This document shows, one piece after another, positions 1 through 64,000 of a stretch of 64,000 nt of DNA (position 1 is its first letter; each line of letters opens with the position of its first letter). Origin of the DNA: Sphaerodactylus townsendi. Lineage: Eukaryota. The stretch spans positions 88,846,001 through 88,910,000 of the forward strand of contig NC_059434.1 of NCBI RefSeq assembly GCF_021028975.2, in the 5' to 3' direction. A program made the translations under genes and the position numbers. The notes beneath the pieces were generated by a model. That model was not told the origin of the DNA. It ran no database searches and worked only from the letters and a program-made list of their open reading frames with translations.

Positions 1-3000
1 CAGCTGCAGAATAAAGGCTGAGCTCCACACAAAACCGCAGTGGCACTCTGGAGACAAGCTCCTCCTGCAGGTGTGTGAGCCCACAAGTGAGTGAGGGCAT
101 GCAGGGTACCCCTGTGCCCATCTGCAGGCAGTTCTTGGGGCAGGGGAGGGTCTCAAGACTCCCCCTCCCCCAGCCAAGCCCGCCCTCTTTGCTGAAGCTC
201 CAAGCAACTGGCGCTGACAAGCAGCCCTCCCCTTCCCTCCTAAGGCCCCGGAGGCAGGAGGGGGGAGGGGGGCTCAGGTTACCCCCATGCCTGCAGCTTG
301 GAGGCTCCAGCCATTAGCAGCCCTGAGCATGACGGGGTGGGGGGGCGGGGGGAGTGATGGGCTTGATATCAAAGGGATGCCCCCTCCTTCCCTTTTCCTT
401 CCCCTCCACTCAGGCAAGCTCCTTGTGCCTCTGTTCACCAGCCCCCTCCCACTATTTTTCATGCGTGGCGGGGGGGGGCAAGAAGCCCCACTTGGCCCCG
501 ATCTCTCAAGGACAGAAGGGCCCAGGAAAGTTGACCTTTAGGACCTGCTCTCACTGTCCGGGCTCATGGACTTGGTGATGACAGAGGCACCCTCTGAGCA
601 TGTTCAGAGTGCAAGGACTCCAAGGCAGAGGCAGGGCGAGGGGACAACCAGAAGTAGGCGTGACCAGCACCAGCCTAAGGTCTACTTGGCCACCTGTGCC
701 CCACTCTGTGAGGCTGAGGAAGGGCCCCAAAGCTGCTGAGTGGGGCTAGCTTTCCGTCCTGCCCCCCAGCTGTGGGGCAGGCAGAAGTATCACAACAGGG
801 GAATGGCGGGGGGGGGGGGTGTCGCTGTGGGGTAGAGACATGGTAGAGCAAGTCATTCCCAAAATGCTGAGACGGTCCCAGACCTTTGGCTGGAGAGCCA
901 CGCTTTGGAGACCCTCCGCCCACCCTCCCGGCCCGTAGGAGGGGCCATTCTGTGGAAGCCCCCACCCGCCACTCCTGGCAGCCAAGTGCAAATATGTAGC
1001 TGGGCGGGCCTGGTGACTTTTTATGCAAGGAAAGGAAAGCACTCTGCACTTCCTCAGGAGCTGCTCTACACCCTGCCAATCACCTGTTTGCAGTCTTGAT
1101 GCAGGCTCAGAGATCACACTCTGCTGTCTTTGGAGCCCCGGCTGGGTGGCAACTGAGCAGGCTGTAGGGCGGTAGACAGGGAGGGGGAAGGGAGGGCTTT
1201 GCTCTCTGACCCTGTGGCCCCCTTCGCCCCATCCTGAGCACGGCCTGTGGGGATGCACTGTGACCCCCCCCCCCGCCAGTCCACAGGCCAGCTGCTGCCA
1301 GCTCTGGCGGGGGTGGGGGTGGTGAGAAATCACCAACAGCTGGAAGTGGAGAGAAAGCCGGGCCAGAGTAACCAGATCCCCCCACGGCGGCACTTGGGTG
1401 GGGGTTCGGGGTCAGTGGCAGCCAGCTTGCTCAGGGGTTAAGCACAGGGCATCAGGATGGTTAACTATCTGCCAGTGCCCTGTAAATCTTCAGCTGACGC
1501 ACCCGACACACACACACAGAGGGCCAGCAGCACAGTGACAACAGGCCAGTCTGTTGGGAAAAGCCCAGCTCTGCACAGGGCGGGCATGCTGAAGAACCCT
1601 TTACAAATCACCCAAGGACCCTGTTGCAAAACACACACACACTCACACACACACGCACACGCACACTCACACACACAAGAAAGAATGGGAGGAGGCCAGG
1701 AGGGGCAGCCTTTGAGCTGAAGGCCAAGAGAAGGAGTCCCAGAACACGGAAGGAAGGAAGGATTCCATCCCCTACCTCATGTCTGGAACAAAAGCAGAAG
1801 AGGAAGATGGACAAAGGTGGAAACCAGGAGGCTGCCAACTAGGAAAGGGAAGGAGCGGGGCGGGGCGGGGGGTAGTGCCAGCTGCCAGCAGACGGAGGGA
1901 AGGCGCTCCATCCTGTGCCGCCACCCTGTCAACATGCCAGCAGTCGGAGAAGCCAGAAAACAGGAGACAAGAGAGAGACCTGGTCCAGCTTGAGTGGCTC
2001 CTCCTTGCAGGGCAAAGGGCAGGGCAGGCTCTTCTGGAGGTGACTGGGTGGGTTCCCAAAGCCCAAAGGAGGGGGTCGTGGGGGAGGAGGATGCGGGGAA
2101 CCACGGCGTGGTCACTTGGCCCTGTCTGGAAAGGCACTACTGCAGGCACAAAGAGAACTCCCTGCCCCAGAGATGTGCTGGCGTGGGGTGGGGGAGATCC
2201 TCCGTTCAGCCTCCAGCATCTCCAGCGAAGGGGCTGGGAGATTCCTGCAGAGTCTGCCATGAAGGCAGGACTGGGACAGGCAGACCAAATGGGCAGAATT
2301 AGGAGCAGGCCACTGCCTGGTGTTCAAAGCAGGCTGCTGAGTGGAAGCCATGCAGCAGGGGGGGGGAGACGGGACTGGGGTGGGGGTGGGGCTCAGCATG
2401 TTCAGAGGGCAAACCACGCCTGCCACAGGGCAAGGCTGGTATTTCCACGCCTGCCTCCTGGGTCCAATGGTGAGACTTAGTGGCCCAGGGATGAGGTGGC
2501 GCTGAAGCACAGGGGTGGGCGGAGCTCCGCCCTTTGCCCCGTTTGGTCCACCCGGCAGGGAAGACTCTTTCCTTCTGGTCCTTTCAGCCGGCCTCATTCA
2601 GGGCGGTAAAAGGGGGCAGACATGGAGAAGTGGCCGTGCAATGAGCCCAGTCCAGGGAGCATCCCTTCTTCTGCTGGGTGTGTGTGTGTGTGCTCTGCGT
2701 GCACGTGAGCCACTGAAAGCCACCTGGCCGGCTACTGCGGGAAACAGGATGCAGCATCAGCGTCCGGAGCCACCATGGGAAGATTCTTCCGACGACGTTT
2801 GGTTTGAGCTCACCCCAGGAAAGGCGGCAGCAGCTGGGATGGCTGAAGAGAGGCTGCCACGATGGAGCAGGAGCCCGGAAGCCGCAGGCGGGCGGGCAGG
2901 AGTGAGGCGGGGCTGGGGCCGAGTGTGGACGGAGGCACCGCCAGAACAGGGCAGCCTGCTCAGGGGGTCTCCCCAGAGCCACAACCAGCCTGCCCGTTGT

Positions 3001-5129
3001 TTCAGCTCTGGGATGTGGAAGGCTGGGTGCTCCTGTCCACTTCTGAAACATCCGGGGGCGCTGCTGGGAGGAATGACCCGTCTGGAATGCCAGTCATGCC
3101 TGGCCCAGCTGCTCCAGCTGCCCTCCATAAAGGCACATGGCCCAGCCTGCTTGCTGTGCAGCCAATGGGTAGCGCCAGAGGGAAGCGAGGGCGGGGCCTC
3201 AGCTGTGAGTCCAGAGGCAGCCCCAGGGCCTCGACCCTCTCACCTGTCCCACCTCTGCAGTGGGAAGCAACAGGCTGTCCCCACCCTCTGCCCCCCCCAG
3301 TCACGCAGCGGAGTGCGGGTCACACCCCTTCTGGAGCTGCTCCGCTGGTGACTGGCTTCAGTTCCAGGCTGTGGCAGCGCCTGCAGAGCCCTTCGTGGCC
3401 TTGGAGGGGCAGCAGGGCAACCCCGTCGTCCCGCTCGCTCACCTGAGCCAGGTGCTGCCTGCCTGTCGGTGGGTCCGCTTGTGCTGCCCGGTCTGATGCG
3501 AGTCTCACTGAGGAAAGCCGACTAGAAATGTCCTCCCCTGGATCCGGCCCTGCCCGTCCGCACACACCCTTTGCTGAGGCTCTGGCCCAGCACCTGCCAG
3601 GGCGTGTCCCAGCCTCGTGTTCACGGCATCCTTTTCTATCTTTGCGCTGTCAAGCCATTATTTATGTACTTCTGGGTCTTGTATGCCCCCCCTCCTGAAG
3701 GTGCTCAGGGCGGCTCACAACATTTCCATAATATGTGACCAAAATCATTTAAAATGTTACCAATATGAATATGTTTCAAACCAACAGACATACATTTAAA
3801 AACATTTAGTAGATTATTGAAAACACAAAAAATATCAAAATGGTCTAACTTTATGGCACTGAGGAAGTTTGGTGGGGGGAAGGAGGGAGGCCAGACAGAT
3901 GGGACACTGTGGCCGCCTCAACCGTGCCCCCGATGAAACAGCCCCGGGCCCCACAGGACAGAGCGTTCCACCAGGTTGGGGCCCTGGTTGAAGCCAGGGA
4001 TCACCAGAAGACCCTTGAACCAGAGCAGGTACTCCACCAAGAGCCAAAGCAGCTGGCGAAGGACCAGCTCAACAACAGGTGAGCAGGAGACTTGCAGTGC
4101 CAGGTGCATCTTGGGAGGTTCCTTCTCGGAGGACACAGGATTGTGGGCTATTGCAACGCTTCTCTGCCTTTCCTGCCGCTAAGAACCTGGCGTCCCCATC
4201 ATACCGGTAGGAGCACAATGCCAAAACCCACATTTATGTTTACTGGAATTCGGTTATCATCCTGAGCATGTACAATGAACTCCCAGAACGTTAAAAAAAC
4301 CTGCAGCAGCACAATAGATAATCCTGGGTGGGAAGGAAGAGGCACATGGCTGGTGGGTAAGGGATGGGGGTCTTGGTGAAGAACAGCACCCCCACCTACT
4401 TCTTGCTTGCCGTAAAGGGCAAAGGTGGATAACTGGCAGCAGGTAGAGTAGGAAGGAGGTGGTGGCATGTTCCATTTGCCAGGGCCAACGGGAATGGAGA
4501 GAGTGTGAATTCTGCATTCATGGTTCCAAAACCCCCCCCCCCCCCCCCCCCCCCCCGACTTCTGCTTTGTACTGGTGACACCCGTTCCACGAGTAGATTG
4601 CCGTCTTTATTGTTCACACTACCCTTGATTTGGCTCGCTTGTCTTCTATCTTTGTAACTAATGCAAAGACAGGGCTTGCGCATCTTGTAGTATTTTCTCA
4701 TTCGGTAGCTGAATTGTATTGCATTGTTTACTGGATTTTTACACTGCCTGATGGACCTTCTTGCTGTGTTTTCAGCCGCCATGAGTCTCAGCAAGGAAAG
4801 CAAACTGCTAGAAGTTAAGGGACAAACAGGAAAAACAGGGACCCGCTGTCTCCAGGTGGGGCGAGAGGCCACAGCCCCCTCCCATTTGTCAAGGAATAGC
4901 AGTGGCAGCAGAGTACAAAATCAGAGCCCCCCTTTCCAGGAATCAGGGGTGCTAGAAGGCGACTTCCCAGTCAGACTCTGCCCAGCTACGCTGCAATAAT
5001 AAGCTAAGCTCCAAAATCCAAACTTCACGTACATCAGCTACAGTGGCCCCGCACCGCTGGCGATCGCAGGCCAGGACTGGGATTTGCGTGTGTTCGCTGA
5101 GGCTCCATGGGAAACAGACCTGTTTTGAA

Positions 5130-5897
5130 TGGCAGCTGTGAAAAAGGCAAACTCTATGCTGGGGATAATTAAGAAAGGAGTTGATAATAAAACTGCAAGG
5201 ATTGTCATGCCCTTATTTACAAGCAGTGGTGCGACCGCACTTGGAGTACTGTGTTCAGTTCTGGTCGCCACATCTCAAAAAGGATCCTGAAGAGATAGAA
5301 AAAGTGCAGAGAAGGGCAACGAGGATGACTGAGGGACTGGAGCACCTTCCTTATGAGGAGAGGCTGCAGCGTTTGGGACTCTTTAGTTTGGAGAGGAGAT
5401 GTCTGAGGGGGGATAGGATTGAAGTCTATGAAATTATGCATGGGGTAGAAAATGCCGAACGAGAGAAATTTTTCTCTCTTTCTCACAATACTAGAACCAG
5501 GGGGGCATTCATTGAAAATGCTGGGGGGAAGAATTAGGACTAATAAAAGGAAACACTTCTTCACGCAACGTGTGATTGGTGTTTGGAATATGTTGCCACA
5601 GGAGGTGGTGATGGCCACTAACCTGGACAGCTTTAAAAAGGGCTTGGACAGATTGATGGAGGAGGGGTCAGTCTATGGCTCCCAATCTTGATCCTCCTTG
5701 ATCTGAGATTGCAAATGCCTTAGCACAGACCAGGTGCTCGGGAGCAGCAGCAGCAGCAGCAGCAGAAGGCCATTGCTTTCACATCCTGCATGTGAGCTCC
5801 CAAAGGCACCTGGTGGGCCACTGAGAGTAGCAGAGTGCTGGACTAGATGGACTCTGGTCTGATCCAGCAAGGCCATTTCTTATATTCTTATGTTCTA
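5130..5897 (+). mobile_element. CR1 LINE, 5'-truncated 3' end
   Basis: ORF2 C-terminus [19 protein letters not shown]...VQRRATRM...YEERLQRLGLFSLERR followed by a CR1-type 3' UTR ending TTCTTATGTTCT. Confidence 0.9.
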
Positions 5898-6572
5898 ATA
5901 CAACCAGCCAGGGCGGGGGCCACAAGGCCCCCTCCAGAGCAGAGAGGGCTGCAGACATCTCTCAACCCCCCCCCCCCCATCATGTTCTGACAGCTGCCCA
6001 GATGGCCTCCCCACTTGCCACAACAACGCTCCTCACCAGCTATGTGCTGGGACTCCCCAAATACTCATGCACCCAAAGCCTTATGACTTGCATTATCACC
6101 CATTATCTCGAGTGAGGGAGAAGCGTGGGGGGCGGGGGCGGGGGATGGACGATGACAGGGATCATTATTTGCTCCATTATTTGCTCGCTGGAACCCTGAC
6201 ATCCAAAGGGGAGGGGGAAGGGGGGGTGGCGGAGATTAATCTGCCGAGGAAGTGCAGCAACTGCTGCTGGGTAAACAACGTGCCTCAGCTACCAGTGCAT
6301 TAAATCACTGCACAGGAAGGGGAGGGGGGACACCACCAGCTTCCCACAGGCGGAGAGCCCCCTCCCCAATCCAGGCAGGATAATGGGGACGGGACTGCCA
6401 CCTGCTGAACAGTCTGGGAAACAGCAGCCCTCTCCTGCCTTTATGGGAACCCGTGTCCTCCTGCATGGGGAGGTGGACGTGGTTGGGGGGGGGGTGTCTG
6501 TCCCCTGACGCCACGCAACAGCACGCCACAGCACTGACAAAAGAGCTGAAGGAAGCGGTGGTTTTCATTGAT

Positions 6573-6578
6573 TTTATT
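6573..6578 (-). terminator. PCGF1 polyadenylation signal AATAAA
   Basis: TTTATT on the + strand about 95 nt past the PCGF1 stop codon. Confidence 0.7.
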
Positions 6579-6673
6579 CCAAAAATAAATTCATAATGAA
6601 GCAAAGAAAGGCTTAAATTAAAGGTCCAGTGCAGGCGGGCGGGCGGGCGGGGGTGTAACTCATTCTGGGGCCC

Positions 6674-9600
6674 CTACCTCCTCTTCTCCTTCACACTGTA
6701 GTGCAGCAGCAGTGGGGCAGGCTGGAAAGCAAGCGGAGAGGTCAGGGAGGGCCCTTCTCTGAGAATGCAGCCTGTTTCGCGCCCCCCCCCCCACCGCAGG
6801 GCCCTCCAGCCGACCTTGCCAAACCAGCGGGAGAGCCAGAGCTGCTTCAGCGTCATGTGGTCCGGGAGCACCTCGTTGTCAAAGAGCACGTGCACCTGAG
6901 GAGGCAGGGGCAGGGGGCCGTCAGCCTCAGCAGCACTGCGGGGGCCCCCCTGACACTCCCCCGGCTTCTCCAGACAAGCTAGCCCCCAGGACCGCCCTCT
7001 CACTCACGTGGGGCAGGGCCAGCTCCAAGCGGCAGCACAGCACCCGGCGGAGGTGGCGGATCTGAGCCCGGACGGAGCAGCGGACATACTTGTGCTGGGG
7101 AGGGAAGCAGAAGCACTCTGCAGGCCCTGGGGATGGGGGGGGGGCGCCACCCACACCCAGGGAACTCCCAGGCCAGGGGCTCTGCGGGGGGAGGGGCTGC
7201 TGCCATCAGCTTTTGCAGACTGCCCCCCCTCAGGGCCCCTCCCATGTCGACCCGCCAGTCTTGGTTACCTGAAGGACGTGCCTGTTCTTCTCTTTCCCGG
7301 AGCTGCAGTAAGAGGGAAGGAGGGTCAGAGGAGGGGGGGGAGCCCCGAGGGCCCAGAACAGCCAGCGAGGAGGAAGAAGGGGTCCCACCCACCCCCAGGG
7401 CAAAAAAACAGCCCCGTCTCCCTCCACACAACCCCCGCGGCCACACCCCAGCCGTCCACCACAGCAGCTCCCTCTGCTTTCAGGGCTCACAGAAGCCAAC
7501 GGAGAAGAAGTGTGTGTGTGGGGGGGGGGCACCCCCTGCCCCCGTCATACTGACCCCTGCTTCTCCAGGCACAGGGAGACCTGTTCGTCGAAGCGGTAAT
7601 AGTGAGCTCGGGAGTGGTCAAAATCCGTGCAGGGCAGTCCCATGCGGTCAGAAACGGGGTCTGGGGATGAGATGAAGAGAAGAGAAGGTCAGGGCCAGAC
7701 AGGAGGGCTCTCTGGCAGCGCCTCCCCCACGCCGGCAAGCCCCAATCCATTCTCATAGGGGAAGAGTCCTGATTGCACCTTCGTTGCTGGGCTGAGTGAC
7801 CCGCTCCAGGCCTCGGGACTGGCAGAACTCCCGGATGCGCCTCTCCTCACCTGCCAAGGACAGAAGGTCAGAAACTCAGCAGGGGGCGTGGCTGGCCTCA
7901 GCCAGAAGCCAGGAGAGCCTCCCCCCTCCTGCTCAAGGGTGGGTGGGGGGCGCTGCTGAGGGACAGGCGACTGGAGGAGAGGCCCCGTGGGCTCGGCTGG
8001 CCGATGGGTGAGTCCTTGCCCCCGTGAGGGCCAAGAGAGCCTCCCTCAGCGGCAGGGCTCTTGCCCCCCTGCCCCGACACTCACTCTCCTGCAGGCCGGG
8101 CACCAGCTTGTAGACGATGTCTTGCATCACGCGGTCCAGCTTGAGGTTGAGCAGCGGCTGCGTCTCGTGGATTTTGGTGTTGCACAAGGGGCAGTATTTG
8201 TTGGTCTGCAGGCACTTCACGATGCAGCTCTTGCAGACTGCCGGACAGAGAGGCCCCGTCAGCCCTGCACCTCCTGCCCACAGATCAGCCCCCTGCCTCC
8301 CAGCCACAGGACGGGCCCAAAGAGTGCGTGGGGTGCGTGGCCATGGGGGGTGGGGGTGGCACTGGCTTTCAGAGCGGATCAGACTGACTCATGAGGGCCA
8401 GGGGCGGGGGGGGCGGGGAGAGACATGTCCCTCTGGGCCTCCAAGCACCTGGCCAGCTACTCTGGGAAGCAGGAAGAGGCCTCTGCTCAGCATGCGGAAG
8501 GTCCCCGGCTGGACCCCAGCAGCACCCCCAGGCACTGCAGTTATGGGAAAGACGCCTCTGCTGCCTCGGGCCCTGCGGAGCCTCTCCAAGCAGCCGACCT
8601 GGTCTGGTTCACTGGAAAGCAGCATCCTGTGCTCAAGGACCAGGTGGGCCCAGCTCTTCTGAGAGGAAGCCCAGAGAACTGCTGCCCCACCCCCCCACCC
8701 CCAAGACACAGCGGTGCCCAGAGGTGCGTTTTCATGCGTTTGGGGCTCAGAGGAGTTTGGGGGCCAGAACCTCTGCTCATTTTAGTCACATGTTTCCATT
8801 GGAGGACCTTTGGTTCTCAGACGGATTTTATGGGGCTCTGCTGGCCGGTTTCTCTAAGCAGCCAGATGCCGGCCAGGAGCAGCGGCACGGAGGGCACCAC
8901 GCGGGAGATCAGCTTAGCCCTCAACACTGCCTGGGGCACCTGCAGCCTGGCTGGAAATGCTTCCATTGTCCGCCCCCCCCCCCCCACCCCTGTGTCCTTC
9001 CGGGACAGCTCCTTGCTTGGACGCCACCAGGCAGCGGCCTCAGCTCCCCTCCCCCGCCCTCTGTCCAGTCACGGAGCTCCCACATGGTGTGGACTCCCCC
9101 CCCCCGCCCACCACTCACAGGTGTGGAGGCATTCCGTGATGGTTGTGGCATCGATGAAGTAGCCGGCGCAAAGGAAGCACACGATGTGTTCGTTCAGCTC
9201 CTTCATCTTCACCTTCACCTCCTCCTGCAGACAGAGACAGACTCCAAGAGACGGGCCCTGACACCCTGGTGGGGAGAAGCCTCCACCCTGACCGCCCCCC
9301 CAGGCACAGAGCAGGGGGTGGGAGGGCAGCTGCTTCTGACCACACTTCCTTCCTCTCTGAGGGCCTGAAACACAGCCCAGCACAGAGAGCTGTGTTCGAA
9401 TCCCACAGCCTCCTCAGAGCCTGTCTGTGGGCAGCCCCCCGGAACCAGAAACACTGAAACAGAGCACAGCCTTCGGCATGTCTGTTCGTATCGTGGGGTT
9501 GCGCAGCCCCCCCGCCCCCCCCCCCCATATCTCTGTCATGTCGGGGCCTGCCTCTCAGCCACAGTTGTGCCACAGTTTGCTTCATTCTGCACCTGCTGGA

Positions 9601-10296
9601 AAGGCTGAACGGATGAAACCAGCACCTGCCTACCTGGCCTCCAGGCAGTGGCGGGTCTGGACCTCGGGCCGGGCCCCCTCCTCCCGCCCCGTTCGCCCGC
9701 CTGGACAGTGGGAGCTGCGACCACCCCTCCTTCAGAGCAGCCAGGAGAACAACACAGACGCGCTCCGCTCTGCTCCCAGAAAGGGGTGGAGAAGGGAGCC
9801 CCCCCCCCCCCCGGCTTTCTTTTCCAAGGATCGTCTGCGTCGTCGCCAGCGCTGGCCAGCAGCCCCTGGCCATTTTCCTTGCGGAGATATAAGCGGAACG
9901 GCACCTTTGCCGGGCAAGGGGCGGGAGCCTTTTTGCAAGAACTCTCCCCCCCCCGCCCCCCCAAAATCGGGAGGGGGGGTGCTTCATGGCCGGGGGAGGG
10001 GAAACCCCGCCTTCTCTTCTCAGACTTGGCACGGGAGGAGCCGCGGACGCCCCACCGAGATGCGGGCTGTGTGCGTGTGGCGACCAGGGGGGGGGGACGG
10101 GCAGAGCCCCACTGCTTTGCCCCCCCCTCCCGGAACGCGGCCCGCCCCCCCCCCCCCGGCCCTCCCCTCCCCTCCCCTCGGCCTCACCTCCCCGCCTGAC
10201 CTCGTTGCGCAGCGGGTCCATCTTGTAGACGGCCTGGAGCTGGTTGCGGAGCCGCATCGCGATCGCCATCGGGCCCCCCGCAGGAGGAGATGCCAT
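6674..10296 (-). CDS. PCGF1: Polycomb group RING finger protein 1 (9 coding exons, 260 aa)
   Basis: Exons 10201-10296, 9119-9224, 8085-8237, 7779-7850, 7555-7660, 7269-7302, 7008-7094, 6815-6895, 6674-6721. All introns are GT-AG with compatible phases; total 783 nt. Translation: MASPPAGGPMAIAMRLRNQLQAVYKMDPLRNE..., C3HC4 RING (CFLC...CLHTFCKSC...CPLC), RAWUL C-terminus ending WFGKPAPLLLHYSVKEKRR*. Confidence 0.97.
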
Positions 10297-10620
10297 CTTG
10301 GGGCCGCCTCGTCCACTTCCGGGTGCGGAGGGGCCGGCCCGGACCATCGGCACTACAGCTCCCATCGTCCCTCGCGGCGCCGCGGCACGTGCCTGGCTGG
10401 CGGAGGCGCGCAGGGCAGGCTGGGAGTCGTAGTCCCTTTTCCGTGGCACGTGCCGGATTCCGCCGCGTTCCCTGCCGGCCTGGAGCGGGCGGTGCGCCGG
10501 AGCCCCGGGGGCGGCCCTTCGGTGGGCAGGCGGCGGCAGCGGCAGCGCTTCCATCCCGAGGAGAGCTGGCCTTCCGCCGGTTGAATTTCTCCAGCCGGTG
10601 CCTAGACTCGGCCCTAAAAG
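10290..10620 (-). promoter_or_regulatory. PCGF1 CpG-island promoter
   Basis: CpG-rich. YY1-type AAGATGGC overlaps the ATG and an ETS-type CCGGAAGT lies at ~10315-10322 (both on the minus strand). Confidence 0.6.
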
Positions 10621-11024
10621 CTTCCCCGCCCCCCGGGCAGCAAACAGCTAAACATTCAGTTTTTAAAAACGTTGAAAACCATCTGAAGTGCGACGGGGGC
10701 TTCAGCGGTCGTCGAGAAAAGCACCAATTAAACACCAGCAGCCCTCGAGAAACAAATACAAAAGTCTTCTTATCAGACTGCCCCAAAGCAGAGCAAAGCA
10801 GCGAGATGGACCTTGCAGAAGAGCCCGGGGGGGGGGGCGGGGGGGGGCGCGAGAGGAAGGCGCCCAAATCAGGGGGCTCCTGCGGAGAAGGCCCTGCTCC
10901 CCACTGCCTCATCTATGAAAAATGAGGGTCTCCGTTAATGATCTGAGAAGGCGAGGGTGGGAGTGGGGGTTGCATATAAGCGACCTTTAGATATTGGAAT
11001 CACCCACACTGTGAACTGAGCCCA

Positions 11025-11647
11025 GAGATATAGGATGGGTGACACCTGGCTTGACAACACTACATGTGAAAGGGATCTAGGACTCTTAGTAGACCATAAA
11101 CTGAACATGAGTCAGCAGCGTGATGTGGCAGCCAAGACAGCCAACGCGATTTTGGGCTGTATCAATAGGAGTATAGTATCTAGCTCGAGGGATGTAATTG
11201 TACCTCTCTCCATTGGTTAGACCTCACCTGGAATATTGTGTCCAGTTCTGGGCACTGCAACTCAAGAAGGATATGGACAAGCTGGAACGGGTCCAGAGGA
11301 GGGCAACCAAAATGGTGAAAGGTCTGGAGTCCATGCCCTACGAGGCGAGACTGGGGAAGCTGGGGATGTTTAGTCTGGAGAAAGAAATGTTAAGGGGTGT
11401 CATGATAGCCATGTTTAAAGATTAGAAGGGATGTCATGTTGAAGAGGGAGCAAGCTTGTTTTCTGCTGTCTCAGAGATTTGGACACAGAGTATTGGATTC
11501 AAGTATTGGAATTTCTTGACCGTCAGAGCTGTTGGACAGTGGAATGCACAACCTCAGAGAGTTGTGGAGTCTCCTTCTTTGGAGGTTTTTAAACAGAGGC
11601 TGGATGAACATAATGTGTCGAGAGTGCTTTGATGGTGTGTTCCTGAA
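11025..11647 (+). mobile_element. CR1 LINE 3' fragment (interrupted; resumes at ~13681-13695 and ~14745-14788)
   Basis: [18 protein letters not shown]...[12 protein letters not shown]...[12 protein letters not shown]. The 3' UTR resumes after two insertions and ends CCAACTCTATGATT. Confidence 0.88.
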
Positions 11648-13678
11648 AGTTTTCACCAAACGAAACAGCAAACATGTGGAAAACTCTCAAAAATATCACC
11701 GGTTACAGCAAACCACCTTCCCAAGCTGAAGGAAATCAGCAATTGGCAGACGACCTGAATGTGTTCTACTGTAGGTTTGAAAACAATCTACAGTCACCTT
11801 TCTCCACAACCTCTATCTCAGACGCACCAACAATAGCCAAACTTCCTACAACTGAACCCATTTCATTGGGTTTACAACCCCTGGTGATCTCAGAAAAGGA
11901 AGTGCAAGATCTATTTCACAGACAGAAGCCTGGAAAAGCACCAGGCCCAGACAAGATAACACCTTCTTGCTTAAAAGTCTGTGCTGTCCAATTGGCCCCC
12001 ATTTTCACCCAAATCTTCAACAAATCACTAGAGATGTGCTATGTTCCTTCCTGCTTCAAACACTCCACTACTCGTCCCAGTGCCGAAGAAGCCTTCCATC
12101 AAGGAACTTGAGCGACTACAGACCAGTTAGTTGCTCTAACATCTGTAGTTGTATGAAAACTTTGAAAGGCTAGTGATGTACCATTTGAAAACCATCACGG
12201 ATCCACTGTTGGACCCTTGCAATTTGCATACCGGAAAGCAAACAGATCGAAACCCAGACGATGCTGTTAATATGGCTTTGCACTATATCCTACAGCATTC
12301 TTGAATCGCCATGAAGACCTATGCAAAGGGTCCTCTTTTGTTGACTTTAGTTCAGCATTCAATACTATCAGACCGGACATTCTTCTAACCAAAACTAAAT
12401 CAGCTAGCAGTACCTGGAGCATATTTGTAAAGTGGGATCACAAGCTTCCTTAACAGATAGGAAACAGCAGGTGAAGCTAGGAAAAATTACATCAGACACC
12501 TGTAAAATGAGCACAGGGGCCCCCCAAGGCTGTGTGTACTTTTCACCACTTCTCTTCTCTCTGTATACCAGTGACTGCATCTCAAACGATCCATCTGTTA
12601 AAATACTGAAATTTGCAGATGATACTAACAGTGATTGGTCTCATTCGGAGACAACGATGAAACCGCATACAGACGGGAGGTTGAACAACTAGCCTCGGTG
12701 GTGCCACTGGAACAATCTAGAACTGAACACACCTTAAAACCCGTAGAAATGGTGGTAGATTTCAGGAGAAACCTCTCCCCATCCTACCTCCTCTCACAAT
12801 ACCTAGACAACACAGTGATATCAATGAGTAGAGACCTTTAAATTTCTAGGCTCCATCATATCTCATGACCTAAAAGATGGTCACCTAATATCAAAATGTC
12901 ATCAAAAAAGCACAACAAAGCAATGTTCTCTTCTAAGCCAACTCAGGAAGCTCAAACTGCCCAAGGAGCTGCTGATACAGTTCTACAGAGGAATCACTGA
13001 GTCTGTCATCTGCACCTCTATTAACTGTGTGGTTTTGGTTCTGCAAACCCAACAAGATCGACACAGACTCTCAGAGAATAATCAGAACTGCAGAAAAAAC
13101 AATTGCTGCTAACCTGCCTTCCATTGAGGACCTGTATACTGCACGGAGTCAAAAAAAAAGGGCTGTGAAAATATTTACTGACCCCTCGCATCCCTGGACA
13201 TAAACTGTTTCAACTTCTTACCCTCTAAACGTTGCTACAGGAGAGCACTGCACACCAAGACAACTAGACGTAAGTTAACAGTTTTTTCCCGAATGCCATC
13301 ATCACTCTGTTAAACAAATAATTCCCTCGATATTATGTTAAACTATTTATTATATGCTTTATTATATAATTGCACTGCACTACTTTTTTCATCATTCCTA
13401 TTACCCATCTCCTCCCACTTATGACTGTATGACTATAGCCTGTGCTGACATTTTATTTTATTTTATTTTATTTTATGATTTTACATTTTATGTTTTCATT
13501 ACTACTGATTGTTTCCTGATTGCTTACTAGACCTATATGACAATCATTAAGTGCTGTACCTTATGATTCTTGACAAATGTATTTTTCTTTTATGTACACT
13601 GAGAGCATATGCACCGGAGACAAATTCCTTGTGTGTCCAATCACACTTGGCCAATAAAGATTCTATTCTATTCTATTC
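11648..13678 (+). mobile_element. Rex1/Babar-type LINE, 5'-truncated, frameshifted RT
   Basis: WKTLKNITGY...LADDLNVFYCRFE...KAPGPDKI...LAPIFTQIFNKSL, DYRPV, TGAPQGCV, KFADDT; 3' end CACTTGGCCAATAAAG followed by an (ATTCT)n tail; short CTGAA duplication at the flanks. Confidence 0.8.
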
Positions 13679-13693
13679 TGAACTGCAGGGGGT

Positions 13694-14744
13694 TGTTACC
13701 GACAGGAAAATAAACAAAATATTTTCCTGAAGTCAGGTTGCCTAGCTACACCAGCTTCATGCCTGGACACAGAAGCCTTCATAAGGTTCACAAAGAATGT
13801 ATATGCATGATTGTGCCAAGGCTATATGGTTTCCCTTGTGTTTGTGTCATTCTAGGATGTGGTAAAAGCTCCTCTTAGTTAAGTTTATGCCTGTAGTTTA
13901 GGATTTTAGTTTAACAAGGTTCTTCAGTTAGGTTAAGGTTCTATTAGTTTTAAGCGAGCCCTGCCAGTAGGTAGATGTACAGTCCTGCCTATAAGTATAA
14001 GTATGTGTGTTTATCCTTTAAGGTTTTCCTAATGTTTAAGTTAGAAATGTTATTTTTGAAATTTGTGTCTGAGAATAGAAGCAATAGCCAGTTAAGGTCT
14101 AATATTAAAGAACCAGGGAAGTTGGCTCTGGAATGCAGCTTAGACCAACGCCCAGCCGATCCTTTGATAAGAACAACGACCCTCTTTGGACTTGCTAATT
14201 GAATCTGTTGCCAGCACCCAAGGGTCACCCAGCCGTTGGAAGATGTCACCCTGTTTTGCTATTGGACTGTTTGAAGTTTTACTCTCAGAATCCAGAAGCT
14301 CATTGGACTGTTCACATCCTTACTTTCAGGATCCAAGAATTCATTGGATCATTTACACTTGTCTTTGTCTAACACTCCCAAGGAACCACCTCAGGCAAGA
14401 AGGTGTGAGCTTTTCTTCTGGGATTTGATCTCATCAGCATGTGCAAAGGGATTGTTTTCTCCCTTAGGTGTTCTAGGATATTTTCTCTGTATTAGATGGA
14501 AGGAGACTGCCCCCTTCCTGGGTTTTGCACTATGGGGGTGGGACTGCCCTACACCCCCTTTCTGGGTTACTGGGAAATGTATAAAAGGGGCTGATGCACA
14601 GCCATGTGGGGGTCCTTTTGCTGAGCTGTGCCAGGAAATCACTTGCAATAAAATCCTTCCTGCTTTGAAGAAACACCTGCTTCCTGCACCTCATTAAGTT
14701 GCTGAGCTGAAATCACTTATTGTTACTGGCAATTCGCTGTAACA
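13694..14744 (+). mobile_element. Solo LTR (~1.05 kb)
   Basis: TGTTAC...GTAACA termini, TATAAAAG at ~14580 and AATAAA at ~14648. GTTG occurs at both flanks (overlapping the 5' TG). Inserted into a CR1 3' UTR. Confidence 0.75.
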
Positions 14745-17700
14745 GTTGGACTTGATGGCCCTTGGGGGTCTCTTCCAACTCTATGATTATAAGTCCATTG
14801 TTTTAATCCCAGTGGACCCAAGGTGCTCACACGATTCTCCATTCTGTCTTTGCAACAACTCTGTGAGGTAGGTGATGCGGAGTGTTGGGTTTCTTGTTGG
14901 TTAATATAGCAGCTTTGCCCAGTCATGGGAGTGTGATGCTGAATCCAGTAAAATCAGTCTTCTCAAAAAGTAAACTGCAAAGAGGAAAACTTACATTTAA
15001 GTAGATTCTGTTCAAACTCTTGTTGCAGTTGAAAGAAAGATCGAAATCCTAATCTAAAGAATATACTTCCTTATACAAGTGGGCACTTGTTGGTGCATCA
15101 TATGGGAGCTGAGTGCAGGTCTGGAATATTTGCTTCTGCAGGAAAGACCTGTAGGAGCGTCTGAGTCTGTGCCGGTCCATGTGGAAAAGGTGTGACAAAG
15201 AGCAATGGCTAAGTCAGAAGGAGGAGGGTCAGGGGGAAAGGTGCAGGAAAAGAGAGGAACATCCCACCAAGAGATAACACTGATGCACTTAGAGAGACTT
15301 AGAGCCCCCCCCCCCCAACATCTCGTGCTGAGTTGTGGTCTCCAACACTGGGGTGGGGGGGGACTGGTAGTGGTTCAAGGTCACCCAGAAAGCCATAATC
15401 AGGCATAGGGCGTTCCAGTTTTGGCACTGCAGCACCCATCGTCATCCTGAAATGTGGGGCCAGTGTTGAGACTCTGTGTTGAATTATACCTGCTGCCACC
15501 AAAAGGACAGGCCAGTGGGCATGTAGGTCCTTGTGTCATTCCAGACTCTTGTGGTCCAGAGGGCTTTGCAGGCAATGGGGGGAACGTGCAGTTTCCTTTG
15601 CCGGCCCCAGTCTCAGCCTGCTCGACTCCAGTGCCGATCTCCCTTCTTCACTCTCCCCTCCCTCCCCCATTCCTCAGGCCATTTTAAAGCTGCCTTTGCT
15701 GCCCCCAGCAGGTTAGCTGTGACCTGCTGCCAGTCCCCATCCCCAGTGTTTATCACTGTTTGTGAGAACATGAATGGGAGCAGGAGAGGGGGAAAGGCGA
15801 GTTCTAAGCTGACGCTAACACAGAGGGGTAGTGGGGTGCAACGCCCTGGGCGGAGTCGCAGGGGAGTAGTGGCCAGGCCAGGGAGGGGGCGGGCATCACC
15901 ACAGCACAGCCGCCAGGCGCCTGGGGTGCAGTTTTCCCTTGCTCCGCCTCTGCGCTAGCGGTCATCTTGCATTGAGGACTTATCTGAAGGAAATGCAAGA
16001 GACTATTTTGTGTGGCCAGGGAGGGCCATTTTATAACGGGGGTCTCCAATGAGGTGCCCGAAGGCAGCAGGGCCCCTGACAAACATTCTTGCAAGTAAGT
16101 GGGGCTTTTGTCCAGCATGGCTTCTGATTGGCTGTGCAGATTTTTAAAAGTTGCTATGGGAGCAGCAGCTGCTGAGCAAAAGTCTTCCCACTTCCCGGTG
16201 TGCCTGAAGGCCAGCTGCCTGCAAGGAAAAAGAGGGTTTTAAGCAATATGCTCCTTTGAAGGGCAACCTGCCTACAAAGTTGAAGAGTTACTGCTATGCA
16301 TCACCTCACTCCCTGACATTTCAAGGTTGGCGTTGCCTCCTGCAGCTGCCCTTGGGTGTTTATGTCCACAACTCCTTCTTTGGGTCACCCCTGGAGAGAA
16401 AGGCCAGCTGCAAATGAAATAAACACCTTGTCAGAGTCCCAAAGTACCCCAGGCTCAAAAAGGCAGTGGGCCCCTGTGCTAGATGCAGCGGGAAAACACT
16501 GGGCTGCTACTGGGCCCTGAAACTTTTCTGTTGCTTTGATCCGAACAGGTCTTGCAAGTGAACCGGGCACATTTCCCACCAAGCCAAGTGCAAGAGGCAG
16601 AATCTAGAATGAACAGAGCAGTGTAAGAGAGATGCAGGGACACAAGAGGATTGCCTCCTGGGGGGAGGGGGACCGGGGGGGAGCGCAGCTGCTTTGCATC
16701 GAGAAGGTTCACGAGCTTTGGGCAATCATAAGCCAGGGAGTGGGTGGTTTCTACAGCCAAGCTGGTGAGTGGTTTGGGGTTGGCGAGGCAGGCTTAGAAG
16801 CCACTCAAAGGGCCACACAGCCAATGAGCTGCTCAGTTGGAGCAGCAGGGTTAACAAACTTGGCCACAACAATATATAGAGGGCTTTAAAAAGCAGCCCC
16901 CACAAGGAGCACTAGAACCTAGGCCTGCGCAAGCACTGCAGAATGTGCTCTCCTCACCCAAACAGAGACCCCCTTCCGAACACAGTGTGTGCAGCCCACC
17001 GCCTGGGTTTCAGGTCAACAGATCCTTCTTGTGGAAAGGAATTCCAGAGAGGCCCTCCCCACCCAAAGCGCTGGAGGTCTTGATGCCCAGGGTGGCTTGC
17101 ATGGTGGTAAAAGCTTCAACCAATAGACCTTCCTCTTATAAACTGGCCCCAAGTCCTCATTCTGTGTGGCAGTCTTTCAGGTATGCATTGTCCAGGTAGA
17201 ACAAAACAACACCACACCAAGGGCCACAAAGCACTCACAACGACATCGTCAGAGACAGTGGAGCAGACAGACCCGTGTGAGGCTTGCAGGCTCTTATCTC
17301 TGGCAACCGTTTCCTCAACCACGTCTTCCCTGCAGTGCTGCTACCTAACAGCTGTTGCTTTTTAAGCAGGGATCATGTTATAACGATAGCTTGCCCTGTT
17401 CCTCCAACTTCCCAGTTTTTATTTCAAAAACAAGCCTCTAGCCCTTTTCATTGCAGTGGTACAAGGAGAAACTGGACGTTCTGTTTCTATGCAGCAGAGA
17501 GCCGTGAAACCAGCAAAGAGGGGCAGCCAGTCGAGGGAAGGGAGCCTTGGGAAGAAGCCGGCTTTTGGCCTGCCTGCGACTCAGATCGGCTCTTGACTGA
17601 CTGTCCCCACAAATGCGGACACTCCCACAGGACTGGGATTCCCTGTTCTTCTGTTGCAGCAAACAGACAGACCCAGATCTTTTGGGAACTCTAAAGGTCT

Positions 17701-19305
17701 GCATCTTTTGCAGTCTGCTGAACACACAGGCAAGTGCTGCCCTCATGCGGCCACTGTGAGGTAGGCGCTAAGAAGCCAAAATCACAACACAATACATATA
17801 TATATATATATGTATAAGGAAAGCAGGAATAGTGTGCAAACAATCAAACATAAGCAAAAGGAATACTATACCCAGGCTACATGTGATACGAAATGTGTAA
17901 GATTTAATACAATAAGTGTAGAAATATCTGAATAAATAACAAAAACAGCCAAAATGTCTAATAAAATTATAAAGTCCCCAATAGTGCAGAGAATCCAAAC
18001 ATGGGACCAGCTTGGCTCTGTTGTCTGTTTCCTGGTGAAATTATTTCACTTTCGCAGCCATAGATTTTAATCTTGCCCATATGTTCTGAAATCACTATCA
18101 TGGGATCTATTATACAAAGCAGTAATTAAGAACTGTATAATAATACACATGATAAACATATTCCAAATCCACTCATTATAAATATAGGATCATAAATGGC
18201 AGTAATAAAACTCTATCAAGAAACATACATATATAATACAATGGCACTTACATGCTGTGTATGTTAATAAATTCATAGATGTGACATTTTCCAGTAGGCT
18301 AATATCACAGCTGCCAGTTCTTTAGCTGGTTGTTGGCCTTTCATGACAACTGGAGCCTCACCCAGAGGCCATCCTTGGCTGTGTGTGGTGCTTTCTCTCT
18401 CATGGGATTCCCTGGCCCCACGACCTCCTGACCTGTATCTGGTCCCCTTCCCCCTGCTCCACCTGGGAAGCTATGAAAGGAAAGGGGAGCCTTCCTTGCC
18501 TGGTCTTCCTGCTGCCTGCCTGCCTGCCCTGCTGCCTTTCCCAAGTCCTGGCTCAGTTTTGCCTTCTGACCATGCTCCTCCCTGCTGATGCCTGACTCCT
18601 CCTGGCTGTGTTCCAGTGATCAGCCTCTCCTGGCCTCTCTGGGAAGAGATCGTCTCCCATGATTGCTGAGCCTGTAGAGGCCATCCCACCCCACCCCCAA
18701 TCTCAGCAAGTGGGCCCAGATTTGCCACTCCTCCATCCAATCTCGATGGGGAAGGCCAGAGTTGCTCCGGCCTCGCCCACTGAGGCCACCGCCCCAATCT
18801 CCCCCATCGTGGCTCCAGGCCCCCACGCCTACCTTCAGCCCACTGCTGCAGCATAGGGTGGGCCTGGGGCCTCCCCTGGCCTCCGTCACAGCCGCAGCTT
18901 CTCCAGACTAGAGGGGACAGCTGCCGCCGCTGCCGCTCCAGGCCCACCAAAGGTAGGTCAAACCCCCTGTTTATTTTTAAAAAACTTTCTGGATTTTGAA
19001 TTGTTGTTGTTGTTGTTTATACAGTTTGATATCCTGCTCTCCCCACCAGTTGGGCTCAGACCAGCTACCAACCTACATAAATACAGCTATATAACAATAA
19101 ATACAATATAAAACAATTTAACAATTTAAACTTTAAAACTGTGCAAGATGGTGCATGGAGGGTGGACACTTTGGTTCTTCATTTCAGTTCCATTCATGGG
19201 AAAAGGGAAAGGGAGGGGCGGGGGGGGGAGTCCTCGACTATAGGCCTGGCAGAATTGCTCCATTTTGCAGACCCTGCTGGAGAACCGTGGCAAGTCCCAC
19301 AGGAC

Positions 19306-19436
19306 NNNNNNNNNNNNNNNNNNNNNNNNNNNNNNNNNNNNNNNNNNNNNNNNNNNNNNNNNNNNNNNNNNNNNNNNNNNNNNNNNNNNNNNNNNNNNNN
19401 NNNNNNNNNNNNNNNNNNNNNNNNNNNNNNNNNNNN
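19306..19436. other. Assembly gap (131 N)
   Basis: Run of N. Confidence 1.
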
Positions 19437-19559
19437 CAGTTGAGGACAGTCAGATTCTTTGTGGCCCAGGGACCTCCAACAGATTGCTATGAGCAGAGCA
19501 CAGTGTCCTCCAGGGGCTGGATGGGGTATATTGGGAGAGGGGGTCTCATGCTGGTCCCA

Positions 19560-20125
19560 GGCAGTTAAGGGCTTCAAATGTCAAGACTGTAACCTTCAAA
19601 TGGATCCCGCACTCCACCTCAGCTATGGCAGCTCATAGAGCTCAGGTCTAATGTGGGCTCCCCATGACGTTCCAGTGAGGACCCTCACAACCACATTTTG
19701 GACTCTCTGGATCGGAGCCAAGGGCAGTCCTGTGTAGAGCAAGTTGCAGTAATCAGTCCTCGAGGTGACTGTTGTGTGGATCACTGTGGCGAGGTCAGTG
19801 AGGGACAGAAAAGGCACGAGTTGCCTGACTTGTCAATGGTGGGAAAAATGCCAGTTGGGCTACATTTGTGACCTGGTCCTCCACAGAAAGGGAGGCATCC
19901 AGAGTCACACCCAGACTCTTGACCGGTGGCTTAGGTGTCAACTGCACACCATCAAGAGTCGGGAGCTGGAACCCCGTCTCCCTCCCTCCCTCCCCCCTTT
20001 CACCATGACCCATCCACAGGATCTCCATCTTTGTTGGATTCCACTTCAGCCGACTGCTTCATCCATCCCACCATGGCATCCAAACAACTGGTCGAATCCC
20101 AATTCACTATCCTCTTGTTAGTAAA
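19560..20125 (-). mobile_element. L2-type LINE fragment
   Basis: Degenerate ORF2 C-terminus: VKSLGVTLDASLS...; LATVIHTTVTSRTDYCNLLYTGLP...VQNVVVRVLTG. Confidence 0.8.
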
Positions 20126-20157
20126 GAGGAGAGATTGTGTCCTAACTACATGACTAG

Positions 20158-20193
<36 letters not shown>

Positions 20194-20698
20194 AATGGGC
20201 AGAGCAATCCTGAGGCCCCTCATTTCTGGGATGGGTGGGAGATCTCCTGATATGACTACTGATCTCCAGGTTACAAAGATGACTTCTGTTGGAGGAGATG
20301 GCTGCTTTGGAGGGCGGGGCTTATGGCATCACACCCCATTGAGGCCCCTCCCCTCCCTAAACTCCATCTTCCCTAGGCTCCACCCCCAAATCTCCCAGAA
20401 TCCCCCAACCTGGAGCTCACAGCCCCTAAGAGTCAGTCCTTGGGGAAGATGGGGTGTGTCTTCTAGGTGCCCAAGGATGGCGAAAGAACCATTTTAATAT
20501 TCTTGATCCTGCAGACTCCTTGGGCTTGAGGTTCGGCTGGAAGCATCCAGGTTCTGGTAGAGTTCCCAGGGGCTGCTGAGAGGCCGGCTGGATGGGGGGT
20601 GGGGGTGGTGGGCTTGTCTGAGTTGAAACAAATGGGCGTGGGACTGGCTCAGGACAACTGCTTTTTTGCGGGGAGGGAGGCTGAGATTGACTGGTTGA

Positions 20699-22307
20699 CA
20701 AAATCATGGTTTTCTCCAACAAATACACAGATGGTCCATACACGGACTTCCCATTGAACAGGTTTTAAATATCTAGGGATCCATCTACAATCCAACCCCA
20801 AGTGGGTTCATGATAGAAATGCTGTGGTGAAGGGCTACACTGCTGCTATAAGTGCGGTGTGCAACTTTTTCTACTCTAAAGGGCAGAAACACATTCCCTC
20901 AGCCCTGAAGGTATTTCGAGTATCTCTCTCCTGCAGCAACTCCTGTGTAATATGGATCCCTATCTGGTGTAGTGAGGGAGAAAAAGTACAATCAACGTTT
21001 CTGCACAGAATATTCGGAGTCCCGCATTGCGCTCAACACTCGGTCCTATGCCTAGAAGTGGGCACCTATTTGCCAGTCACTAGGCTAGGGCATGGGTCCT
21101 GACTTTTAAATTCTGGATGAGGTTATGCTTCCATCTAGACCCTGGCAGCCTACTCCGCAGGGCCTTAGCTAATACACAAGACTCACAATGGTGGAATACA
21201 ATTACTGCCAAGCTCACCCTATTAGGTTTTTCTCTGGAGGAGTTCATGAGGGACCCTCGAGAAATATACAGTCTAATTAAAACCAGACTATTTGATCAGG
21301 AACAACAATATCTAATCAGCCATGCCACAACATCATGCTCCCCATTGCACCTCCGTATCAACCCTGAGGTGGGTAAGATGGCCAATTATTTACTACAAGT
21401 TCCAGATCCTAAACAAAGCTGGGTTTTGACTTGAGCCAGGTGTAGCGTCTTCGCCCCTGCCTCTATACAAGACTGCTTTCAGAAGCTCCCTTTATCCGAT
21501 AGAGCATGCCCATATTGCCCCACTTTGGTTGAAATGTTGGAGCATATTATATGCCACTGTCCTAAATATCAACTACTGAGGGAAGCCCTTTTAACATCAA
21601 TTATGAGCAAAGCCCCTCCCAAACTCTGCATTGTTAAATTGCTGAATGGGAATGATCCTGTAATCCTAGGGAAAACAGCCCATTATTTGCTGCAGGCAAT
21701 GACACCAAGAGAAATTAACACCACAGGCAATACTCTCTCCTTACAATGATATTCAGCATAAATATCTGCAACAAAGGTAGCTGAATTTAATATAATTTTA
21801 AAATAATTTTGTTAAACAAATATGATAAATACATCAAATGTGGTCTATTGCGTATTTTTATCTTTGGTACTCTTGCTTTTTTCATGTATGGATCTTGGGA
21901 GTCTATTGTCAGACTTTCCAAGTTTTACTTAAAAAATAAAGACATTGTGTAATTAGTCACTACATTTTAAGCATATTATCGTAAACAGAATGCAGGGAAG
22001 GTTAAACTCCTCTCAGTAAATATGCTGTCCAGTGGATCCTATGGGATATGCAAAACCTAGAACCTAGTTTACATTGGTCTATTCTTCTAATCATAATTCT
22101 CCCTATGTCAAAACTGAACCAACACCCAAAATATTATCTCTATGACAATGTTTATGCTATGCTACCAAACTGCTTCTATAAACGAACTGGAATTTTCGAC
22201 ACTACAACTAGATATAGATGGCAACCATAATCCTCCCTAAATCTTGTACTTTTTACCTGTGTCCATCTGTATTTTACAGTCAATAAAGGTTTTGTATTGT
22301 ATTGTAT
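20699..22307 (+). mobile_element. Non-LTR retrotransposon 3' part (RTE-X-like; clade uncertain)
   Basis: KYLGI RT-thumb motif near 20770, disrupted ORF with C-terminal CCHC knuckle CPYC...EHIICHC, AT-rich 3' UTR ending AATAAAGGTTT(TGTAT)n, TGGTTGA at both flanks. Confidence 0.65.
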
Positions 22308-23938
22308 TGGTTGAAACCTGGCAGAGGGGAGCGCAGCATCCCACAACACTGGCTGGGCGGGCGGAGATGAACTGAGCACCAGGCGTCTGCAACAGCAGTG
22401 ATGTTTACTGAGGGCTCTCTGTGGTTGGCTTGATGGCATCCCCCCCCCCCCACACCCACCCACCATGGCTGATCTTGCATCCCGTGCTCTAGGCCAGGGA
22501 TGCAGAGGTACAGGATTCCTCGGTTGCAGCCCTTCTCCTGGGTCCGTGTGCAGATGAGCCACTCCACCAAACTCCACCAGGCAAGGACTGGCAAACCCTC
22601 ACCAGGTTGTCTCTGGGGCCTGACTGTGGGGTGTGCATCCCAAGCTGGCAGGTGCTGGCCTGTCGAGAGGGTGGGGCCCACCGTGGGTGCCTCTGGCATG
22701 GCGCAGCTCACCCAAGCACCAGAGAAAAAAAGAGGGTGGGCTGGCTGGGCTATTCAGAGATGCCCCCTCCCCTCAGCCCTGTGCCCCCATGTCTCTCGCT
22801 GCACTTCACCTGCCAATACCCTCCTGCTACTGAAACCCACCTACATCAACATGACAGGTAATAATGCTGAGCCCCTTCTCTCTCTCTCTCTCTCTCTCTC
22901 TTCCCCCCCCCCCCATGCTTGCCTGCTGTAATGAGCCAGCTGGCAGCATCTGCTGTCACTCGCCTGTCCCTGAGAAACTCATTAAACTGCTACAGATGCT
23001 GACAGGGCGAATGGTGGCCTGGCGGGGGTGGGGGTGGGGGGGAGATTCCTTGTGGCCATGCTCTGCTTGGCTGTGCCCACCCCAGCCTTGCTGCAAGCCT
23101 GAGCCAGAGGTGGGCAGGTGTGGCTTCCACAGTAATAGCAACGGAGTGCACCTGCGGGGGGGGGGGGGGGGGAGGGGACAGGCTCCTGGCACGGGAAGGC
23201 TGGGGGTGCCTCAGAATCCGAGGGCCAGGAAAAGTCCAGGAAAAGGGGCCGGGATGTGAGTCCCGGTTGTGGCCGGCAGTGAAAGCCTTCGACAACACAA
23301 CATTTCGAACCAGCTGCAGGTTCTACCACCCTGGGGAGGGCAGCTCCAAGGTCTCTCAGTTGGGAAATGGGGCTGGGTGGAGCCTGGGGGTGGGAGAGGA
23401 GGGGCCCCAAGAGGGGTGTGACGCCCCACAGCCAGCCCTCCAAAGCAGCCCTTTCTCAAGATCTACCAGACCACGGCCACACAGCCCAGAAACCCCCAGC
23501 AACCAACTCGTTCGAAATGTTTCCTCCGTTCTTTCTGGGGGCGTGTCGGTCACTGTGCAACCCCCTCCCCACGTGGACTGCTGGAGTCTGCCTTCGCCCA
23601 TCAAAGCCAGTCTTGTCTGCTCAAGGCAAGCAACCGTCTTGAGAAAGGAACATTTGTTTCTTACTCCTTTTCTCTGCCCACACAAGTCAGTTCAGCTGCA
23701 AATGCTCCACCTACCCTGAGTTGAGTCTGATGTGCCCTTTTGCCTGTTTGGATTTGGTTCTGTTCTGTTATTGCAAAGACCAGCTATCTTGTTCTAGGCA
23801 CCAGAGAGTGTGAACAGCTGGTGGGTTGGTCATTCTTTACAATGTTCTGGCCAGGACAACATAGCCTTGGAAATATCTGAAACAGAAGGAAGGGCATCCT
23901 TGCTCTCCCCCCAATCTCCAAGGGGGGACCCCTTGGAG

Positions 23939-24300
23939 TGTTGGAAGAGAAGGACTTTACACTGTTTCCTGCCTCAACCACAGAGGGGTTTTTACCAGTA
24001 AGCCAGATGCTAGATCGGGACCCAGGGATCCACACCTTTACTCTATCATGCTGGCTCTATCCCTTTGATGTTAGACTGATACTCGCAGGGACCTCCTTCC
24101 AGCTCCCTCCTTCTTGCTCTCTAACCACTTCTACTGCACCTTGTGTGTAGAGAGGATGGAGGCTGAGTGCATCCATCCGCATCCAGCTAGATTAGATTAG
24201 ATTGTGAACCTTTCTATCCAGAATGGAGTTCACTAATAAATACTCTTTTTATTAGATTAGAAACTACAAACGACTCTGACTTTTCTTTGTGCCGTAGCAC
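23939..24300 (+). mobile_element. Partial solo LTR, same family as 34304-34803 and 42218-42698
   Basis: Starts TGTTGGAAG; clear reverse-complement similarity to the other two copies (e.g. TTCACTAATAAATACT). Confidence 0.75.
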
Positions 24301-24533
24301 TCACAAGCATGTTTGGGAGGTGCTTCGCTGTGCTGCAGCCTCCCGTGCACTCTGCTTGTAATGCAAAGGTGTCATCTCCAAGAGGAGATTATCCAACATG
24401 GAGAAGGTGTGTGAAGAGAGTCTCCAGGTTACCAGCTCTAGACAGGGTGCAATCACTGGACGTCAGAGGGGCAGGGAGATCTCTGGTGGCTGATGGGGCA
24501 GTAATCCAGATGTTGTTGGTAAAGATATTAGAG

Positions 24534-24681
24534 CAGGGGTAGGGAACCTGCGGCTCTCCAGATGTTCAGGAACTACAATTCCCATCAGCCCCTAGCAGCA
24601 TGGCCAATTGGCCATGCTGAAAGAGGCTGATGGGAATTGTAGTTCCTGAACATCTGGAGAGCCGCAGGTTCCCTACCCCTG
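24534..24681. mobile_element. hAT-type palindromic MITE
   Basis: CAGGGGTAGGGAACC...GGTTCCCTACCCCTG, near-perfect 148-nt inverted repeat with perfect 8-bp TSD TATTAGAG (24526-24533 / 24682-24689). Confidence 0.92.
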
Positions 24682-27600
24682 TATTAGAGCATTGTGGTTT
24701 TCCAGGCTGTATGGCCTAGCAGCATTTTCTCCTGATGTTTCGCCTGCATCTATGGCTGAGCCATCAGATCCTTCAGAGGATCTGATGGTAGTAAAGCTAC
24801 TGGAGTAGATATACCTGTGGAATGCCCAGCGCTGGAGAAAGAACCATTTGCATTGGTTAACAAGTGTAAAGGGTGCAATTAGCATGTGTGATTTGCATGT
24901 GTTGATGTCAGGGTGCCATTTCTGGGGGGGAAGGGAGGAGTCTCTGAGAACTATCTCTGTGTTTACCTTTTGCTTTGCAGGTGCTATCTGTTGGGTGACC
25001 TTGGAGTGTTATGAATGTCCAGCCTGAATCCTCCGAGCCAGTCGGCCCCCACTAGAAGGATGCAGGGCACATGGGGGGCGGGGAGGCCTACATCATATTA
25101 TCAAGCGTTTTGGTGCCCTTTTGCCAGAACTCTCTTTTCACTGTCTCTCACTTGTCACAAATAAAAGTCTTTGAACCCTCAAGTGCTTTGGATGTGATCT
25201 TGGAGTTCAGTGGAATACACCCATTTTAGCATATATAAGTAACAATGAAGTTGCAAAGATATTATTGATGCTGTAATGCAGATGTTATTGGCAAAGTGAT
25301 TATGTCACAGCTACTATAATCGATTTTCCAGTCCTTGTTCTGGGCCAATTCCCAGATGTTTGGACACAGATTTTAAGGTCCAGATGACTGATTGATCAAT
25401 CAGTGAATCTTATTCGATAATAAAGAGATGCGGAGCTGCATCCAAGGGCAGGCTCCGAGTCTGCTGTAGTCCGACCAGAGGCCCAGAAAACAGAGCGCCC
25501 CACCTTGCTTGGCCAGTGACAGTATGGAAGGGGGGGGGCGGGGGAGCTGGTCTTGGGTTCTTAGCAGCATCCAGAGGGCCCAGCGATTTTTGGCCTTCTT
25601 TCTTCACTGTTGAGTTACAGATTTTGAGGGACCACGGAATGTGGCCTTCTTTTCTTTAGTGGTGTTTTTTAAAAAAAGAACTCGTGTGTTATATTGGATG
25701 ATGTATTGCTTACATAAGTTGTGTTTTTCTGGTTCTGTCCAGGTCTTCCTCACTCCGGCGTAAGTGCGAATTTACCGCTTAATTAAAAAAATGTATTTGG
25801 TGGAGCTTCGAATACTTGGAAAGGTTCTGCTTGTGTTTTGTGGAGAGTTTTAGGCCCCTTCCGCACATGCAGAATAATGCACTTTCATTTTGAGTCCCCT
25901 TCTCCGCAGAATCGCGGCATGACGCAATTAGGACGATTCCCCCTTGAGGTGGGAGGCTGTCCCTTCTGTTACAAAACGGTGCCTCTGCAGGGAGCGCCCA
26001 GGTAAGATTTCTGCTTCTGCGCGTGCGCGACGGTTGGGCTGACGACGCTTTTTAAAGCGTTTTAGTGTTTTGAAAATGGATTCGCAACGGATCTCATTTC
26101 CTGAAAGACGCGCGTGGAATTTTAAAAGGGCTGTTTTTTCTTGCATGCGACCTGCCGGTGTTTCCCCGGTCTCCTTTGTATTACCTTGTCTAATCATCAA
26201 GACACTTATCTGCCTCCCCCACCCCCACTACAAGGTCAGCAACTCGCTGGAAGTTTCTGCCTGGTTGGCGTGCGCGAGGTCAAGCTCTCGGGACTGGCTG
26301 GTTTGGTCAGAGGCGCCGGCCGGGCTGAGCGTGGAGAAGGGGAGACCCGAGTGGGCGCTGACCCGCCGGAGGGGAAGGAGCCCCGGCAGCTGCTGCCCGC
26401 TCCCTGCCACTGGCGTGGGCGGCCGGGGGCCCCGAGGAGCGCCTCATGCGGTTACGACGTGTCTGATTGAGGCAGGAGGCGCCAGTCCCTCCCCGGGGAG
26501 AGCAAGGACCCAGCGCAAGGCCGGCCTAATGCAATCTGCGGCCTCCGAAATCCGATTAGCCCGGAATTAACCCGGCAGAGAGAGAGGGAGAAAGAGACGC
26601 GCCCTGTCCCAGCTCGGCCTGCTGCTGCTGGCGAGCCGCTATGGCGGGGCGCGGGGTTGCTGACTCTTGGCAGCCGGCCCGGAACGCTCACCTGCCGCAG
26701 GTGGCCACCCGGTGGCGCCACCAGGGCCTTGGGCGGGCTGAGGGCTCCTGGGCAGATGAGGGCAACTTTGGAGGGGTCCTCGAGGGAGGGGGCAAAGCAG
26801 AAGCTGCGAGAACAAGCGAGGACCGCGCCCGCCCCGGCTACTGCAGACAGACAGACGGCCGCCCCTGTCCTGCCGCCCCCGCGGGGTCATCTGGTGGCTG
26901 CGGACGAGCCTCTCCTCCTTCCTCCCGGGACTCCGCGCCAGCAGAAGGGAAATGCGCCCCCGCGCGGCGAGGACGGGGGCCAGAGGGGGCCTGAGCGACC
27001 CACTCTCCCGTGCCTCCTCTCCCCCCCCCCCCAGGGACGTTTTGGGGCTGGCTGGGCCATGGAGTCTGCCGCCTGCGCTCCCCTTGCGCGCTCCCGCGGT
27101 CAGAGTCCTGCTCCATCACTGCGGGGGTGGGGTAGCTGGCCGCGTGGTGTGGTTGAAAGGGCCCCTCGGTGTTTCGCCGAGAAGTGAGTGGCTGTAGCCG
27201 CCGGTCCCGGGAAGGCCCTCCTCAGCAGGCGCAACCCGCGGACAGCGGAGCGCATTTCAGGGAAAGGAGGGCCCAGCGATGGAGAGGAGCGCTGGCCTGC
27301 GCGGCATTTGCCGGAAGGGAAGCAGGACCGACCGTCACTTATTGGCCCGGGGACGCGGGGGGGGGGGGGGGCAGCCGCCCAGGAAGGCCGGGCGAGGGGC
27401 ATCCTGGAAAGCATCTGGCTAGCAAGCGTGGAGCTGTTTCTTGGCCTGGTTCTTCTGCCTCGAGTGCGCTAAAAGAAAATGCCGCTCACAAACCGTTAAC
27501 TGCTAGCACAGAATTGTCATCTTTGTGTTGGAGTCGTTTACATTCACACAGAGGGGTATGTGTGTGTGTGTGTGTGTGTGAGGGAGAGAGGCAAGGCGTT

Positions 27601-28199
27601 TAAAGGAAGGCAGATTTCAGGTAGTTTCAGATGGAGGAGGGCACTAAGATTTTGAAGATTCTCATTGTTGATGTTGTTACAAAGTCTTCTCGTTTCCAGG
27701 GCTTTAGATTTTGCTGTGTGCCCCATTTCTTCATAGCTTGCTGTTTCAGGGTGGATCCCCCCCCCCCCCACAGCATCACTTTCAATGTTGTTTAAACTAG
27801 GGAGCCCTGGGTGTGTTCAGATTTGTGAGTTGGGGTATGTTCTATAATGTAATGGTGACTTTGAGATGACCTGGTGCAAAAACTAATTCTTTTGTGGGGG
27901 GGGGGGGCGGCCGGCTGCCCCTCAGAGCAGAGAGGGGGAGGGGGAGCTCCGAGGTCTGTCTCCTGGCGGGACAGCTGAACCGCCGGGTCAGGGGTCAAGT
28001 ACCCGGCCGGCGTTTCCTTCAGGCCCGCTTTGGCGGCTGGGTGGTGAATGTGGCATTGTGCCCCCTGAAGGAAGCAGCCCGTTCCTGGCAGGACTCCAGC
28101 AGGACTTCCGTTCCCACTGGTGTGTGTGTGTGTGTGTGTGTCTGCATGCTACAAAGCCCAACCAAAGAATAAAATAAACGAAAAGGAGCGGTTCTGCGG

Positions 28200-30071
28200 C
28201 TCTCTCGGGCCCGGACCCCCCCCCCCCCCGCCCCTCACTCGAGCGTTGGTCAGACTGTAGCGACCAAGCGGCCCCCTCCGGACAAACACGGGCCAATCCG
28301 GGGATCGCTCCGGAGAAACGGGGGCGCATCTGGATGATCCCAAAGCGACCACTGGGAAGCCGCCACCGCAGCCTTGTGCTACGGCGAGAGGCGCGAGAGG
28401 GCCCCCCCCATCCCTGTGGCCCCTCCGCGGGCGGGAACTCTGGCCACGGAAGCGGCTGTTGAGCAGACGGAGCCAGGCGGCAGAACACCCGAGCCGCGTC
28501 CTCCTCCTCTGGATCCCCCGGCTGCCCTGGGGGCCGGTCTTTCTTGCGCAGCTTCATTTCCCACCAGCTTACAAGGTTGTTGTTGTTAGATTCGAGCCCG
28601 GCGGTTGTGGTGAGAATAACTTGGACAAGAGCAGAACTGCGGCAGCTCCTTAAAAGACAGTCGGGCGGGGTAAAAATGTGCCCAACATCCGTAAAGAAGG
28701 GAAGTCCTGCCCGGACAACAGTCCTCGGAGAAGGTCGACCCGCCTGAGGATAATTACCCCCCTCCCCCCCCGCCGAGATCCTTGGGCTACCCAGAATGCT
28801 CCGGAGTCCGGCCAAGAGGGCCAGTCGCTGCGGGTGAGCTGGGGGCGGCCTCCCAAGCGGAGCTGTGCCCCCCACGACCCTCGGCGGGTTGCTCCCTCCT
28901 GACCTGCTGCGCTTCAGGGGAGCGGATGAATCGTCCTCAGCCTGCTCCCTGCGCTGCCCGCTGTTAGGAGCACTTTTACCCGGGAGGGAGGGGGGATGCG
29001 GACTCCTCTTCCCCCTCCCTCCCCCCTCCCCCCGCTCTTTTGGTAACTTCTCCGCCCCGCCCCTCGTCTTGACTGAACTGGAGGCATCTCTGCAGGGCAG
29101 GAGCGCTTTCCTCCCTCCCGGGGTGCAAAAGGCCAGTCTGTGAAGGGCCGCGGGGGGGTCACTTCTGCTGCGGCGCCGGACGTCCACTGAGAAGAGCGTC
29201 GCTCTGGTTCGAGCCGCATCGCATCCAGAAGCGAAGGGCGGGAAGACATAATGAATGGCTTTCTTTGCTTCGTTTTTGCACGCCTTTTCCGCCGCCACTC
29301 CAAGCCGGTTCCAGAGCAAGAGCGCCGAAGACATCCCACGAGCGGGGGGCTCCGGGCCAAGAATTAGCGCCGCCGCCGCCGCCGCCACAACCAACGGGAC
29401 CAACAGGTGTTTCGGAAGACCCGAACCCAGAAGCCTCCGTTGCCGCTGGAGAAGCCGAGGAGCCCCGCCCCGAGGGCTCTGCGGTGGCGGCCCCAGCGGA
29501 AGGCAAAGGGCCCGGCAAGGACCCCCCCTCCCCCTCCTGGCCGCGACCCAGGCAGGCCTCCCTGGAGAGGGGCGCCGGAGAAGACGTGCAGCAAGGGTGG
29601 CTCCCGGGGGGGGGGAGAGGGGCCAGGGCCAGGGCCCCTCCCTCTCCTGGCGGTTGGGGCTTGGTCTGGAGGGGAGGGTGCCCTTGGCGGGCCCGCCCCC
29701 TGGAGAGGAGGGTTTGTCCATCAGCGCCAGAGGCCGCCAATGAGAGGGTGGGAGCCGCCGTTGGAGACCGCCGACGATGGCCAGGGGGGCAAAGCGCCAG
29801 CAGCCGGGGCCCCCAGTGCGCTGGCCGGGGGCGCCCGGTGGCGGCAGGGCAGAGCGGCACGCCCGGCTTGGCTTCCGGCGCTGGCCAACAGTCTCGGTCC
29901 CCACGGGGCCTCCCCCCCGGGCCCCCGCACGCCTGTCCTGAGCGCCCCAAGGCCCGGCTGGGACGCCTCACCCAGGAGGCTTCTGGAGGCTGCCCGACAC
30001 CAGGCGCGGCGGGCATGAAGGCAGGAGATCGCTGCTGCCGCTGCTGCCGCTGAGCCCCACCCCGGGGCAGG
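28200..30071 (+). promoter_or_regulatory. CpG island / TLX2 upstream promoter region
   Basis: Very CpG-rich; GC boxes and a CCAAT at ~29736. Confidence 0.55.
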
Positions 30072-32170
30072 ATGGAGCCCCTGGGGCTGGAGCCGGAGGG
30101 GGCCGTTCCCTCGCAGCAAGCCCCGCCGCAGCCCATTCGATTCGGCATCGACCAGATCCTGGGGGGGCCGCAGACGCACCAGCTCCAGACCAGCGCGTGC
30201 CTGGCCGCCGTCGGGGAGCAGCGGGGCGACTCGGAGGGGGCGCTTTTCGGAGGCGCCTACGGGGCGGACTGCAGCCTGTCCTGCCGCCGGGGGGACTATG
30301 GGCTCCCGGGGGCCCCGGCGGGCAGCGGCGGAGTGATCCGAGTCCCCGCTCACAGGCCGGTAGCCCTCACCGCCCTCCAGCCTCCGCCGGGGGGAGCCGG
30401 CATCACCTTTCCTTGGGGGGAGAGCGGCGGCGGCAGGCTGGCCAAGGAGCGCCTGGCAGGTGAGAAACGGTCCTCCTCAGCTCCCCCCCCCCCCGCCCCG
30501 CCTTTCCGCACCGGCCGGGTGGCCGCGTCTTCGCAGGAGAGGAACGGAGCCTCCGGCTCGGGGCCCTTTCCCTCCTCCGCCCGCCCTCCCCTCTCCCCAA
30601 AGGGCGCGCGCTTGGGTGACCTGGAGCGGAGTCAGGTGTACCTGCACCCCCGCCGGGCCTGCGCCCTTTCAACCCCCGAAGGTGAGCCGAGCCACCCCCA
30701 CCCTCCTTCGCCTGCCCAGCCCGAACCGCGGAGGGCTCCGCTGGGAGAGGCCGGATTCCAGGAGAAGGCGGGGACGAGCTCTCCCGGGGGCAGCTGCAGA
30801 GCTGGGGAGAGGCCGGGCCCTTGGCTGGGGGGCGCGGAGGAAGGCGCCACTGGCCGTGCTCGGGGGTGTGCTGGGGCCGGGGCGAAGGGCGCGGGGCTGG
30901 CCTCGGGGGAAGCGGCGGCCCTCTCGCAAGGACAGTCCGCTCCTGCCGCCGCCAGAAACTGCCCCGGCTCCCCCAGTTCCGCAGACTTCGCCATGCTGGG
31001 GGCGGGAGGTGCCCCCTCCTTCCAGCCAAACTCGCGAGGAGACCGTACCCCCAGCGTTCAAGGGCGAGGAGGGGGCTGGACCCCGGGAGTCAGCCTGACT
31101 GGGGGAAAGGACGAGGGTGCTGCTGAGGGTGACGCTCCCCCCCTCTCATTCTTGCTGTGTCCGCAGCAGCCGCGCTCCCGTCCCTGGGCGCGGGGGCGCG
31201 GCGGGTGGGCCACCCCTACCAGAACCGGACGCCGCCCAAGCGCAAGAAGCCGCGCACGTCCTTCTCGCGAGCGCAGACCTGCGAGCTGGAGAAGCGCTTC
31301 TACCGGCAGAAGTACCTGGCCTCCGCCGAGAGGGCCGCGCTGGCCAAGGCCCTCAAGATGACCGACGCCCAAGTCAAGACCTGGTTCCAGAACCGCCGCA
31401 CCAAGTGGCGGTAGGCCGGGGAGGGGCGGAGGGGCGGGGCGCTGAGCCTCCCGCACTGGACCCGGGCGCGGGGGGCGGGTTAGGGATCCCACGGGGGGGG
31501 GGGCGGCCTCGGAAGGCGCCCTCCTTCCCCAGCGCTGTATCGGCCTCCTTCGCCCAGTAGTCTAGGCTGAGAAAGCGGCCCCGCCAAGCCTGCGAGAGGC
31601 AGCTGGCTGACTGGCCTTCCTTACAGGGGTGGTGGGCCAGCGATTGCCCCGTTGTCACCGGCCCTTCGGCCACAGGTGCCTCATTCTGGAGAGAGGCCGG
31701 CCTGGCGTAGCTTCCCGTGGGGGCCGCTGTGCGGCCACCTTTGTCCTGGGTCCTACGCTAGAGAGTCAGGGGCTGGGGGGGGGGGTGAGGGCGGGGCTGG
31801 CGGTCAGACCCTCGCTGTGAGTCCCGCTGGGCCGGCCAGCCAGCCGCCTCTGCTCTCACCCCCGCGCACGGGCGGGCGGGCGGGCGGGCGGGCTGGCGAG
31901 CCTCCGAGGCGAGCGGGGGGCTGACGTGGCGGCCTTTTGGTCCCCCGCAGGCGGCAGACGGCCGAGGAGCGCGAGGCGGAGCGCCAGCAGGCCCACCGGC
32001 TGGTTCTGCACCTGCAGCAGGAGGCCTTCCAGAAGCGGCTGGGCCCGCCGCGGCAGCAGGACCCGCTCTGCCTGCACAACGCCTCCCTCTACGCCCTGCA
32101 GAACCTGCAGCCCTGGGCCGAGGAGAACCCCCCCGCCGCCACCGCCTCCGGGGCAGCCGGGCTCGTGTGA
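30072..32170 (+). CDS. TLX2: T-cell leukemia homeobox 2 (3 exons, 282-283 aa)
   Basis: Exons 30072-30459, 31167(or 31170)-31410, 31951-32170. eh1 motif FGIDQIL, TLX motif [13 protein letters not shown] hexapeptide, homeodomain RKKPRTSFS...[15 protein letters not shown]-terminal [19 protein letters not shown]. Paralog assigned by its position between PCGF1 and DQX1. Confidence 0.93.
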
Positions 32171-32252
32171 GAAGGAAGCCAGCACCCCCCGCACCCTTCC
32201 CCGCCCCCCCCCCACGGACGCAGAGACCGCCGGGCCTTGCCGCTGCCCTCAT

Positions 32253-32258
32253 AATAAA
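32253..32258 (+). terminator. TLX2 polyadenylation signal AATAAA
   Basis: AATAAA ~80 nt after the TLX2 stop, followed by GT-rich sequence. Confidence 0.75.
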
Positions 32259-33068
32259 GTGTCATAAAGTGCGCTGTCCGTGGCTGCAAGTGTGGCCCGT
32301 GGGACTGGTTCCTGGGAAAGCGCGTGCCGCGGCCTTGGCTTCGGTGCCCCCCCCCCCCCAGGGCCCGCACTCAACACCCCTCCCCTCAGTGCTGGCGGGA
32401 CCTCCCAGGAGCTCATCCAGGCAGTTGGAGATCCGGCCTCTTCCGCCTGCTGGCGTCTTTGGGAAGGATGCCCGTTCAAGCAGAGATGGGCTGTCAGAGG
32501 TTCCGTTGGCAACTGAGAACCTCTCCCCCCACACGCACGCACACTGGCCTGCACTGCAGGGCACATCCCAGGGGCCTCCTGCCTGCCACGTGCTTGGCGG
32601 CCGGGGCCGCAGTTCCAAGGAAGCAGAGAAGGAAGGGGAGTGGGCTGGGGCGGGAGGGCGGCGGGTGACTCGCCCCAGGGCCGGGTGTGGATGCCCTGAT
32701 TGATCCAAAGGCGACCGGCCGCCGCCGCCGCCCTCACCTTGTCTGGCATCTGCCTCTCGCAGGCTGGGCGGGGGTCTGGGCAGCTCAGGAGGGCCCCCCC
32801 TCTCCGCCAGCCTCCCGCAAAACCCCCCACCCCATCGCCTCCTTCGACTGCATCCTGCTGGGCGCGGAGCCACCGTGAGGGATGAGGCCGTCTCCAGCAC
32901 CCCCCCCCCGCCCCCCTCGTTGCCCAGGTGATGGTTGGGGCGGGTAAGAAATGACGTTCCAGGCCGCTGAACAGCCCGGCCTGCACCCCCCCCCCCGCAA
33001 AGACACGCGGCAGCTCATGGGAGGGGGGGCTCATTCAGTAAAGGCCGCCTCCTCTGCGGCGCGCTCTG

Positions 33069-33092
33069 ATTGGCCGCCGCGGCCCTATATAG
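33069..33092 (+). promoter_or_regulatory. Core promoter of the intermediate filament gene (inverted CCAAT + TATA)
   Basis: ATTGG at 33069-33073 and TATATAG at 33086-33092, about 80 nt upstream of the ATG at 33168 (AGGATGG, good Kozak context). Confidence 0.7.
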
Positions 33093-33167
33093 AGCGGGCG
33101 CTCCGGCGCAGTGCCTTCGCCCTTGGCGCAGAGGTCGGCTCCCGGCGCCGCGGCCCGTGTGGGCAGG

Positions 33168-36100
33168 ATGGGCTCGGAGGCCTTTGGCTGGCGGCGGGCG
33201 CCGTCCTCGTCGGAGGAGGAGAAGTGCCGCGGCGGGGGCCGGCGGGCTGTGCGGCGGGGCGCCCCCTGGGCTGCCAGGCGGCCCTTGAGCGGCGAGCCGG
33301 GCCCGGTGGCCGATCCTCTGGAGCGCCTGGATTTGGCGCAGGTGAGCAGCTTGAACGCGGAGCTGCTGGGCCTGCGCGCCCAGGAGAAGGAGCAGCTGGG
33401 GGGCCTCAACGACCGCTTCGCCACCTACGTGGAGCGGGTGCGCCAGCTGGAGCGCCGCCACCGGGCCCTGCGCCTGGAGCTGGAGGAGCTGCGCCGCCAC
33501 GAGCGCACCCCGGCGCGCCTGCCCCAGCTGTACCAGCACGAGGTGCGCGGCCTGAGGGCGCTGCTGCAGGCCGAGGAGGGCGACCGGGCGCGCCTGGAGA
33601 CCCAGCGCCAGCGCTTGCGCCACACCTGCGCCCAGCTGCGCGAGTGCTGCGCGCAGGAGGAGCGCCGGCGCCTGGACGCCGAGGAGGCGCTGGGCCGAGT
33701 CCGTCAGGAGGCAGCCCGGGCCGTTCTGGCCGCCCGCGACGCCGACGGGGCGGCCGGCTCGCTGAGCGCCCAGCTGGCCTTCCTGCAGAGGCTCCTGGCC
33801 CAGGAGCGCGCCGAGCTCGCCGAGCAAGCCGACCTGGCCGCGGCCGCGCGGGCGGCGCTGGTGGCGGGAGGAGCCCCGGCGGGGGCGGCCAAGCAGCCCG
33901 ACCTGGCGACGGCCCTGCGCGACATCCGCGCCCAGTACGAGTGCCTGGCGGCGCAGAACATGCAGGCGGCCGAGGAATGGTACCGCTCCAAGTTCGCCTC
34001 GGTGGCCCAGCTGGCCGGACGCAACCAGGAGGTCGTGCGCGGCATCCGCCAGGAGACGATGGAGTGCCGGCGCCTGCTGCAGTCGCGCTCGGCGGAGATC
34101 GAGGCCCTGCGCGGCGCCGTCGACTCGCTGCACCGGCAGCTGGAGGGCCTGGAGGGGGAGCAGAGCGCCCAAGTGGCCCGTTGCCAGGTAAGCGGCGGGA
34201 TGGGGGTGGGCAGCAGAGGAGCTAGCCGGCGTCCTGTCGCCGCAGCTGCGGGGCCCTCCTGAACTGCCCAGACCCCCCCCCTTCCTTCTGAGCTCCTTCT
34301 GCGTGTTGGGAGAAGCACACCTGGTGCGTGTGTTTCCCTTGCAAAAGTAGCAGAGCGGCACAGAGGCTGAACACAGGGAAGCTTACCTGGGCACACAGGC
34401 CTGGCTGAGCTTGCTAGAGAGAACTTCAGACACGAAAGAAAGTCAGAGTCGTTTGTAGTTTCTAATCCAATAAAAATAGTATTTATTAGTGAACTTCATT
34501 CTGGATAGAAAGATGGAGAGACAGGTTCACTAACTATTCTATTCTAGCTGGATGGAGGCAGATGCTCGAAACATGCATCCTCTCCCTAGGCATGGTGAAG
34601 GTAAGATGGAGAAGTTCTGAGAAGAAGGCGGAAGCAAGGGAGGAAGTCCCTGAGAGTATCAGTCTACATCAAAGGGATAGAGTCAGCATGATAGAGTAAA
34701 GGTGACAAATTCCTAAGCCCCTATCTAGCCACTAGCTCGCTAGTAAAAATGAGGCAGGAAACAGGATGAGGCAGGAAACAGCGTAAAGTCCCTTCTTCCA
34801 ACACTGCGGTCCCTTGACTGGGGGGTGGGCGGCAAGGCGGGCATCATCAGCTCCCTGGTGCCACCTGCCCTTTCCCAGTGGAACCCGGCCTCTCCGGGCG
34901 AAGGGCTTTGTCCGGTGTGGTCTCTCTGCACTCTTTCCCCGCTGTGTCTGCCTGATGTCTTGGGGTGGGTCCATTGCTGAGCCTCTCCCCCCCCCCCCCC
35001 CGGCCCCCAATTCTTGCTAGGGAGTTTGGAATTCCCTGAAGAAAGGGGTGGGCTGAAATGGCTGGCTGGACTCCTTGGATGAGGAAGGGATTACAGCCGT
35101 CTGGCTCTGAGATTTGGGTAGTGGGAGATTCAGTCATTAGGAATATAGGGCAAGGAACGGCATGCTCAGCAGGGCCTGATGCAACTCCACAAGGCCTGCA
35201 CCACTGGGCTGTTGTGCCAGGCCTGTGATTGAGGGCAAGGACAGTTTCCATCTTGCTGCCTCCCCTCTTTTCCTTATCGTTTGACTATCCTTATTGGCTT
35301 TATCTTGTCATAGAATCATAGAGTTGGAAGAGACCCCCCCAAGGGCCATCCAGTCCAACCCCTGCAATGTCCCTTCCTTGTGACTGAGCCCATCTCTGGT
35401 TTTGGTGCCTTTAGTTTTTGACTTTTATAGCTGAGGTTTTACTGTATTTATGTATTTAAATTGTGTTTTATGCATTGTTGGAACCTGCCCTGAGCCCAAC
35501 TTTTTGGGAACAGGCAGAACATAAAGTCAAACAAACAAATAAATACATTGAACTCAACTGCTGGAGCACTGAAGTCTCATTCGCTCCATGATGGTTTTGA
35601 TGGAGAAGCTTTCTGAGAGAGATGTACCCTTCGCAAGGCCAGGGCTGTTCCAAAGTTAAGTCTGAACTGAAATGACAGGATCTGCAATCTAGAGCCTCAA
35701 CAGCTGCTAAGTTCTGCTGCAAGATACGGTCATTTCAGGAACAAGAAATGGGTGCTGCCAAACTTTCTGGCTAATGCATGGATTCCCATTTGGCCCATCC
35801 CCGTGCTCTTCCTTCCACTGTGTTCAAAGGGAGATACTGTGTTGTTGTGCCACTTTTATGCCCTTCCACTCCTGGGAACATTGAAATGGCTGGACACGTG
35901 CTGCTGCATTGTCCCTTTGCAGAATCATAGAGCAGAACCATAGAGTTGGAAAGGATCTTGGAGGCCATCTAGTTAACGCTGATCAATGAAGGATCATCCC
36001 AGAGCATCCCTGACAAGTGTTTGTTCAGCTGCTGCTTAAAGACTCCCAGTGGGATGAGGCTCACCCCCTCCCTAGGCAGCCCGTTCTGTTGCTGAACTGC

Positions 36101-39100
36101 TCTGACTGTGTCTTATCGAAGGCTTTCACGGCTGGATTCAACTGGTTGTTGTGGGTTTCCCGGGCTGTGTGGCCGTGGTCTGGTAGATCTTGTTCCTAAC
36201 AGATGCAGGCGAAATGTTAGGAACAAGATCTACCAGACCATGGCCACGCAACCTGGAAAACCCACAACAACCAGTACTCGGACTGTAATTTTGTTCCCTT
36301 AATATTCAGTCGGAACCTTTCTGCCCATAATTTAAAGCCACTGTTGTGAGTGCTGCCCTCAGGAACAGCTCCCTGTGCTCCACTTAGTGACGGCCCTTCA
36401 GATATTTCAAGAGAGCCCTTCTGTCCCCCCTCAACCTCCTGTTTTCCAGGCTAAACATTCCCATGTCCTCCCCCAGCCTTTTCTTGGAGGGCTTGGTCTC
36501 CAGGCCCCGGGAGCCTCCTTGTGGCTGTCCTTTGCCCCCGCTCCATTCTTCAGTGTTCATCTTATGATTAGGAGCTCATGTCTCTGTTGATGCACCTCAA
36601 GATCGTATTGACCTTTTTTCCTTCTAGAACACACAACACCCACGGCTACTCATATGTAGCTTACATTCCACCCATTCCCCAAGATCTTGTTCACACACAG
36701 TGCTATCCAAAAGTCTGTTCCCCCTACAGTATGCTTGGTTCTCATTTTTGTTACCCACTAGAGTATGTTTCATTTCTTTTATGCATTTGTTGTCAGAAAT
36801 GGTGGGGGGTTTCCCACCTACCATGTATTTACAAGGATGGCTTGATTCCCCTGTCCCCAGAACACACCAATAAAAGCAACTGGCTGTACTTAAAAGATTA
36901 AAGAAGAGGTGCAGGCTTACACACAAGGCAACGTTAATCTAGGTGCAATGAAATAATAAATCTAGCTTCCTGAAATACACGGGCAGATTTCTAGGCAAGC
37001 AGATTTCAACATCTTCAAATTAGCAAAAGCAATTAGTCTTTGGCCCATCACTGGTCCCAATAATATTATTGAACCATGCATTGAAACTTGAGCCAGATGG
37101 TTATAGGAAACTGGACTGCTGACCCCTTAACCGTGATCCAAAAGGTGATTCTGGAAGGAAAGCAAGATTCTTCCCTCCCACCTCACATAGCGGAGAGTAG
37201 TTCAGTCAGGTTGCTTTGACATTCAAAGGGTGATCTCAAGCTCTGTTCTTTACCACCTGACTTTACACTTCCCCTCCCCCACCGCTAACCTCTAACCTGC
37301 TACAAGTCAGAGGTGCCATCAAATCACCTCTGACTGACTTCAACCCCTGGCCAGAGGTTTTCAAGGCAAGAGTGGTTCAGAAGTGGTTTGGCAGGGTTGA
37401 TGTTGCTTAGAGATCTTCTGAGATCTGAGGCATAATAATGACCTTAGATATACTCATGATGCCCGTCTCCCCCAAAATCACGGGGTGGGGGGGAGATTGT
37501 CTTCTTGCAGACCTAGAATATGAAACTGCAGATAGAGAGAGATGCCACATTTTGTGCACATTCTATACAACTGTCAGAATCGTCCAAGGCGTACACGGCT
37601 GATTCAGTGACATGTATTTGCTTTTAGATAAATACTTTAATGGAATAGCCAGCTAGGTAGTTAGATAGTTATAACCACTTTGTTAATGTATGCTTTATTC
37701 TACTGGACCATAATAAATTGTTAAATTGAATTAAACTGCAATGCATGTCAGACATCTGATTTCAGTGCCCCACTCTACCCCATATTGACCGGCAGAACAA
37801 AGAGGGAACTTCCTTAAGTTAATGCAGTATACAAAATAAAGCACAACTCTTTTTATTAGACAAGAATGTAATAAATATAGACATGTGCAGGCTAATCCCA
37901 CAAGTACAGGAAAACAGTGTTGGCAGGGTGTGAGCACACAGCGAAGTGGCAGGTTCAGCCGATTTCAGATAAAGGTAAATATTTATTTGGGAACTACATT
38001 ATAGATAGAAAAACTGAGATAGGGATAGATCGCCTCTTGCTACCTTGCTGGCGAGGGAGAGAGAGAAACAAGAAAGCTTCCAAGAGGAAAGAGGGCCTTG
38101 CCCTGACCATATCAGTCTATGCAGACAGACAAGAGCATGAATGCGCCTTAATTTTACAGACCTATCTAGCTGACCGCTTGCCTGCCCTCTGCAGGTGGTT
38201 CTTCTAATTTCTTTGCATGCTAGACATTGCTAATCGCAACAAAAAATGCATGCAGTAAAAACCAGATCTTCTAGCATTCCTCAAGCATAACTAAATCACG
38301 ATAGTTCTCTAAGACGAAGGATTGAAGATGAAAGGCAGAATGATACTCAAAAGAGAAAGGCCACCATATCAGATATGCTCACACTACTTAGGGTCTTCTC
38401 CAACAGGACCCCAGCAGAAACTCTTGATTAGACCCCAGTATGACTCTTCACCGAGACACTGCGGGAACAGCAATAAACATTCTGAACTTTAACACACAAT
38501 TGTCCTCTGAATAAAAAACACAAAATAAGAAATAAAACAATATCACAAGGTATTTTGCAAACAGGTGGTCTAGAAAACATCTTGTTAACTCCCATTTTAG
38601 AGTCTTGGAGCAAAGTCTAAAATGGGCCCTTGTTCATTAAAGAGTCAGCTGTTTATCAGCAGCACTAATGGAGGGTCCGGGTGAGAGGCAGTCCTGCCCT
38701 TCTGTCTCCAAACATCTTACCAGCAGGGCCTGGTCCCTGGCCTCCAAGGCTACAGATGTATCCCACAGGAGCCACAAAGAGGCCAGGTTTTTCTCTGATG
38801 TGGAAGATGGAAAAGATCAGCTAAGGAGGCCTGAAGAAGGGCCCGGAGCAGCTGCTGAATCACCTCGCACCCACAGCCCTCCCACAACCCCCAGGGCCTC
38901 CATCCAGATGCTCAGAAAGAGCAGGTTGGAGATGGGGGGTGGGGGATGCAAGTCAGATGTGGCCAATGAGATGGAGTGGAGGCTGCTCGATCATCTGCTG
39001 TCTTCCGTGCAATGCACGCTGTGCAAGTGGATCTGGACCCAGGACTCTCCAGTCCAGATCAGGCACTCCAGTAAGGACTGGGCTACCCTGGGTCCTCAGG

Positions 39101-41396
39101 CAGTGGGGGCATCAGAAGGTGTGAGGGTGCAGGAATCCTGACCCACAGAGCCCAGGGCTGGGATCTTGCCCGTTCGTTCGTTCGTTCGTTCGTTCATTCG
39201 TACACATAAATCCCAGCCTGGGGTGGGGTGGGTAGAGGGCAGGTTTGGGAAGGGGTCTCTTTAAAGAAATGAATGTTGCAGTGGCTGTGGAGGGGAGAGA
39301 TGCGGCTCACTCCGTGTTTATTCCAGCCTGAAAGGGCTTTCCTCAGGGGCTTGCTGTATGGAAGGAGATGGGGCTGACGGCATGGCTTTGTGGGTTGCTG
39401 GTGGGCTCTGGGGCACACTCTCCTCTTCTGTTCCCCCACTTCTGTAGGAAAGAGTGGTGGAGCTGGAGCAGGAGATCTCGGAGGCCAAGGAAGAGATGGC
39501 CCGCTACATGCGCGAGTACCAGGAGCTGCTGAACATCAAGATGGCTCTGGACATTGAGATCGCTGCCTACAGGTTAGGCCTTTCTGCCCAGGGGATGGGT
39601 AGAATCACAGAGCTGGAAGAGACCCCAAGGGCCATCAAGTCCAAACCCATGCCATGCAGGAACACACAATCAAAACACTCCTGTGGTCATCCAGCCTCTC
39701 TCTTTAAAAACCTCCAAAGGAGGAGACTCCAACACACTCCGAGGGAGCGCATTCCACTGTGGAACAGCCCCGACAGTCAGGAAGTTTTTCCTGATGTTGA
39801 GGTGGAATCTCTTTTCCTTCACCTTGGACCCATGACTCCGTGTCCTGGTCTCTGGAGCAGCAGAAAACAAGCTTTCTCCCTCACCAACAGGACATCCCTT
39901 CAAATACCTAAACATGGCTATCATGTCCCCCCTTAACCTTCGCTTCTCCAGACTAAACCTCCCCAGCTCCCTCAGTCTCTCCTCGTAAGGCATGCATTCC
40001 AGACCTTTCACCATTTTGGTTGCCCTCCTCTGGACCCGTTCCAGCTTGTCCATATCCTTCAATTGCAATGCCCAGAACTGAACACAGTACTCTAGGTGAG
40101 GTCTCACCAATGCAGAGTAGAGTGGTACAATTACTTCCCTTGATCTAGACACTATAATCTTATTGATGCATCCCAGAATTGCACTGGCTTTCTTGGCTGC
40201 CATGTCACGCTGCTGACTCATGTTCAGTTTGTGGTCTACTAGGACTCCCAGATTCAGGGTAGTCCCTGAAAACCACAGCTGCAAAGACCAAATACCAGGG
40301 GAGGGGCTTGATGGTGGGTACAGAGGAGGAGGAAGGGGAAGAAGAGGCTTGGAGAGGAAGAGATGAGGGAGAAGTCTGGATGCTTAGAATCAGAGAGTTG
40401 AAAGGGCCTACAGAAGCCCTTTGGTCCAACCTCCTGCTCAAGGCAGGATCACTCTGAAGCACCCCTGGCAAAGTCTTTGTCCAGCTACTGTTTGAAGACT
40501 GCCAGTGAGGGGCCTGGGGGGGGGGGCTCATTGCCTCTCTAGGCAGCTTGTTTCACTGCTGAACAACCCTTACTGTAAAGGAAAAATAATCCTAATATTT
40601 TATTTATGTGACTTAATAGACTGCCCCTCTCCTTTCTGTTTGTAATTTCTGCCCATCATTGCGAGGCCGACAGGAAGAGCCTCTAAGGGACAGCCCTTCA
40701 AATACTTCAAGAGAGCAATCATGTGTGTGCCCCCCCACCTCTTCGTCTCCATCTTGAACACCCCCAAGTCCCACAGCCTTTCCTCCAGGGGCAAATCGAC
40801 AAGTCATGTGAACAATAGAGCAGTTACAGAATTTAAAGATTAATGCAAAAATTATTTTAATATTTTCATGAAATAAAAAGTGGAGGAGGGGGGAGATGAC
40901 ATGGTATGTTTTAAAAGACTTTTTAAAGAGGAAAAACCCTGGGTATGGATTCAGTTTCTGGAAACTATGGAAATTTATTCTTACATTTATCACTATTGCT
41001 ATTATTACTTAGTGGAATGTAACCTTTTGAGAGTTAAAACTCTCTTCATCAGATATGAGCTGGAACTGAGGTCCTTGAATTCTTATTTCCCAGACAGGTG
41101 GTGGGAGGGCGCTGCAGAGGAGGAACGCAGGATGCACAGGTGCAATGTGCATGGCCATTAGCTTGATTGGAGCTGGAGATAAATGCTCCTGGGGCAGAAA
41201 ATCAGAATACCTGGGGTGGTCATCCAGATATATATAAAGTGCCAATCAATTCAACTGCAGCAATCTCACACGGTTATCTCCTCTTGAAGCTCTTCTGTCT
41301 GAGGACAGTGGTCACTCTTAGGTCAGAAACAAAATGCCCCTGGAAGATGGAGCTTGGGAAAGCAAGATCAGTGTACTTCTGGGGGGATGACTGGTA

Positions 41397-41445
<49 letters not shown>

Positions 41446-41523
41446 TCTCCCCCCCTTTACAGGAAACTACTGGAAGGAGAAGAGTTGTGGTGGAATTCTT
41501 CTTCACAAATGACACTAAAATGA
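33168..41523 (+). CDS. Type IV neuronal intermediate filament protein (alpha-internexin / neurofilament-light-like), 3 exons, 401 aa
   Basis: Exons 33168-34187 (1020 nt, donor CAG|GTAAGC), 39448-39572 (125 nt, TAG| ... |GTTAGG), 41463-41523 (CAG|). Coil 1A start [10 protein letters not shown]...[47 protein letters not shown], rod end [20 protein letters not shown]|KLLEGEE. A long first exon, a 125-nt second exon and an intron inside AYR/K is the type IV IF gene structure. Confidence 0.93.
34304..34803 (-). mobile_element. Solo LTR (500 bp) in intron 1 of the IF gene
   Basis: TGTTGG...CCAACA termini and perfect 5-bp TSD CTGCG. Confidence 0.88.
35925..36790 (-). mobile_element. Degenerate CR1 fragments
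   Basis: Reverse-strand CR1 3' end (AGAATCATAGAG...ATAGAGTTGGAAAGG) and residual [12 protein letters not shown]...KLHMS. Confidence 0.6.
36108..36275. mobile_element. Short non-autonomous element with long inverted arms (Penelope-like); related pieces at ~23260-23300, ~23455-23510, ~24690-24800, ~42130-42745, ~44350-44490
   Basis: GAAGGCTTTCACGGCTGG head, then inverted arms TGGTTGTTGTGGGTTTCC...GTTCCTAAC / GTTAGGAAC...CCCACAACAACCA; recurs within the window. Family assignment is from recall. Confidence 0.6.
39598..40250 (-). mobile_element. CR1 LINE 3' fragment in intron 2 of the IF gene
   Basis: [14 protein letters not shown]...[19 protein letters not shown]...[23 protein letters not shown]...RKNFLTV. 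Confidence 0.92.
41399..41442 (+). repeat. (CT)n microsatellite forming the polypyrimidine tract of IF gene exon 3
   Basis: Pure CT repeat ending ~20 nt before the AG at 41461-41462. Confidence 0.9.
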
Positions 41524-42217
41524 TTGGGGGGAGGCTGAGCTTCTTGCCTTCACCATCATCATCCCATCCTACGCTCTTGTTCCCTCACACGATGCGAGAA
41601 GCCTCCCCCCACCTCCCCCCACCTCCAAGCCAGGCTTGCTTCAGCGTTTGCAGAGGAAGAGGTGCCTGGCCCCACCTGTCCTTCAAGCCGCCTGTTCTAC
41701 TGGCTGTCTTCTTTTGGGGGTGGCAAAGGGCCGTTGTGTGTTGGGGGAAGGGGCTGCATTCTTTATGGCACTGGAAGCAGCCTGCTTTGGGGCTGGTGGC
41801 TTCTCCCCAGCCCAGAAAAGAGAGGCAAATCCTGCACTGGGCATCCATCTGACCAGCTGTGAGCTGGTGTGGAGGTCGGTCATCCTTCTAAGCTCCAAAA
41901 GGCCAAAATGGCTTCCGAGGGTGGTCTCCTGCACAGCGGCCCCGGCACAGCTGGCTCAAGCATTGTGCAAAAGTGGCCCAGGGCCCAGGGGGGAGGGGTG
42001 GCTGACCACCACAAAGAGCTTCTAAAAGAAATCTGTGGAAGTGCCCCCTGCCCCCCCACAAACTTTCCCACTGGGATCATGAAGTTTGCAAAATGGGATG
42101 CTCTTAGGATAAGTTTGGAAAGATTTGCTTTCTCAAAGGCTTTTACGGCTGGAATCAACTGGCTGGCGTGGATTTTCTGAGCTGTGGACCTGCAGGCAAA
42201 ACATTAGGGGCAAAAAC

Positions 42218-42698
42218 TGTTGGGAGAAACAACACCTCGTGTGTGTTTTCCCTTGCACAAGGAGCAGAATGCACAGAGGCTAAAAACACAGTGGAGCTTA
42301 CCTGTGTGTGAGCTCGGGAGAGAGAATTTACGACACAAAAGAAAGTTGGAGTTGTTTGTAGTTTCTAATCTATTAAAAAGAGTATTTATTAGTGAACTCC
42401 ATTCTGGATAGAAAGGTGGAGAGATAGGTTCACTAAGCTATCCTAATCTAGCTGGATGGAGACGGATGCGCAGGGCACCCATCCTCTCCCTAGGCATGGT
42501 GAAGGTAAGATGGAGAGGGTCTAGGAGAAGGCGGAAGGGAGGGAGGAAGTCCCTTAGAGTATCAGTCTACATCAAAGGTTAGGACCAGCATGATCGAGTG
42601 ACAAATCCCTCGGTCCCTTTCTAGCCACTGGCTATCTAGTAAAAAAAACCCTCTGTAGGTCGAGGCAGGAAACAGCGTCAAGTCCCTTTCCTCCAACA
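42218..42698 (-). mobile_element. Solo LTR nested in a Penelope-like short element
   Basis: TGTTGG...CCAACA termini, AAAAC/AAAAT flanks, similar to 34304-34803. The host element continues on both sides (~42130-42745). Confidence 0.85.
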
Positions 42699-43829
42699 AA
42701 AATGACCAGACTGTGGCCACACAGTCTGGGAAACTCACAACAGCCACTTTGCAAGATTTTTTCCGTACCTTTTCACAGAGCCTTCCTGCCATTATGGACC
42801 TCACATCCCTGAAAATAATGTTTAGGGGGAAACAACACACAACCACAAATAAAGAAAACTTGTGCGTGTGTGTGCGTGTGTGATGGGTGTGTGTGTCTGT
42901 CACAAGCCCAAATGGACCCCCTGCTTCCAATCTGTTCAGGCCCCAGGCCCTGGGAAGCCCGAGTGCTGCCACACATGAGCTCTGGCCCCCTCCTGATTTA
43001 GGGGGGTGGAACCTCAAGCTATGACCCCCTCAGCTCCACAAGCATCTGTGGAGCTGAGGGAGAGCTGCCATGCGCAGCCCAGAGGATTTTAGAGGGGACC
43101 ACTAGCCTTTGGAGCACCCTCTTGATCTTAAGCATCTGGGGAAGACTTCTCCCCCCCCCCCCCACCTGTAGCTATTCTGGGGCTATTGGGAAGCTGCCCA
43201 GCCTCCCTCCCACCAATACAGGACTGCTCCCCCTCCCAGTCTACTGGCCCTGGAGTCATTTGCCTCCACCAGACCTTGAACAGGGAAGGGTTGTGTGGGG
43301 CACTCTGTGGGCCAGGACGAGTGCTCATGCCCTCCCCCCTCCCCACAGGGGCTGGGATGCACACAGCGCACAAAAGCATCCAGGTCCCTGGCCTGGCAGC
43401 CGTTCAGCACCTGGACTGAATCTCTGCACTTTTTAACAGACAATGTTTTCAACTATTATTCTAAGGTAACTACAAAAAAAAAATACACATTTTTAAACAA
43501 ATGAACGTGGAAAGGCCTGGGGCAGCTCCCCCTCCCCACACCATGTCACGGCAGCACTATTGTCCACATTTTGTGTGTAGCAGAAGCACATCAATTAAAA
43601 AAGTGGAACTAATCTGTGTTTTGAGACTCTTGCAAATTTGGGGGCTTCTGAGTGCGGATGTGGGTTTGGGGGGATTTGACTTCTGCAGCTGTTTAGGACT
43701 TTATTCGTGACTTGGTCCTGCCTCCAGTTTCGCAGGGCCTCCCCCCAGCCCCCCTTTCTCCTTTCCAGCCCTCCTTTCTCCTTTCCTCATAGGGTCCACA
43801 GCAGGTATTCTCTCCACACAGTGACCCTG

Positions 43830-44350
43830 TCATATTTTTTTCCCTTTTGCTATGGACATAACCAAACGAGCCTTTGAAAAATGTTTTTAACTTCTCTAGC
43901 AAGCCTGAGCTCATTCTGAGCTTCAGCTTCTCTGACTTTCTCTGTGCACATCGTGGCTATTTGTTTGAATTCCTCTTTGTTGATTTCCTCCTTTTTCCAT
44001 TTCTTGTACACGTCCCTTTTAAATCTCAGCTCAGTTGAGAGTTCTTTAGACATCCATCCTGGTTTCCTTAGAGGCCTCGCATTTCTCCTCCTCATTGGAA
44101 GTTTGAAATTGATCTCACTTTTAAGAAGTGAGATCCATCATCCACTCCCTTCTCTTTTTAGTAGTCTTAACTACGGGATCACACCCAGTAAGCTCCTAAG
44201 TTTACTAAAATCAGATTTCTTAAAGTCTGGAATGTGCGTCTGACTAAACTCAGCATCCCCTTTCCACTGCATAACAAACTCCAGGAGAACGTGATCGCTC
44301 CCACCTGAGAAGTGATCCACCCCATTAATCAGGTCGTCATCATTGTTGGC
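43830..44350 (-). mobile_element. CR1 ORF2 internal fragment
   Basis: RKPGWMSKELSTELRFKRDVYKKWK...EEFKQIA...VREAEAQNELRLAREVKN; FKGSFGYVHSKR. Confidence 0.8.
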
Positions 44351-47300
44351 GAGGTGGTTTTTGTGCTCCTAATGTTTCGACCGCATCTGTGGCTGGTTTT
44401 CACCATAACGTGCCTCTGAAGATGCCAGTGAATCGCTGGGAGCAAAAACTACCAGACCACAGCCACACAGACCAGAAACCCTCAACAGCCAAAATTGAAA
44501 AAACAGAGTCCTTCCACGTGATGCATGTGCGCTTGCGGAAAACATAACCAGCTTTGCTTGGGCAGGGGGAGGGATGACTGCTCCAGAGCCAGCTCACACG
44601 CCTGTGGCGGCTGCTCCTTTCAGGGTTGCGAGCAGAGCCTCTCGCTGCAGCCACACATAAACCCACACCTTGTGCTCAGACATGGCCCGGCCTCTTCTCC
44701 CCTCCTTGCGGAGGCTGTGCACGGATGGGCAGAAAGTGGCATTTTTATGCCAAGAAATACCAGTGGTGAGAATCATCGCATTAGAAGAATTCTGGTTGGG
44801 CTTTATTGCAGCTGACAGGCGTGCCCAGCGTGCCCTCCCCCTCCCTGCAATAAATAAAGCAAACCACGGATTAAGATCAGTCTGTTTTGTGATCCTCCTC
44901 AGACGGGGATGGCCGGCCTGCCTCCTTCCCCTCCTGCCCTCTGCAGACCAGCCACGCTGGCCCTCCCACGGAGACTCATCTTCCTTTTCTACTGGCAAGA
45001 TAAACACTCTACTACATTTTTCAAACATTAATTTTATTGGTCAGTTTTTTTAATGCACAATTTGTAGATGACAATATTAATTTAAAACATAGCAAAACAT
45101 GTAAAGGCAACCATGAAAGTAACCCATAATAAATTAATAGGGTGCTCCTCTGCAAATCCTTTCCCCCTTGTTTCATTCACTTGCATTTGTCAGGCCAGAA
45201 TTGGTGCTCCTTCGGGCTCCCAATGTTTGGAGAAGGACGTCTGCTTTTAAAAGGCTGCCTTTTAAAAAACCAACTTCCAAACACCACGGACAGCTCTGCC
45301 CAGCCCACCCCTCACAACAATCTCCTGCAGAGCAGACTGTCTGACGCTGGACCTCCACAGATGGCTCATGCTCCGGAAAAGTTGTTGCTTTAGGTCCAAT
45401 ATTGGCTGTGGTCAGTTTTTTTAAAAAAGCTCCCTTCCAAAGGGAACACTTTGAGTCCCATCTGTCTTTGGGGTGAGGAATTTCCCCACAGACATGCACC
45501 CACTGTCATTCCAACCTACAACAGGGCCCTAGCCAGCCGACTGCCTGCTCAGTTTGGAGCTGCACACACAGGCGACCAACAGCATGTCTGTGTCTGGCCA
45601 CTGGTTACAACCCCCACCCCTCGCAGAAGCTGTTTTCTTTTGCAGTCCAATGTGGCTGCACTGGGCTTTCTGAACAGTCGGCCATGCTGAGGGCTCCCTG
45701 CCTGACTTTGGTTTGACAACCTTGCCCTCCTGCCCCCAGACCCTGAGGAGGACCCCCTGTTAGATCCAGAATAACCAGTGGCTTCAAGGCACAGTTCCTG
45801 CTCCCTAGGTGTTGCCCCCCTTCACCACTATTTGCCACCCCCGTTTCCCCCGACATCCCGCCTGCCCTCCGCAGCCTCCGCAGACATACAAACAGGAGGA
45901 AGCAGCTCAAAACGGTTCTCTGCAGTCAGCAGAAAGCAAGCCAAGAAAAATGGCAGTGCCTTGCAGGGGCCGCTCGCCCCAGAGCACCGCCCCTCCCCCG
46001 CATCATGGGCACAGAGCGTTTCCCAACTGAGCCACCTGCAGCAAGACTCCCGAGCATCACTTCACGGTGGAGACCCAAGAACCCTGCGCAGAAGGGTGGC
46101 TAGAGAGCCTGGCACATCCCCGGAGCAAGCAACGCTTCCGGCACGTGCAGAGGGCAGGCTCAGGTCACCTGCGGCGCAGGGGCTGGTGCTGCCGCCTTCC
46201 ACCCTGAGGCCACGCAGCATCTCCCTCGCACAAGCACCGGCAGCGTGAAGGATGCTCAAGGTAAGGGGAGCTGCAGGGAGTGGCACACGACACCTCTGCC
46301 CCCAAAACGTCCACTCGTCCTGGCTGCCCCCTCTCGTCCACTCTCTGCCCATTTTGAGCAGCACCTGTTCAGGCCTGGCACAGCCCCCACGAGGCTGCTG
46401 CTTCTGGCGGTCTCTCAGCAGCGGCCTCTCCTCTCCCCCACGCTGCACGGCTCTCTGCCTCCAGCCCTGCTTCTGACACAGCCCATGCACACAAGGGTGC
46501 TCTCCCTGTCCCCACTCCCACCCAGCCCTGCTCCCAGGCACCCACGGGGGAGACCAGCCTCTCTTCCTGGGCCAGCGGTGCCCTCCCCTCCCGGGAGCAG
46601 CTCTGGGGCCCCTGCAAGCATGGATGGCAGCTTCCGCCAATCGATCAGTCCACCCCACCCCACCCCACCCCACCGCGGGATTCCCCCCTCTGGGCCCCTC
46701 AGAGCCGCACTTGCTCTGAGCTGCCCGGGGGGAGGAGGGGGCAGGTTCCAGGACAGCTCATTCCCTGCGTCTGGTGCTGAGAAAAGAAAGGAGGAGCCGG
46801 CCCCGGCAGGCTGGAGCCCAAGGGGGTGGGGGCGACGGACACCCCTGCTGAGCCAGAGGCCGGCCGAGAGCAGCACAACTGGTCTGAGCCCAGAAACTGC
46901 TCTCCCAGGGCTCAACCCCCCCCCCCCCCGTCTGCTTGGTCTGGATGCTGGGGAGCCAGACACCCCCACCCCCGCTGAATGGCAGCACACAAATGGGAGG
47001 GGGGCATTCAGAAAAGCCATCCATCACCCTCAGTAGAGGCAGCCCGGGGGGGGGGGGATGGGGGTGGGCAGGCCCGATGGCCCCAGGCCAGCCAAACCAG
47101 AGCAAGCCCTGCATAACAAGCCCCAGGGAGAAACTCCAGGACTGCCGGAGAAGGCTGGAATTGGCGGCCCACTCAAGCCACGCCTCAGGCAGGACCTGCC
47201 CCCCCCCCAGCGCTGAGCACACTTATGGCACCACGGAAAGCCCCCCCTGTCCTGAGCCACCCACGACCCGCAGCCCCTCCCCACCGGTCAAGTGTCGTCA

Positions 47301-47646
47301 GGGGGCCACAGTCATTTCCTCCACCTGTCACACCTCCCCTTACGGCCGCTCTGGCAATCAGGCACTCTCAGCCTGGCAGCAGGGAAACCCCCCAAGAGAT
47401 GCCACCGGCCACTCCAGCACCACAGCGGCTGGCCCGGAACAGCCCTGCACAGAACCGACTGGACGGAGCCGGCTCTCGTGCTGCGTGCCTCTGCCCTGGC
47501 CCCACACCGACCCACCTTCCACTCCCCACGACCACGGCCAGGGACCTCCCTGCAAAGCCCAAAGCCTTGCCTCCCTGCCGCCCCCCCCCCCCCAAAAAAA
47601 AACAGGGTCAACGTGGCTCTGGGCTGGGGCTGATCCAGACGGGACC

Positions 47647-56415
<8,769 letters not shown>

Positions 56416-58936
56416 GGCCGCCGCACCTGCCCGCAGGAGAGGAGGCGCCCCGTCCCGCGTGAACGCGCCCGCCCGCCCGCCCGCCGGCCGGAGGGAGGGG
56501 GGCAAGCCAGGCGGGGGCGCGCGCCGCCGCCGCCGCCGAGGAAGGGGCTGGGGACGTGGTCGCCGCGACCAATAGAGCGCCGACTTCCTCCTTCCCCTCT
56601 TCCCACCCCGACTGTAGGCGGGGCAAAGGGTACTTCCGGCCACGAGCCAGCCCCGCCCACTCTGGCCCGCACGCGCTCTGGGGACCTGCCATCGCGAGAC
56701 CCCCAGAAGAGGGGAGGAGGAGGAGGAGGGGGTCCCCCGTGCCCATAGTAGCAGAGGAGCCGTCGCCGGCAGCGCCCCTTGCAGGCCGGAGGGCGCCCCC
56801 CCTCCCCTCGCCTGCTTCCCCAGACTGGGGCGGCGGCGGCGGCGGCGGCGGGACCCCTCCCGGGGAGGCGCGAGGTTTGCCAGCCCCCCCCCCCCGGCAC
56901 ACGTGGCGCCACCCACACGTTCTCTCCTTCACCCCCCGCCCCAGGCCAAGACGCGGCCGGTGAACCGGGGGACCAACCCCCGGCCCGGCCTCTCAGCGGC
57001 GAACCCAACGGGATTTTGTGCAAGGAAGCCTCGGGGGGCACCGGCCGGGGGGGGGGGGGCGCCGCCTGGAAAGGACCCCAGGCAAAAGAGCCTCTCCCTG
57101 CCAGGGGTGTTGTTTATACGACAGGCAGTTGGGAGGAACCCTGAACGGTGCGCGACGGTCTGCAGCCCCCCCCCCCCCCGCAAATAAATGACTCCAGCCA
57201 ACGTGGCCAGGTTTGCAAGCCCGTCCTTTCCCCCCCAGGTGATATGTACACATATATAGTTCAGTGTTTTAAGCCACACACACACACACACACACACACA
57301 AAGATAGCCTGCACAAAGAGTGAAGCACGTTATATATATAAAATCATCTTAGCTAACATCCCTGATTAGGCTTAGAATTGAGTTTGCTGAAGATTTGGTA
57401 AACACAAAGGAATGCGAAAGGGGTGAATTAAAAGGCCATCGAGAAATGAAACTCAGGGAGCAGCCTGACACAGGCTCAGCTCTGAGTTGAAAGAAACGGG
57501 GCCTCTCAGAGAGATAAGGGAGCTAGCAATAAATAAGGAGTAGCAGAAGACTTAATTGATATAGAAACTTTGTACATGAGGTGTTTTAGACTCAAGTTAC
57601 ATTAAAAATATGGGATGAAAAGGTGTGGTAAAAGGTGGGATAAGATGACCAGGTCTGTACGTCTACTTGACTCAACCCAATGAGCAAGGAGCGGGGAGGT
57701 ATGTTTTTGTAATTATAAATTATGTTAAACAGGCAGCAGCTCTTTGAACCTCCTCCCTGTTGCTAACAGAGGAGAGTTCCCTCTTCTGCGCAGAATTGAA
57801 ACAATAAAACTCTGAACACTGAAGAAGCTTATGGATGGTTATTTGTGAGTAACCGGAGAGAGCCTTAGCTCTGAAAAACAGGGCCCTGCCCTGTCTCTAA
57901 CACAGGGCCAGTTAGTCTCTCCTGAGAGGTTGCCCAACTCCCCAGTATCGCTTTATCCCGTTGTCACCTTTGACCTCCACTGCATTCCGTGGGCCAAAAC
58001 CTTGCCTCACTGTCGAGGCCGTCCTGGGAGTTTGACCCCAGCTGCCGGGGGATCGCTCCTCTTCCCTCTGATTTCTTCACAGACCGGGACAGGCGATCTT
58101 GGCCCCTCTTCCGATCTCTCCTCCTCTCCCAAATCACACGGGCATCGCCCAGAGAGCTGGACATTTGCTTTCGTATCTAGAAGACTGGATCCTCCACCCC
58201 AAATAATTCCACTTCTCTGCCCTCTTCCCCACATAAAGCCTTTCAGCTGCAGGATCAACCCTGCTTCAAACTGGAGAAGCTCCGCTGCTTGGCTGTGGTT
58301 CCTATAGAAGTGGTTCCTATAACCCTAACCCCCCCCCCCCCACACACACACACACTATTTGCCAAATGCCTCAATAAACTCTGTTCCTTTTAAATCAGGT
58401 CTCTGCCATCCTCACCTACTGAAGACTCGCTACTCACAGCGATTCACCTAAAGGGCCAGTTTCCTGGAAACATGGAAGCGAATTCCCCATGTTAATTTGG
58501 ATCCATGGTCACTTCTTTTGTGCTGGGTGTGTGTGTGTGTGTGCTGTTGCAAGATTTATTTATTCATGCACGCCACGTTTATATCCCGCCCAATCCCCGC
58601 CACGTGCTGCCTGTCCTTCCAGCTGGCCCCGTCCACTCTTCGGAGCTCCACCGCTGCATAACAAGGAGCGGCTTTCACACAACGGGCGAGAATTTGAGTC
58701 ATGTTTATTTTGATAGCGAAAGCCTCCTCCGACCCACCCCCTCAGTCGCAGGCTGCCGGCCCCTCCAGCGCTGCGGTGGGCCCAGGGCCCGGAGCGAAAG
58801 CACAGGTGGGCTGGACACCAGCCTTCTCGCCCAGCTTGGGACACACAGAGTTGTTGTCGCCAATCGCACACTGCAGGTGTCCACACCAGGAACCGCCACA
58901 GTCCACTACCAAATCCAGGAGAAGAACATGATCTGC

Positions 58937-61900
58937 TCAGGGGATCCCCTGGCTCTGGGGCATCCCGTATTTCTCTGAGTATCTCCTGTGGAGGCAGGGA
59001 GAGTTCGAGGCAGCCGTCTCCAGAGCCAGGCTGTCTGCTGCTGTGCTCAGCCCCGGCCAAAGGGCAGGCCAGCAGGGGAAGGGGCAGCACCACACGCCCC
59101 CCGCCCCCAACAGCAGGGGCTGACGCTGGCCCAGCCTCACCTTCTGGCATAGTCAAAGAGCGTGCGCTTCCGGTCCTGGAGGGAGAGGTGCCTGGCCTCT
59201 GGGGATCTGGCAAAGACCCTGAGGGGCAGCTGCACACAACAGAGAAAGAAGGGAGGTCACCCCCTGCGCATTCTGGCTTTCTCCTCCCCCACATCTAAAG
59301 GTGGCCTGCACATACCACTGCCGGAGGGGGAGATGCAGGGGGCTGGGCGCTGGAGACAGACGGGCCAAGCAAGGAAGCCTCCTCTTCTGTCTCGCAGGGA
59401 GTGAAGGGAACTTGTCCCTCCAGCAGATTGGCGATGGTGGCATCCACGCAGTTAGTCTGAGCTGGGAGAGAAAAGCAGGCCCTGTGTGAGCGAGAAGGGC
59501 GGGGCAGGGGGCGGGGCTTGCTTCAAAAGCAACAGCTCAGAGCTGGAGGCCTCTCCCTTAATCCAATGCTCCAGAAGCCCTGAACCTGCCCACAGCCCAG
59601 TTCATTCATTCAGGCCACAGGAGCGCCCCAAGAGCCTTTGCCAAAGCGCAGCAGCAGCAGCCGCTGCTGCCTTGATTTCGTTTCCGCAAACCTAACTGGG
59701 GTGGGAGAAAAGGACAGGAAGAGGCTCATGGAAGAAGAGCAGAGTTGTGGCACGAGGCAACGTCACCAGAGTAATGTAGTCCAGCTCCTCTGCAGAAGAC
59801 TGACGTGTCTTGTGGAACCACAACCACACCACAGAAACTCTGCAGCTGACCAATGGGGCAGAGGCACTCGTGCTGGAAGCAGCAGCAGCTCCCAATACCT
59901 GGCGCTCGAGGCCTCTGCAGAGTAACTTCGCTTATCAGAACCAGCCCGGGTTTCCGCCGTCTCTCAGCAGGACCTCCCTGAGGACGCTGCTCTTGCAGAG
60001 GCTGGGTGGGCGGCAGGGCCAGAAAACGAACCGTCCCAGTTTCCTGGAGAGGCCTCAGCGCTGTTCTTCCAGGTGCCTCTCAACTCATTGACTACTTAGA
60101 TTTTATCCTCATGAGGAGGTTCAATGGATGTTGCTTTATGGGTCTCTAATGAAAACAGCCCTGAGCCAAAAATGAAACTGAAGTCTGACGGCGTCTCATC
60201 AAGGCAAACAAAATCTACTCCAGCATAAACTTTGATGAGGAAGATTTCACATCATCAGGTGTCTGAAACACAATTCGACGTTTACTTCTGTGCCACTGAT
60301 CCAGTGAGACGTGGCCTGTGGAAGCTCTGGGTGGATGAAGTTCTGTATTTAAGGTACCTGCAGTCTGTATAATTCTGTTGCAAAAGACTATAATGCAGTC
60401 ATCTTGGAACCCACTTCCAACACACTCCGACTCTGTCCTGCCTGCCCTGGGTTCTCCTCGCTCGGCCACGGCCAGAAGAGGACCGTCAGCCTCCCCTGTC
60501 AGTCACCCACCTGCAGCCTCCCCTGGCTCCCTTCCTGGCCTTTGCTCACTCACCCAAGTCCTTGCGAATGACTGCCAGGGGCACGTGGGGCAGGACTTCC
60601 TTGACACGCTGAGTCATGCTTGTCAAGCGCGTCTCCTCTGCAGAGGGCAGGCTGGGGTGAATTTGAGGCCGGGCTGCCAAGGGCTGACTCGGGACTGAAA
60701 GGTGAGCGAGAGGGATGAAGCACAAGTGGGCAGTCCCACCACCCTCTCCTGGGTGCTACATCTCACAGAGTCAAGTGCCACGTGACCAATATCCTCCCTG
60801 GAAGAAAGTGTTTCTGACACCCCCACCCAAATATGCTTCTATGACACACAGCACAGACAGGGGCTGCTGCTCACACAGCGTGCAAAGGGGTGGGGTGGGG
60901 CTGTGGGGCAGGCTGCCCTCGATGGGGTGGGGTGGGGGAGAGCTGCTCACCTGGGGCGTAGGGAGTCTGCGGAGGGCTGTGGTGCAGGCGCTTCAAGTGC
61001 TCTGCTTTGTCAGCAGCAGTGACTCGTGTCGACGCCACGCCCAGCTCTAAGGCCAGGAGCTGCAAGAGGCAGAGATTGAGGGAGGCCCTGCCCACAGGCC
61101 TGCTGGCCATCCAGACAAGCTCCTCCTGCCCACGGCTTCTACACCAAGCCTTTCCGGGGGGGGCGGGGGGGGAGAAGGTGACAGTCAACATGGCTGCCTC
61201 TGGGAAATGATCCTCCTGCCTAAATGTCCATCCTCACCTCTTGGACTCGCCGAGCCATCTCCTCCCGCGTCTCCTCAGCTTGTCTGCAGACCGAAGGGAG
61301 CCACCTGCGCAAGGCAAAAAAAGCCGAATTGATGGGAGGGCAACAAACAGACCTTGTGTCTCTGTGCTTGTGTGAAGGGGGGGCACCTTCTCATTGCTCG
61401 AGGAGCTGCCATTCCTTGGCAAGGGCCTCTCAAGACTCCCCCTCCCACCCCCCAAGAATCAGAAAGGATTAGTAGTACCTTACTTGATAAATGGTGAAGG
61501 GGACAAAGAGAGTCCAGAGCAGCTCCGTCACCCAGGAGGCATCGGCAGTGCTCTTCAGAGAGAAAGGGAGAGAAAACTGTGACTCTGGCAAGCAAGCAGC
61601 CAGTCCTCAGTCAACACAGCCGTGCCGACTCCCTCCACCCCCAGCAGACTCACTGCTACGTGACGCTTTGCAAAGGTAAAGAAGGAGCCAGAGGATGTGC
61701 CAAACAGGCGTGGAGTGACAGCCCCACCCCCGGGCCCCGGGAGCACTCACCACGGCAACAAAGGGCCTCTGAACTTGCAGGGCCACTGGCTGGACCACGT
61801 CCAAGATTGAGAACGGCCACGTGCTGAAGAGGGAAGAGCCTGGTCAGCCATGCCAGGGGCAGACGGCACCTGCCGCCTTCTGCTTGCCCTCTCCCTCCCA

Positions 61901-63453
61901 GCTCACCTGAAGCGCAGAAGGCCGGCTCTCCCGTTGGTGGTGGCTTCTTCGGGGAAGAGGAGCAGAGGCGGGTTGCTGCCCTGGGAAGAGTAAGCCTTCA
62001 AGAATTCCAGCAGCTCCGCTCGGCCCCCTGTGCTCCCCACCTCCAGGAAGCCCCGGGACCAGCAGAGGAAGCCGGAGGCCCCGTTCAGCATGGGCTGTGG
62101 GAAGAGAGAGGCAGATGTCAGAACCTGAAAAAGACCACTGGTCACCTGGCCACAGGTACAGGGAGCTCAGATGCTGCTGAACAAGGAAGAGGCCAGTGAC
62201 CGAATACAGTTGTGGGGTACCTGCAAGCCGCCCCAAGATAGCGGATGCCCTAGTTCTGACCCAACTGGGGAAAGAAGTGATTAAAGATTTCCCAAACGTA
62301 GCACAAAATGCTCAGGCAACCTTCTCAGGGGCAGCAGTGGCGTAGGAGATTAAGAGCTCCTGTATCTAATCTGGAGGAACCGGTTTTGATTCCCAGCTCT
62401 GCCGCCTGAGCTGTGGAGGCTTATCTGGGGAAGTCAGATTAGCCTGCGCACTCCCACACACGCCAGCTGGGTGACCTTGGGCTAGTCACAGCTTCTCGGA
62501 GCTCTCTCAGCCCCACCCACCTCACAGGGGGGAAGGGCAAGGAGATTGTCAGCCCCTTTGAGTCTCCTGCAGGAGAGAAAGGGGGGCTATAAATCCAAAA
62601 CTCTCTTCTCTTTTTTCTCTTTTGCAGGAAAGAGACAGGACGTGGCGCCAAAACAGGCACATGTGCAGGGTGGTGCTGGGTGAACCTAAGACCTATTCTG
62701 GGGACCCGCTCCCCCACTGGGGTTCTACTCACTGCGTTGCAAGAGGTCAGCAAGTTAATGACGTTGTGGTCGAAGTGCGTGACGTGGTTGGCTATGTAGA
62801 CGCGGGCCCGGAGGCCCCGCTGCCGTGGCTGGCTCTGCCGCACCAGGAGGCCCAGCACCGAGCACATCACCCGCACCACGAACCTGGAAGAGGTGCACGC
62901 CTCAAGCACGCCCGCCTACCTGTGCGCCCGCCACGCTGCCTCTGCGCAATCGCGACCCCGCCCCCCTCCCACGACCTGCCACCCACAGCCTGGGGGGGGG
63001 GCGCGGTTTCCCTGGCGGAGTCCCCCCCCCGCCCCGCGTTCCTGGCCCGCCTCCTCCGCGCGGCCGGGTTGGCTGCAGCGACAGCCCCGGCCAGACCCCC
63101 CCCCCTTGCGGGGCGGCCACTGACCTGCGGAGGGCGCTGTCCGGGAGGGCGCAGCTGACCAGGAAGACGTGGAGGCCGACGAAGAGGCGCAGCAGCAGCA
63201 GGCACAGCCCCACCGGCGCGTACAGCAGCAGCGACACCAGCAGCAGCCCGTCGCTCGGCAGCCTGCGAAAGGAGGGAGGGGGGGAGGGAGGGAGGGGTTG
63301 GCGGCGGCGGCGGCGGAGAGCGGGAGGGGGGCCCCGGGGCGGGGGGCGGGGGGCGAGGGGGGCTCACCGGTGCGCGTCGAAGAGGCGGTCGGCGCCCGGC
63401 GGGGGCGGCGCGGCGGCGGCGCCGGCGGCGTCGGGGGTCGGGGCGGCCTCCAT
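58937..63453 (-). CDS. AUP1: Ancient ubiquitous protein 1 (12 exons, 436 aa)
   Basis: Exons 63368-63453, 63125-63262, 62733-62883, 61907-62094, 61751-61823, 61479-61552, 61238-61304, 60951-61059, 60554-60694, 59316-59461, 59141-59229, 58937-58985; all GT-AG, total 1311 nt. Hydrophobic hairpin LLLYAPVGLCLLLLRLF, acyltransferase-like NHVTHFD and FPEEATTNG, CUE domain QRVKEVLPHVPL...DL, G2BR-like SPEARHLSLQDRKRTLFDYARRRY. Confidence 0.96.
62333..62610 (+). mobile_element. tRNA-derived SINE (Squam3-like) in AUP1 intron 3
   Basis: AGCAGTGGCGTAGGAGATTAAGAG...GGTTTTGATTCCC...AAATCCAAAACTCTCTTCT. Confidence 0.88.
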
Positions 63454-63667
63454 GGCTGCGCCGCTCCGTCCTCCCTTCAGGGCCCGGCCGAGGCCCGCGC
63501 AGCCCCAGCCGCCATCCTGGCCGCGCTTGCGCAGACGAGAGCTCGTTGCCTCTCGGGCTGGCCGGAAGTCGGCCGGCCTTTCCCAGCGACCACCGCGCGG
63601 CAGAGCCGCCCGGAACGCCAAGTCCCGCAGGGGACTTCCGGCCGCGGGAGGCGGGGGGGGGGGGAAG
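63454..63667. promoter_or_regulatory. Bidirectional AUP1/HTRA2 promoter
   Basis: Only 214 nt between the divergent ATGs. Opposed ETS/GABP sites CCGGAAGT (~63562) and ACTTCCGG (~63634); YY1-type AAGATGGCGGC over the HTRA2 ATG. Confidence 0.8.
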
Positions 63668-63948
63668 ATGGCGGCGGCGGCGGCAGGGCGGGCTGTGCGG
63701 GTGGCGCTGGCGGGGGGCGGGCGTCGGTGGCGCTGGCGGGGGGCCGGCTGGGCCTGGGCCTTGGCGGGCGCGGGAGGAGGAGCCGCGGCGGCGGCGGGGG
63801 CGCTGCTGCTGGGCGGGGCGGAGGCGGCGGCGGCGGCGGAGGAGGGGGGGAGGGGAGGCCCCGCCTCCCCCCGCGCCACCTTTAACTTCATCGCCGACGT
63901 GGCCGAGAAGACGGCGCCGGCGCTGGTCTACGTGGAGATCCTGGGCAG
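63668..63948 (+). CDS. HTRA2: HtrA serine peptidase 2, exon 1 (gene continues beyond the window)
   Basis: ATG at 63668, Arg-rich targeting-like N-terminus, hydrophobic stretch, then PASPRATFNFIADVAEKTAPALVYVEILG(R), donor AG|GTGAGG. Head-to-head with AUP1 as in mammals. Confidence 0.93.
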
Positions 63949-64000
63949 GTGAGGCCCCTCCTCCTCTCGCAGCGGGGGCGGGGGCTTCACAGGCCGGCCT

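What the first reader, a model, noticed from the sequence alone, without database searches (positions are those of the whole stretch)
33069..41523. Extra intact type IV neuronal intermediate-filament gene between TLX2 and DQX1, absent from this locus in human
Seen: a 3-exon gene with CCAAT/TATA promoter, canonical splice sites and an uninterrupted 401-codon frame with all IF rod signatures and type IV exon structure (1020/125/61 nt). Known: in human, TLX2 and DQX1 are direct neighbours, and the mammalian neuronal type IV genes (NEFL, NEFM, NEFH, INA) lie elsewhere. INA sits next to PCGF6 on the 10q arm that also carries TLX1, LBX1, DHX32 and HTRA1. Inference: this is a whole-genome-duplication paralog of INA/NEFL kept in the TLX2/LBX2 paralogon of squamates and lost in mammals, i.e. 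a poorly characterised extra neurofilament-class subunit, possibly related to Xenopus XNIF.
Basis: partly seen in the sequence, partly recalled or inferred. Interest (0 to 1): 0.9.

Follow-up and report, generated by a model that had tools for sequence, protein, structure and literature searches.

The report
Tail-less neurofilament-light paralog lost in mammals
The gecko window holds a real, already annotated three-exon gene for a nearly tail-less intermediate-filament protein: an old sister of neurofilament-light that fishes, salamanders, caecilians, turtles and lizards keep beside TLX2 and that humans lack there, with tissue and function still unknown.

Summary
Exons at 33168-34187, 39448-39572 and 41463-41523 (1020/125/61 nt, GT-AG introns) encode 401 residues with a full intermediate-filament rod. 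RefSeq already has the identical protein as "alpha-internexin-like [Sphaerodactylus townsendi]".

- **Family:** it belongs to a well-separated group of 390-400 aa proteins with a 12-residue tail. Members occur in teleosts, Amia, coelacanth, caecilians, salamanders, turtles and squamates. Databases call the fish members "neuronal intermediate filament family member 2".
- **Relationship:** rod trees place the group as sister to NEFL (UFBoot 99). They do not place it inside INA or NEFL. It is not XNIF: the gecko has its own XNIF-type gene on another chromosome.
- **Location:** synteny is conserved. Geckos show TLX2, this gene, DQX1; eel shows it near an HtrA-type gene; medaka shows nanos, this gene, a LOXL gene. 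A whole-genome-duplication origin is plausible but unproven.
- **Selection:** dN/dS among squamates is 0.30-0.46, so selection is purifying but relaxed. The head evolves almost neutrally.
- **Gaps:** no RNA run was on record, so expression in the gecko and the label "neuronal" are untested.

Verdict: a real gene and an uncharacterised member of a known family.

The parts
33067..33073 (+). inverted CCAAT box (TGATTGG) of the core promoter
   Evidence: Read. Invariant in Sphaerodactylus, Paroedura and Hemicordylus in the alignment.
33086..33092 (+). TATA box (TATATAG), 82 nt before the ATG
   Evidence: Read. Conserved in three squamates. The transcription start about 30 nt downstream is inferred, not observed.
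33168..34187 (+). exon 1 coding part: head (about 60 aa), coil 1A, coil 1B, linker L12 and most of coil 2; 340 codons
   Evidence: Pfam Filament E 3e-53. 100% identical to P0001. Donor GT.
34188..39447 (+). intron 1 (5260 nt), phase 0, rich in high-copy repeats
   Evidence: GT..AG ends. Repeat depth. Genomic contigs run across the exon 1/intron border.
39448..39572 (+). exon 2, 125 nt: end of coil 2 up to the first two bases of the Arg codon of YRKLLEGEE
   Evidence: Pfam Filament E 1e-13. The same 125-nt exon occurs in five orthologs and in the gecko's XNIF-type gene.
39573..41462 (+). intron 2 (1890 nt), phase 2; holds a 204-aa open frame on the minus strand (39670-40284) and ends in a (CT)n tract
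   Evidence: That frame has no Pfam hit.
41463..41523 (+). exon 3 coding part, 61 nt: KLLEGEE, a 12-residue tail and TGA
   Evidence: Tail length is the same in squamates, medaka and eel (61-nt exon). The tortoise exon is 52 nt.
42848..42853 (+). first AATAAA on the + strand after the stop codon: candidate polyadenylation signal (3' UTR about 1.3 kb)
   Evidence: Motif only, not supported by reads.
31202..31411 (+). upstream neighbour: TLX-type homeobox exon (TLX2)
   Evidence: Pfam Homeodomain E 1.7e-21. Motif scan. Paroedura and Hemicordylus also have a homeodomain gene just upstream.
51483..52763 (-). downstream neighbour: open frame that contains the DEAQ-box exon of DQX1
   Evidence: DEAQ motif at about 52664. 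In Paroedura the downstream gene on the minus strand carries HA2 and OB_NTP_bind helicase domains. The raw frame gave no Pfam hit.

Best explanation
This is the Sphaerodactylus townsendi member of an old vertebrate gene family. Databases call the fish members 'neuronal intermediate filament family member 2'; I call the family NIF2 here.

Shown:
- It encodes a 401-aa intermediate-filament protein with a basic head of about 60 aa, a complete rod and only 12 residues after KLLEGEE.
- It has the type IV gene layout.
- NIF2 is a separate lineage whose sister is NEFL.
- It occupies the TLX2-DQX1/HTRA2/LOXL3 block from teleosts to lizards.
- In squamates it is under purifying but relaxed selection.

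Inferred:
- The gene arose with the early vertebrate duplications of the Lbx/Tlx paralogons. It was later lost in mammals, and probably also in archosaurs and frogs.
- Like other type IV proteins, it forms parallel coiled-coil dimers through its rod. It is built into 10-nm filaments as a backbone subunit that adds no side-arm.
- It most likely does this as a co-polymer with NEFL, INA or the XNIF-type protein in neurons. There it would change subunit stoichiometry and filament spacing rather than form a filament system of its own.
For: - Gene model and promoter.
- Identical RefSeq protein P0001.
- Orthologs at 44-74% identity, 380-408 aa, in squamates, turtles, caecilians, salamanders, coelacanth, Amia and many teleosts.
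- Same exon layout in two geckos, Hemicordylus, tortoise, medaka and eel (exon 1 of 993-1020 nt, exon 2 of 125 nt, exon 3 of 52-61 nt).
- Trees of 65 rods: NIF2 monophyly 100/100, NIF2+NEFL+lamprey NF-L 97.5/99. PMSF-C20 quick tree gives 98. The grouping holds at 96.6 SH-aLRT and aBayes 1.0 after removing the compositionally odd squamate rows and three long branches.
- AU test rejects NIF2 with the XNIF clade (p 0.032) and NIF2 outside all other type IV genes (p 0.021).
- Separate genes in geckos: NEFL of Paroedura and Gekko; XNIF-type gene of S. townsendi on a 59-Mb chromosome against 89 Mb for this gene.
- Synteny: Paroedura homeobox gene, this gene, helicase; eel with tubulin and a 451-aa Trypsin+PDZ protease downstream; medaka nanos, this gene, mrps26, LOXL. 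The medaka order matches the Nanos1-Loxl3 duplicate of the Lbx2 paralogon in PMC2446394.
- Selection: pairwise dN/dS 0.30-0.46, rod 0.25-0.43. pN 0.147 against pS 0.284 for the two geckos, z about 5 by my arithmetic.
- Congener: about 1.4% divergence in exon 1 against 2.2-3.4% in the intron, with one in-frame 3-nt deletion.
- Transcripts elsewhere: full-length spliced products sit on short assembled contigs of a turtle-like taxon and of teleosts. P0020, for example, is 388 aa on a 1961-nt contig.
Against: - No RNA run of this species was on record. The four runs laid are genomic DNA. Transcription, the two junctions and the tissue are therefore unobserved in the gecko.
- The squamate lineage evolves fast. 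Its stem branch is 0.36 changes per site, against path lengths of a few hundredths among squamate NEFLs.
- The head has dN/dS of 0.45-1.1 and no longer matches Pfam Filament_head, which the coelacanth ortholog does match.
- GC3 is 0.91, so dS and dN/dS are distorted.
- Two unnamed relatives (P0174 near geckos, P0168 near turtles) have internal deletions and damaged rod motifs, so the gene may be decaying in some lineages.
- Co-assembly partners and neuronal expression rest only on homology with type IV proteins.
Confidence: 0.72

Rival explanations
1. The gene is real and old, but in squamates (or in this gecko) it is sliding towards loss. The frame is still open, constraint is largely gone, and the protein no longer does a filament job.
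For: - Long squamate stem branch.
- dN/dS up to 0.46 overall and about 1 in the head.
- Loss of the Filament_head match.
- Degenerate relatives P0174 and P0168.
- No RNA evidence.
Against: - The frame is open and all splice sites are intact in at least 13 named squamate species from distant families.
- Rod dN/dS is 0.25-0.43 and clearly below 1.
- CCAAT and TATA boxes are invariant between geckos and Hemicordylus.
- The only indel seen in the congener's exon 1 is in frame.
- The helix initiation and termination motifs are intact.
Confidence: 0.1
2. The family is the positional and phylogenetic sister of INA, not of NEFL. The NEFL grouping would then be an artefact of the long NIF2 stem.
For: - AU test does not quite reject NIF2+INA (p 0.055, delta lnL 26.9).
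- NCBI names several members 'alpha-internexin-like'.
- Rod identities of the coelacanth protein to NEFL, INA and XNIF-type proteins are all 47-56%.
Against: - NIF2+NEFL is recovered with FastTree, PMSF-C20, LG+F+G4 with UFBoot 99 and the reduced data set.
- NEFL has a short stem, so it is not an obvious long-branch attractor.
Confidence: 0.1
3. The protein is a working filament subunit, but not of neurons. It could be in lens, glia, muscle or germ cells, as with the tail-less lens protein phakinin.
For: - No expression data of any kind were found for this family.
- The known tail-less filament proteins are non-neuronal (PMC2290875, listed).
Against: All its nearest relatives (NEFL, INA, XNIF-type, NEFM) are neuronal by established knowledge. 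The database family name says neuronal, but that name is itself by homology.
Confidence: 0.2
4. It is simply the gecko's INA or NEFL gene moved to a new place, with no other copy in the genome.
For: Automatic names only ('alpha-internexin-like', 'neurofilament light polypeptide-like').
Against: - The family is a 100/100 clade outside NEFL and INA.
- Paroedura has NEFL (P0396), an XNIF-type gene (P0436) and this gene (P0006).
- Rhinatrema and Ambystoma have INA as well as this gene.
- The locus is conserved from fish to lizards.
Confidence: 0.01

Closest known systems
NEFL (neurofilament light polypeptide)
   Same: Sister lineage in all trees. About 54% rod identity. Same pre-coil LDLSQV-type segment and the RLS motif right after KLLEGEE in the non-squamate members. 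The shared type IV intron positions are from my knowledge of NEFL, not tested here.
   Different: NEFL has a Glu-rich tail of about 150 aa; this protein has 12 residues after KLLEGEE. NEFL evolves very slowly in squamates and this gene fast. NEFL sits on another chromosome, next to NEFM (human 8p21, from knowledge). Geckos have both genes.
XNIF, the Xenopus low-molecular-weight neuronal intermediate filament ('neuronal intermediate filament family member 1', zgc:65851)
   Same: A type IV-class light subunit that mammals lack. It shares the 125-nt exon and the intron inside the Arg codon before KLLEGEE. About 52% rod identity.
   Different: It is a separate clade (96.8/100) that includes X. laevis XNIF and a second S. 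townsendi gene, P0438. It has a tail of about 80 aa and one extra intron, with exons of 747/318/125/253 nt. It lies on the same contig as NEFL in several reptiles.
INA (alpha-internexin; fish gefiltin, frog xefiltin)
   Same: A light type IV protein. It lies in the Lbx1/Tlx1 paralogon (10q24, from knowledge), which is paralogous to the Lbx2/Tlx2 region where this gene lies (PMC2446394).
   Different: It is a distinct clade (99.7/92) and has a tail of about 90 aa. It coexists with this gene in caecilians and salamanders.
Tail-less intermediate-filament proteins: phakinin/CP49 (BFSP2) and keratin 19
   Same: The protein ends almost at the end of the rod. Such proteins are known to work as partners in heteropolymers (phakinin with filensin: PMC2290875 and PMC2199861, listed).
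   Different: They are unrelated lineages (lens beaded filament, type I keratin) with other gene structures. The resemblance is functional analogy only.

Membership tests
Intermediate filament proteins (Pfam PF00038) | Central alpha-helical rod of about 310 residues matching the Filament profile end to end | tested here: met
   P0001 residues 72-389 match profile positions 1-311 of 313, E 8e-78. Exon-wise E values are 3e-53 and 1e-13.
Intermediate filament proteins (Pfam PF00038) | Helix initiation motif (LNDRF...) and helix termination motif (...YRKLLEGEE) | tested here: met
   Both were read in the translation. The only length difference from relatives is 7-8 extra residues in linker L12.
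Type IV (neurofilament-class) genes | Few introns at type IV positions: one long first coding exon, a 125-nt exon, and an intron inside the Arg codon before KLLEGEE | tested here: met
   Exons are 1020/125/61 nt. The same 125-nt exon and split Arg codon occur in the gecko's XNIF-type gene and in five orthologs. Identity of these positions with NEFL and INA rests on my knowledge, not on a test here.
Type IV (neurofilament-class) genes | Expression in neurons | not testable with these tools
   No RNA run holds the stretch. The runs laid are genomic DNA. No paper on the family was found.
NEFL orthologs | Falls inside the NEFL clade and is the only NEFL-like gene of the genome | tested here: not met
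   It is sister to, not inside, NEFL plus lamprey NF-L. Paroedura and Gekko have a separate NEFL of 563-564 aa.
NEFL orthologs | Long acidic tail | tested here: not met
   There are 12 residues after KLLEGEE. The NEFL rows have tails of about 140-240 residues.
INA orthologs | Falls inside the INA clade | tested here: not met
   INA is a separate clade, 99.7/92. A sister position is marginal (AU p 0.055).
XNIF / neuronal intermediate filament family member 1 | Groups with Xenopus XNIF | tested here: not met
   The XNIF clade (96.8/100) holds X. laevis P0474 and S. townsendi P0438, not this gene. AU p is 0.032 against a sister position.
'Neuronal intermediate filament family member 2' orthogroup (si:dkey-33c12.3) | One clade with the fish proteins of that name; 390-400 aa; tail of about 12 residues; three coding exons | tested here: met
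   Clade support is 100/100. Names and lengths are, tails, exon layout.
'Neuronal intermediate filament family member 2' orthogroup (si:dkey-33c12.3) | Conserved place in the TLX2/DQX1/HTRA2/LOXL3 block | tested here: met
   Window, Paroedura, Hemicordylus, eel, medaka, read against PMC2446394. Tortoise and Amia had no informative neighbours within 10 kb.
2R ohnolog of NEFL/INA | The paralogs lie in different Lbx/Tlx paralogons and the split dates to the two vertebrate genome duplications | tested here: inconclusive
   The location is met. This gene is in the Lbx2/Tlx2 region. NEFL lies in the Nkx2.6/Loxl2 region and INA in the Lbx1/Tlx1 region, both from knowledge, with the paralogon map. Timing is not resolved: lamprey NF-L groups with NEFL at only 77/95, and no cartilaginous-fish member was identified.

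The most novel reading that the evidence does not exclude
NIF2 is one of the surviving 2R ohnologs of a single ancestral light neurofilament gene, alongside NEFL, INA and perhaps the XNIF-type gene, each in its own Lbx/Tlx paralogon. It has been a naturally tail-less 'core only' subunit for more than 400 million years. It tunes neurofilament composition in fishes, urodeles, caecilians, turtles and lizards. It was lost independently in mammals, archosaurs and frogs, so the mammalian neurofilament quartet would be a reduced set.
Probability: 0.3. Interest if true: 0.55.

Novelty: new member of a known kind. Interest (0 to 1): 0.42.

Why it matters
Neurofilament biology is built on the mammalian set (NEFL, NEFM, NEFH, INA, PRPH). 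This gene shows that the ancestral jawed-vertebrate set was larger. It included a light-chain paralog that ends right after the rod and that many non-mammalian lineages still keep.

A natural tail-less relative of NEFL is a ready-made test of what the light-chain tail does in filament spacing and assembly. Zebrafish and axolotl have the gene, so it can be knocked out and imaged.

The locus also adds a marker to the Lbx/Tlx paralogons used to reconstruct the early vertebrate genome duplications.

The gene model itself is not new: RefSeq has it, and databases already give the fish orthologs a family name.

Tried and rejected
- **RNA evidence:** The look-up of sequencing runs found no RNA run. 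The four holders are genomic DNA of this species and a congener, so read laying showed no splice joints. The joints it lists lie in intron repeats.
- **Short contigs as transcripts:** I first took the short Logan contigs P0011, P0013, P0014 and P0019 for squamate transcripts. They are exon 1 read through into intron 1, that is genomic, and I dropped them as evidence.
- **Unnamed basal relatives:** P0139 and P0140 could not be traced to an organism or a locus. Whether sharks, birds or mammals have the gene therefore stays open.
- **Synteny look-ups:** coelacanth P0100 had no locus on record. Tortoise and Amia loci had no useful neighbours within 10 kb. The neighbour of the gecko XNIF-type gene is a SCAN-KRAB zinc-finger gene, which does not identify a paralogon.
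- **Careful tree:** the careful PMSF tree did not finish in 480 s on one CPU. I used its quick version plus my own LG+F+G4 run.
- **Other searches:** the ESM Atlas look-up gave only 'Chordata'. Literature searches for the family names, si:dkey-33c12.3 and type IV evolution found nothing on this gene. The one hit for 'dkey-33c12' is a different gene.
- **Rejected readings:** chance open frame, translocated INA or NEFL, XNIF ortholog.
Full report
**Observation.** The frame opens at the ATG at 33168, which has A at -3 and G at +4.
- Exon 1 runs to 34187 (1020 nt) and is followed by GT.
- Exon 2 is 39448-39572 (125 nt) between AG and GT.
- Exon 3 starts at 41463 after an AG that follows a (CT)n tract, and reaches TGA at 41521-41523.
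- The codon split by intron 2 is the Arg of YRKLLEGEE. The total is 401 codons.
- An inverted CCAAT box (33067-33073) and TATATAG (33086-33092) precede the ATG. Both are invariant in Paroedura picta and Hemicordylus capensis.

Frame length alone means nothing here, because the 73% G+C exon 1 also carries chance frames of 424 and 448 aa. The Pfam Filament profile settles it: E 3e-53 on exon 1 and 1e-13 on exon 2.

For whole-protein work I used the database record P0001. One search returned it, and my script matched it piece by piece to the three exons.

**Identity.** P0001 is 401 aa, 100% identical to exon 1, and named 'alpha-internexin-like [Sphaerodactylus townsendi]' by NCBI. The window is therefore from this gecko, and the gene is already annotated.

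The other hits form a family of 380-408 aa proteins:
- 13 or more squamate species at 62-74% identity;
- turtles at about 50-55%;
- three caecilians, two salamanders, coelacanth, Amia and many teleosts at 44-55%.

UniProt calls the fish members 'Neuronal intermediate filament family member 2' or si:dkey-33c12.3. NCBI's automatic names vary (NEFL, NEFL-like, alpha-internexin-like, even GFAP-like and vimentin).

Members end about 12 residues after KLLEGEE; the tortoise tail is nine. On the whole protein the Filament profile covers residues 72-389 of 401. The same three-exon layout holds in two geckos, Hemicordylus, a tortoise, medaka and eel: exon 1 of 993-1020 nt, exon 2 of exactly 125 nt, exon 3 of 52-61 nt, all GT-AG. 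The tail-less state is therefore ancestral to the family, not a truncation in the gecko.

**Phylogeny.** A search of 1.84 billion cluster representatives with the coelacanth member supplied the other type IV and type III lineages. Cluster look-ups and two more named searches labelled them. I built trees on 65 rod domains.
- The family is monophyletic at 100 SH-aLRT / 100 UFBoot on a long stem.
- It groups with NEFL plus lamprey NF-L at 97.5/99 under LG+F+G4 and at 98 SH-aLRT under the PMSF-C20 quick search.
- The grouping survives removal of the compositionally odd squamate rows and three long branches (96.6, aBayes 1.0).
- INA (99.7/92), the XNIF clade (96.8/100) and NEFM/NEFH (100/100) are separate.
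- AU tests reject a sister position to the XNIF clade (p 0.032) and a position outside all other type IV genes (p 0.021). A sister position to INA is not quite rejected (p 0.055). The constrained trees came from fast searches, so these p values are rough.

The protein does not nest inside INA or NEFL.
- Geckos have a separate NEFL (Paroedura P0396, Gekko P0402). I did not retrieve the S. townsendi NEFL record itself.
- XNIF is a different gene. The clade with X. laevis XNIF (P0474) contains 'low molecular weight neuronal intermediate filament-like [S. townsendi]' (P0438, 480 aa). That gene lies on a 59-Mb chromosome, against the 89-Mb one that carries the window gene.
- The XNIF-type gene has exons of 747/318/125/253 nt. 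It shares the 125-nt exon and the split Arg codon, which supports the type IV classification of both.

**Synteny.**
- In the window, a TLX-type homeobox exon lies at 31202-31411 (+). A DEAQ-box exon of DQX1 lies near 52664 (-).
- Paroedura has the same order: homeodomain gene, filament gene, HA2/OB-fold helicase on the minus strand. Hemicordylus has the homeodomain gene upstream.
- In eel the gene is followed by a tubulin gene and a 451-aa Trypsin+PDZ protease without N-terminal extra domains, which is HTRA2-like.
- In medaka the order is nanos, filament gene, mrps26, then an SRCR/lysyl-oxidase gene. That matches the 'Nanos1 linked to Loxl3' duplicate of the Lbx2 paralogon described by Wotton et al. 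2008 (PMC2446394).

The same paper states that human TLX2 is flanked by DQX1, AUP1, an HTRA gene, LOXL3 and DOK1. It also defines four Lbx/Tlx paralogons marked by LOXL4 (10q24), LOXL2 with NKX2-6/NKX3-1 (8p21), TLX3 (5q35) and LOXL3 (2p13). From established knowledge, INA lies in the first and NEFL/NEFM in the second. The gene studied here lies in the fourth. This fits an origin with the early vertebrate genome duplications, but it does not prove it. The deep nodes are weak, and I identified no cartilaginous-fish member.

**Distribution.** No bird, crocodilian, mammal, frog or shark appears among the 120 hits listed, of 165 that passed the threshold. Frogs, crocodilians and sharks are plentiful for the XNIF-type gene, and birds and mammals for NEFL. 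This suggests losses. Two unnamed basal relatives (P0139, P0140) could not be traced.

**Selection.** Nei-Gojobori estimates, made exon by exon and summed:

| Region | dN/dS among Sphaerodactylus, Paroedura and Hemicordylus |
|---|---|
| Whole coding sequence | 0.30-0.46 |
| Rod | 0.25-0.43 |
| Head | 0.45-1.1 |

- For the two geckos, pN is 0.147 and pS is 0.284, a difference of about 5 standard errors by my arithmetic.
- GC3 is 0.91, which limits synonymous change and probably inflates these ratios.
- In genomic contigs of a congener, exon 1 differs by about 1.4% and intron 1 by 2.2-3.4%. The exon-1 changes listed are 5-6 synonymous and 4 non-synonymous, and the one exon indel is an in-frame 3-nt deletion in the L12 linker.
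- The squamate stem is long (0.36), and the gecko head no longer matches Pfam Filament_head, unlike the coelacanth head.

Constraint is real but relaxed, and it is strongest on the rod.

**Expression.** No RNA run holds the stretch. The four runs laid are genomic DNA, because their contigs run across the exon 1/intron border. The two junctions and the tissue therefore remain untested in the gecko.

Indirect support comes from other taxa. Full-length spliced products sit on contigs too short to hold the introns. P0020, for example, is 388 aa on a 1961-nt contig and is nearest to turtles. Several teleost contigs do the same, one of them with 162 member sequences.

**Mechanism (inferred).**
- The intact helix initiation and termination motifs, and a rod whose only length change is in linker L12, predict a normal parallel coiled-coil dimer that can enter 10-nm filaments.
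- With 12 residues after the rod, it cannot contribute a side-arm.
- By analogy with other tail-less filament proteins, which work as partners in heteropolymers, the likeliest role is a backbone co-subunit. It would dilute tail-bearing type IV subunits.
- That the cells are neurons is inferred from the relatives alone.

**Novelty.** The gene and its family are in public databases, but I found no paper on them. It is an uncharacterised member of a well-known family. The interest is evolutionary (a light-chain paralog lost in mammals) and practical (a natural tail-less relative of NEFL).

**Rules.** The N run at 19306-19436 was left alone.

Noticed in passing
window 31202-31411 (+) and 32253-32258 (+): A TLX-type homeobox exon (Pfam Homeodomain E 1.7e-21). 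An AATAAA lies about 830 nt before the filament gene's TATA box. The two genes are therefore packed head to tail within roughly 1 kb.
   Followed up: partly
window 51483-52763 (-): An open frame holding the DEAQ motif of DQX1 at about 52664. The raw frame gave no Pfam hit, probably because it mixes exon and intron.
   Followed up: partly
window 35164-35360 and 35952-36345 (intron 1): Very high-copy repeats. Summed contig word depth is 10^5 to 10^6 in all four genomic runs, against about 25-120 for unique sequence. Many repeat-derived 'joints' appear in the reads tables.
   Followed up: no
window 39670-40284 (-), intron 2: A 204-aa open frame that looks by eye like the C-terminal part of a LINE reverse transcriptase. 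Similar peptides occur at 5169-5534 and 11198-11422 on the + strand. It has no Pfam hit.
   Followed up: partly
window 41396-41442: A (CT)n microsatellite, continued by a short C/T-rich stretch to 41458, lies just upstream of the exon 3 acceptor and serves as its polypyrimidine tract.
   Followed up: no
window 34059, 33141-33149, 33097: Variation within the species (run X2): A>G at 34059 (Met298Val, also seen in the congener), a 5-nt deletion and a C>T in the 5' UTR, and a 1-nt insertion just downstream of the TATA box.
   Followed up: partly
proteins P0174 and P0168 (unnamed): Relatives of the family with internal deletions and damaged rod motifs. P0174 groups with Eublepharis and P0168 with Emydura. 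They may be decaying copies or poor gene models in some geckos and turtles.
   Followed up: partly
L008:10001-16668 (S. townsendi XNIF-type gene): The gecko's XNIF ortholog has four coding exons (747/318/125/253 nt), one intron more than the window gene. Its downstream neighbour is a SCAN-KRAB zinc-finger gene.
   Followed up: yes
The XNIF-type gene may belong to the NEFL/NEFM chromosome.
   Followed up: no
window 19306-19436: A run of 131 N (assembly gap or masked stretch). It was left untouched.
   Followed up: no
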